From NCBI RefSeq assembly GCF_902713615.1, contig NC_052161.1, positions 21,532,388-21,596,387 of the forward strand: 64,000 nt of DNA. Reading direction: 5' to 3'. The notes under the pieces were generated by a model, which saw nothing but the letters and a program-made list of their open reading frames with translations, was not told where the DNA came from and did not search any database. Made by a program: the position numbers and the translations under genes. Source of the stretch: Scyliorhinus canicula. Its lineage: Eukaryota. Shown one piece after another: positions 1-64,000 of the stretch (positions are counted from its first letter, which is position 1; every line of letters begins with the position of its first letter).

Positions 1-576
1 ATTTCATTGGCTGCTTATTCTGCTTGATGGCATCACTGCTGCTGGACACCTGGAAAGCCCTGTGATTTGGTGGCAGATTCAAACTGACCCTGGGAAAGGG
101 GGACTCTGTGTCACGGAGATGGACTGATTTCTTGAAGGTCATCAGCAATTACTTTGTCGCTGACTGCGAAATCTAGTTCCACGCTAATGAATGTAGTGTC
201 AAAAATAATGATTGCATATATTTAATAATCATTATTCATTACGTTCATTTTAAGAATATAAATTTATATATAAAATAATTTTCCTTAAATTGTGGAATGC
301 AATGTAGAGGAAACTCATTCATCATTAAATCCATGCATTCACGTTCAAAAGGATGAAAATATGCCCAAGTTGTTGCTTGTAATGTATTTTGGACCATAGC
401 CTGCATCAAAAGAACAAGGTCAAGTCCCAGCAGTTAATTGGAGAAGCTTGATTAAATTTAAAAGCCATTGATGCATTTCAGGAATTAAAATGTGCCACAT
501 TTAGTGAAAGGTGATTCAAACCGACTTCATTCCAGCAAGCCATTTGATAACCCCAATTTGATATTGTTAAACTTAC

Positions 577-628
577 ACAAACAATGCTTATTCCAACGAG
601 TATCATCCCAAGGAGGGAACACAGCCAC
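577..628 (-). CDS. SLC18A2: VMAT2 coding exon 11 (WLCSLLGMILVGISIVC); gene continues beyond the left edge
   Basis: 52 nt, CAG/GTAAG. Seen in ORF 478..687. Confidence 0.95.
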
Positions 629-969
629 CTGAGGAAGAGATGAGAGCTGGTGAGTATTGGCCGGATTTGCTGATGATAACCATTCAAGTGCTTTCATATT
701 CAGAAGCTGGCTTTCCCTTAATATGGCTGCTGTCTGAGAGATAGCTTAGTCTGACGGCCAAGTTTATACATTTTCTTTCATAAAACAAACCCACGTGATT
801 TCATTTCCTGAGCAAGCAGACACATAGGGTATTAGATTATTAAATATGGTTTATGACAGGAACCACTGGATATCTATTGATCTGTTTTTATTATTAAAGT
901 CATCAAAACCCATTGCACAGATTGCGAGACCTACATGCTCAATAGATGGTTCACAGGGTAATTTCCTAC

Positions 970-1048
970 CTGCCCATTCTGTGTGCAAGGATACCAAAGA
1001 TGTTAGTTCCAATTAGATACGAGATACTTGCTGGAACAAAAGCAATGC
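970..1048 (-). CDS. SLC18A2: VMAT2 coding exon 10 ([25 protein letters not shown])
   Basis: 79 nt, TAG acceptor, GTAGG donor. Confidence 0.96.
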
Positions 1049-1714
1049 CTAAAAACCGAAATGAAGCTTATCGGCGTTAATGTCACTCAAATATAATGAA
1101 ATCACAATCTGCAAGAAGCAGGTATTGATAACTGTAGAGATAATAAAATGCTGCAGCATGAATAAACAGTTCTAATTTCCTATTGAAGGATAAGCTAGAA
1201 TAACAGAAGAACAAGAATAATATTTGTAGAATGATACCAGTGTAGGAAAATCGTTTTTTTCTTTATCCAGTTGCTTTTGTACCGTACAAAATTTCTTTGA
1301 GAAAGAGTACTACTTGCAGAGCTTCATGTTTACTTAATATTAATCAGTATTAGCAGGAATACTTTCTTGTTTGGTTAGCTGTTGAACATTTAAAACCCTG
1401 TGCAATGAATTAGCAGCATGAATGTTACTTTATATATGGAAAATTAAAGTTTCGTGTCGGCCAATTGTCTGACTAAATGTTAAAAATTCAAATCTGTTCA
1501 AAGGTGACAGTTCAGAAGTAACCAATGCGATTGAAGGCATATCAAAAATCGGGACAGTTCTGAAATTTGGGGTAACTTCTGCGGGAAGAATAATTGCCCT
1601 CATTTCTTGGTGTGGTAAGAGGTCTGAGGAGTATATTAATGCAGGTTCCCTCTGGTGGATGTATCCGGTCAAAACATGAACCCAATCTCTGAGTAGACTG
1701 CAGTGTCCCGACAT

Positions 1715-2399
<685 letters not shown>

Positions 2400-3069
2400 T
2401 TATTAAAATAAAAGAACCAAATTATTAACAATGACCAGCAATTATTAATGCTGAAATATAAGCTCATGGGTAGAGATGGCCGCATGCACAGAATGAATTT
2501 AATAAGGTAGGACTTGAGAAAAATGTACCCTTTATCAGGAGCAGTTCCAACAAAGGAAAGATTGTCAGAAGGGAACACTGTCAAATCAAGCAGTGGGTAT
2601 AATTACACGAAATGCTTCTATTCTTGTGAGTTTTAATATTTATTGTTGAAAGGTTAAACACTTAAGCAAACAAGCCTGTTCAATTTTCAACAAGTTTAAT
2701 GAAATACCGGATGCATTGATAGTTTGCATCACTGTTTACCAAGCTCGAATCAATGATTGCACAAAAGGAGATGATAGAACCACCTTTGATGCAAAGCCTG
2801 AATAAATGCAATAAATTATTTGATAAGTTGCTTGCATTTGTTAATGGGAGAACCTCACCTATGCCACATCCTTCTATCTTCTCAGTGTTATATTCTCCTG
2901 TGACTAACGTCAAATCTTCAAGACTCACTGGCTGCACTTATGCACGACAGCTACCGGGACCCGCAGCAAGGCCAGGCAGCAAGCTCAAGTCAAACTTATA
3001 CTGCAAACTGAGACCTTCACTACCGATGTGGGTAGCTCAAGCTGATAAATGTACTCTTGAGTCTCGTGT

Positions 3070-3545
3070 TCCTTAAACATCAGCGCATCCAAAAATCCAT
3101 CATGTCTATCCCTTCATGCAGGAAGTCCCATTCTAATATCACCCCAATCCTTGTTCACCTATAAAGATCCTAGACCCCCAGCACCTCAAGGTTAAAATGC
3201 TAATTTTCAAGTTTACATTTCTTTATGGCCTCATCCTTCCCTATCTCTGTAAATTCCTCCAATTCTATAACCTATCCAGAATTTCTATTCCTCAACTTGT
3301 TGTGTATTCTTTCCTTGCTTCACCCCTCGCATTGTAGTCATATCTCCAGCTGTCTATGCTCTTTGTTCTGGAATTCCCTCCTTAAACCCCTCTATCTTTT
3401 GCCCTTCCTTCAATAATTTCCTTGAAACTTGACACAATATGTCCTCCTTTGCTCAGAGTACAACTTTGTCTGTTTACTCATCTACAATCAGCATTGAAAC
3501 ATTATCCACCTTAAAGACACTATGTAAATGCAAGTCGGTAGTGTT
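3070..3545 (+). mobile_element. Degraded L2 LINE 3' fragment
   Basis: Pyrimidine-rich L2 3' pattern ending CTATGTAAATGCAAGT. Similar relics near 9780-10190 (-) and 18160-18420 (+). Confidence 0.55.
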
Positions 3546-3659
3546 CTTGTTGAACTCTCTGTTGAGGTCCTGAAATGATGCTAAAAGCATGACCATTAAC
3601 CACACAGTGTAAATGAAAAGATGAATGATGCAATTGATATGCATTACAATGTAGAATCT

Positions 3660-3786
3660 ATGATGTGGAGATGGCGGCGTTGGACTGGGGTGAGCACAGT
3701 AAGAAGTCTCACAACACCAGGTTAAAGTCCAACATGTTTGTTTCAAACACTAGCTTTCGGAGCGCTGCTCCTTCCTCAGGTGAATT
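3660..3786 (-). mobile_element. Penelope-like element terminal fragment
   Basis: Same sequence recurs at 18665-18870 and carries a minimal hammerhead motif typical of Penelope pseudo-LTRs. Confidence 0.7.
3748..3782 (-). ncRNA. Minimal type I hammerhead ribozyme motif
   Basis: Minus strand reads CAC-CUGAGGA-A-GGAGC-AGC-GCUCC-GAAA-GC-UA-GUG: intact core, 5-bp stem II, 3-bp stem I and palindromic AGCU stem III. Confidence 0.75.
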
Positions 3787-3814
3787 CATATTCTTAATGT
3801 GGACTTCTTATATG

Positions 3815-6745
3815 AAATCTGTAATCATAGAGCTGAGAAACAGCAAGGGGCAAAAAACATTAGTGGGGGTTGTATATAGACCCCAAGCTGTAGTGGTGAT
3901 ATTGGGAATGGCATTAAACAGGAAATTAGCGATCAATGCGATAAAGGAGCACCTTTAATATGGGTGATTTTAATCTGCACGTAGATTGGGCAAATCAAAT
4001 TAGTCACAATACCGTAGAGGAGGAATTCCTGGAGTGTACACGGGATGGTTTACTGGACCACTACATTGAGGAACAAACTAGAGAACAGGCCATCCTAAAC
4101 TGGGTATTGTGCAATGAGAAAAGAATCATTGACAATCTAGTTGTGCAAGGCTCCTTGGGGATGAGCGACCATAATATGATAAACTTTTTCATCAAGATGG
4201 AGAGTTACATAGTCAATTCTAAGAATAGGGCCCTGAATCTTAATAAAGGAAACTACAATGCTATGAGGCATGAGTTAGGTATAATAGGGTGGGAAACGTT
4301 ACTTAAACGGATGACGGTGGATAGGCAATAGCAAACATTCAAGGAGCACATGGGTGAACTGCAACAATTGTTTATTCCTGTTAGGTGCAAAAGTAAAACA
4401 GGAAAGGTGGCCAAACCATGGGTTTACAAGGGAAATTAGAGATAGTATTAGATCCAAGGAGGAGCACACAAATTGGCCAAGAAAAATAACAGACCTGAGG
4501 ATTGGGAGCAGTTTAGAGTTCAGCAAAAGAGGATCAAGGGATTGATTAAGAAGGGGAAAATAGAGTACAAGAGTAAGCTTGCAGGGAACATTATGTGAAG
4601 AGAAAAAGATTGGTGAAGACAAATGTAGGTCCCTTATAGTCAGAAACAGGGGAATAGGGGTCAAGGAATAGGGGTCAAAGAAATGGCTGAGCAGCTAAAT
4701 ATATACTTTGGTTGTATCTTCACAAAGGAGGACACAAACAAGATACCAGAAATGTTGGGGAACACAGGGTTTAGTGAGAGGGAGGAACTGAAGGAGATCA
4801 ATATTAGTAGAGAAATGGTGTTGGAGGAGTTGATGGGATTGAAAGCCGATAAGTCACCAGTGCCTGATAACCCACATCCCAGAGTACTTAAAGTGGCTCT
4901 AAAAATAGTGGATGCATCTTTGGTCATCTTCCAGGATTCTATAGACTCTGGAACAGTTCCGACAGATTAGAGAATAGCTAATCTAACCCCACTATTTAAA
5001 AAGTGGAAACAGAATTATCGACCAGTAAGCCTGATTTCAGTGGTAAGGAAAATTCTAGTATCCACTATCAAAGATTTTATAGCAGAGCACTTGGAAAACA
5101 GTGGCAGTATCAGACAGAGCCAGCATGGATTTATGAAGGGGAAATCATGCTTGACAAATCCATTGGAATTCTTTGAGGATGCAACTAATAGAGTAGATGA
5201 GGAGGAGCAAATGGATGTGGTTTATTTAGACTTTCATAAGGCTTTTGACAAAGTCTCACATCAGAAACTGTAAAATTAAAAAATGTTAAATTAAAGCACA
5301 TGGGATTAGAGGTAGTGTATTGAGATGGATGGAAAACTGGTTGGCAGACGGAAAACAAAGAGTAGGAATAATCATGTATTTTTCCAAATGGCAGGCAGTG
5401 ACTGGTGGAGTGCCGCAGGAATTGGTGCTGGGACCCCAACTATTCACTGTACATTAATAATTTAGATGAGGGAACAAAATGTAATATCTCCTGATTTGCA
5501 GATGACACAAAGCTGGGTGGGAGGGTGAGCTGTGAGGAGGATGCAGAGATCTTTCAGTGTGATTTGGACAAGATGAGTGAGTGGGCAAGTGAATGGCAGA
5601 TCAGTATAATTTGGATAAATGTGAGGTTATCCACTTTGTAGCAAAAGCAGGAAGGCAGATTATTATCTGAAAGGCCATAAATTAGGAGAGGGGAATGGGC
5701 AACAAAACTTGGGTGTCCTTGTACACCAGTGGCTGAAGGTAAGCATGCAGGTGCACCAGGCGGTAAAGAAGGCAAATGGTATGCTGGCCTTCATTGCGAG
5801 AGGATTCGAGTACAGGAACAGGGATGTCTTGCTGCAATTAGGGGCAGCACGGTAGCATTGTGGATAGCACAATCGCTTCACAGCTCCAGGGTCCCAGGTT
5901 CGATTCCGGCTTGTGTCACTGTCTGTGCGGAGTCTGCACATCCTCCTCGTGTGTGTGTGGGTTTCCTCCGGGTGCTCCGGTTTTCTCCCACAGTCCAAAG
6001 ATGTGCAGGTTAGGTGGATTGGCCATGATAAATTGCCCTTAGTGCCCAAAATTACCCTTAGTGTTGGGTGGGGTTACTGGGTTGTGGGTATAGGGTGGAG
6101 GTGTTAACCTTGGGTAGGGTGCTCTTTCCAGGAGCTGGTGCAGACTCGATGGGCCGAATGGCCTCCTTCTGCACTGCAAATTCTATGAAATTCTATGAAA
6201 CTATACAGGGCCTTGGTGAGTCCATACCTGCAACATTGTGTGTAATTTCGGTCTCCTTATCTGAGGAAGGATGTTTGTGCAGTAGAGGGAGTGCAGAGAA
6301 GGTTTACCAGACTGATTCCTGGGTGGCAGGACTGACGTATAAGGAGAGATTGAGTCAGTTAGGATTGTATTCACTAGAGTTCAGAAGAAGAGGTGGGATC
6401 TCATAGAAACCTACAAAATTCTAACAGGACTAGACAGGGTAGATGCAAGAAGGATGTTCCCGATGGTGGAGCTGTCGATAACTAGGGGGTCACAGTCTGA
6501 GTATATGGGGCAGGCCATTTAGGACAGAGATGAGGAGAAAGTCCTTCACCTAGATAGTAGTTGGCACCATAGAAAGCGGTTGAGGCCAAAACACTATAGA
6601 ATCAGTTAGATATAGCACTTGGGGCAAAAGGGATCAAAGGATATGGGGCAAGGCAGGATCAGGCTGCTGAGTTGGATGATCAGCCAATGATCATAATAAA
6701 TGGCGGAGTAGGCTCGAAGGGCCGAATGGCCTCTTTCTGCTGCTT
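3815..6745 (+). mobile_element. CR1-clade LINE, degraded ORF2 (endonuclease and RT), interrupted by a SINE
   Basis: ORF fragments GVVYRP, MGDFN, SDHN, QHGFMKGKSCLTN and VYLDFHKAFDKV, FADD at about 5496-5507, CR1 3' tail. Confidence 0.9.
5841..6200 (+). mobile_element. tRNA-derived V-SINE (HE1-like) nested in CR1
   Basis: A/B boxes (GGTTCGATTCC), V-domain GGGTTTCCTCCGGGTGCTCCGGTT, CR1-type tail with TTCTATGAAA repeats. Confidence 0.9.
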
Positions 6746-8303
6746 TTTTTCATTGTTTCCGTGAGACTTCAGTAGGTCCAACCAATCAACTATCCCCTTC
6801 CCAATATTCCATTGATCCTTAATGCACTTGCTGAACATAGATTGGAAAGTGAAACAATTGCTGCATAGCTGCATTATCACAGGAGAATGTCTGCTGACCT
6901 CCCGAGTGAAATTCATTTTCAAAACACATTTTCTTTTGTAAAGGGAAGATAGCAAATTATTTGTACCAATGAAATGCCACAGGTAGAGACATGGCAACCA
7001 CTGGGCCCATCAATAGGCAAGGATATGGACAACACCCAGGTTGACACAGCAGGTAGGTGGTGCGAAATAGAGAACTTGGAAGAGTTGTCAGATTCGGATT
7101 TGTAATTAAATGTGTGGTCTGCATTTTTATGTGATTATTGAAAGGTTGTTCATCAAATTTTGGAATTTCAGTCAATGTTGATTTGGGGTTTAATCTTGAG
7201 GTAACAAGATTAACCGGTCCATTTCTGGGTGGCCTCTCCCAGAGATCTCGCCTGCCAGCTACAGAGCCAGTGGCCTCATTTTGAGAGGGCTCAACACATC
7301 CTGTTCTACTCTGGCACTTGAGAGGCCAGCAGTGGGCCTTCGGGCTGGGACATAGCTTGGGGACATAAGTCCTGTCTGCCAAGAGCTGTCAACCAATCAG
7401 AGACCTCTACTCAACACCAATGAGTTAGCTGCAGCTGGTACAACAGCCACCCAATGCCTCAGATCAGCCAGGGGCCTAGGCACAGGAGTGTTGGGGGGGG
7501 GGGGGGGGGGGGGGGGAAGGGGTTCAGCAGCAAGGGCAGGAAGATGCTCTCCACAGGACATCTTTTCCACTGTCAGTTCCTTTGAAGAGGCGCAGAATGC
7601 CTTTAAATTAGGTCCATCTCCTCCTCCAGCCGCCCCCCACCTCTCGCCCACCGCCCGGAATCTTGCAGGAAAACCAGGCAGGATTTACTGGTTGTGCTCC
7701 ATCCATGGTGAACACCATTCTCCTCCTCACCTGCCACTAGGTTAATACCAGCACTGATGGGATGAGGCCCTTATTTGGGCATTAATTGCCATCTTGGTGG
7801 GGCCTTAACTGACAATGGGGCAGATATTCCATCCCTGGGCCTTCCCACCACGGACTTAATTGGGGTAGAGGCCGGTTGGTGGCAGGGCCCCCATGTAACT
7901 AAATGCCTCCTTTGTCATTCCAGCCGTGGGGAAGGGCACACGACTCTGCCCCCTGTCCCTTTAGTCCCATCATTACCAACTTCTCTGGCTATTTTGCCCC
8001 AACCTTTGGAAATCTCATTGTCTAACCTCTTCGCTTCTGAGTCTCAACTAGTTGTGGAAGACATTGCAACTGCGCTTCCCCTTAAATCCATCCTATCTAC
8101 TCCATTTCCCCCTTTTGGGATCGATTTTTATTTGCCCAACGTGGGCATTGATGAGAGACGAATTTCATGACACAATGTAAGCTGCTGGTGTGTAGTAGCA
8201 CTGTTGTACATTTGTCTTTATTCTGGAAATACCATCTGGACATGGGATTGATACATTTAAAACGTATTAAAAATAATTCCAAACCTTAAACTAAGTGCAG
8301 TAC

Positions 8304-8364
8304 CTGCAGCAACCAATATATAAGGATCACGTAAAAGTGCAAACAGGGAGCTCCCCTTCTGGTT
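8304..8364 (-). CDS. SLC18A2: VMAT2 coding exon 8 (NQKGSSLFALLRDPYILVAA)
   Basis: 61 nt, TAG acceptor, GTACTG donor, DPYIL motif. Confidence 0.95.
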
Positions 8365-8510
8365 CTAGAAAAGATCAAACAATAGACACTGAAGAAAAAA
8401 TACGACAGTGGGTGAACCAAGATAGATGTCAGTTCTAAAACGTTAAGTGCTAAAATGGCAAAGAAAGCACACTTTGTCACTGTTAAAAGAATCTGGAGAG
8501 CAATACTTAC

Positions 8511-8554
8511 TTCTGGTTGTGCTTTGGATGGCTGGAGAATAAACAGCTGTAGGG
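8511..8554 (-). CDS. SLC18A2: VMAT2 coding exon 7 (LQLFILQPSKAQPE)
   Basis: 44 nt, CAG/GTAAG, phase consistent. Confidence 0.95.
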
Positions 8555-8626
8555 CTGAAACAGGCAAGAATCATTATTCTGTTTAAATCAATTTTGAATG
8601 CCAGATGATTGCCATCTTTTCCTTCA

Positions 8627-8731
<105 letters not shown>

Positions 8732-9449
8732 TCAATGGAAAAATCAACATGAATTACCTACGCCCACAAAGTGGGTGAATCATCTCACAAGCAAAAGAAA
8801 ATGTAACCAACACTGCCTGAGTGTAAGGCACAGTGACTTGTTATGACTGTTCCGGAAAGTTATTTTCTTTTCACTTTACAGAGCAAAAAAAAAATACGCA
8901 TGTTGTAACAAAGCGCAAAAACTGAGATGCTGGAATCTGAAACAAGAACGGAGGACCTGGAAAAGCTCAGCAGGTCTGGCAGAAACCACGTTAACGTTCA
9001 GTGTTTTTGACCCTTGCTCGGAACTGAAAGGAGGGAGAATGTTGGAGGAGAAGAAACTGCATTAAAAAGTGGCAACTTTCAGAACAAAAGGCAGATGGCC
9101 TGGTGTGAGAGGGGGAGAGAGTGTTTGGCATTGAGGCAACACATGTATGGGTTATTTTTTTTTTAAAGAGAGGAAAGGGGGGTTTAAGATGGAGGGGAAA
9201 GGCCAGAAATTAAAGATGCCAAACTCAACGTTGAGTAGCGAGGTCTGCAAAGTGCCCAACCGGAAGCTAGCACCGAGCTTCACTAGAACATGGCAACAGC
9301 CCAAGGATGCAAATATCCCCAAATATTGTAAATGATTCAAGTGAAATTCACTCTTAGAACAATGCATTCAATTGTCATATAAACTAATGTATAATCGTCT
9401 TATATCGTATTACTGACTTTAATTCCACCAGTAACCACTTATATTTCAA

Positions 9450-9757
9450 GGGTGGCACGGTAGCACGGTGGTTAGCACTGTTGCTTCACTGTGCCAGGGA
9501 CCTGGGTTCGATTCCCGGCTTGGGTCACTGTCTGTGCAGATCCTGCAGGTTCTCCCCTGCGTGGGCCGACTCTGGGTGTTCCGGTTTCCTCCCACAAATC
9601 CCGAAAGATGTGCTTGTTAGGTGAATTGGACATTCTGAATTCTCCCCTCAGTGTACCCGAACAGGCATCGAAGTGTGGCGACTAGGGGCTTTTCACAGTA
9701 ACTTCATCGTAGTGTTAATATAAGCGTACTTGTGACACTAATAAAGATTATGATTAT
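9450..9757 (+). mobile_element. V-SINE, subfamily with CTTGTGACACTAATAAAGATT tail
   Basis: Same head and V-domain as the other copies. Tail shared with 24832-25122. Confidence 0.85.
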
Positions 9758-12616
9758 AAAACCCTTCAACCTAATAAAACGCCACAAAACGCTTCACAGG
9801 AGAGTTATGAAACAATTCTGCTGCCGAGCCACATGAGATATTAGGTCAGATGATCAAAAGCAAAGAGCTAGGTATTAGGTAGTGACTAAAAGGAGGAACA
9901 CGAGGTAGAGAGTCGGAGAGGTGGTGGGAGGGTATTATCTCGCTTGAGGCCTGGACAAATGAAGACCTGGCCACTCACGCTGCAGCAATTAAAATTGGGG
10001 ATGCACAAAAGGCCAGAATTGTCAAGCACAGAAAACTCCAAGGGTTGCGGGGTTGCAGGAGATTACAAGAATGGGTGTGTTGAGGGCGTTGTGAGGGTGA
10101 GGTGGAGGCCATGGGCGGATTTGGAAACTGATGAGAATTTCAAAATCAAGCTTTGATTGACCGAGAGCCAATAAAGATTAATGGGTGCAGAGTGACCCTA
10201 TTTGCAAACTCTCAATGCATGGTGATACCATGGCCATTTGCTCTGAATGTTTAGATTATTTGGCGTCACTCAAGATCTTTTCTATGTTTTATCTGATAAA
10301 AATTTGTGGTCATTTCTTTTTACAATGAAAATCAAGATCGATTCCAGGTCTGATTTAATACAGAGGAAGTAAACTCCCTAGAATACTCCAGAAAGTAGAA
10401 GTGCTGTCATTATGATGCTTATCCTTATACCGTCAGTCTTTCCACGTGTAAATTTTGTGAACCATGCAGCAGATATTGTTGCCATGTCATATACACAATT
10501 ACATAAATAAGTGACAATCAAAAATTGGTGAGGAAGTTATTGTTGGAATCAAACACATTTTGCCTTTTAATATAATAGTGATAATTATAATATACAGCAT
10601 TGGCTACACAAACATCTGCGTGCTAATTTGTCACTTTCATATAAGTAAGGAAATTAATAGTATATTTAAACTTCAAATGCTACATTTAATTCCACGATAC
10701 GCTGTGATTTGATTATTGCTGTGAAAAGCTTAGTATAGATTTTGAGAGCCAGAAACCTATTCCTGTAGGGGAAGAGGGCATGTTGCGTTAGTCCTTCGAT
10801 GGTACAACTATTCACAGAAGCTCTGGTTTTTGGCTGTTTAGTGTTTAATTCCTGTTGTGAATTAATTTTGTGTTCAGATATATTTGATACATTTTGTGAT
10901 GCAATTTGATGCTCTAATTGTTGCTGAACTTTTTGTATGGTATAATGCTTCTCATATCAGAACAAAACACAGAAATCATTCTGACCCTGTGTGGTACTGT
11001 GGGTTAGCATTCAGCTATTTCGCCACTGAGAACTGGAGGTTGAATTAAGTTCCAACCACTGCTATGAAAGTGTGTTGACAGAAGGACCCCCATCTTTGTT
11101 CGGGCAGAGAAAAACTGCCTCTGAGTAGCAATTGCAACCATAAAGGCTGATGGTGGCAGAGATATTTTCAAGAAACATCAGGGGCGCAAGAGGTTGGCAC
11201 TTGGACACATTGTTGGACCAGAATATAAGAAGCTTCATTCTACTATTGGCTGTGCTATATCTGATCCGGGGAGGATTTGAGACGGACAATATTTGAAATG
11301 TTATTCCACATCCCACCACTGACTCCTTTCTGCTCACCCATACCGGAGAACAAAATACATCAATAATACTTTCCTGGGAGAAGAATGAAATAGTTTCATA
11401 CATTTCAATATGAAGCAATATTTAAAAGATGTAAAATCAAATGATGGGGAGTGTGTTTGAAAATTGGCAAGTCTTCCATATTCAAAATGTCAACATGACA
11501 GAGGGGATTTAGGCCTAATTTAAACATGTATTGTATTAGCGTGATGCATTTAATTTTTCACATTATTCTTGTAAACTGGTTAAATGCCAAAGATACAGCA
11601 AAGATCAGCAACATAAATCAGTCTGAGAAAGCTAACAAACACTAATGACCTTGATCAAGACTACTTGCCACTTAAAACTGAAAGTCATAATGCATTTGGG
11701 ACAAAGAGACAGAGGCCACTGTTTCACAAGTGGCAATTAATCTCGGGAGGTGGTAGGATGACTAAGCAAGACAACATCCTGTAACACTGAAGGCAGCGGT
11801 TTAAACATCTGATGACTGTTTTCCTTTGTATCAATACTAGCACCCAGAGTACACATTAGATTGTGCCTCGTGGATCTTCATTTTAATCATGGATTTTTTG
11901 CTAATCCAGGTGCAAGTTAGCTACTATCTTTTTTATTATTTTTCTTTGAACTTCCTTTGCAACTTTCCCCTCTGCTCCCCTAAGTACATTGGGAATGACC
12001 TTACCCATAACGATCCAGTGCCAGATGGATCGGTGGTTAAAATCGCACATCTTCTTTACTTGCCCTGGAGCTGCCTAGTGGCAGTGGGTCCAGATCTTTC
12101 TCTATTTTCCTGAGCAAGCTGCCAGGACAGCCACCAAAAACTGGTGTTTCTTTTTCCAATATCACTGGATGTAGGTCGTGTGGCACAGTGGCAGTGCATC
12201 TACCCCTGGATCAGAAGCTCTGGGTTCAAGTCAAACCTCTGGACTTGTTGGTACAGAAGGAGCACTTATAATGCAGTTCAACAGACTGATAATCAGCTGG
12301 GGGAAACTTCCATCACTTCCCCATTATACTCCAAGGGAAAGAAAAGTGTGGATGAAGATAGACTTAAAAGAAATATCAACGGGACCCGGCTGTAATTTTC
12401 ACTAGGTGACTGTAAGTGTTTTCCTGCCAGTACGAAAGAGAACCAGGGCCAGAAGAGACCCCAAAAAACAATTTTGTTCTTACTTGTGAGACTGGAAGGC
12501 CAGAAGGGAAGCTTGGGTCTCCCCACCAGGACCTCGCCACCTTCCTCATCACAAACCCCAAGTGAGACAGACCAGCAGCTGGCCCCACCAGTTATCCACC
12601 GTCTGGCCAGCTCAAT

Positions 12617-12785
12617 GGGGCTGGTTTAGCACAGTGGGCTAAACAGCCCCAGTGTGCAGAACAAGGCAGCAGCGTGGGTTCAATTCCCGTACCGGCCTCC
12701 CCGGATAGGCGCCGGAATGTGGCGACTAGGGGCTTTTCACAGTAACTTCATTGAAGCCTACTTGTGACAATAAGCGATTATTATC
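12617..12785 (+). mobile_element. Short tRNA-derived SINE (second copy at 52021-52192)
   Basis: GGGGCTGGTTTAGCACAG head, GGTTCAATTCCCG B box, same 3' tail as the 9450 copy. Confidence 0.8.
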
Positions 12786-13154
12786 AATTTTCCAACCGAT
12801 GGAATTTAATTGAGGGCCGACAGTTAGGATATTACATACCTCAATTTTAGAGCAAGAGATGGTGATATTTCTGACTTACTGCTGCTCATCTGCCAGAAAC
12901 CCGGCAGAGTTAAAATTGGGACCAGTACAGTTCAATGACTATTTATCACACACTCGTACCTTGGCCATTATTTATGCACAAGCATTGACATTCTATTTTT
13001 CACCTCCTACTGACTGAACTTTGGGTATGGATCAGGCACAAGTGGAAAGTTGTTTGATGGCCTGCTCCACTATGTCCCTGACTCCCTACAATTTTCCAGC
13101 GAGTAGACCCATCGGGGCACAATATGCAGGCCCTCCCATATGGATTTGGGAGAG

Positions 13155-13530
13155 ATGATGGCAGTGTCACTGGACAAATAATCCAGCAGGCCACGCTATC
13201 GCGCTGGGGAAACACGTTCAAATCCCACCATGGAATTATTTAAATTTGGTCAATAAAATCCAGAATTAAAAACTAGTCTCAGCAACTGTGATCAAAAAAT
13301 CATCATCGATTGTCGCAAAATCGCATCTCGTTCACCAATGGCCTTAAGGGAAGGAAATCTGCCATCCTTACTTGGTCTGGCCTACATGTGACTCTAGACC
13401 CAAAATAATGTGGTTGGCTCTTAGCTGCCCTCTGAAATGGTCCAGCAAGCCACTCAGTTCAAGGGCAATTAGGGATGGGCAACAAATACTGAAATTGCTA
13501 GTGATGGCCACATCCATGCAAGAATTTTTT
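13155..13530 (+). repeat. Interspersed SINE-like repeat with CR1-type tail (copies at 16165-16495 minus, 37815-38140 plus)
   Basis: Three similar copies in the window (GGAAGGAAATCTGCC...CTACATGTGACTC...TTAGGGATGGGCA). Confidence 0.7.
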
Positions 13531-13570
13531 AAAAATACAAATTTCAAGCTAATGTGATAACACAGCTTCT

Positions 13571-14966
13571 GCCGTGATTCCCAGCAAACTTTTGAACTGC
13601 TACGGTGCCAAGCTGGCATTTTTTACCAGCGGTGATTGGGTGCGCGGGGGGGGGGGGGGGGGGGGGGGGGTTGATGCAACCATCAATTCACTCAAGGACA
13701 CGAGTAGAAGTAAACTGTGGCTTTAATCAACTTACAACTGAGCCTGCCTGCGACTAGCTGAACTGAAGGCAGGCACGCAAGATTGCAGCAATTTATACTT
13801 CCGGTTGTGGGAGGAGCCATGGGCGGAGCACTGTACATGCTCCTCATCTCCCCCTGTGGGCAGAGCCGTGCAACGGCTCACAGATGGAGCCCACAGGGAC
13901 ACAGTGATACACAGTGTGAATTTATATTTTACATTCACCACAGGGGTGCCCTGTGAAATTGTGGGGGTTTGGGGTCACATCAGGGGCTCGAGGAGAGGAG
14001 AGACACGCTCTTCCTAGGGTGGGCCACAGACTCAAACCCACCTTCTTGAACAGTGTCGTGGCTGAGGCAGTCAGTGCTGTCAGCCTCACTAGGCAGCTCG
14101 TGATCCTGAGACGTGAGTGTCACTGGTGAGACGTCTGCTCTGAGAGGGGCAGACTACCAGGGAGGGTCCCAAAGGCCATGGTGCAGGATGTCCTTTGTTT
14201 CGGGTGAGCACTGCTAATCCTCTGCTTCCTCCTGCAGTGGGGCAGTGCTTCTGAGGAGCGCATTGATGAGTGTCAACGACAGAGCATGGCCGTGCCTAAC
14301 CCCTTGATGATACTGCTGGGGTATGTGGGTTTGCAGAGGGGCTGGCTGGTGGGTTCCCACATGACCAGAGACCCTCTGAGCATTTACAGGACACAGTGAC
14401 AATCAGCAGTGTGAACATCCAGGAGCTTGTAAGTAGCACCAGAGGGGTGAATTTCTAACACATACGGCCGTAATGGCAGTCTGAGCCAGGCCACCCCAAT
14501 CCCAAGGGACACCCCGGGTGTACAGACTTGGCACCGACCATTCCCCGGTACTTCCCCCCCCCCCCCCCCCCCCCCCCCCTCCCCCCGGCTCAGGCAGTGA
14601 AGCCCCCAGCAAACCTGACTCGTTTTTAGAGTATTTGTTCCCTCTCAATCTGCCTCAACAGCCATGGAGACCAGGCCCCTCTTGTAAATACTTGCACCAA
14701 TTTGTGCCCTTGCGACTCTCGGCTGAGAGGGGCGGAGCATCATGGAGGGGCGGAGCATACTTGTGTCCAACCCACTAATGAGATTTAAATCCATGCAAAT
14801 CACAAATCGTGCGCGGGGCACGAACTTCACAAACGCTGCCAGCGGGGGACTAGACCATGGTGTCGAAATCGGCGCCGGACGCAAGTCGTGATTTTGCTAT
14901 TAGCCGCTATTCTCTGCCCATTGCAATTCTAGCTGCCGCCACCAGGAAGTGGAAGAATTCAGCCCC
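13571..14966. mobile_element. Degraded PIF/Harbinger-type element hosting the solo LTR
   Basis: GC-rich body with poly-G/C runs and right end GAATTCAGCCCC resembling the TIR family of the other MITEs. Left end approximate. Confidence 0.45.
13672..13942 (-). mobile_element. Solo LTR related to the Gypsy element at 56225-62032
   Basis: TG...CA ends, shared termini (TGATGxAACCATCAATTCAC ... ACATTCACCACA), 5-bp TSD GGGGT (13667-13671 and 13943-13947). Confidence 0.88.
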
Positions 14967-16054
14967 GTGTGTTTTAATTCAGCCCAGACTGTTGAGAGGC
15001 AGATTTGTACCATCAGCATTAGGTAAAACAAGTTTTTTTGAGTATTCATGAACAAGCAGTTGATTTCACAGATTTGGCTCTACTTTGGAAGTCTCATGCA
15101 GAAGTTTACTTGACATCCAACTGTGCTACATCTGAGCTGGGAGTGCTTGATGAAGAAGTTGAGATACCAACATGTAACATTGATTTCTCAGATAGCCCTT
15201 ACCTAGAGGATCACCCGGATTTCTCAACAAAACTGTTTTTTTCTAATTAGGCTTCTTCAGTTTTCTGACTTGTGTTTTATTTACTAACAGAATCGAATGC
15301 AAAATTTATCAAGTATTAGTGCAATTGAAAGATATAATTAAGAATTGCTTAAAGTATTATTTGCTCTAAACATAACCTATAATCTTCTCCATATGTATGA
15401 GATAATATTGTTTTCCTCCAGTCTATTGAGTTGATGGCTGAGAGATTATTGTCTTTTCCTAAAGATATTATGATCTCTGTTGTGGGCTTTCAAGTACATT
15501 TGAACAAATATCTCTTTAATTAAGATATTTAATCTTTCAACAAACAAATCCCGCCAATAGCATTATTAATGGTGAACGGTTGGTAATGTGTCGCTCTAGT
15601 GGTATCCAATCAGCCTTTTATTTAATTCAATTTTTTGTGCACAATTAGATTACCAGCATGGGTGGTGTAAAAAGAAACCTTAATGGGTTTGAAGAACGAA
15701 CTAGGTAGGTCTAGTCAATAGCTGGGAATCTGCATTTTAGGGCCACAAGGTTCATGAGAAAACTAAATCTTCAACCCATAAACAACAACATCTTGAGCAC
15801 ACAGTTCAATAACTTTTATCTTTCAGTTTGTGTGAGATCCATTCAGTGCAAAACCATGAGTTCTCCCTCCAGGAATATTGGGCACATGTTAGAAGAACCT
15901 TCCTGTGTTAGGAGCAGCATTTAATTATGGGGAAGTCTGGATTTTATAGAACGTAGTGTATGATACAGCATATAAATACAATACACATGGAGAAACTGCA
16001 AAGCTGTTATCAGCTTGCCAGAGATGAACACATTTGAAACAGGTAATCTTCGGT

Positions 16055-16760
16055 ATTGCTGAAAAAGAAAGTGCTGTTGAAGCTTCCCGTCTTGCACAAA
16101 TCAGGGCAGCTACAAAAGATAAACCAATAAAGGGAATAATTTATGCAGCCTGAGAAGAGAGCTTTTTATTCATCCGGATGATGTGGGCATCACTGCTTGG
16201 GCCAGCAGTGACTGCCCATCCCTAATTGACCTTGAACTGAGTGGCAACCACGTTGCTGTGGATCTGGAGTCACATGTAGGCCAGACCAGGTAAAGATGGC
16301 AGATTTTCTGCCCTAAAGGACATTAGTGAACCAGATGGGTTTTTATGACAATCAACAGTGATTTCAAGGTCATTGTTAGAATTTCAAATAGTTTTACTGA
16401 ATTTAAATTTCACCATCTGCCAGGGTGGGATTTAACCCCAGGCCATTACCCTGGGTCACTATGCAGTCACAATACCACTACACCCTTACCTCCTTTTGCA
16501 CTCACCTTGCCATGGCAAATTCAGCAGAGAGCAGTTAACTGTTGACTGGTTTGAATTTGAAACAAAAGCTGGTGGTTAACAGTTAACTGCACTCTGCTGA
16601 ATCCTCCATGACCAATCAGAGTCCACTTTGCCAACCGATCAGCACTCTCTTCTCAGGCATTATAAATTGTCATTCCTTTTACCGTTACTTTATCTTGTGT
16701 GGCTGAGTGCAAGATGAAAAGCTTTGGGAACATGCATCTTTTTTTCAGCAATATTCAAGA
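16055..16760. repeat. Foldback (long inverted repeat) element with a nested repeat at 16165-16495
   Basis: 16055-16165 is the degenerate reverse complement of 16640-16760. Inner palindrome 16514-16600 (TTCAGCAGAGAGCAGTTAACTGTT / AACAGTTAACTGCACTCTGCTGAA). Confidence 0.7.
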
Positions 16761-17235
16761 TAACCTTTAGAGAATTGAGGAGAAAAGCCATCTACTAGAG
16801 CAGCAGATAATGGATACGTTCACTGATGAATCATCAGAATACGGAGACATTTTTGCATCACTGTCATCATCACCAGCAGTACCTTTCCAGAACTGTGAAT
16901 GCTATCACTGCACAAAAGACTGAATTAGGTGTTGCTGGATAGCTGGGATATATAGATATTTTGTCTCCATCATTACAAGCCAGCTTTAGGTAATGTGGAT
17001 GTAACCAAAAGGAAACACTGGACCTCAAGGTGCTAAACATCCCCAATACCAGACAACTAATTGGTTTCCCTGTTCTCAACTATTTCCACTAGTCCCGCAG
17101 AGATTGGACAAGTTGGATAGTGGATAAGCAGTGAATATTCATTGCCTCATCATTATTGGGTTTCAGAAGAATGTTTCAATCCTTGACCCTTTCTGGATTT
17201 CAGTGTTGAGACACCCACCGCTGGACAATAACAAT

Positions 17236-17779
17236 GGGCCGAATTCTCTCAGCCCAGGCCGGGCAGGAGAATCGCCGGGCCGGAGAATCATGCGACGCCA
17301 CCCCGATGCCAATTCTCTGCTCTCCAGAGAATCAGCGCCATTGGGACCGGCGCGGTCGGAGGCCGCTGTACCCCCCCCCCCCCCCCCCCCCCCCGGATGG
17401 GCCGAGCGGTCGTGCAAAAATCCGAGTCCCGACGGCACCATCCACATGTGCTCTTATCCGGCGGGACCGCGGCGTGCATGCATCTCGGGGGGGGGGTTTC
17501 CGACCCCAGGGGCGGCCTCCGCTATGGCCTGGCCCGCAATCCGGGCCTACCGATTGGCGAGCCAGCTTCTCGGGCTAGGGGCCTCTTTTGTTCCGCACGG
17601 CCCCACTGCCCATGCGCAGACCTGTGGTGCCCATCTGACGCCGGCGTGGGTCGCTCCAGTGCCATGCTGGCCCCTGGGGTCAGAATTGCTGCTACTGAGG
17701 GCATGTTGACGCCATCGAGAAATGTGACGGCATTTACGATGGTTTCAACACTTAGCCTCAGGATCAGAGAATCCCGCCC
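17236..17779. mobile_element. Harbinger-type MITE
   Basis: TIRs GGGCCGAATTCTC / GAGAATCCCGCCC, 3-bp TSD AAT on both sides. Confidence 0.8.
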
Positions 17780-18664
17780 AATATGTTTCAGAGGTTAAAA
17801 GCAGACTTAAAAGTAGAAGACAAAGGTACAGGGATACATTGCTATCCCACCATGGAAACCTTCTGGAAATTTGGTATATTCCCATTGCAAAACCAACAGA
17901 AAACATGGGTATTTCTCCAGATACACTAGCAGGTTTCAGATCTGCACACAGTTAAACTGCAAATGGTTCCTGCCCATCCCAAAAACAAAATCCAACAAAA
18001 GTAACAAATGAAATGTATGATTTTTTTTAATCGTACATTTTTGTTGGGCATAATGTTGGTTATTCAAAGCGAATTATTTTTTAAAAAGGAATGTCAAAAT
18101 TGTATTTATACAGTGGAAATTCTGTCAGCAATAATAATTTATAAGATTTTTAATTCTCATCAAATCCTTCACTGGCCATCCCCCATCCCAGTCTCTGTAA
18201 AACTTCTAACCCAACAACCATCTGCGATCTCTGTATTCCTCCAACTCAGACCTTCTCTGCATTCCCCACTCACTTCAAACCAAGATTTGCAGCCGTATAA
18301 ATCCTTAAGCTCTGGGATTCCCTTCTGAAATACCCCACAACCCCTCCTCCGTTAGGATCCTCGTTAATATCAACCACTTTAATCAAGCTTTTAATTGTAA
18401 AATGTAAGTTGCTGTTTCTGAAAATGTTGATATAATTTGGACCATTGTCGAGTGCCAAATTTGCCGCCCATGTTTCCTTCCTTGATGAGTTATTTGGTAA
18501 CTTTTGATTAATATTCCTCATGAGGTTTAACAATCTCTGTGTTCTTAGAAATTAGACCTTGAATGAGGTCAATTAGAAAGAGACCTCCAAAAAGTGTGGA
18601 ACTATTAAGCAGCACATGCAAGATAAATCTGCAGTAATATTTTAAGGTAAACTAGGATTTCAGA

Positions 18665-18870
18665 GTAAGAAGTCTGACAACACCAGGTTAAAGTCCAACA
18701 GGTTTGTTTCAAATACTAGCTTTCGGAGCACTGCTCCTTCCTCAGGTGAATGGAGGAAGGAGCAGTGCTCCGAAAGCTAGTGATTTGAAACAAACCTGTT
18801 GGACTTTAACCTGGTGTTGTCAGACTTCTTACTGTGCTCACCCCAGTCCAACGCTGGTACCTCCACATCA
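18665..18870. mobile_element. Penelope-like insertion with inverted terminal duplication
   Basis: About 80-bp near-perfect inverted arms, 12-bp TSD TAGGATTTCAGA (18653-18664 and 18871-18882), hammerhead motif in the left arm on the minus strand. Confidence 0.85.
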
Positions 18871-19473
18871 TAGGATTTCAGAAGGACTGCAGAAGAAAAA
18901 TTTCAAAGGACTTCAGTCAGGGAGCTCCTAACACTTGGAATGGTTCTGATTAAATGGAAATGAAAATCTTTGACTTTTTAAACTGCACTTTATACAGCAT
19001 CATGTGAACCATTGTTGTTTAAATGTCTTTCCAATATATGATGTAATGAGAACTTCTTGAAATTTCTAAATGTACACACTGACGCAATGAGAAGGGAACA
19101 GTTGAATTAGTTGTGATTGGATCAGCTAACTCGACCAGATAACTTCCAGCACTCTCTGATCGGAGTTTGAAAGTTTGAATTGGAGTTTAATGTGGGAACT
19201 CTAAATAAATCCTAAATAGCCCAATTCAAGTCCTGGAGATTCTGAATCACATCTTGCATTCAGGTTCTCAGTAATATTCTGTTCACTTTTCAATAACCAA
19301 TTGTGTAAATAAAGAGTCCATTACAATCCTGCAGTGCTCTTTTGGAATAGCTGTTGGCTTTTGTGTGCACTTAGGAACTTCTAGAATTTGCCATTATCTT
19401 TCAGGAATAATTCAGAAAACTACAAAGTGCAATTGGCGATGAATTGCATTCCTCCTGGTATATGGATACTGAC

Positions 19474-19566
19474 CCAAAACCCCCATTGCGAGACCTCCTA
19501 ATGCAATACCCATTGCATTGCCTCTCTCTTCATCATTAGTGTAAACACTGGCCAGCATCCCCATAC
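19474..19566 (-). CDS. SLC18A2: VMAT2 coding exon 5 ([31 protein letters not shown])
   Basis: 93 nt, CAG acceptor, GTCAGT donor. Seen within ORF 19412..19717. Confidence 0.96.
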
Positions 19567-19643
19567 CTGTATGAGAAAAGACACTTGTTAGTCTGTGTAA
19601 ATATTGTGTGATGCTAAATACTATTGTCATTGGATCTGCGGTT

Positions 19644-19989
19644 ACAACATAGAACATAGAACATAGAACAGTACAGCACAGAACAGGCCCTTCGGCCCTC
19701 GATGTTGTGCCGAACAATGATCACCCTCCTTTAAACCCATGTAACCCGTATACCCGTAACCCAACAATCCCCCCATTAACCTTACACTACGGGCAATTTT
19801 AGCAAGGCCAATCCACCTATCCCGCACATCTTTGGACTGTGGGAGGAAACCGGAGCACCCGGAGGAAACCCACGCACACACAGGGAGGACGTGCAGACTC
19901 CACACAGACAGTGACCCAGCCGGGAATCGAACCTGGGACCCTGGAGCTGTGAAGCATTGATGCTAACCACCATGCTACCGTGAGGCCCC
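19644..19989 (-). mobile_element. Young V-SINE
   Basis: Full head, V-domain and (GTTCTAT)n tail. Lies about 75 bp upstream of the coding exon 5 acceptor. Confidence 0.9.
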
Positions 19990-20377
19990 GAACATGACTT
20001 CTCAATGAAGTAAAATGTGTGTCAAGCTTCATTATGCAAATATAGGATGTATCATACTGATGTCACAATGGCCAAATATTGCAAAATTCTTAAATAATGC
20101 AAAATGCAATTTCAAAAGAAAAATCTAAACTTCGTGGTCCTGGAAAATATTAAATGCCTATTTTATTTTAACGGAAAATTATCCGCATTTTGAAGCAACT
20201 GGAAAACGTAACAGTAATTATGGAGTTTGTGTGCGCTATGTATGTGTAAGTATGCACTGTAATGTAGTTAGGCCAACATTTCTGACAAAAGAGTATGATA
20301 GTTACACGGGAGATTATTCTAATAGAGATGTTTAGTTACTATGTTATTTTCATGACACTTTGACAATTGCCCCTTAC

Positions 20378-20461
20378 CTGCCACAGAGGAGCATGAGGAC
20401 CCAATGCCCTGCAGAGACCTGGCTAAGAATAGTAGTAAGTAAGTCTTCGAGAAAGCAAACA
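20378..20461 (-). CDS. SLC18A2: VMAT2 coding exon 4 (FAFSKTYLLLFLARSLQGIGSSCSSVA)
   Basis: 84 nt, CAG/GTAAG splice sites, ARSLQGIGSSCSSVA motif. Confidence 0.96.
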
Positions 20462-21498
20462 CTGTAGGGGTAAAAAGATGCATGAGGGCTATGTAAGCAC
20501 ATTTAATTCAAGGGTTAAAGTGAACGTGGGTCATGTGAGAAGCTAAAATTTAAATAAAAATCAGAATCCAATCCCAAACCTAACCCCAAACTAGCCACTT
20601 CCAGTTTTAACCGAAGCAGGACGGTGTGTGAGTGACCAACTCACTCCAAGGAGGTGGGTTGGCATTTTAAATATTATAACAAGGTCGCAAGCCTCATTGC
20701 TATTCAGCTTTTTTTAAATTGAACTGTGGATGGTGGACTTTCCTAAGTCCCCAAAGCCCTGACAGCTTTTTGCCCCCCCCAGATGACATCTGCCACATCC
20801 GGGAGGCGAGTATCTTTACAACTACTGGGTCCAGCGCGCCTGCCTGAGGACTCAGAGTCCCCACGCACCCCGCCATCCCGCTCCAGGCCTCTAATTCCTA
20901 ACCCCCTCTATCCTCAACCCCCGTCCACCCTCCCCACCGCACATGAAGACTTCCAACATCACCCCACCAGGACCTTGGAATCAATCCCATCTTCCACCCT
21001 TATTGATCAGCCCCAGCCCCTCCTTTGGATCGACTCACCCTTAACTTTCTCCCCACCCCCTGACCAACCTCACTGAGGTTAACCAACCCATCCCTGTACG
21101 ACTGGAACAAATGTGCGCTGATAAATCAGATGGATTTCCTAGTGGGGAACTGACGGGTAGTGTCACACAGAGGCTGTGATGTTAAAGTTGCACAATTTTG
21201 GGGGAATCCCAAACTCCAGGGTTCCTTACTGACTTCCCTGCTCTCAACTATAGTTAACACAATAAATTACTGACCCACAGCTTTACGTTCAATTCAACTT
21301 TGCCACAGCAAAGCGCAGATAAGATGTTGATCTTTTTTGTCATTCAAATTGAATATCATTGTCAAGTGCAAACAAATGGTACATTTACTTTATTAGAGAT
21401 CAGTGATTATGTTAAAAGGTCTTATTGCCTGCAAACTCAGTAAGAATTAAAATCTTAAGTGTTCTGGACGAAATAAAAAATAAACTTTAAATACTTAC

Positions 21499-21557
21499 TA
21501 ACTGTTGATATAAATACGATGATAAACCCTGCAAACATTGGAATTTGATATCCTATC
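21499..21557 (-). CDS. SLC18A2: VMAT2 coding exon 3 (IGYQIPMFAGFIIVFISTV)
   Basis: 59 nt, CAG acceptor, GTAAG donor. Translation matches TM3. Confidence 0.95.
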
Positions 21558-22049
21558 CTGGAAACAAAAGAAAGCATCCGATTTATGGAGTGAATAAATA
21601 CTTAACTAATGTCTGGAATAATTTACAACTAGACGATGGTTCTTTGTAAACAGAAGCTCAATAAAACATACAAACAGTACACAAATAACTATCTGTTGTG
21701 GTTATCTGTACAATGATGTAAAATATATCAGTTATACAATCAACAATTTGATATACATACATACTATACAAGTTTGCTTGATTCTGTTTTTGAATAGCTG
21801 AGCTTTATGATTTGCATGATATACTCTGCCAGTCGGTATTTTGACTGGGGTGTCGGTACACATAGGCAAAGATGGTTACTTAAGGTCAGAATAAACTTAA
21901 TTTTGCAATTGCTACTAAGATAATTTTTTCAAATCTATGCTACAAACTTGATCTGTTGTGCAGTGAGACATCTGTCTGGGCACACGTGCACTCTGCTGTC
22001 ACCTTGCATGCATTGGCTACACAAACCCTGGCACCTACAGATACATATA

Positions 22050-22220
22050 GGGCAGAATTCTCTGTAGCCTGACGGGTGTTCTGCGGGTGTTTCACGTGGC
22101 GCCGGTGCTAGCCCCTCACCGGGACCGGAATCGGCGAGGGTTTCAAGCCGATCTTCCCATCGTGAAACACCAGGTATCCTCCGTTGGTGTCGGCACTCTC
22201 AGAAATGGAGAATCCAGCCC
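22050..22220. mobile_element. Short Harbinger-type MITE
   Basis: TIRs GGGCAGAATTCTC / GAGAATCCAGCCC. Confidence 0.65.
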
Positions 22221-22274
22221 TTTATCTTTGCCGCATGGGCACCACCTGGACAGAGTTCAGAAAACAGTATATGT

Positions 22275-22915
22275 GGTGCAATGGTTAGCACTGCTGCCTC
22301 ACTGTGCTGAGGACCCGGGTTCGATCCTGGCCCCGCCTCACTGTCCGTGTGGTGTTTGCACCTTCTCCCCATGTCTGTGTGGGTTTAACCCCACAACCCA
22401 AAGATACGCAGGTTAAGTGGATTGGCCATGCTAAATTGGCCCTTAATTGGAAAAAAATTATTAGGTACTCTAAATTTTTTTTAAAAAGCAGAATATGGCC
22501 AATAGATCGCACCCTCTATTCATCTGAACGGCAAAAATCTACCCCATTGTTGCACCCACTCAATGTTTAAGTCTTGGTTTAAAGGATGTATGGAATCCCT
22601 ACAGTGCAGAAGGAGGTCATTTGGCCCATCAAGCCTGCAGCAACCCTCCGAAGGAGCATCCCACCCAAACCCATGCCCCCGCCCTATTCCCGTAACCCCA
22701 CCTAATTGTTTTGTTTTGCACATTAAGAGGCAGTTTATCATGGCTAATCCACTTAACCTGCATATCTTTGGACTGTGGGAGGAAACCGGAGCACCTGGAG
22801 GAAATCTACGCAGACATGGAGGGAATGTACAAACTCCACAGAGACCAGTTACCCAAGGTTAGAATTGAACCCTGGCGCTGTGAGGCAGCGATGTGAACCA
22901 CCGTGTGACCGGGCC
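22275..22915. mobile_element. Two V-SINE copies in opposite orientation (22275-22487 plus, 22585-22915 minus)
   Basis: SINE head and body motifs on each strand. Confidence 0.8.
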
Positions 22916-23319
22916 GTCGCTGTCTTGTTTCGAAACTCCTTTATCCAAATGAGTCTCTCTGTAAGGTAGAAGTGTGAGTTGATTGTGTAGCAGTCTCTCT
23001 AATCTTGGTCCCCAATGTCAGATTTTCTGGATGTTGCCAAGAAAGGTAAATGATATGTAGATTGAATGTAGAAGGACAAGATCATAGAGATAAAGTACAC
23101 TGATTGAGGAACCTTAACCTGTAATATACTATCAATTGTGCATTTCACAAATTTGTCAGAGGCCACATTACATGGAATTGACAACGTGGAAATTGGCTAT
23201 TTGGTTCAACTAGCCCAGACTGTTGTTTCTGCTGCTCAGGAACATCTACCCACTATTAATTTCCTCTCGCCCAATTAGTGTATCCATCTATCCTTTTCTC
23301 CATCTCTCTTCACTCTAGA

Positions 23320-23662
23320 GTGGCACAGTGGTTAGCACTGCTGTAACACAGAGCCAGGGGCCCGGGTACAATTCCGTTTGCATAATTGCTTGTGTGCAGT
23401 TTGTACATTCTCCCCGTGTCTGAGTAGATTTCCTCCGGGTGCTCCGGTTTTCTCCCACAGTCCAAAGATGTGCAGGTTAGGTGGATTGGTCATGCTAAAT
23501 TGCCCCTTAGTGTCTAAAAAATAAGATGTAGAGGTTAGGGTAAGGGGTCATTAGGATAGGGTGGGGGACTTGGTTTGGGTGGAGTACTCTTTCAGAGGTA
23601 TGGTGCAGACTCGATGGGCCAAATGGCCCCCTTCTGCACTGTAGGGATTCTATGATTCATGT
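23320..23662 (+). mobile_element. V-SINE
   Basis: Head, V-domain and GATTCTATG tail. Confidence 0.85.
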
Positions 23663-23898
23663 ACATATCACGTGAGTTCTAGATCATTTTTAGGCACTTT
23701 TGCAAGGAGCAAGGTTTCTAGAAAGAACACTTTCACTTGATCAAGACTTTGCAAGTTGAAGTGACAATATTATTTATATATCTCATAGGGCAAGTAGGAA
23801 ATACACTGTACCCCTGAAGGCTGTGCAACAGAAATGCCCGCCAGCATTAGTGTAAGGTGCCTATGGTGAGGGTAAGGACTGGGGAAAGTAAATACAGC

Positions 23899-24642
23899 GG
23901 GCGCAATTCTCCGCACTCACGACGGTGCGGAGAATAGCGGGGGTCGTAAATTTTTACGGCCACGCTAGTCTGCGTCCCTCCCGCTATTCTCCCCCCCCCC
24001 CCCCCCCCCACGCCGGACTCCCGACACGAATCGCTGCCACCGTTTTTTTACGGCCAGCAGCGATTCTCAGCTGGCCGATGGGCCGAAGTCCAAGCCCTTT
24101 TACGGCTGTTTTTACGAACGGCAAACACACCTGGTCTGGCCGTTCGTAAAAACGGCCGTAAAGTCCCGATTTTGAAAACCATGGCACCGATTGGCACGGC
24201 AGTACCACGGCCGTGCCAAGGGTGCCATGGGCCCGCGATCGGTGGGCACCGATCGCGGGCAGCGGGTCCGATTCCCGCGCACTCTTTGTCCTTCCGCCGC
24301 CCCGCTGTATCACTTCGCGGGGCGGCTGAGGGGCATCCCGGCCCGCGCATGCACGGGTTTCGCGCAAATGCGCGATGACGTCATCCGCGCATGCGCGGGT
24401 TGGAGTCTTCCAATCTGCGCATGCGCGGCTGACATCATGTGACGCGTCAGCCGGCGCAAACTCTGGCAAGCGGGCTTAACGAAATTCATTAAGCCCGTGA
24501 TACCGGAGTTCACGGCCGCAGCATACTAGCCCCGACCGGGGACCAGAATCGGTTCCCGGTCGGAAAGGGGGAGGCTGGCGTCAAACCCGCCCGGATTTGA
24601 CGCCAGCCTTACGATTTCTCCCTGTCTGGGAGAATCGCGCCC
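23899..24642. mobile_element. Young CpG-rich Harbinger-type MITE
   Basis: TIRs GGGCGCAATTCTCC / GGAGAATCGCGCCC, 3-bp TSD AGC, internal palindromes. Confidence 0.85.
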
Positions 24643-24831
24643 AGCATGTTTGGATGGTTTAGAGCAGAAACTGGAAACCCTCAGCAGCTCAGTGAGCATC
24701 CGTGGAGAGACCAGACAAACTGTTCCATTACTTCTGACAGGGCTTTAAACCTGAGAAAGTGACTTTTTAACCAAACATTTATGGAACATGGTCACCATTG
24801 GCTGGGCCAATATTTATTTCCCTTCACATGC

Positions 24832-25122
24832 GGTGACGTGGTAGCACAGCAGTTAGCACTGTTGCTTCACAGTGCCAGGTTCAATTCCCAGCTTGGGTCA
24901 CTGTCTGTGCAGAGTCTGCATGTTCTCCCCGTGTCTGGGTGGGTTTCCTCCGGTTTCCTCTCACTGGTCCTGAAAGACATGTTTGTTCGGTGAATTGGAC
25001 ATTCTGAATTCTCCCTCCATGTACCCTAACAGGTGCCGGAGTGTGGCGACTAGGGGATTTTTGCAGTAACTTCATTGCAGTGTTAACGTAAGCCTAGTTG
25101 TGACAATAATAAAGATTATTAT
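24832..25122 (+). mobile_element. V-SINE
   Basis: Same subfamily as 9450-9757. Confidence 0.85.
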
Positions 25123-25285
25123 ATGTCTGCACTATTGGGTGTCTCCAGCACTTTAAAAAAAAATCAGGTTTGTTTGGCTCTTTGTCCATTGAGATAATTT
25201 GGTTTGTTCATTCGGAGATACATTTGTTTATTCCAGAAGATTCCACAGGGAGTGCAAGTTTTATTGTAAGAACCCAATCACTCAC

Positions 25286-25640
25286 CTGTTTGTCAGGGGG
25301 CCTATGAAGGGGTTTGTCACGAGCTGCACGGTGGCCTTTGAAGCAAACAACAATCCAACTTGGACATTCTCATTCAGCAAGTCCTTGTCCCTATTAAAAC
25401 AGCTCCCGTTGGAATCGACTGCCACAGTCGTGTTGCTCACGGAGGGCTGGGTTGTTCTGAGCACCTGCCCTTCATCTCCTCCCTCGCCTTCTGGCTCCGT
25501 TATCATTGTCGTGTTGTCATAATAGGAAAAGATTTTCTGAAATCGAGTGGCGGAAACAACTACAGGGGTCGGGGTCGGGGTCGCGGTTTCCTCCAGTGAT
25601 TGATGGTGAAGAGTATACAGGTAACTGGGGATGATGGGCA
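25286..25640 (-). CDS. SLC18A2: VMAT2 coding exon 2 (luminal loop and TM2: PIIPSYLY...DKDLLNENVQVGLLFASKATVQLVTNPFIGPLTNR)
   Basis: Inside ORF 25282..25650. Acceptor tttgcag, donor AG|GTGAG, 355 nt, phase consistent. DKDLLNENVQVGLLFASKATVQL is VMAT2-type rather than VMAT1-type. Confidence 0.97.
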
Positions 25641-27499
25641 CTGCAAACACATACAGAAGTTACACTTTCAAACTCACTGGTCTGAAATCCAGCAGCTCAG
25701 TCTGGTCAACACACAAGACACATGGTAAAGATGTTATTCTGATACTTCAGTGATTATATTTATGCAGCTTGTGTCTTGCCAATCCACATCCAGTCATTAT
25801 TTCCTCAATCTCTACCACCGGTAAATGAGATTTATAGAGTTCAATCCCTGACACCTCAACAACAGCTTCAAACTCACATCTTTTATGGTGAATGCTGGCA
25901 TTATAAACCACCTTGGGCTATGAAATAAGGACCATGCATTTAGAATCATGCACAGGCCATTCTGATCTGTTGAAATGAAATGGTCTACCTCTGTATTTGA
26001 ATCATTATTGTCTTAGGGTGTCGATTAATCACTCGGTTAGTACGATTAGCTATTGTTTTCATCTCTTCCATTGGGAGCTCAATATTGGTGTGAATTTGAT
26101 TCCTCTGCCCACCAATTGAAGATGTGCAGGTTAGTGAGCGAGGGACAATATGCACATGTATACCTCACACTGATTGGCAATAGTCTGACATCTCCAGTTA
26201 TGGAGGAGTGTGTCAGACAGCACCTCTCATTTGTCGTCGTTTCTGCTGCCCAACTGGCAATATTTAATCATCGGCTGCACCCGATGCACTGAGTAAAATA
26301 ACACCAATCGGCGTCTTTCAATGAGCGGCTTCTAAAAAGTCTGAGGGCATCTTGCAAAGGATATAAGTTTTAGAAGCGTTTAATGATGACAGTAATTCTG
26401 TTTGTTTTTGAGGGATTGTCCTGTGTTTTGCTTGGTTTGTGTAGACTAACCAATGATCTAGGACAGGGTGGACCCTGCAGCATCACTAACCAGGTCTCCT
26501 CCAGTTACACTGACTCCATGTGTTATCCTCCCTTCGTGTTGGAACGCCAGAGCAGAATAACTTAATCCAATAACCCTCATTTCAAACACCTCGAAATAAT
26601 CCGTTTCCCTCCCACTGTCTGTCTTTGTTGTGTTCACCTTGCCGTTACAATACCGAGTTTATTTGCTAATCATTCCCCATTTAAAACTTGAGCAGGGTTA
26701 GCCCACTATTTCTAGTATTGCGAACCCATTGCATTGCAAACCTTTCAATAGATCGAGCAAAAGAATGCTGCGGAAGAGATGAAGATTAAACAAGAGGAAT
26801 GAAATGCCCCAGAAGGGACAGGCTTCCCAATGGGTTCCACCCATCAGTTCGATAAAGCAGCGGTGAAAACGCCGTTTATTGGGAGTTGCTTCATATCTAC
26901 CGTAACTTTATGAGGTTTAATGGAAGAGAATGGAACCCATAGAATTCTTTACTGTTATTCTATTAGTTTACTATTTAATTTTCTATTCTTCACTGTTTGT
27001 CGAATCAGGTTATTTCAGCAATGAAACTCCAGCAAAACGACACTTTCAGTCATTGGGAACAAGTCTTTCTAATCTGAATTGAATGATTGGCGTGTGGGGA
27101 AAGGAGAAGATGATTCAATTTGCTGAGAGCCTTTCACTATTGAGTGCGATCGAGGTTAATTTGTGACCCAACTCCAGAATTTCCACATTTACTTCATACC
27201 ACTTGGGAATGTATCAATTTCACGTTTCAACTTAACAACTGACCGAATCTCAGTTCTGCTAAAACTTCCAAACTTTACAACCCTAAGGTATGTCAAACTG
27301 CTTCGTAACTTGAACGTGGAAAGATTGGCAATGTTCCCCTGGTCCTAGGTTCGCAATCAGTTCCCCGTTGAAATCTTTGATGAGACCGCCCTTAGTCACC
27401 CAGATTTCCGGGACTCCAGCCCTAGTTATTGTATTGCCACCTTGTCATTTCATTACTGGTATCATTCGGCCAAATCTTCACTGTATTTCACCCAAGGCT

Positions 27500-28120
27500 G
27501 ATATAGTTTCCTGAAGGTGCAGTGCTCAGAGCTGAACATAATATTTCAGTTGTGACCTAACCAAATCCTTGTAGATTTTAGCCCAACTCCTAGCCCGTTG
27601 GACTCAAGCCCTTGAGATGTAAAGGCCAGCAATCCTTCCGATTCTTTTTCTTATTTATCCCTGACCTTTTTAGTGACAGATGTGTGTGGCTTACATTGCT
27701 TTAAACCACCACTTTCTGGTCCGTCAACCAAAAGTGGAAAACCTCACACTTTCAATCTGAACTGTATTACAATGCCCTCTATCTTTGTATCATTGACAAA
27801 CCTGCACCTGTGACTCTTCATCCTGACATTCAAATCATTAATGGATACAGTGAATAATTAAGGTCATAACACAGATCCTTGCGAGGCACCACCAGTCACA
27901 TCCTGCCAATTGGAATACCTGCCCATTATCCCTATTATCACCTAACTGCTCAGTCACTTCCCATCAATTCTATGAGCTTATTTCTAAACTAAACTTTCTT
28001 ATGAGGGACCTTTAATAAATGTCTTCAGGAGGTTCTATAGACGCTCTCCTGTGCCCTACTTTAGTCACCTCTTCAAAAAAAATAATTCAATCGTATTCAC
28101 CAAGCACGACCTCGCCTTTA
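27500..28120 (-). mobile_element. Old CR1 RT fragment
   Basis: Degraded similarity to the CR1 RT region (HGFxKG motif, outer part resuming at 28355-28400). Confidence 0.6.
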
Positions 28121-28122
28121 CA

Positions 28123-28345
28123 AAGATAAAAGCAAACTACTGCGGATGCTGGAATCTGAAACTAAAACAGAAAATGCTGGAAAATCTCAGCAGGTCTGAC
28201 AGCAGTTGTGGAGAGAGAGAAGGGAGCTAACGTTTCGATTCTGGATGACTCTTCGTCACAGCTTTGATAACGGGTCATCCAGACTGGAAACATTAGCTCC
28301 CTTCTCAATCCACAGAGGCTGTCAGGCCTGCTGACATTGTCCAGG
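28123..28345. mobile_element. Penelope-like terminal foldback with two degenerate hammerhead motifs
   Basis: Inverted arms around about 28262. Minus strand UGACGA-AGAGUCAUCCAGAAUC-GAAAC-GUU, plus strand UGAUAA-CGGGUCAUCCAGACUG-GAAAC-AUU. Confidence 0.65.
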
Positions 28346-29735
28346 ATTGTGTGTATCTGGCTCCCCTTTATAAAACCGTGCTTGGTCTCCACGATCAACT
28401 GGCCATTTTCTCGGTATCAGTCACTCTGTAAATATAAACCTCCCAGTGTCTATAACAGGCGGCCAATCACGACCCCGGCTGTCTCTAATCAGAAATAAGA
28501 TCAAGCCCCTACAGGTCCCAGAATCCGAAACAAAATGCAGGCTTTACAATGTCTATAATCTGCAAACACATTTACACAAATTAGGAGGATGTTCAGCTCT
28601 TGGGAGGGAATTCACCAGAATAGACAGTGTTGGGGGACTTTAGAAAGTTGGAGAGTTTGACAGAGACTGGGATTGTTCAGCTTGGTGGGTCAAAGAGAAA
28701 CCCAATAACAGCTTTCAAAGTTCAACGGGATTTTTTTTGTTGTAGGAAGTAGGGGGAAACTGTTTCCTCTCACTAGTAACCAAAGGTCAGAGATTTTAAA
28801 TAATTGGTAACAAAACATATAGCAAGAAAGTGAAGGTTTTTTTTCTCTCTCTCTCTCCTCGCCACCAGTCCCCGAGGATGGTTAAATTCTGGCACTCACC
28901 AGCAGGAAGGATGGCCGAATCAGACCCTATAGGAACCTTTAAAAAGGCAATTAGACGTGGCCTTGGAAGATAACTAATTTGGATGGGTTTGGGGTGGGGA
29001 TTAATTGAACAGCTCTTTCAAAGATTCGAGAAATGACAGTGTCTACAATCCGAAATCAGTGTTGAACCCAGGTAAAAGTTTGTGATGATGGTCATTATCA
29101 CAAAGAAATCGGGTCTCGACTGTCTCCGGGTCCTTTAAGGAGCACACAGTCCCTGTCAATGACATGGTCACCGTGTACAGATCGTTCTGAATGGTGGGGC
29201 GCCAATTGAACAGATAATCCAGTGGACCCTATCAATACAAAGTCTCGCTTCATTCCCATCCCTGGATGTACTGAAGCAGTTAGTAAACTGGCACAGACCC
29301 ATACGATTGTTTTGTTTGCCGAAGGGAGGGGTGGCTTTAAAAGTTAGAGTTGTGTTCGAAGCAGAGAGTGGTACTGACCCCAACTGGAGGCGGGCTGTGT
29401 TACTGCACAGACTGGCGCTGATCTCCAGACACAACCCAGACTGTTTGTTTCAGAACATCAACCCGAAACATTTTATACCCAGAACAATACCGGTCATTTA
29501 AATATTATGATAGGCTACAGACCGCCTGCCTATGCCATGGCTAAACAATTAAAAAGGGCTTTTTGAAACAACAACAACAAAATCCAGATATTTTCCACTG
29601 CTCCCATGAAAACAGTGGCTTCCCTTTTAGAAAACAGTGGAAAATGTGGAATGAACCTGGACTTGATTTGATGGCCAAATAGCTCAGGGTCCTCCCGCAC
29701 CCTCCCGCAGCCCCACCTGGACTTATTTCACTCAC

Positions 29736-29862
29736 CCACCACCGTCAGCAGCATGTTGTCCAGCAGTAGTGCGATAAACACTATAAACAGGATCAGCTTT
29801 CGAGACTGTCGACCGTCCCTTAGCCAGCGCAAAAAACTAAACTCTCTGAGCCTCTCCATCAT
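29736..29862 (-). CDS. SLC18A2: Vesicular monoamine transporter 2, coding exon 1 ([42 protein letters not shown])
   Basis: Manual translation matches the VMAT2 N-terminus/TM1 ([23 protein letters not shown]). ATG at 29862 (or 29859), donor G|GTGAGT at 29735, upstream acceptor ttccccctcccag at 29888. Confidence 0.95.
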
Positions 29863-30080
29863 CAACTGGTGCCGGCCACACCGACTCCTGGGAGGGGGAA
29901 GCATACATCAGATTAACAACATCATACTCGACAGTCAAGATGAAGAAAGGCAACGCAAAGCCAAACTGCCCTCCACAAATGTTGCTAAGTTTTGGCTGAT
30001 TGTGAATGTAATGTAACAATATACAGAATGCCAGCAGAGGGTTAGCCTTCAGAACCTGCTCTGCTCCAACCATCACTCAC

Positions 30081-30200
30081 CTCGATTCAGCAAAATGCAC
30101 GGGCTGGAGAATCGCTTCTATCCCCGATAGCTCCAACTGGGAAAGAGAGCCATGCAGATAGTGGGCAGGTCGAGGGGATTGCTCCTGTCCAGTGACGCTG
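30081..30200 (-). other. SLC18A2: Probable non-coding first exon of SLC18A2 (5' boundary approximate)
   Basis: Strong donor GAG|GTGAGT at 30081/30080 pairs with the acceptor at 29888 (193-nt intron). Mammalian SLC18A2 also has a non-coding exon 1. Confidence 0.6.
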
Positions 30201-30445
30201 TGATTCCTCACATTTCAGCGCCTTCCTGCCGATATTGACGTGCGAGGGAATCGCTTGATAAGGCGCCGTTGACAAACAGCGGGCCAATCCGCTTCAGCTC
30301 GCACTTCATTCCAATATTTTCCACTTAGGAAATCAAAGTTCACCTTCAATTTTAATAAAGCTGTTACCTCCTCTCCCCCCTCCCCCTCTCCAAATAGAGC
30401 CAAACTGTTGATGCTGCTGAAAAACAAATGGATAAGGCGCTTTGA
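30190..30445 (-). promoter_or_regulatory. Putative SLC18A2 proximal promoter
   Basis: CpG-containing unique sequence with CRE-like TGACGTGC (30236-30243), CRE half-site TGACG (30193), CCAAT (30284-30288) and duplicated GATAAGGCGC (30257, 30431). Confidence 0.5.
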
Positions 30446-31983
30446 GCGATTTATATATTCCATTGAGACTGTTTGCACACTAACATCCTGTAATTGCTGA
30501 CACGAAGCGACCCGTAGTAATTATTAACAAGCAAACTTAACGATTGTTGAACAAAATTGCATTTTTGCCACTTTATGGCATTGTCTCCCCTCCTCCCCGC
30601 CCCACCTCTATTCCCACTTCGCAGATACCATCGCGTTTGGTTTCAGACCCGAAAGCAAATTTTCTATCGAATTCTTTCGCACGCTGATCATTGCTAAAAC
30701 GGCAGGAAAGTAGAGCGCGGCGCACCGACTCCCCACAACCCACCTGCAAGGACTGGGTTAGATCTCGTCGCGAGTAATGACATGGAATTCTTTATGGGCA
30801 AACACATATATTGATTTGACCAAATAGAACTCAATCGCCACCTTGTATTAGGACATTTTAAAGACTAAACGTTCATCAACAAAACGTTTTGTCCAACGTT
30901 TAGCTGAGTAAATGGATAACACATTTCCTGTGTCTAAATATTTCATCATGGTGAATAATTTTATATTAACTTTTATAATAATTGCTGGTTCCTTAGTGAG
31001 CTTTCAGCCTAATAGTTTGTTCATCAATTACATTGCTATATAATGGCATAGATGGATGGGCCGGACTTTACACTTAAGGACATTTGCTACATTTGTACTT
31101 ATTGATTTTCTATGGGCGTTTGCACCGTAAATTGTTGCTCGCTAACTATTGAAAAAGTGGTGCCTTATACAGAGGAGCTGGGATCCTTGTGACAGGCCAC
31201 ACAATTGTGTATTTCCTTAACCAACCAGATTGAAGACTAGTTATTGGGCAGGACAGAATCTGAAACAGAAGTGTCAGGTGGGATATTTAATTCAATGTAC
31301 AGTACAGAAAGTTAAAGAGAGGGGAAGAAAGAATGATTGCATTGAGATGCACAGACATTAAAGAGATACAACTTGAAAGTAATTTGAAAAAATCTCTAAC
31401 AATTATTAGAACAGAAGGAAATGTGACTCCACATTTATAAACTTCGATTTCAGTGCCATTGGTCATGAGTAATTTAGACTTACCACACTGCTGAAAGGGC
31501 ACTTATGCTCTTTCTGGTGGGAGTAGTTTATATCTATGATGCCAGTGTATTTCATGCCATTCAATGTATTTGAATGGGGAGTTTGTTGGTGAGGTACCAT
31601 CAAATGTTGGTTTCAGCTAGGACATCCCGATCCTGATGGGGCGCCCAATCCAAGCTCTTTAATTTAATGTAATGTTGTTTAATTCTGGATCTCAACCCAG
31701 TTATGAACATTTTTGGAAGTCGGGCTGGACTTTTAGTCCTTGAACTTTTCAATTCTTCAACAGTAATTTTATCAGGCCCTGCCCAGTGTCCTTTTCAAAT
31801 TGATCAATCATTATGTCAATTCTTCTTCATCAATTGGATTAAATAGTTAGAAATGCCCTTTTCGTGCATTTAGCAAATTTGCCTACATTGACCTTATTAT
31901 TAATTATTGATAATCTCTGTGTAAAATAGTCTAATTCTCCTATTTTTAAGTGGCATTTAATTTGACTGGATTGCTTATTAATC

Positions 31984-32372
31984 GTCTATGCACCAATCCT
32001 CTGAAAGAGCACCTACCGAGGTGGATTGGACGTAACAGTGGCACATTGGTTAGCACTGCTGACTCACAGCACCAGGGACCCAGGTTTGAATCCGGCCTCG
32101 GGTGACTGTCTGTGTGGAATCTGCACGTTCTCCCCATGTCTGTGTGGGTTACGCCTGGGTGCTCCGGTTTACCCCCACTGTCCAAAGATGCGTAGGTTTG
32201 GTGGATTGGTCATGCTAAATTGTCCCTTGGTGTCCAAAAACGTGCAAATTAGGTGGGGTTACAGGCTCACGGGGATAGGTTGGGGGAGTGGGCCGAGGTA
32301 AGATGCTCTTTCAGATGGTTGGTACATACTCAATGAGCTGAATAGCCTCCTTCTACACTGTAGGAATTCTAT
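31984..32372 (+). mobile_element. V-SINE inserted in the R2 relic, preceded by an inverted piece of its own 3' part
   Basis: Body 32028-32372. 31984-32020 is the reverse complement of the GTGCTCTTTCAGAxGGTTGGT region. Confidence 0.8.
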
Positions 32373-33235
32373 TGAGTCTAGCCAAGCCTTTCTGATTTGT
32401 TTACCAAAAATTTGAAATTCTTTACATTTCTGCTTCTTTGTGACTAATCTTTTCCTAGCTTCGGTATTTTTAAAGGGTAGATTCCAATTAGTATGGTGCG
32501 TTATATTTGATGGCTTATTGTTTACTTTATCTACTTTTAAACCTGAAAAAACAACCACATCAAATATATGTTCTATCAAACATCTCATTTGTTCTTTCTT
32601 AATACCCTTTTTATCACTATCAATTAACTTGTCGGTTATATTCATTAATGTTACAGTGTCAACTTTGTCATAGTCATGATTCTTGTCTCCGTATCACTCA
32701 TTTCTGAGTTACCCCTATTTAAATTCAATTCACTTTCTGTTCTTCGAGGAACCATTATATCCACTCCATCTCCAGCTGAAGAAGTGGTAACCTCAGATAG
32801 ATTAACGTTGACTATTGAATCCTCAGAAGAATTACAATTATTCCTAAACTTAGTCGTTTGAGCTGTGCGCTGTTTACCAGAAATCTGTTTGTTAATTTTA
32901 GTAACTAATATTTTGACTATAGTTGCATTAATATTCTTACATCCAGCCTATTTTTTTTTCTTGTTGAAGGAGCTGCAAAACCTCTTCCTCAGACCAAATT
33001 GAATATTTTCTTGTGACTGTCTGATCAAGACCAGCCATTCCTTTCAGATTTTGTGATCCAGGGCACATGCGGACTTCATGTTGACTGAGGCCTCATTGAG
33101 TCTTAAAACTCTTCTCAAACCTGGAACAATTAAAGACCATGACTGTCTCCTTAGCAGCCTTTTCACTCTTGCTACACCAAAGCAAAATCTTGAAAATTTT
33201 TTGTCTGTTCTTCTAATGTCTCCTAATATTAGTAA

Positions 33236-34707
33236 CATAATCCTGGGAGGAGACACCAGAGGTGATCATTATCTCCCTTCACGCAGAGAAGGCCTTTAAC
33301 AGAGTCGAATGGAAGTACCTCATGGAGGTATAAGGACGTTTTCGGTTTGAGCCAAGTTTGACCTCATGAGTGAAATTACTGTACTGTGCTCCCATGGCGA
33401 GCATACGGATGAACGCCACCAGTTCTGGGTACTCTCGGCTGCATCGCAGCACAAAGCATGGATGCCCCTTGGACCCGATGCTATTTGCCCTGGTACTCGA
33501 ACTCCTGGCCATTGCCTTAAATGATCAGCGAGTAGGTGGAGGCATCCAGAGAGGAGACAGAGAGCACAGAGTCTCACTCTATGCAGTTGGCCTGTTCCTC
33601 TACGTCTCAAACCACATAGCCAGCATGGGAGGAACAATGGATCTCTTAAGGAAGTTGAGAGCCTTCTTGGGCTAATCAATCTGAGCAAGTGCAAAATATT
33701 CCCCGTAAACGCCTGGGGCAGAAGGTGTGGGGGGGGGGGGGGGGGGGGGGGGGGGGACCAGAGCTGTGGGGAATCCCAATCAAGCTGGACAGGACAAACC
33801 TCCCTTCCTCATGCACAGGGCTGAGCCTAACGCAGTTAAAGGTACTGCACAGGGTGCACTTGACCAGAACATTCCTGACGAGTTCTTCCCAGAGGTGGAG
33901 GACAAATGTCAACAGTGCCATGGAGGCCCGGCCAACCACACCCGCATGTTCTGCTCATGCCCCTGACTTCTCAAGTACTGGGCTGCCTTTTTTGAGGTAA
34001 TGTCCAAGGTTGTGGAGGTGAGGGTGGAGTCATGCCCAAAAGTGCCGGTCTTCAGGGTATCAGAACAGCCAGAACTCTTTACAGAGAGCGGGGCAGACAC
34101 CCTTGACATTTCCTCCCTGATTGCGTGCCGGAGATTCATACTAGGCTGGAGATCAGAAGCGCCACCTAGGGGCTCCGGCTGACTGTCCGACTGAGCAGAA
34201 TTCTTCAAATTCACCATCAGAAGATCCGGGGAGTGCTTCCACAATACATGGCAGCAATTTACCAAGATGTTTGAGGACCTGTTCGTAACCAGCAACCAAT
34301 AAGGGAAAGGAGGAGAATACATAATCCAGAACACAGGGAAAACAGGGCAGAGGGACCAAAAGGGCACTGAAGGGGGAGGAGGAAAGCCCAGGAAAGATGC
34401 CCAAAACACCACCGAGAAGGACACATCTGGGTGACCGCAAGCAAGCCCCTGCTGTGTCTTAACACCAGGGAGCCACACAGAAATAGAGGAACAGGGCGGT
34501 CGGGTACCTGATCAACGGGGGCCTAAAGCAAACAGGCCCCAAACCTGTACATATATTCTCCAGTTAATTTGTAGCAGATTACATTAATTCCCAGTTGATG
34601 TTATATTTTATACTGTACATTTCCACTGTTTCCTGTATGTTTAATCACTGATGTAACAACGCTGTTACAATTCGAAAGTAAAAAAACAATCAAAACATTC
34701 CAAAAGA
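33236..34707 (+). mobile_element. 5'-truncated, internally deleted L1-clade LINE inserted in the R2 zinc finger
   Basis: AEKAFNRVEW, HGCPLDPMLFAL, VSLYA, C-terminal CQQC..HxxxxC, A-rich tail, TSD AGTAA (33231-33235 and 34708-34712). Confidence 0.85.
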
Positions 34708-34817
34708 AGTAAGTTAATTTGAAATGTAATTGTAAATTGGACATTTAAATTGATTGCAGGGATAGTAAATCTTAATGGTATTGTTAAAATCACCAGTATG
34801 TATTAAGGCTTGTGTTG

Positions 34818-35084
34818 CAGATGAAGAGACATTTATTCATCCACAGAGTGGTTGGCCTATGGAATTCACTGCCACAGAAAATAGTTAAAAGCCAAAACAT
34901 TGCATGCTTTCAAGAACGAGTTAGATATAGCTCTCGGGGCAAAAGGCATCAAAGGATATGGGGGGGAAGTTGGGATCTGGCTATTGAGTTAGATGATCAG
35001 CCATGGCCGTAATGAATAGTGGAGCATGAGCTAAGGGCCGAATGTCCTCCTCCTGCTCTTATTTTCTATGTTTGCTATTTTCTA
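34818..35084 (+). mobile_element. CR1 3' fragment inserted in the R2 relic
   Basis: RVVGLWNSLP motif, TTTCTATG tail, candidate TSD TGTTG (34813-34817 and 35085-35089). Confidence 0.8.
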
Positions 35085-35742
35085 TGTTGATCATGAATGT
35101 TCTTAACATTAACTTTGATGGTTTCGTGATTAACAAGTTTGTCGACAGGAATGCTACCCACGTTGTTGAAATTAAAATGGTAAGGTGATTAAGAATTTAT
35201 ATTATGAAAGATCAAATTAACGTTAGTTGATAAAATCTGGATAAAAGCCAAGTCTTATGGGGAATCCTCAGATGTATCTCACTTTAGCTACCATGAGCAC
35301 CTCTGCGTTCACATCCACCCGAGGTAAACAAATAGTTATTATCTTCCATGGAGAAAATCCCATTTGTCAACAAAGCAGAATTAGTAAATAGTCTTATAAA
35401 ATCCTCCTTGTCAGTTTGTGTATTGGAGGCTATAACTGATGTTGCAATGGCAGGTACAACAAACACACCTTGACCTAAATAGCAGGAATATTGAACATAA
35501 TTAGTCACCGGATTATTCATCCATCAGTTATCATCCCAGCCGGAACAATCAGGACTATCCATATCTAAGTTGTATCAAAGCCTCATAATCATCCACCTGG
35601 AAAGAAATGTTTTTTATAAAGCAGCCCATCGGGGTGATTTTACCTATCCAACCGTATTTGCCATGGCACCATCCAAATAGCCAAACAGACATGGGAAGCC
35701 AAGAACAGTCCTAGATTAACCACAACCAGTTGACTATTTGTA

Positions 35743-35821
35743 GTTCGACACATCATTTTCCAGTGGCACCAAGTAGAGGTACGATCCACCATGGGTTAGA
35801 ACTCATAACATCCATAGCACC
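35743..35821 (-). ncRNA. Degenerate HDV-like ribozyme of the R2 5' end
   Basis: Minus strand GATCG-T-ACC-TCTACTT-GGT-GCCACTGG...TCGAAC: P3 ACC/GGT, 7-nt L3 and imperfect P2, at the expected position upstream of the R2 ORF. Confidence 0.55.
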
Positions 35822-35835
35822 TCATCTGTGGATGT

Positions 35836-37340
35836 TCACTCCTCTATGCCTCTCAGTATTCTCCTGTTTATTGTATGATCTTCTGCCTTGTTTGACCTCC
35901 CCAAGTGTATCACCTCACACTTGTCTGTCCACCTGACCAGCCGCAGTCTATTCTCCTCACTATCACCCATGCAGACGAATTTTGGGTTGTCTTTGAACTT
36001 CTTCATCGTTCCCTCCAACATTTATGTCCACATTATTAATATATAACCACGAAAAGCAAAGGATCTAGGACTGTCACCTAAAAACACCTGTCAACAATTT
36101 GTTTTCTGCCACTGAGCCGATTTTGTATTCACCTTACTACGTTCCCCTGGATCCCATGAGTGTTTATTTTTTTAACCAGTCTGCTATGTAGAACCTTGCC
36201 AAAAGCCTTGCTAGAATCTATGTCGATCACATCAACTGCACTACCCTCATGAATCCTCTTGATTACATCATCAAAACATTCAATAAAGTCAGTTTGACAT
36301 GACCTTCCCTGAAAAAATCCATGCTGAATATCCTTGATTAATCCATGCAATTCTAAGTGACAGTTTATTCTGTCTCTCAGAATTGATTACAATAAGTTCT
36401 CTCAAGTTCCCCTCCAAGACACCCATCATCCTGATTTGGAACTATATTGCCATTCCTTCACTGTTGTTGGGTCAAAATCCCGGAAATCCCTCCCTAATAG
36501 CACTGTGAGTGTACCTACACCATATGGACTGGTATTTTCAGAAGGCAGTTCACCACCGCCGTCTCAAGGGTAGTTAGGGATGGGCAACCAATGCTGGCCT
36601 AACCAGCACCGCACACGTCCCGTGAAAGACTTTTAAAAAATTCCCACTGATGAGTTTAGACTGGTTGGCTTGTAATTATTCAATCTATCCTTTGCTGCCT
36701 TTTTAAACAAAGGTACATCATTAGCAGACCTCCAATGCCCCAGGACCAAAGATTTATCCCATGAGGATTGGAATGTGATGGCCAGATCTTATGTTATTTC
36801 CTTCCTGGCTTCTTTTAACAGCCTGGGGTGCATTTCATCTGACCTTGGAGATTTACCCACTTACAAGGTTGCTAATCCCCTCAATACTTTCTCTCTCCCT
36901 ATGGTCACCACATCCAATATTGCACACTTGCCCTCCATTTTTAGGATCACCTTTATTTTGCTTGCCAATATTCTTTCAGGTCCTCTCTTTGCTTTCCTAA
37001 TTTCCTTTTTCATTAAATTCCTCCACTTTCTGTACTCTTAGCTTGCTGCAATATTGCTTGAACATATAAGACCCTGAGGGGCCTTGACAGGGTGGACATA
37101 ATCTTTCCTTTTTCTGTCTTCTCTTACCCTGTAAGCTCCTTGACATCCAAGGTGCTCTACATTTGTCCATCTCACCCTTTTTCTTTGTGGGAATAAGTTT
37201 ATTCTGAAACCCTTGAACATTCCCTTTGAATGCCTCCCATCATTCTGATATTGCTTTATCTTCAAGCAGTTCTTTCCAGTCCAGTTTTGTTAAATCACTT
37301 CTCGGCTTCGTAAAATTGGCCGTACCCCAATTTAGAACTA
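35836..37340 (-). mobile_element. Degraded CR1 RT fragments with a nested repeat at about 36405-36640
   Basis: ORF 36129..36350 contains QHGFFQGRSCQTDFIECF..SKAFGKV, and ORF 35836..36021 contains KCEVIHLGRSN. Confidence 0.8.
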
Positions 37341-38958
37341 AAGACCCCCAAACAATCAGTGGGAGATATAAGAGAAAATATGTCGGCTGAAGAACAGTCA
37401 TTGTCGGGGTTTTTAACTATCTCAATATGAACTAGGATAGTGTCAGTGTGAAAGGAACAGAAGAAACAGAATTCTTAAAGTGCATTCAGGGGAACAATTT
37501 TTGACCAGCGTGTAGCAAGTCCAACAAGGGAAGGTACATTTCTGGACTTAGTTTTAGGTAACAGAGTTGGGCAGCTGGAAGGTGTGGCAGTGGGGAGCAC
37601 TTTGGTGCTAGCGATCAAGATGCAGTTAATTTGAACATAATTATGGGAAAGGACAATAGTTCTTTCTATTGTTGAGGTTTGGGAGTGTTTTACGAAGTTA
37701 TGTTGAGGGGGCACAAGGGCAGAAGAAAAGTTCCATGGCTGAATGTAGCAGCAGATATTTCAATAAAAAATAGAGTTGTGGAGAGCAATGGGGCCTTTGA
37801 ACCTTTAGCCATGGGTTAATGGTACGCAGCGATAATGCTGCTGGGCTAGTAACAAAGTGGCCCAGGCTAATACTTTGGCAACATGGATTCAAATCCCACC
37901 CACCATGTCAACTGGTGGTATTTGAATTCAGTTAACAAATCTGGAATATAAAACTATCACTTATCTGGTTCACTGATGTCGCTCAGTGAAGGATATCTGC
38001 CAGCCTTACCCTACATGGCCTACATCTGACTCCAGAGGTTGACTCTTAACTGCCCGCTGGAATGACCCAGCAGGGCCAGTTCAAGGTCAATAGGGATGGG
38101 CAACAAACACTGGCCTTTCCATATTTCATGAAAGAGTTAAAAAAAAACTTCCTGTTTGCGACATTGCCCCCGTCACATGATGTCCCAGCTTAAGCCCCAG
38201 CTGGGTCCCTAAGCCCCTCCCTTTGCATCCTGCTGGCTAGCCAGTAATTGACAATGCTTGATTGGTCGAACTGAGATGGCAGAGGTGGCCTACTCTGTAT
38301 CCATTCCCCCGCCCTCCCGGAAGAAGATAAAACCAGCTCAATATCTTTGGTTCACTTTGTAACTGTATAGTATTGAACTGCTGAGATAGTCAAATGCCCA
38401 AATTCCACGTTAGCAATTGATGCTTGCGTGCATGCTGCCGTCTCCTGTCCCGACATTTTCACACGGATCGACGTACTTCAGAATGATTATGTCCCTTCAT
38501 CCCAGACCTGATAGGTCCTCCTAGTTGAACTGCAACATTTCAGATGGGGATGGAAGGGTGGGAAATGAGGGGTCCGAAAAAAACATGCTGGAAATGCTCA
38601 GTGGGTTTGTCAGCATTGCTGGAGAGAGAAATAGTTAATGTTTCAGGTCACTGACCTTACATTAGAACATTTTGAGGTGTAAGAGATTCTCAGCAAGTGC
38701 AGAGGCTGGGGAAGGCATGAGAAACCAAAGCGAACGGTCTGTGATAGGCTGGAAGGGAGGAGAGATTAAATAATGAAGAGAATGATGGTGCAAGGCAAAA
38801 GCGAATGGTAATGGGACAAGAAAAAACAGGTATAGAGGAGGTGTAAATGGCAATAGCAGAATCATTATAAAATGCTGCTCTCCAAAAAACAATGGGAGTA
38901 ATGCTTACAATTGGAACTTGTTGAACTCAGTGGAAAGCCTGGAAAGATGAGAAACAGC

Positions 38959-41900
38959 CGGGCCAAATATCCCAGGTGTGTGATTCGCCCGAATCAGGAA
39001 TCAGCTATTCACAGTTTACAAGCGGGAGCACCATTTAAACACTCCCCTCAGCACTCACTGACAGGCCAGCCAGCAAGATGCCAAAAAAAGAGCTGCACTG
39101 AGATTTCTGGATGCAGACCGTGATCGTTTGCTGGATGCACTGGGACAGAGGTGGGCTGCCCTATTTCCCAGGGTTGGCAGTGCCAGCAGCCTCACAGGAG
39201 GACTGGCATCCAATGTTGTAAGAAGATGAATGACCTCTTTTCAGCTGCAAGGGTGAGTACCCACCTGTCTCCTTCTGACACCATTCCTGTCACTCACCCC
39301 TGGCGGCTCACCATTAGCCCCCTATCTGCCACCTCACAGTCTCCCAACACCCGGCCGAGTGAGGGAACACAGGCGGAGTATTCCCAAGAAACGAGTCCTT
39401 ACCCCCTATGAACAAAGAGCGATGAAGATCACGAGTGAGGCCCCGGGGGAGCAATGACAGACAGCGAGGTTGGCCTGCGCCGGAGGAGAAGGATCCACTG
39501 CACCTTACCCCAGATGACCTGTCTAAACTGAGTCTTAATTTCCCACCCTGTTGTTCTTCCCCACCGTTGTCTCCATGCCCCTTGTCTTTAAGAATCACCA
39601 TTAGGTGAAGCTGAGCCTTCTGGAGTCATTCTCGTGCCCCCCCCCCCCCCCAACGCAACAGAGCACCCTGAGCCGAGCAGCAGGGTTGACACTGGTATTT
39701 CACCACAGCTATCACCTCCCCCCCCCCCCCCCCCCAACCAGCATAGAGACACACACCTCAGTGGGACATGTTAATGGACAGGCTTCTGGGCCACTATCCG
39801 GTCTGCACCGCACAACTGCTGATGCACATCAGGTGGAGGCAGGAACTTCCAAGGGAGTGGGCAGTCAGAGGTCTGCTGGATCACAGGACTCAGCTGAACC
39901 CTAGCCAGATGTCGGGCCTCTAGAAAAGGTTCTCCCAGCACTGCTGGAGATACGCATGCAGAGCTGGGATTTATAGGAGGGGGTGTTAATGACAGCAACT
40001 GCAAGGCCATCTAGAGGCATCTGGAAGCCATCCAGAGGAGGAGATAGAGCCAGCATTGCGTGACAACGAGGCCAACACTGCAAGGATGGTGTCTCCAGTG
40101 GAAAGCCTGGGACAGGTGCCCAAGCCATGACTGCCTAGGCCCAAGACTTGCCATGACTGAGTCCCACGCAGCACACCGCAAACATGTGCAGATGGTCAGA
40201 GCTGAGCCCCTTCAGAGCTTGGCCGGTCACAGAGGTCCATGGCATCGAGAGCATGGCCCACCTGCTGAGGGACATGATCCAGACAAAGAAGGGCATCGCT
40301 AAGTGGCTTCAAGGTTTTGCCCAGTCACAGAGGCCCATGGCTGAGGGCTTTGGCATCATGGTGCGGACGTCGGTTGGCCTCCAGGACTAGCAACACCAGA
40401 TGACTTTGAGGCTTCTGGAACTCACTCCAGCTGTCCCTCCATCCCATGGAGTAGCCAGTGGCCAGCAATCACCCAGAGAGGGGGGTCCACTGGGGCACTT
40501 CTCGGGGCCTTCCATCAAGGAGACCCTGACGTTCTCCAGCCCTTTTGAATCCCTACCTCTTGACATGGCGCATCGTCTGAGCAGCGGGCAGAACAGGTGA
40601 CCTATTACATCACAAAGTCAGCCGAGACCCTCCAGGTCCTGGCCCTCCAGAGAATGTCCGCTAAGGGCATCACAAGCCAGGGGCTGCAGAATGCAGCAGG
40701 CCGTCTCCATCTCTGATGTGCATTCTGGGGAGACACCTCGATGTAGCATGAGGCCAAGAAACATTAAGATGTTGGATCACCACTGAGTTGGCACGGGTGT
40801 AGTTACAGACTGCTATTCAGGAATTTAAGATAAGCACTGTAAATAATCCACATTAAATCAAATCCGACAAGCCTCTGACTTTCTCTACTTTCCCAGATGC
40901 CCTTTATCAATCCTTCGAACTTATGAACCTCCCACAGGCTCTCCAGATTCAGCCAGAAGTGAGAGCCCAGGAGACCACTAGAATCTGGCGTCCGGAAATG
41001 ACAGCAACAGCACTCCATGAGCCCCAGACTCACAGCCTTACCCCCGCGTAACTCTGGCCCTAAAGATTGTGACCATCACCCCGCACTCTGGCATGAGCCC
41101 CCGGGGGGAGTCAGTGGGCTGTCATTCGAAAGACAGGAGTCAGACTTAAGCAGAATCTAAGGATCACCACAGTTTTCCTCACAGCGGATCATCACCCTCC
41201 TGCCTTAAGAAGAGACTCGCTGACACTGCCAACCCAGGCCCATGGTGTGATGCCAAATAGACCCTTAGAACGGGGAGGGGGAGCATGTGTCATGAGCGGG
41301 AGGAAAAGGTTGTGGGAAGGGGGGAACAAGGGTAATGGAAAGCGGTGAAGAAGGGATCGGGCAATGCTAGGTTCAAGGGTAAAGAGGTGTTTTGAGCTGC
41401 CGGACACGAAGCCTCCTACCATGTAAATCTGGAGGCTATGAAAGCCTCCCTGGTCCTCTGGCCCTGTCGGACTCTGACCACCGCCGTCCTCCTCAACAGC
41501 TGTGACTCAGATTCTAACCCGCTGGACTGGCTCTATCCCAAAATTCATTATCAATCTGTGAGGAGGTGGGGAAGGAGAGAAATAGACAGTCAGCAAGGCC
41601 ATCCATCCCTGGACCCTCCAACTCCCCCAAATATCCTACTCCTCCTGAGCCTGAATGCTGACCAACCATCACCATTCACACTGCCCTGCACAGCCTTGAA
41701 TAGCTACTTGCCATAACACCTTGCGGACGTGGATACTGCCCCATGCACTCCCATAGGTGTCCATGACTGCTTGATCCCTCCCTGTACATCATCAGTAATG
41801 ATGTCCCTCTATTGATGTTGAGAAGGACATCCCTCCGAGGCCTCATGGTTCCTGGATTCAAAAGTGCAGTCTTAGTCAATTGTACAAGGCAGCAGCCCAC

Positions 41901-43703
41901 CCCTCACTATGCCTGGCCCGAGACCCTCAGGTCCTGCCTGTGACTGGTTCGTCCCCTGCCCCTTGCTTGGAAATTGAGGCAGCTGAGATAGATGAATGAT
42001 CAATGCTGATGGGCTTTGGAAAGAAGGTACATAATTGGCAGAAATGTGAGAGGGTACAGATGCTTCCAGAGGCAAGGATGGATGAACCGTGAATGCTCAG
42101 GCTTGAACATCACACCACCGTGAAGCGCTTTAAAAACAAACAAATCTAAATGTTCCATTGAAATAGCCTGGACCTGTCAATCAAGAGGCTTGTAAAAGGC
42201 AATGGACTGTGACGAGTAATAGAGTCTTAGAGTTTTCACAGCATGGAAAAAGGACCTTCGGCCCATTCTGTCCACACTGGCTATCAAGTAGTATTACTCA
42301 AATACTATTTTCCAGCATTTGGCCTGTTGTCTTTATTGCATTGCAGTTCAAGTGTTCTTCTGAATACGTCTTTAATGCTGTGGGAAGTTCGGCTCCACCA
42401 CCCTATAAGGCAGTAAGTTCCAAATTCCAACCACCTTCTGGGTGAAAAGGTTCCCCCCAAATACCCTCTGAGCCCCTATGTCCCCTGGTTATTGATCCCT
42501 CTACTAAGCTCCTTCCTATCAACCATATCGATGCCCATCATAATTATATGCACCTCAATCAGGTCCCCCCTCAGCCTTCTCTCCTCCCAGTAAAACAATC
42601 GCAGCCTATCCAGTCTATCTTGATGGCTGAAATGTTCCCGCTCAGGCAAAATCCTGGTGAATCTCCTCTGCACCCTATCTAGCGCAAGCATTTCCTTCCT
42701 ATAGTGCGGTGACCAGAACTGTGCACAGTACTCCAGCTGTGGCCTAGCCAGTTTTTTACACAGCTCCATCATAAATTCCATGCTCTTTCATTCTATGCCT
42801 TGCCTTCTTAACCACCTTATCTACCTGTCCTACTGTCTACAGGATCTATGGACATACACACCAAGGTCCCTCTGATCCTCTGTACTTCCTAATGTTCTAC
42901 CACTCATTGTATATTCCCTTGTCTTGTTGGTCCTTTCAAAATGCATCATCACCGTACACTTTTCAGGGTTTCAGGCTATGAAGACAAACAAAGCACAATC
43001 TCCTTAGAAATAGCCTGGACCTGTCAATCAAGAGATTTGTAAAAGGTAATGGACCATCAAATTGAATGTAAACAATGCAGTTCAAACTTTTAAGCTTCTC
43101 AGCATGAACCAACCGCTTGACAAAGTTAAAGAAAAATTAAATTTAACGTGAAAAAGTACGCCAAAGGTGTCCAGTACATCTAAGGGAAGACTTTTACCTT
43201 CATCTGACAGATCATTAATATTGACATACTGGGAGGGAGTTTAAAGGTTTTCAAGGCTTCAGAGGGAAGACTTTCCACACAACCCCATCCTGGGGAAAAA
43301 AAACAACCTGAGCCCCTCCAGGCCAGCTCCAGCACCCCGATCCCCACCTCACCTGAAGGACCCCCCATCAGCACCCTGGAGATAAGTATAGAGAAGGTGA
43401 TCACCCTCTTGCTCCCCCTCAGTGTTTATGGCGCCTGGCCACCACTCTCAAGGACTGATTTACGGCTGTGGGACCTCCAGGTGGGGGTGGGTACATCCTG
43501 GGAGGTCTCAGCATTCCACTTCCATCTCGTTAATGAGTTCTGATCAGGCTTCCGCCATTTCCGGGTGGGAACCTGACCTTGCGAGGGGGACTGGGCCAGG
43601 AGACTAGCGACAGATTGGTGACCGGCGAGAATGCCCTCATGCCCGATTCAACGGGCCAGCGGGAATCCCAGCTAGGGCTAACGGCCCTGGAGAATCGCGC
43701 ACC
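38959..43703. mobile_element. Degraded PIF/Harbinger element (Myb/SANT-like accessory ORF remnants), boundaries approximate
   Basis: QCCKKMNDL motif (39210-39240) resembles Harbinger-associated MSANTD proteins. Right TIR-like GGAGAATCGCGCACCC at about 43689-43704. Confidence 0.5.
42215..42975 (-). mobile_element. CR1 3' fragment
   Basis: ORF 42476..42781 contains RPQLEYCAQFWSPHYRK..RRLRGDLIE. Confidence 0.88.
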
Positions 43704-43709
43704 CCCTTC

Positions 43710-43742
<33 letters not shown>

Positions 43743-46700
43743 ACCCATATTATTTTCTTGTTCTGATGAAATTTAACTTTGGTTCTTTCTGCACAGATGC
43801 TGCCTGACTGACTGAGTTTTTCCAACATCTTCTGCTTTGAGTTCAGATCTGTGGCGTTTTGCTTTTGATCTGAAAGAAACAGTGGAATAAAGTATTAATT
43901 ATCTGATAGTGTGAGGGTAACAAGAGGTAGCCTTTAGCTCTGTGCTTAATATTGCAAGCTAAAACTTTTCAGTTCCAGTTAGTGACTGTAAAGACAACTT
44001 TTGGAGGAAAGATATAACTGGTTGTTCTGTTCAAAATGCTTAAAATTAAATTTAATTAATTAATTTTTAATTCATTTATGGGATGTGGGCGTCACTAGCT
44101 AGGCCAACATTCATTGTCCATCCCTTGTTGCCCTTCAGGTGGCGGTGATGAGCTGCCTTCTTGAACCTACTGCAGTCCTTGAGGTGTAGGTACACCCACA
44201 CCGCTGTTAGGGAGGGAGTTCCAGGGTTTTGAAAGAACGGTGATATATTTCCAAGTCAGGATGGTGAGCGGAGGGGAACCTCCAGGTTTACATGTGTCTG
44301 CTGCCCCTCTCCTTCTAGATGACATTGGTTGTGGGTGTGGAAGATGCTGTCGATGGAGCCTTGGTGAATTCCAACAGCGCATCTTGTAGATGATGCACAC
44401 GGTTGGCACTGTGCCTCGGTGGTGGAGGGAGTGAATGTTTGAGGAAAGGGGTGCCACGGATGTTGTTCTTTGAGTGTTGTTGGATCTACATTCATTTGGC
44501 TGCTTCCAGGCGGAGGATCCTTCAGGAAAGAGGATTTGTGTTTTCTTAACATATGTACAATTAGGAAACCACTTCAAGTACAGGCAGCTTCGACTTTACA
44601 GTGTTCGACTTGCAACAAACGGCACTTACAACATTTATAAACTGACACCCCATTGTGACCTTACAACCTCGGTTTTGACCTTGCATCTCCACACCAATAC
44701 ATTAATACGGCGCACTGAACCAATCACCCTATTTATACCATTGTGCCTGTGGGAAAATCGGTTCCGAATTACGACTTGCAGTGCAGTTTTCAGGAACCAA
44801 CAGTGTCCTAAGGCTGTGAATCTCCGGTATTCTTTTCCTTAGTCATAGTGCTAATTTCTAATTTACAAGGAAAATGGGAGGATCCCACATCCACCTGAAG
44901 AGAAAGGTGAAGGACTGCAAGGCGTGGAGGAATGAGCAGGGGCCTACCTGCAGGCAGATCATTATTACTCGGTCAGAATGACATTTCAGCCATCCGATGA
45001 ATTGCACTGCTGACTATTAGGTGCCCAATGGCTCCCTCTGCTGGACAGTTGCAGATTAGTTCTTTTTTGAACGAAATGCTGGAAACACACAACAGGTCAG
45101 TCAACATCTGAGAGAACCAATATGGACAACATTGTGGCGGAATTGTGAGCCCATGTTAGCCAGCAGCGAGAATGGAGTTGCGGGCAGAGAATACAGCGAG
45201 AATCGGGAAACGCGTTTCTCGCCGGTGAGATTGTGTTTTCCGATTTTCCCGACGCTTTACCGGTGGCATAACATGAAACCTGCCATGGAAGGTCAGGAAC
45301 TCCTTTGAAATGTGTTAGCATATCATTAGCGAGCCTTCCCACTGGGACTTCCACCCTTGCTGAATATTCACCGATCACCGGTACAACATCACGTCGGCAC
45401 GATTTACAATCAGCGATTCCCATGTCCTCCTTGCTGGGCCTGTGGCGATATCACCGCTGAGAGATTGCCCTTCCAGAGTGGCAGCTGGAAAGTGGGCGGG
45501 AGCAGGTATGTCCATAGGGTCAGCACTGGGAAGACTGCGAGGTTCTTGGCTGGCATCCCATGAGAGGCCAGGCTGCATGGGCAGAGTTGAGGACTCTGAG
45601 AAGGGGTACTTTCCAGCCTCGTGAGACCTGAAGACCCTCGCATAGCGTGGGAGGACGACTGTAGCAAGGATTAAACCTCCCACACTCAGGCAGCACTGTG
45701 AGCTTTATGGAAGATCAAGGCCACCAGTTATGGAGGCCTGGCTGTCGGGGATTAGTGTCTGGGTGGTTGGCTGTTCCTGTTGGAAGGCCTGTTTTGTCCA
45801 CAGCCCATGTGAGCTGGGAGAATGAGGGTGCCCTCGAAGCATGAAGTTGACATGCTAATTGTAGTCTTCACACTAATCAGGTCTGTCTCACCTGTCACAA
45901 GGGAAATCCAGTTGCCTGATCAGCTCCCTTCTTTGATTAGTCAATTTAATCAGCATTGTGAGTGGGCCACAGAAATCACATTTTAGTTTGTTATATTTAA
46001 GCTTTGTTTGAGATTTGCTTTTTGTTTAAGACAGTTTCCTTTTAAGGGCCTGTCTCTTTAATTTGTCCCTCTGTTTATTTGATTGACCTTAACTGGTTAT
46101 TTATGTTGATCAAAATAGTTGGAAGTGTAGCCCCCAAGCATTGACCTCCGAGGCTCATACTCCTGTCTACATAACAGAGAGGTGACACAGATGTGGCCTC
46201 CAATGGAATGCGAGTGTGAATGTGAAGTCTTACATTTGTTACCCCGTTCAAGGGCTGACGGGGGCAGCGTCTTGTTCCCCCATGAGGTTAGAACGCAGGT
46301 CCATTGAATGCACTCGACTGTCCTCACTCCTCACCCTTGGGGTGGACATGCAGCCTGCTGAGACTCTCAAAGTAGCTCTTCATTCAGGTGGAGTTGAGAG
46401 GGAGAACACTGTGTGGAAGTGGCTAATGTGTGACGGGGAGGGAGTGAGGCTCAGTGTGGAGGTGCTTGCAGAGGGTGCGTGGGTGGATATCCCAGATCCT
46501 GGGCCGGCTGAGGGTCAGGGAAATGTCAGAATCCCCATCGCTCACTTTGATGTTCCCTTCCTTTCAGTTTATGGATCTGGAGAATGATGGAGACAGTCGA
46601 GCTGGAAAATTTATTCATTACGATCGACCAGCAGCAGCCACACCGACGTGCCACTGCACATGGGCAGGAACAGTTGGAATAGGGGGAGACTGGGCCCAAT

Positions 46701-46749
46701 AATCTTCCTGGAACAGGACCATAGATGGCGGAATCCCGGTAGAGACACT

Positions 46750-47555
46750 ATCGGCCACAGGTATTCCGGTGTCGAACTTCCTGCCTCCAGAAATCAGAGC
46801 TCCAGTGCCGGAGGAGACTGGGTCTGACCCGGGGACGGTGAACCACCTGCGTCAGGTGATGCCAGACTTGGCACCACATGGACTGGGAGGTCACCCATTG
46901 CCTGTGGCCCTGAAAGGCACCGCCGCTCTGAAATTCTACACCATTGGCTCATTTCAGGGTGGCACAGGGGACCTGTGTGGGATCTCCCAGTCAGCAGCAC
47001 ACAACATGGGAGGTCACAGCTGGGCTATTTAGGAGGGCCCAATGTACATCAAATTGGACCAGGAGCAGGTGAGGCAGGAGGCCAGGGCAATGGGATTCAC
47101 CCACATAGCAGGCATGCCCCAGCTGCAGGGTATCATCGATTGCATTCCCCATGGCTGTATGGAGCCCCAATTTTGAAGCGCAAGAATACCACTCCCTCAG
47201 CATCCAACTCACCTGTGATCCCGTGTACATCATTCAGGAGTTTGCCCGTTTCCCAGGGTGGGCCCCTCGCAGATGCCAGCTGTTTGAGTGAGAGCTGCGG
47301 CTGGAGGCATGCCTTGTTGGCGACAATGGGCACTCCCTCACGAGGTGGCAGATGACGTCAGGCTGGTGGCCACAAACACTCACTGAGACTCGCTACAACG
47401 CGGCTCATGTATCAAAGCGCACGCTGGTCGAGCAGGCGATTGGACCGCTGAAGATGTGGTGCTGGTGCCTGGACCCGTCTGGGGGAGCCCTTTAAAACAG
47501 ACCCCAGAGGGTGTCCCACATCATTGTGGCCTGATGCGCTCTCCACAACGTGGCT
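46750..47555 (+). pseudogene. Harbinger (HARBI1-like DDE) transposase remnant
   Basis: HPLPVALK.TAALKFY..GSFQ...GDLCGISQSAAH, GMPQLQGIIDC, E.RYNAAH...R.LVEQAIG.LK and CALHN, with frameshifts and stops. Confidence 0.85.
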
Positions 47556-50500
47556 GCCCTTACGAAAAGTCACACACCCCTGAATATTTAGTTCCCAGCT
47601 TTGATTTCATTGGAACCACGGCTCTATAATAGCTATTATAGAGATCATACCCATTAACCCCAATTTGTGCCATTAATTAATGCTGAATACTATGTGCAGT
47701 TAAGTAAAGAGCCATTCATTTTGCTCTTTTACCTGGGTCTGAGGCCATGTTGCCAATGCTTATTGCTTGACTGTCTCAAAACGCAGCTACATCCAGACAG
47801 GAACATCTTTCCAAACTCCAGCCCCAATTGCATGATTAATGCAGAGACTGCATCTTGATACTGAGCCACAAGATGCCATCAGACATCAGGACGCAGTGAT
47901 CCGTTATATGACAGCATGCACACAAAGCGGCGAGTTATGCTCGCATTGTCCTCACAGAGAATGGTTCAGCCATAGGATTATTGGCAAACGCTCAGAACCC
48001 TTCATTTTTTGGAAATCAGGATAGTCACTAACTTTGCTGAACAAGTCTCATGGGGTTACATAATGTCTGACTGAGATGCAAGGGTTAAATGTGTTTTATC
48101 CAGCGATAATTTTCATACCGGAAATGCCTTTGTTCATGCCGCAGATGTGGAACTCGAGGCAATTCACTGTCATGAGGTTGAATGAGACTTAATTTAATGG
48201 ACATGATGAACAAGACTGGGGGCGGGTTTCATTCTTGATCCTTGAATGAACAAGGGACCTTGCATCACATCGATGAGCCATTGATGAACCTGTGACTTGG
48301 AGAGGGATAAATACAAACTATATTTACTATAGTACAGATTGTGTCCAGTTAATGAACAACCTTGTCACCATTGTGCATTCAAAGCTTCTTAATTTGCCTA
48401 ACTCTACTGTTATGTTGAAGTGCAGCCCTAACATCTGCAGCAGAGGTGGCAGCAGCTTGCTGACTGCTGTACCCTGAGTTGTCTGAATTGACTTTTGCAG
48501 GTTGTCTGAATTGACTTTTGCCTGCATGGCCCTGGCCTGTTAAGAGTTTCCTTCTCTGGGGCAGGTGCACCCTTCTTGACCTGACCTGCAGGAGTTGATG
48601 GCAGAGAGGATTTTGAGTGACAGGACACCCTTGGAGTATGCCCAAGGTTCCTGGCTGGCACTCCCCTTCCCATTGAGTGTCCAAGAGCCCTTACCTGACT
48701 CCTTGAGAGGAAGGGACATCTAGATAGAGGTTGAGGGGCCATGTCCTCCTCTTCTCCAGCCTCTGCTGGGATGCGAAGGTGGACAAGTCCTGATAGAGTC
48801 CAGTTTTATTCATTGTTTTACTCACATAGGGACTAGTTGAATGCATATAGCTAATAGGCTAAACATTAAAAGTGTCTTGACTTTGGGAATCCAGTCATTG
48901 TCTTATATAATGACTTAACCATTGTATTTGAGTGTATTCACCACTGATAATGTATTGTTCTCTGTCTAATCAACTAATCAGTTCTAGCAAGATCTCCACC
49001 ACGTTGTGTTACATGGCATGTGTGAGAAAACATATCCAGTAATTTTCCTAAGACTACGCATGCAGATGCTAAGCTAGTTTTGATAGGCACCAGTCAATCA
49101 TAAATAATGTCCAATGTTTGATTAACAAATCATCCTCTAAGTAATAGACATTCATTTTAACAAACTAGGAGGTCTCAGCTGAGAATGAGAAGCCAATGAA
49201 AGTAAATGAAGGATTAAACAAGAGATAAGAATTCCCTTAAAAGTAGAACTCGTGGCCGAGGTCTTTGATCCTGAATTCTGGAATCATCTATCTGTTTGTG
49301 TTAAAGCCAATTCCTGTTGTTCTTTATGCTTTTTGCCCAGTGCTTGATTTTTTTAATGTGTTGTTTGATATTTTGGTCCTAAGTATTTATTCAGTTCTTA
49401 TTCAAGTGTATTCAAGTAAGTAATTAACAACAATAAAGTCGTATTTTTGACAACTTCCACCAACCGGACTACCGATTCTTATTAGAAGATAAAATAAGAG
49501 TCTCACAGGTCCGAATGCAAATCCTCCAGAAACTATTGGAGCTGGATCCCCAAGCCGGTCACCACCTTTCCTATGGAGACTTCAATGCACTCGCATGCTG
49601 GAGCAACAGCATTGGACAAGTTCCTCAACTCTTCATTCCAGTCTGTCCTCCAAATATCCTGCTTCATGTTCCCCTGCCTGTGTTAATGTTTAAACATTTT
49701 TCTCTGCATCGTTAATACTGCCCTCAGGGCAGATAGCAGAGGCTTGTCATCGGACTTAGACTCAGCAGGGGCCTGGCCTCCAGCAGTCCTCGGGTGTCAG
49801 GGGCCGTGACTGCCTTTGCCTGCTGTGGGTATGCCTGAGTGAGTGAAACGCCAGATTGTGACCCTGAGCCTATCCTAGAACTAGGATCCACTGGGCGGTT
49901 AGATCCCGGGAGGACATTAGATAGGGCATCCATATTGTTAATAAGATGGAGGGTGGCCTCAATTGGTGATTATTGGTTTCTCGCCATGTTTGGGTGGGAT
50001 CTGGAACCCGCCAATGTGAGCAGGCTGGTTAGATCAATGCCCAGCACGGTTCCCAGTTTGGCGCGATCTAACCGGTCCGCATGGATCATCGAAACGCAAC
50101 TATGAAATTGCCACCAGAATTTGTATGGTTCTAAATATACTGAATGGGTGGCACAATGGCACAGTGGTTAGCACTACTGCCTCACCGCACCAGGGACCCA
50201 GGTTCAATTCCATCCTTAGGTGTAGAGTTAGGTGACTGTGTAGAGTTTGCACATTCTCCCCTTGTCTGTGTGGGTTTCCTCCGGGTGCTCCGACTTCGTC
50301 CCACAGTCCACATCTGCAGGTGAGGTGGTGTTACGGAGATGGATACATTTATCCACACCCCAGGGATCCTCCAAATTCAAAGCAATGTTCCTTTAGCCAG
50401 CTCTCTGCAAACAAGTAAATGGTCAAAATTGATGATGGCCCCACCTTTACGACCCCTTAACAACAACTTTAGCAGACATACTACCTCCATGTATTTGAAC

Positions 50501-50829
50501 CCAGGGTTTTAAAAACTTTATTGCAACAAATATAAAATATAATGCATAACAATTTCCTACTTTTATCAGATAATGCAAGGAATACTATCAGTAAGGACTT
50601 CAGTTCAATGTGTCACCCACACCTGCATGAATTCTGGCACTGATGCTATGAATGGTTTGTAGTTCCAAAATCCAAGATGTATTTTCAAGTTGCTTGGTAA
50701 AGACTTACAGATAAATATTAAGATAGGGTGTCTAAGGATTAAATCGTTTCCAGTTCTGATTGTCATTGACCTTGGCTGTATCTCTTTATTTTTGAAAATA
50801 TAACTTTTCAACTTTCAACTGACTGGAAA

Positions 50830-51643
50830 TGTTGCAAGTTTAAATGAGACAGATCAGACTACTTAAAATGCAAAGCCACCTTCCAAAGTGAAGGTGGATA
50901 GGCATAAAAGGCATCCCCTTGGGGAGTGTGAAGAGAGGGACATATCCTATAGTTAAAGAGCCATTGAAACATGTCACTGTGTGAGGAAGAGACATTAAAA
51001 TGCAGAATTATGGGTATTGAAACAATGCGTGCCACAGGCCGGCCCACCCAAAGCCCCTTGGTAATACACAATGGATGAGGTATAATAGGCCAGTCTGCAG
51101 CCAGAGAAGAGACTCAGGGAGAGTCGAGTACATTTTCAGCAGAGGAAACAAGCTGAACAGCCATACTCTCTCTCTTTTGGAACAAGTGTATTAACCAGCT
51201 CAGAGACAACTTTACTGGAAATCTACAAGTGAACCTCGTAATAATTGCAACATCCACACCCAATTGTATCCACAAAAACAGCTAATCCAAATCGACGACA
51301 CATTTTAGCACTCTGTGCCTAAAGGACAAGCGCACTTAACCACATATCCTTTTAACTTTTTTTATGTGACTCTAACTTCCCTTATTTCCGATACCTGTGT
51401 GTGTGACATCACATTTATATTATTATTTTTCTCGGGTTTAGTGGATGATATATCTGTTCCTTCTTTAACTCAAGTAAACCTTGTTTGATTTGCTCCTTGT
51501 TGCCCACTGCATAAATAGTCGAATATACTCTGACAAAAGGCATATGCTTGTGAAAAAGAAAATAAATCTTTGTTGTGACCAACCTTCAACCTTGGTTGTG
51601 AATAGAATGGAGCCAGTTCACTCCCCCTCACCGGGTCGAAGCA
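50830..51643 (+). mobile_element. Probable old solo LTR
   Basis: TG...CA bounded segment with AATAAA near the end. No TSD found. Confidence 0.35.
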
Positions 51644-52499
51644 ACCTGAAATGTTAATTCTGTTTCTCTCTCCACTGATGCCAAGTATTTACTTTCTGCT
51701 ATTACCTATTAAAGCATTGAAGACCCAGTGTTCTGTGTTCAGACAAAGAGGAGATCCCCAACATGGAGGAGAACAGGAGGAGCCAGATAGCAATCAAAGC
51801 TGTGACTGTTTTGTGAGGCCATGGCGGTTTGCTAATGTATTTCTTGGATCTATTCTCTACAAGGATGTAGAGTTATGCAGGGATATTATCTAATGTGTAT
51901 TTAACATTTTTCTCCAAGAATCTTGTTGGCTTTCCTTTCTCCCTTCCTTCTGAGAACTGTGTCACATTTACTTGCCCCAGAATGAAAGTATCATGCAAGT
52001 CCTCACCCATGAATGTACAGGGGCTGTTTAGCACAGGGCTAAATCGCTGGCTTTGAAAGCAGACCAAGCAGGCCAGCAGCATGGTTCAATTCCCGTAACA
52101 GCCTTCCCGAACAGGTGCTGGAATGTGGTGACTAGGGGCCTTTCACAGTAACTTCATTTGAAGTCTACTCGTGACAATAAGCCATTTTCATGAATCGAAT
52201 ATTTTCTGGTGGGAGTCACTTATCATTTGCACCTCAGTGGAATAATGACCCTTGCTAATTCAGTATTTCCTGTGGTTAGCACTGCTGCCTCAGGGCGCCG
52301 ACGTCCCAGATTCGATGCCGGCCCTGGGTCACTGTCCGTGTGGAGTTTGCACATTCTCCCCGTGTCTGCGTGTGTCTCACCCCCACAACCCAAAGGTGTG
52401 CAGAGTAGGTGAATTGGCAACGCTAAATTACCCCTTAATTAAAAAATATAAATAAATAAAATGAGCCAATGGAATGCCTGAAACCTCTGGTCTCCTGCA

Positions 52500-54020
52500 A
52501 TTCAGTCCAGTTGAGACACACTTTTAATTCCTGCTGTATCAAGTGTGCCGTTGGACAGATCAAAGCTCCACAACCCTGCCACATCTAGTTGTGAATGATG
52601 GTGGACAGTTGAGTAACTCACCAGAGGAGGAGGCTCCACCAACATCTCCATCCTCATTGAGGGATGAGGCCAGCACATCAATGCAAATTTTAAAGCTGAA
52701 GTATTTGCGACCATCTTCAGCCAGAACGTGTCAATGGACCTCCATTTGAGGGTCCCAGCATCATGGTTGCCAGTATTCAGCCAATTGGTGTCAAGAAATG
52801 GCTGAAGGCACTGGATACAGAAAAGCCTCTGGGCCCTAACGATATTCCGACAGGAGTACTGAAGATTCGTGCTCCAGACTAACCAAGCTGTTTCAGTTCA
52901 GCTACAACGCTGGTATCTACCCAACAATGTGGGAAATTTCCCTGGGATGCCCTGCCCACAAAAAGCAGGGTAATTCCAATCCGGCCATTTATAGACGCCT
53001 CAGTCCACTCTCAATCATCAGTAAATATGGTGTCACCAACAGTGCCATCAAGCGGCACTCACTCAATCTGATGATTGATGGTCTGCTCGGATCCACATTA
53101 CAGCCTTGGTCCAAACTTGGTCAAAAGATCTGAATTTCAGAGGTGATGTTACAGTAACTGCCCTTGACATCAAGGTAGCATTTAACCAAGTTTGACACTG
53201 AGGAACCCTTACAGAATTGAAGTTGATGGGAATTGGGGAAAACTCTCCACTGATTGGTGTCATACCTAGCACAAAATAAGTTGTTTTTATTGCAGCCAGT
53301 CCCATTTCTATAGGGGTTCCTCAGGGTAATGCCCAAGGCCCAACCACCTTCAGCTGCTTCATTAATGAATCCCTCACCCTCTCATCTCAGGTCAGAAGTG
53401 GGAATGTTCACAGATGATTGCACAATTTTCAGCACTATTCACGACTCCTCCGCCACGGAGACAGTCCATGCCCGTAGGCAGTGAACCATAGCTTAGGCTG
53501 ATAAATGACAAGAAACATTGGCACCACATAAGTGCCAGGCAATGACCATCTCCAACAACAGCAAATCTAACAATGTCCCCTTAATGTCCAATGGCATTGC
53601 AGAAACCCCACCATCAATATCTTGGGAATTACCATTGACCAGAAATTCAACGGAACCAGTCATATAAATATTGTGGCTACAAGGACAGGTGAAGATTCTG
53701 GGAATCCTCTGGTGAGTAACTCTCCTCTCGACTTCTCAAAAACACAAGTCAGGAGTGTGATTGAATATGGTCCATTTACAGCTCCAACAATATGCAAGAG
53801 GTCTAACACTGTCCAGGACAAAGTAGTCCACTTGATCAGCACCCATTCACTTAGACATTCACTTTCTCCCCCACCAATGCACAGTGGCAGCAGTGCGTAC
53901 CATTTACAAGATCTACTGCAGCAACTCATCAACATTTGGCAGCAGCTTCCAAAGCACAACCTTTGCCACCCAGAAGGACAAGGGCAGCAGACACAGAGGA
54001 CATCACCACCTGCAAGTTCC
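52500..54020 (+). mobile_element. Degraded CR1-like LINE (second family), RT region
   Basis: GP.DIP, YRRLSPLSIISK, LDIK.AF, GVPQG and MFTDDC remnants. Confidence 0.75.
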
Positions 54021-54725
54021 CAGTGTGGATGAGCAGAGGGATCTCGGTGTCCATGTACATAGATCCCTGAAAGTTGGCATCCAGGTTGATAGGGTTGTGA
54101 AGAAGGCCTATGGTGTGTTGGCCTTTATTGGTAGAGGGATTGAGTTCCGGAGCCATGAGGTCACGTTGCAGCTGTACAAAACTCTGGTACGGCCGCATTT
54201 GGAGTATTGCGTACAGTTCTGGTCGCCTCATTATAGGAAGGACGTTGGCGCTTTGGAACGGGTGCAGAGGAGATTTACCAGGATGTTGCCTGGTATGGAG
54301 GGAAAATCTTATGAGGAAAGGCTGATGGACTTGAGGTTGTTTACGTTAGAGAGAAGAAGGTTAAGAGGTGACTTAATAGAGGCATACAAAATGATCAGAG
54401 GGTTAGATAGGGTGGACAGTGAGAGCCTTCTCCCGAGGATGGAGGTGGCTAGCACGAGGGGACATAGCCTTAAATTGAGGGGTAATAGATATAGGAAAGA
54501 CGTCAGGTAGGTTTTTTACGCAAAGAGTGGTGAGGCCGTGGAATGCCCTACCTGCAACAGTAGTGAACTCGCCAACATTGAGGGCATTTAAAAGTTTATT
54601 GGATAAGCATATGGATGATAATGGCATAGTGTAGGTTAGATGGCCTTTAGTTTCTGACTTCCCATGTCGGTGCAACATCGTGGGCCGAAGGGCCTGTACT
54701 GCGCTGTATCGTTCTATGTTCTATG
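54021..54725 (+). mobile_element. Young CR1 3' fragment
   Basis: Open frame RDLGVHVH..LYKTLVRPHLEYCVQFWSP..RRRLRGDLIE and (GTTCTAT)n tail. Confidence 0.92.
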
Positions 54726-55271
54726 ATGTCACCGCAGTGATGTCAGAGTGTGGGTGGAGCTGAGCTCTGGTTCTGTTTTTTAGTTTCACTTTGAGAAAGA
54801 GCTTGGGTGTGTCTCTGTCTTTTTGGTTTCGGTTTTCAGTGTGTTGCAGCTGAAGTCAGCCAAAGCAGTTATATTGTTGAGCTCTCTGCCATGAAGGACT
54901 ATCTCTTAATCATTTGGTGAATTCAGAATTATAAATGTTTTCAGTATTGAATGTAAACCCTGATGTGCTTCTGTTTAAAGGTTTCTTAAGTCTTCTGGGT
55001 ATTAAAAGGACAGTATATAGATTACTTAGTGTTGTATTCTTTGGGGGGTTTATTTGATTTACTGGTTGCTAAGATGTTCACTGTTTGTTTTAAAAAGGTT
55101 AACTTGAGTTCATAGAATAAACATTGTTTTGTTTTTAAAAATACTGGTCCATTTCTGCTGTGCCACACCTGTAGAGTGGGCTGTGTGCTCCCCATACCAC
55201 AATCTAGTAAACTTTGTGGGTCAGGTGAACTCTATGACACACTTTAGGGTTCTCTAAACCCTGGCCACAAC
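54726..55271 (+). mobile_element. Probable LTR fragment
   Basis: T-rich LTR-like body with AATAAA (about 55116) ending CCCTGGCCACAACA. Confidence 0.45.
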
Positions 55272-56224
55272 ACTTGACAATAGAAAGTATATATTTTTTG
55301 TTGGGGGAAAGTGGAAGACAATCGATTACTTTTACAAGCACATTCAAAGCAGATAGGGGAGGTCTATACAAATATGGAGTGCAGCATTAAGTACCCATGC
55401 TTTACCAGAAGGAAGAAAAATCCTTATTTTATGTTTTTATGCAGGATCGCAAGTCAGCTAGCCTCCCGCTTCATTTGTATCAAGATGTTCAATTAAGATA
55501 AAACAATAATTGAAGTAAAAAGAAATGACGGTCCATTGTAAACACCTTCCATCAGTGGTGAAGCCTTACAGAGTGCCCAATAAATAGTTGATGCAGAGAT
55601 TGTTTTTCTTTCAGAGAGAGTGTGGTAGGAATTATCTCTGGCGCTACACGTAATGACACCACCACCAAGTCTATCACAATTTCTTCTGTTCAATATTTCC
55701 AGAAACCAGGGCATATATAATTATTGAATCATTCCACTGATAAACAATCAAACAAGGCTTTAAGTTGTGGCAAACACGTCTTCTGAAAGGAGTAACAGCA
55801 GCATTTGAGCTGCCTTACAAAACTCATTGATTTTAGTAGCATTAATGTGTAATGTTCATAAAGTAGACAGGCACAATGTCCAATCAAACAGTTTTTAAAA
55901 ATGTTTCACTCCTCACAACAGCTGAATGATAAGGATGGTTGGTACCAAGGCTTTTATCTGTAATTGATGGCAGGATGTGTCCAAATACTGTATGATTAAG
56001 CCTTCTATATTTCTCTAATGAAAAATCTATTGCTAGCTTTTGTTATTCAAAGGCTTTGATCAGGGAAATGTGTTTCATGCACTTGAATATGAATGGGTTA
56101 TTTTTAGATTCCTTTCTCATTCAAATATTAGGCAATGTAAAAACTAAGATATGGGCGACTTTCACATTATTCCATCTTGCCATGTTTTCTGTCTCTAAAA
56201 ACAATTATAATTTCTCTTATGCAG

Positions 56225-56508
56225 TGATGGAACCATCAATTCACGAGACACGTGCTTTAAGATATGAACAGTGGTTTTAATCTACTTACACCAGAGCCAG
56301 CCTGTTACCCGTTGAACTCTCGATGAACTGCAGGCTGGCTCTGGACACGGTTATTTATACAGCAGTCTAGGGGGAGGAGTCGTGGGCGGAGCCCTGTACA
56401 AACTCCTGAGCATTCCCAGAGCTACTCCCCCTAGTGGTCGGATAACGCTACTTCGCTTACAATGGTATTGGTAAATACAGTGTGAATTACTAAGTTACAT
56501 TCACCACA
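56225..56508 (-). repeat. 3' LTR (284 bp)
   Basis: Direct repeat of 61737-62032. About 7 substitutions and one 12-bp indel by manual comparison. Confidence 0.95.
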
Positions 56509-56549
56509 TTCACCCCCTGCAAAATATCAAGTCTGGCGGGGGTGGTGGT

Positions 56550-58346
56550 CTACAAAGTAAGTCTGTCCAGTGGTCGAACTGTCTGCCGTGATCTGCGGAG
56601 CACTGGGGTTGCAGCCTCTTGCGGTGGCTGGATGGGTGTAGTGTGCTGGGGTACAATGGCGGACTCCAGGGAAGGTTCTGTCCGAGCTTCATACTCTTCT
56701 GGTTCGACCGGGGACTGGGGGCGCTGGGAGCTGGCCGGCGCGGGTGCACAGAACTGGTGGAGCGAGCTCGTGGGCTCGGGAGTGCGAGGGGGCGGCAGCA
56801 TGGGGTGTAGGGTGAGGGGTCCTTCTGTGGGGGTAGAGGGGGCGCTGGATCCGGCGGGTGCCAGATCCCGGAGGGATACTGTGTCCTGGCGGCCGTCAGG
56901 TAACACAACAAAGGCGTACTGGGGGTTGGAGTGGAGCAGGCGCACCTTCTCAACAAGGGGGTCGGTTTTGTGTGCCCTGACGTGTTTCCTCAGGAGTACC
57001 GGGCCCAGTGTCCTCAGCCATGCCGGAAGTGAGACCCCCATGGTAGTGCCCCTGGAAAAAATGAAGAGCCTCTCGTGAGGGGTCTGATTGGTCGCTGTGC
57101 ATAAGAGGGACCTAATAGCGTGGAGCGCATCTGGGAGGACTTCCTGCCACTGGGAGACTTGGAGCTTTCTAGACCGGAGGGTCAGTAGGACTGTCTTCCA
57201 GACCGTCGCATTCTCCCTCTCCACCTGCCCGTTCCCCCTGGGGTTGTAGCTGGTAGTCCTGCTCGAGGCAATGCCCTTGTCGAGCAGGTACTGACGCAGC
57301 TCGTCGCTCATGAAGGACGAACCCTGGTCGCTGTGTACGTAGCTGCGGAAACCAAACAGGGTGAAGATACTATGCAGGGCCCTAATGACTGTGTGGGAGG
57401 TCATGTCGGGGCACGGGATAGCAAATGGGAAACGGGAGAACTCATCTACGACGTTTAGAAAGTAAACGTTCTTGTTAGTTGAGGGGAGTGACCCTTTGAA
57501 ATCAATCGCGAGGCGTTCAAAGGGCCTAGAAGCCTTGACCCGGTGGGCCCTGTCTGGTCTATAGAAGTGCGGTTTGCACTCCGCACAGATCGGGCAGTCC
57601 CTGGTGACCGCTTTTACCTCCTCGTTGGAGAAAGGCAGGTTTCGGGCTCTGATGTGGGCGAGCCGGGTGACCCCTGGGTGGCAGAGGTCGTTGTGGATGA
57701 CTTTCAGTCGGTCAATCTGCGCGCTGGTGCATGTCCCGCGGGATAGGGCATCTGGAGGCTCGTTGAGCTTCCCGGGTCGATACTTAATATCGTAATTATA
57801 GGTGGAAAGTTCGATCCTCCACCGAAGAATTTTATCATTTTTTATTTTGCCCCTTTGCGAGTTATCAAACATAAAGGCAACCGATCTGTGGTCGGTGATG
57901 AGGGTGAACCTCCTACCTGCGAGGTAGTGCCTCCAGTAACGAATAGCCTCCACAATGGCTTCTGCTTCTTTCTCGACTGAGGAGTGTCGGAGTTCTGAAG
58001 CGGAGAGGGTACGGGAGAAAAATGCGACGGGCCTCCCTGCCTGATTTAAAGTGGCTGCTAGAGCTACCTCTGAGGCGTCGCTCTCTACCTGAAATGGAGT
58101 GGATTCATCCACCGCCCGCATGGCCGCTTTGGCGATGTCCTCCTTGATGCAGTTGAAGGCCTGGCGTGCCTCAGCTGAGAGGTGAAATCGTGTGGCCTTA
58201 AAGAGTGGGCGGGCTTTGTCCGCATATTGAGTGACCCACTGGGCGTAGTAGGAGAAGAAGCCCAAGCACTGTTTGAGGGCCTTGCGGCATTGGGGGAGGG
58301 GGAGTTCTAAGAGGTCCGGGTCTGGGCCCAGGACTCCGTTTTCCAC
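56550..58346 (-). CDS. Gypsy pol C-terminal part: RNase H and integrase (open frame, disconnected from RT by frameshifts)
   Basis: ESDASEVA, SSVEKE, TDH, HHCC (HNDLCHPG..CPIC), IDFKG, HSDQG, GNGQVER. Confidence 0.9.
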   Translation of the reverse strand: MENGVLGPDPDLLELPLPQCRKALKQCLGFFSYYAQWVTQYADKARPLFKATRFHLSAEARQAFNCIKEDIAKAAMRAVDESTPFQVESDASEVALAATLNQAGRPVAFFSRTLSASELRHSSVEKEAEAIVEAIRYWRHYLAGRRFTLITDHRSVAFMFDNSQRGKIKNDKILRWRIELSTYNYDIKYRPGKLNEPPDALSRGTCTSAQIDRLKVIHNDLCHPGVTRLAHIRARNLPFSNEEVKAVTRDCPICAECKPHFYRPDRAHRVKASRPFERLAIDFKGSLPSTNKNVYFLNVVDEFSRFPFAIPCPDMTSHTVIRALHSIFTLFGFRSYVHSDQGSSFMSDELRQYLLDKGIASSRTTSYNPRGNGQVERENATVWKTVLLTLRSRKLQVSQWQEVLPDALHAIRSLLCTATNQTPHERLFIFSRGTTMGVSLPAWLRTLGPVLLRKHVRAHKTDPLVEKVRLLHSNPQYAFVVLPDGRQDTVSLRDLAPAGSSAPSTPTEGPLTLHPMLPPPRTPEPTSSLHQFCAPAPASSQRPQSPVEPEEYEARTEPSLESAIVPQHTTPIQPPQEAATPVLRRSRQTVRPLDRLTL

Positions 58347-58399
58347 GATGTAGCCGAGGATGGCCAGTCTTTTTTTTGCGGAAAACTCATTTTCCTTTG

Positions 58400-59400
58400 T
58401 TGTAGGTGATGTTTAATTTCTATGCCGTCTGGAAAAAACGGTGGAGGTTGGCGTCGTGGTCCTGCTGGTCATAGCCGCAGATGGTGACATTGTCCAAGTA
58501 TGGAAACGTGGCCCGCAGCCCGTACTGGTCCACCATTCGGTCCATTGCTCGTTGGAACACCGAGACCCCATTAGTGATGGCAAAGGGGACCCGGAGGAAA
58601 TGGAAGAGGCGGCCATCGGCCTCGAATGCCGTGTAGTGGCGGTCCTCTGGGCGGATTGGGAGCTGGTGGTATGCAGACTTCAGATCCACCGTGGAAAAGA
58701 GCCGATACTGGGCGATCTGATTTACCATGTCTGCAATCCTGGGGAGGGGATACGCGTCAAGGAGCGTAAATCTATTTATGGTCTGACTATAGTCGACAAC
58801 CATGCGGAATTTTTCCCCGGTCTTAACAACCACCACCTGAGCTCTCCAGGGACTATTGCTGACCTCTATAATCCCCTCACTGAGAAGCCTTCGGACCTCT
58901 GATTTGATAAATACCCTATCCCGCAGGCTGTACCGCCTGCAACGAGTGGCTGTGGGTTTACAGTCCTTTGTGAGATTGGCGAAGAGAGGAGGGGGGGGGG
59001 GGGGGGATTCGCAGCGTAGCGAGGCTGCAGATAGTGAGTGGGAGCAGGGACCCGCCGAAGCTGAGGGTGAGGCTCTTAAGGTTGCACTGAAAATCTAGGC
59101 CTAATAAGAGTGGTGCGCAGAGGTCGGGCAAAACGTAGAGTTGAAATTTTCAGTAGCTAGCGCCTCGGATTGTGAGTGTCACGTCGGTGCGCCCCTGGAT
59201 CTGGACAGAATGGGAGCCTGAAGCGAGCGAGATAGTTTGCCGCACGGGGAAAACGGGGAGCGAACAGCGTCTCACCAGGTCTCGGTGTATGAAGCTCTCA
59301 GAGCTCTCGGAGTTGAAAAGGCATGGCGTGTTGTACCCGTTGATTTGGACCTCTGCCATCGAATTTCCACTTGGTCCAGGGTGACTGCGCCGAGTTGCAG
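58400..59400 (-). pseudogene. Gypsy protease and RT, disrupted
   Basis: LFNSESSESFI (mutated DSG active site), RMVVDY, DLKSAYHQ, YLDNV. Confidence 0.9.
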
Positions 59401-59634
59401 GCCGCGTGACGAGCTCCCAGGGAGGTCGTACTCTTCCGATGAGTTGTCCGAGCGTGGAGATGCAGGTCGGGCCTGTGGATGGCGGCCCCCATGAGTCACA
59501 CGTGGCCGGCCGCGTGGTGGCGGTTTGCCAAGATGGCGGCCCCCATGGATCGCACGTGGCGGAAGGGGGCGGGGTCGGGGCATAGGCCCAGCGTTTCGGG
59601 CCCCGCAGGCCTGCGGGTGAGGGGAGCGATTACT

Positions 59635-61703
59635 TCATGCCACTGGGGAGTTGGAAGCTGGGGCCCTTTTAGCGAGGCACACTCTCGCATAGTGGCCTTT
59701 CCGCCCGCAGCTGCTGCAGGTCGCGTTGCGGGCCGGGCAGTGCTGCAGCGGGTGCTGATTCTGGCCGCAGAAATGGCAGGCTGGAGCAGCATCGTGGCTG
59801 GCTGGAGCAGCAGAGTGGCAGGCTGGAGCAGCATGGTGGCTGGCTGGAGCAGCATAGTGGCTGGCTGGAGCAGCATGGTGGCTGGCTGGAGCAGCATAGT
59901 GGCTGGCTGGGGCAGCATGGTGCTGGCTGGAGCAGCATAGTGGCTGGCTGGGGCAGCATGGTGGCTGGCTGGAGCAGCAGAGTGGCTGGCTGGGGCAGCA
60001 TGGTGCTGGCTGGAGCAGCAAAGTGGCTGGCTGGGGCAGCATAGTGGCTGGCTGGGGCAGCAGAGTGGCTGGCTGGAGCAGCATAGTGGCTGGCTGGGGC
60101 AGCATGGTGGCTGGCTGGAGCAGCAGAGTGGCTGGCTGGGGCAGCAGAGTGGCTGGCTGGAGCAGCATAGTGGCTGGCTGGAGCAGCATAGTGGCAGGGG
60201 CAGCATGGTGGCTGGCTGGAGCAGCAGAGTGGCTGGCTGGAGCAGCATAGTGGCTGGCTGGAGCAGCAGAGTGGCTGGCTGGGGCAGCATGGTGGCTGGC
60301 TGGAGCAGCATAGTGGCTGGCTGGAGCAGCAGAGTGGCTGGCTGGGGCAGCATAGTGGCTGGCTGGAGCAGCATAGTGGCTGGCTGGGGCAGCATGGTGG
60401 CTGGGGCAGCATGGTGGCAGGCTGGAGCAGCAGAGTGGCTGGCTGGGGCAGCATGGTGGCTGGCTGGAGCAGCAGAGTGGCTGGCTGGAGCAGCATAGTG
60501 GCTGGCTGGAGCAGCATAGTGGCTGGCTGGAGCAGCATGGTGGCTGGCTGGAGCAGCATAGTGGCTGGCTGGAGCAGCATGGTGGCTGGCTGGAGCAGCA
60601 TGGTGGCTGGCTGGGGCAGCATGGTGGCTGGCTGGAGCAGCATAGTGGCTGGCTGGAGCAGCATGGTGGCTGGCTGGGGCAGCATGGTGGCTGGCTGGAG
60701 CAGCAGAGTGGCTGGCTGGGGCAGCATGGTGGCTGGCTGGAGCAGCATGGTGGCTGGCTGGGGCAGCATGGTGGCTGGCTGGAGCAGCATAGTGGCTGGC
60801 TGGAGCAGCATGGTGGCTGGCTGGAGCAGCATAGTGGCTGGCTGGAGCAGCATGGTGGCTGGCTGGAGCAGCATGGTGGCTGGCTGGGGCAGCATGGTGG
60901 CTGGCTGGAGCAGCATAGTGGCTGGCTGGGGCAGCATGGTGGCTGGCTGGAGCAGCATAGTGGCTGGCTGGGGCAGCATAGTGGCTGGCTGGAGCAGCAT
61001 AGTGGCTGGAGCAGCAGAGTGGCTGGCTGGAGCAGCATAGTGGCTGGCTGGGGCAGCATAGTGGCTGGCTGGGGCAGCATAGTGGCTGGCTGGAGCAGCA
61101 TAGTGGCTGGAGCAGCATAGTGGCTGGCTGGGGCAGCATAGTGGCTGGCTGGAGCAGCAGAGTGGCTGGCTGGAGCAGCAGAGTGGCCGGGCGGCCGCGT
61201 GGCACAGGCCTGGGGGAGTCGCTGGTTGGGGGCCCATGATTGGGTCGCGGTGTCCGTGCGGAACGAGGTGAGGCTGCGGAAGGAGGCCTCCATCGTGGTA
61301 GCAATTTCCGCAGTTGTTTCTAAGTCTTGGGCCCCCTTTTCCAGCAGTCGTTGGCCCGCTACAAAAACACCGCGTACAGCAAGTCCTCTATGTTCAGCCG
61401 CGGTAACCGCTTGATAGTTACAGTCATTCGATAGATTATTGAGCTCTCTTAAAAATTCGGCGAGTGATTCTGTAGGCCGCTGGCGGCGAGTCGTGAACAC
61501 ATGGCGTGAGTAAACTTTGTTAATGGGCCTTACATACATCTTATTGAGTATCGCTAGCGCTCCAGTATATGAACCGTTGTTTTGACTGTGCTCGCTTCTG
61601 CCAGGTAGGCCTTAAAGCACCGCAGCCAGTGGGAGAAGATTTCTTTTGCCTCTGCATCCTGTGGGTCGAGTTCCAGGCGTCCAGGCTTGAGGGCTGATTC
61701 CAT
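59635..61703 (-). pseudogene. Gypsy gag with minisatellite expansion
   Basis: ATG at 61703 (MESALKPGRLELDP..HWLRCF), frameshift near 61570, then ORF 59635..61539 ending in CHFCGQNQHPLQHCPARNATCSSCGRKGHYARVC and a stop. Confidence 0.88.
59775..61187. repeat. 21-bp minisatellite (about 67 units; plus-strand GGCTGGCTGG(A/G)GCAGCA(T/G)(A/G)GT)
   Basis: Direct reading of the tandem array. A few shortened units. Confidence 0.97.
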
Positions 61704-61736
61704 GATCGATCCTGACTGTTCTTAAGTAGATTAAAT

Positions 61737-62032
61737 TGATGGAACCATTAATTCACGAGACACGTGCTTTAAGATATGAACAGTGGTTTTAATCTACTTA
61801 CTACAGAGCCAGCCTGTTACCCGTTGAACTCTCGATGAACTGCAGGCTGGCTGTGGACACGGTTATTTATACAGCAGTCTAGGGGTAGGAGTCGTGGGCG
61901 GAGCCAAGGGTGGAGCCCTGTACAAACTCCTGAGCATTCCCAGAGCTACTCCCCTTAGTGGTCGGATAACGCTACTGCGCTTACAATGGTATTGGTAAAT
62001 ACAGTGTGAATTACTAAGTTACATTCACCACA
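61737..62032 (-). repeat. 5' LTR (296 bp) with TATAAATA (61864-61871) and ATTAAA
   Basis: Direct repeat of the 3' LTR. Confidence 0.95.
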
Positions 62033-62218
62033 TGCAGTAATAAGCAGCTCCGAAAATGTTTGTTTTCCTCACCGACAGATTATATTAAAATCTGATATGT
62101 TCCCTGATGAGGTCAGTTCATGCTGTACTGTGACTTTTTATTGGCATTTGATGTCTTCAAGCTCAGCACGATTCTTAATTTGTTTGGCACGATACACAAT
62201 ACAAAACAATCACCACGG

Positions 62219-62443
62219 GGGTGGCATGGTGGCACAGTGGTTAGCACTGTTGCCTCATGGCGCCGAGGACCTTGGTTCGATCTCAGCCCCGGGTCAGTGT
62301 CCATGTGGAGTTTGCCCTGTGTCGGCGTGGGTCTCACCCCCCACAAACCAATAAGATGTGCCAGGTAGGTGAATTGGCCACGCTAAATTGCCCCTTTATT
62401 GGAAAATCAATGAATTGGCTACTTTAAATTTATTTAAAAAAAC
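62219..62443 (+). mobile_element. V-SINE short variant (similar copies at 50145-50340 and 52270-52460)
   Basis: tRNA head and A-rich tail. Confidence 0.8.
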
Positions 62444-62469
62444 AATCACCACAATAACTTACATGGTGA

Positions 62470-64000
62470 CACTTTGAAAATCCTTTACCTGAGCAGGAGA
62501 GAGAGGAGTCAAGGGAGGTCTTCTCGTCAGCATCCAAAGGGATAGTTAGAATCTAACAATAGACTGAAGACTGGCGAGGAGGAAAGTTGCAGGGGCAAAT
62601 TGACAATGGGGAGGGTCAACTGCGTAGGGCAAGAATGGTGCAATACGAGTATGGGGAGAAGGCGGGCTGCATGCTGGCGCACCAGCTGCAGAGGCAGGCT
62701 GTGTCCAGGGAAATATTGAAGATCCGGACTGGGGCTGAGGATGTGGTGTCAGAGCCAGGGAAGATAAATGAGGCATTTCGGGAGTACTACCAGGGATTTT
62801 ACGAGGCGGACCCGGGGGGAGAGGAGGGGGACATGGGGCAGTTTTTGGATGAGCTGGAATTTGCCCATGTGGAGGAAGCAAAGAGGCAGGTGTTGGAGGA
62901 GCCCCTGGGGCTGAGGGAGGTGCTGGGTAGTATTAGGGATATGAAGCAGGGGAAGGCCCCTGGGCCGGATGGGTACCCGGCGGAATTTTACAAGCAATTC
63001 GCGAAGGACCTGGCACCACATCTGTTGGGAACGTTTAATGAAGCACTGGAGGAAGGGGGAATTGCCAGAGACGATGACAAAGACAGTAACCGTACTAATC
63101 CCGCAAAAGTGGAAGGAGCCAGCGGAATGTGGGTCATATAGACCCAAAACACTATTGAACATGAATGTGAAAGTATTGGCTAAGTTGTTGGCGGGGAGGA
63201 TGGAGGATTGTGTCCCGGGGGTGGTTGCAGAAGATCAAACAGGCTTCGTGAAGGGCAGGCAGCTCGCGAGTAATATAAGATGACTGTTGAATGTGGTGAT
63301 GAATCCGCCGGGGGCTCTGGTACCGGAGGTGGTGGTGTCCATGGACACGGAGAAAGCATTTGATCGGGTGGAGTGGCGGTACTTGTTTGAGGTTTTGGGA
63401 AGGTTTGGGTTTGGGCCTAGATTTGTGACATGGATGTGGTTGCTGTATGTGGCAGAAAGGGTGAGGGTTTGGACAAATGATATGAGCTCACAAAGCTTTG
63501 ACTTACACAGGGGTACACAGGGGTACCCGCTGTCGCTGCTGCTGTTTGCGCTGGCCATAGAGCCATTGGCGATGGCTCTCAGGGGATCGGCGGAGTGGCG
63601 GGGGATTATGAGAGGACAGAAGAAGCATCGGGTGTCGCTCTATGCCGATGACCTCTTGCTGTATGTTTTGGATCCTTTGGACTGTATGGGAAGGATTATG
63701 GGCCTGTTGGGGAGGTTTGGAGGGTTCTCTGAATGTAGGGAAAAAAAGGGTATTCCCGGTGAACTGGGACAGTGGGCTAATTTAGGAGGGATGCCATTTA
63801 CAGTAGCGAGGGATAGGTTTAGGTATTTGGGGATTCAGGTAGCGAGGGAATGTATAGGGCTCTATAAGTGGAACTTAATGAAGCTGGTGGAGGAGGCCAG
63901 GGAGGATCTTAAGAGGTGGGATACACTGCACTTAATGTTGGCGGGGAGGGTCCAAGCGGTGAAAATGAATATTCTGCCGAGGTTCTTGTGTATCTTTCAG
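62470..64000 (+). mobile_element. L1-clade LINE ORF2 fragment (RT), runs off the right edge
   Basis: YGEKAG, GKAPGPDGYPAEFYK, SYRP..LLN, DQTGFVKGRQ, EKAFDRVEW and VSLYADD, with frameshifts. Confidence 0.92.

What the first reader, a model, noticed from the sequence alone, without database searches (positions are those of the whole stretch)
31626..35821. Hidden fossil R2-A retrotransposon outside rDNA, just upstream of SLC18A2
Seen: this AT-rich stretch looks unique in the ORF track. After removing three younger insertions (SINE 31984-32372, L1 33236-34707 with TSD AGTAA, CR1 34818-35084), the minus strand reads collinearly as three decayed zinc fingers, a Myb domain (32867-32996), the basic pre-RT segment, PIDEEEL..GPDKITVEELK (about 31747-31840) and W/RPIRIG (about 31626-31650). 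The first finger is split exactly by the L1: FKCPIYNY..|..TNIRRH*KNRQ. Established: three ZF plus Myb ahead of the RT is the R2-A architecture, and R2 normally inserts only in 28S rDNA. No 28S target sequence (CTCTCTTAAGG/TAGCCAAA) is visible at either end. Inference: either an off-target copy or a member of a dispersed, non-rDNA R2 lineage in this fish. It keeps the 5' end and lacks the 3' half, the opposite of normal TPRT truncation.
Basis: partly seen in the sequence, partly recalled or inferred. Interest (0 to 1): 0.85.

Follow-up and report, generated by a model that had tools for sequence, protein, structure and literature searches.

The report
Dead R2 retrotransposon fragment outside rDNA
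A long-dead, broken copy of R2, a jumping gene that normally lives only inside ribosomal RNA genes, sits about 1.3 kb upstream of the VMAT2 (SLC18A2) gene with no ribosomal DNA around it. It is a real but inert fossil, of modest interest as a rare vertebrate record of R2 outside its usual target.

Summary
When the three younger repeats are removed, the minus strand of about 35565-31626 reads collinearly as the N-terminal 40% of an R2 protein. In order it shows an N-terminal extension, ZnF3, a ZnF2 remnant with about 18 residues deleted, ZnF1, Myb, a basic linker, RT(-1) and RT0.

My frameshift-aware profile alignment against 48 R2 proteins gives:
- 130 versus 42.6±3.8 in shuffles for ZnF1-Myb;
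- 96 versus 40.4±4.7 for the linker and RT0;
- 52 versus 29.1±3.6 for ZnF3.

The alignments run straight across the SINE and L1 excision seams. PDB hits are only lineage-A R2 proteins. The closest relative is a three-finger R2 that sits in 28S rDNA.

Not confirmed: "RPIRIG" (RT1) is not significant (p about 0.1). The RT core, zinc knuckle and endonuclease are absent. No 28S sequence or R2 target is detectable.

The relic is single-copy at 80% identity or more, silent in four RNA runs, and present at about 5% divergence in a related species with the L1 and CR1 insertions already in place.

Best reading: one ancient ectopic R2 integration that later lost its 3' part. A dispersed non-rDNA lineage is not excluded. 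Extra-rDNA R2 copies and non-specific R2 families are already known, so this is a new member of a known kind.

The scan's first readers also noted other extra-rDNA R2 relics in this genome. I could not check those notes.

The parts
35392..35565 (-). Remnant of the R2 ORF's N-terminal extension, upstream of the zinc fingers
   Evidence: It aligns to residues 12-68 of the closest R2 protein, P0151: score 48 against shuffles 34.6±4.4, p about 0.01. It is single-copy by contig depth.
35090..35820 (-). 5' region of the relic (5' UTR plus the start of the ORF). The exact 5' end is uncertain, somewhere in about 35650-35820.
   Evidence: AT-rich and single-copy. No HDV-type ribozyme or 28S match in Rfam. 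The abutting CR1-type LINE can be followed to about 35825.
34818..35089 (+). Younger insertion: the 3' tail of a CR1-type LINE, flanked by TGTTG
   Evidence: Flanking repeat. 79% match to 6598-6758, which lies directly behind a CR1 C-terminal ORF. Depth about 1e4. Its left junction is bridged by contigs of the related species (table 8).
34717..34785 (-). First half of ZnF3 (…FKCPIYNY…); the second Cys has become Tyr
   Evidence: The profile alignment of 34785-33180 to R2 profile positions 57-99 crosses the L1 seam: score 52 against 29.1±3.6, p about 2e-4. It also has weak C2H2 similarity to CTCF fingers, E about 0.5.
33236..34712 (+). Younger insertion: a 5'-truncated L1-type LINE that splits ZnF3, flanked by AGTAA
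   Evidence: Flanking repeat. RT homology on the + strand at 33226-33654. High depth. Both junctions are bridged in the related species (table 8).
33135..33235 (-). Second half of ZnF3 (…TNIRRH*KNRQ) and a ZnF2 remnant lacking about 18 residues
   Evidence: The tblastn HSP with P0028 shows an 18-residue gap inside ZnF2. The HMM alignment shows the same gap.
33060..33134 (-). ZnF1 (FNCSRFEKSFKTQ*GLSQHEVRMCP), with one in-frame stop and the second Cys changed to Phe
   Evidence: PDB R2 hits; tblastn; profile DP 130 against 42.6±3.8.
32867..33000 (-). Myb domain (WSEEEV… then KNINATIV…KQISGKQR), with one frameshift near 32945
32373..32866 (-). Linker and basic pre-RT segment
   Evidence: It is part of the alignment of 32537-31705 to profile positions 285-433: score 96 against 40.4±4.7, p about 1e-7. 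It is also part of the single alignment to P0151.
31990..32372 (+). Younger insertion: a tRNA-derived SINE flanked by TCTAT
   Evidence: Flanking repeat. Ten other copies in the window at 70-79% identity. Depth 1e5-1e6. R2 alignments cross the seam.
31705..31989 (-). RT(-1) and RT0 (…PIDEEELT…GPDKITVEELK…LPKMF)
   Evidence: A separate tblastn HSP to P0151 residues 551-583 has E=1e-3.
31600..31704 (-). Possible RT1 remnant (W/RPIRIG…), not statistically supported. This is the last trace of the element.
   Evidence: Score 31 against 25±4.6, p about 0.1. No R2-like signal from here down to 24000 apart from an unrelated CR1 RT.
35825..36395 (-). Flank: a 3'-truncated RT fragment of a CR1-type LINE abutting the relic's 5' side
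   Evidence: Pfam RVT_1. RT homology at 36105-36395. A continuation to about 35825. No CR1 remainder is found on the other side of the relic.
29600..30200 (-). Context: the first exons of SLC18A2 (VMAT2), in the same orientation as the relic
   Evidence: RNA reads and the splice joint 29886/30080. The next coding exon, 25285-25650, matches VMAT2 with E=4e-29.

Best explanation
This is an inert fossil of a lineage-A (three zinc fingers plus Myb) R2 non-LTR retrotransposon lying outside ribosomal DNA.

The most likely history is as follows.
1. A single R2 copy, from the kind of element that normally cuts and enters one site in 28S rDNA, was integrated once at an ectopic place. This could have been an off-target cut or capture of R2 cDNA at a chromosome break.
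2. It was never mobile from here, because R2 depends on co-transcription with rRNA.
3. It decayed neutrally, lost everything downstream of RT0/RT1 by deletion, and was later invaded by a CR1 tail, an L1-type LINE and a SINE.
4. All of this except possibly the SINE happened before the split from a related species that is about 5% diverged.

Today it does nothing detectable. Its identity is shown; the integration route and the deletion are inferred.
For: Identity:
- Collinear homology to R2 proteins from the N-terminal extension to RT0.
- One alignment to P0151 over 33176-31458: 28.7% identity over 411 residues, 11 stops, 7 frameshifts, score 181 against 43±4.7.
- P0151's own contig starts with 229 nt of 28S, so the nearest relative is a canonical R2.
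- In the tree the relic is sister to P0151, SH-aLRT 90.

One-off copy:
- Relic-specific bins have single-copy depth in both species when reads or contigs count from 80% identity.
- There is no second copy in the window.

Age:
- Contigs of the related species bridge both L1 junctions, the left CR1-tail junction and the 5' flank, at about 5% divergence (table 8).

Inert:
- No RNA reads on relic-specific sequence in four runs that do show SLC18A2 splicing.

Precedent:
- Incomplete R2 copies outside rDNA occur in five Drosophila species (PMC2718515).
Against: - The 3' junction, which is the only place where target-primed insertion leaves a readable signature, is missing. The mode of entry therefore cannot be read.
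- A copy that keeps its 5' end and lacks its 3' end is not what target-primed reverse transcription produces, so a second event (a deletion) has to be assumed.
- First-stage notes list at least four other extra-rDNA R2-like relics in this genome. They are unchecked, and they would fit a dispersed lineage better.
- An old family whose copies differ by more than 20% would escape the depth test.
- Contigs of the related species stop matching at 31606 and at 31660. The locus there may therefore differ between the species.
Confidence: 0.55

Rival explanations
1. The relic belongs to an old R2 lineage that had lost 28S specificity and spread through the genome, possibly into 28S-like sites inside CR1 LINEs. 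It would be one of many scattered copies.
For: - Other first-stage notes report R2-type relics outside rDNA elsewhere in this genome, and one reports a CR1 empty site that mimics the R2 target. All are unchecked.
- Here the relic's 5' side abuts a CR1 fragment that ends within a few codons of CR1's '…VHRSLKV' motif. Another CR1 copy in the window reads CTGAAGGTAAGCA at that motif, which is close to the R2 target core AAGGTAGCC.
- The relic falls outside the well-supported teleost R2 clade.
- Non-specific R2 families exist in flatworms and sponges (PMC5035012, PMC13188248).
Against: - No other copy at 80% identity or more in either species, and none in this 64-kb window.
- Its nearest relative is a canonical 28S-inserted R2.
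- At the junction the CR1 sequence seems to run on past the mimic rather than stop at the cut site. The best CR1 copy in the window reads GAAAGTTGGCATCC there, not the target.
- The pattern count is at chance level: 23 found against 21 expected.
Confidence: 0.22
2. A piece of an R2-bearing rDNA unit was moved here as DNA, by ectopic recombination or as filler in break repair. Retrotransposition was not involved. That would explain a fragment with a 5' end and no 3' end.
For: - The fragment's shape (5' part present, 3' part absent, no target duplication visible) fits a random DNA segment better than a target-primed copy.
- The flanking CR1 is itself truncated at the junction.
Against: - No 28S remnant on either side at Rfam E up to 10.
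- No alignment above shuffles between the 28S-plus-junction segment of L012 and 36400-35090: score 25 against 23.3±2.5.
- At most about 150 nt of unassigned sequence lies between the CR1 fragment and the inferred start of the element.
Confidence: 0.15
3. It is not R2. It is a chance run of motifs, a host ZF/Myb pseudogene, or another non-LTR clade such as NeSL, R4, Utopia or CRE.
For: - Single pieces, Pfam, and the linker or RT0 read-throughs against the PDB give nothing.
- The RT(-1)/RT0 region is also shared with L1-type elements.
Against: - Probabilities of 1e-7 to 1e-17 against shuffles, and the tile is a unique outlier among real sequence.
- A Myb domain directly after ZnF1 is the R2 hallmark, and Utopia lacks it (PMC13188248).
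- All significant hits are R2 proteins, and the order and spacing of the domains match.
Confidence: 0.03

Closest known systems
Lineage-A R2 elements of vertebrates and other animals (R2Tg/TaGu 9dou and 9nl3, Platysternon R2 P0015/9nl2, Astyanax P0028, metagenomic P0151)
   Same: - Same domain order: N-terminal extension, ZnF3 (C-P-x-C type), ZnF2, ZnF1, Myb with the KNIN…KQIS-K-R motif, basic linker, RT(-1), RT0.
- Same spacing: about 260 residues from Myb to GPD.
   Different: - The relic is not in 28S.
- It has 11 stops and 7 frameshifts.
- ZnF2 is partly deleted.
- The RT core, thumb, zinc knuckle and restriction-like endonuclease are all missing.
- Identity to the nearest relative is only 28.7%.
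Extra-rDNA R2 copies in Drosophila (Stage and Eickbush 2009, PMC2718515)
   Same: R2 copies not inserted in a 28S gene, frequently incomplete, and not a source of active elements.
   Different: Those copies are young, 1-2% diverged from the rDNA copies. This one is ancient, heavily decayed, carries nested insertions, is shared between species, and lies in a vertebrate next to a protein-coding gene.
[quoted passage not shown]
   Same: R2-type proteins found at sites other than 28S.
   Different: Those are multi-copy families with many recent insertions. Here only one copy is detectable, and its nearest relative is target-specific.
Endonuclease-independent LINE-1 insertions at DNA breaks (from my own knowledge of the L1 literature, not checked here)
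   Same: Copies that can be 3'-truncated, lack target-site duplications, and come with loss of flanking DNA. That is what this locus looks like.
   Different: This has been described for L1, not for R2. It is only an analogy for how a 5'-retaining fragment could arise.

Membership tests
R2 superfamily | Myb domain directly downstream of a C2H2 finger at the protein's N-terminus | tested here: met
   ZnF1-Myb read-through hits only R2 proteins in the PDB. Profile DP gives 130 against 42.6±3.8. HMM domain on positions 56-199.
R2 lineage A | Three N-terminal zinc fingers (ZnF3, ZnF2, ZnF1) | tested here: met
   One HSP with the three-finger protein P0028 covers all three fingers. ZnF3 is significant on its own, p about 2e-4. 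ZnF2 is present only as a remnant with an 18-residue gap. The lineage-D protein R2Bm is not among the PDB hits.
R2 superfamily | Reverse transcriptase domain collinear with the N-terminal domains | tested here: inconclusive
   RT(-1) and RT0 are present and significant. RT1 is marginal, p about 0.1. Motifs 2-7 are absent.
R2 superfamily | C-terminal CCHC zinc knuckle and restriction-like endonuclease | tested here: not met
   No match to profile positions above about 475 anywhere near the relic or elsewhere in the window. I read this as loss by deletion, so it does not argue against descent from R2.
Canonical R2 | Insertion at the conserved 28S rDNA site (…TTAAGG/TAGCCAAA…) | tested here: not met
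   No LSU rRNA match at the gathering score or at E up to 10. No target string with up to 3 mismatches. Positive control: the same tool finds the 28S flank of L012.
Canonical R2 | HDV-like self-cleaving ribozyme at the 5' end | tested here: inconclusive
   No Rfam ribozyme match in 30800-37500. None was found in the intact reference L012 either, so the test has no power here.
Non-specific (dispersed) R2 family | Many copies at unrelated genomic sites | tested here: not met
   Single-copy depth at 80% identity or more in two species. No other copy in the window. Older, more diverged copies could not be searched for.

The most novel reading that the evidence does not exclude
The relic is one survivor of an ancient vertebrate R2 lineage that integrated outside rDNA repeatedly. 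One possible route is cutting 28S-like sequences inside CR1 LINEs, whose conserved '…SLKV…' codons can read CTGAAGGTA…. It would be the first dispersed, non-rDNA R2 lineage in a vertebrate. The scattered relics would then preserve R2 history that concerted evolution erases from the rDNA itself.
Probability: 0.15. Interest if true: 0.65.

Novelty: new member of a known kind. Interest (0 to 1): 0.35.

Why it matters
R2 copies inside rDNA are constantly homogenised and lost, so old R2 sequences are almost never preserved. A copy stranded in unique DNA is a dated fossil: it is older than three nested repeats and older than a species split.

This one shows that a lineage-A, three-finger R2 was present in this animal's ancestors. 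It is also one more datum on how often R2 escapes its target, which bears on the specificity of R2-based gene-insertion tools.

On its own it is a single inert pseudogene with no sign of function. I saw no evidence that it affects SLC18A2.

Tried and rejected
- Piecewise searches of uninterrupted ORF pieces against the PDB and Pfam gave no R2 or domain hits.
- The search for homologous proteins with a piece and with the read-through found nothing. Its length filter excludes full-length R2 proteins.
- ESM Atlas on a 51-residue piece gave irrelevant integrase-like neighbours.
- PDB and Pfam searches with read-throughs of ZnF3-ZnF2, the linker and RT0-RT1 gave no R2 hit. ZnF3 showed only weak similarity to CTCF fingers.
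- Translated DP against one decayed bird- or reptile-type copy (L003) supported only ZnF1-Myb. Its best downstream alignment was GPDKIT to GPDGIT, but p=0.25. Significance came only with the 48-protein profile and with P0151.
- Rfam found no 28S, no HDV-type ribozyme and no R2 RNA element.
- I looked for the missing 3' half downstream to 24 kb and window-wide and found nothing.
- I looked for the rest of the truncated CR1 on the far side of the relic, which would have proved insertion into that CR1, and found nothing.
- Nucleotide comparison of the CR1 copies was uninformative because the families are too diverged.
- ARAGORN did not recognise the tRNA-like head of the SINE.
- Pfam did not recognise the L1 piece at E up to 0.01.
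Full report
**1. What is in the sequence**

The finding concerns the minus strand. These are FKCPIYNY (about 34740), TNIRRH*KNRQ (about 33220), FNCSRFEKSFKTQ*GLSQHEVRMCP (33134-33060), WSEEEV…KNINATIV…KQISGKQR (33000-32867), PIDEEELT (31840-31814), GPDKITVEELK (31779-31747) and RPIRIG (31650-31626).

The three proposed younger insertions are real.
- Each is flanked by a 5-bp direct repeat: TCTAT for the SINE (31990-32372), AGTAA for the L1-type LINE (33236-34712) and TGTTG for 34818-35089.
- Contigs of four public DNA runs, counted from 80% identity, pile up on them at 1e2-1e6. The stretches between them sit at single-copy depth of about 4-13.
- The SINE has ten other copies in the window. The 34818-35089 repeat matches 6598-6758, directly behind a CR1 C-terminal ORF, so "CR1" is correct.
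- The L1 piece carries RT homology on the + strand.

After excision, a single frame runs for about 130 codons from before ZnF3 into Myb, with three stops.

**2. Is it more than chance, and is it R2?**

Uninterrupted pieces gave nothing in the PDB or Pfam. A read-through of ZnF1-Myb with X at the stop and at the frameshift hit only R2 proteins among 177,635 PDB sequences. These were 9nl3_A (1.3e-4), R2Tg 9dou_A (1.4e-4) and 9nl2_A (0.01). One spurious hit to a repeat-inflated engineered cytochrome trimer scored only about 8 bits per repeat.

I built a two-sequence profile from the R2 fragments that call printed. With it I fetched decayed R2 copies from public contigs. With an unaltered ORF of one of them I then fetched 150 R2-type proteins. 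Those with source names include Platysternon R2 and fish proteins from Astyanax, Beryx, Synaphobranchus, Dallia, Triplophysa and Syngnathus, the last annotated as R2.

Against the insertion-free relic:
- tblastn with Astyanax P0028 gives one HSP from ZnF3 through ZnF2 and ZnF1 into Myb, E=3.8e-9. It has an 18-residue gap inside ZnF2.
- An HMM of 48 full-length proteins gives one domain on HMM 56-199, i-E 4.3e-9, followed in the next frame by the second half of Myb.

I then wrote a local aligner of a profile against DNA that allows frameshifts. I calibrated it on dinucleotide shuffles.
- ZnF2 end, ZnF1 and Myb: 130 against 42.6±3.8, Gumbel p about 1e-13.
- Collinear quadrant downstream (32537-31705 to profile positions 285-433: basic linker, RT(-1), RT0): 96 against 40.4±4.7, p about 1e-7.
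- Collinear quadrant upstream (34785-33180 to profile positions 57-99: ZnF3): 52 against 29.1±3.6, p about 2e-4.

The second alignment runs across the SINE seam and the third across the L1 seam. This independently confirms both excisions.

As a control on real sequence, the R2-specific part of the profile scores 130 on this tile. The next unrelated tile scores 59 and the median is 38 over 126 tiles on both strands.

**3. Closest relative and lineage**

The best single relative is P0151, 779 aa, with three fingers. One alignment covers 33176-31458 at 28.7% identity over 411 residues, with 11 stops and 7 frameshifts. It scores 181 against 43±4.7.

The N-terminal extension of P0151 also aligns, collinearly, to 35565-35392 (p about 0.01). 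P0151's contig, L012, begins with 229 nt of eukaryotic LSU rRNA (Rfam, 105 bits). It is therefore a canonical 28S-inserted R2.

In a quick maximum-likelihood tree on 295 profile columns, the relic is sister to P0151 (SH-aLRT 90). It lies among three-finger proteins and outside the starred clade that holds the named teleost proteins. The relic's branch is long and its composition is skewed, so I take only "lineage-A type, not a teleost-clade member" from this tree.

**4. What is not there**

- RT1 ("RPIRIG") scores 31 against 25±4.6 even in a narrow collinear search (p about 0.1). By eye it resembles WRPITIG, but it is unproven.
- Nothing matches profile positions beyond about 475 downstream to 24 kb or anywhere in the window. 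The only other RT hits are the RTs of unrelated CR1 and L1 elements.
- The RT core, thumb, zinc knuckle and endonuclease are therefore gone.
- No LSU rRNA, HDV-type ribozyme or R2 RNA element is found at the gathering score in the window, or at E up to 10 in 30800-37500.
- The 28S target string is absent with up to 3 mismatches.
- The 28S-plus-junction segment of L012 does not align to the relic's 5' flank above shuffles.

**5. Surroundings**

SLC18A2 is confirmed. Exon 25285-25650 (minus strand) matches VMAT2 structures with E=4e-29, and VMAT1 far more weakly. RNA reads give a splice joint at 29886/30080 and cover 29600-30200. The relic, in the same orientation, therefore ends about 1.3-1.4 kb upstream of the first RNA-supported exon.

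No RNA read lies on relic-specific sequence in four runs.

On the 5' side, a CR1-type LINE RT fragment (minus strand, 36395 to about 35825) abuts the relic and is itself 3'-truncated. Its remainder is not found on the other side.

**6. Age and copy number**

A related species (organism B) holds the stretch at about 5% divergence: 45 differences and 7 gaps in 903 nt. Its contigs bridge both L1 junctions, the left junction of the CR1 tail, and the boundary with the flanking CR1. They reach 24-30 letters into the SINE and into the right end of the CR1 tail, just short of the tool's 31-letter criterion (table 8).

The relic, the L1 and the CR1 tail therefore predate that split, and the SINE probably does too. 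Eleven stops and seven frameshifts in 411 codons suggest much greater age. That is my inference; no rate was applied.

Relic-specific bins are single-copy in both species at 80% identity or more.

**7. How it got there**

- Shown: it is R2-derived, ectopic, old, single-copy at this threshold, and inert.
- Inferred: one ectopic integration followed by a 3' deletion. I prefer this (about 0.55) because the nearest relative is target-specific, no sister copies are seen, and incomplete extra-rDNA R2 copies are documented in Drosophila (PMC2718515).
- A dispersed non-specific lineage (about 0.22) is kept alive by unchecked first-stage notes of other extra-rDNA R2 relics in this genome, and of a CR1 site that mimics the target. 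It is also supported by the CR1 fragment here ending within a few codons of CR1's "VHRSLKV" motif. One CR1 copy reads CTGAAGGTAAGCA there. However, the CR1 sequence appears to continue past the mimic, and the pattern is at chance frequency in the window.
- A relocated rDNA fragment (about 0.15) would explain the 5'-only shape but lacks any 28S trace.

**8. Known or new**

R2 in cartilaginous fishes, including lineage A, is published (PMC13188248; R2Sqj in PMC5035012). Non-specific R2 families are known in flatworms, sponges and cockroach (PMC5035012, PMC13188248, PMC7650587). Extra-rDNA copies are known in flies (PMC2718515).

I did not verify the species.

This is a well-supported new example of a known kind. 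The interest is modest unless the genome-wide search shows a family.

Noticed in passing
window 31606-31660 (table 8, records 9, 10, 26): Contigs of the related species stop matching the window at 31606 and at 31660. They carry at least 1230 and 271 further letters that do not lie on the stretch. That species may hold extra low-copy DNA exactly where R2 homology ends here: either a deletion in this species or an insertion in the other. A second sample of this species (X5) bridges the place without a break.
   Followed up: no
L012:1-229 and 283-2622 (JGI metagenome 3300026616): A metagenomic contig carries a 28S fragment followed by an intact three-finger R2 ORF (P0151). This is the relic's closest relative. 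The host organism is unknown.
   Followed up: partly
L003:1-300 and 1200-2876 (Logan contig of SRR23174739; similar contigs L004-L008): A decayed R2 copy whose upstream 300 nt encode the C-terminal endonuclease region of another R2. No 28S was detected between them (Rfam at E up to 0.01). This looks like tandem or nested R2 pseudogenes outside a normal rDNA unit.
   Followed up: no
window 29886/30080, minus strand: RNA reads define a 193-nt intron (GT..AG on the minus strand) between an upstream exon of SLC18A2 and the exon holding the start codon. The region 29250-30250 is GC-rich, like a CpG-island promoter.
   Followed up: partly
window 62686-63664, + strand: A comparatively well-preserved L1/Tx1-type reverse transcriptase: score 80 against the RT part of the R2 profile, with KAFD and YADD motifs.
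   Followed up: no
window 4794-6758, + strand: A CR1-type LINE from the RT to the C-terminus and 3' tail, with a SINE copy inserted at 5878-6186. At its '…LKV…' codons it reads CTGAAGGTAAGCA, which is close to the R2 28S target core.
   Followed up: partly
window 59683, minus strand: A GC-rich, low-complexity stretch gives the highest unrelated score (59) against the N-terminal R2 profile. It is probably a compositional artefact.
   Followed up: no
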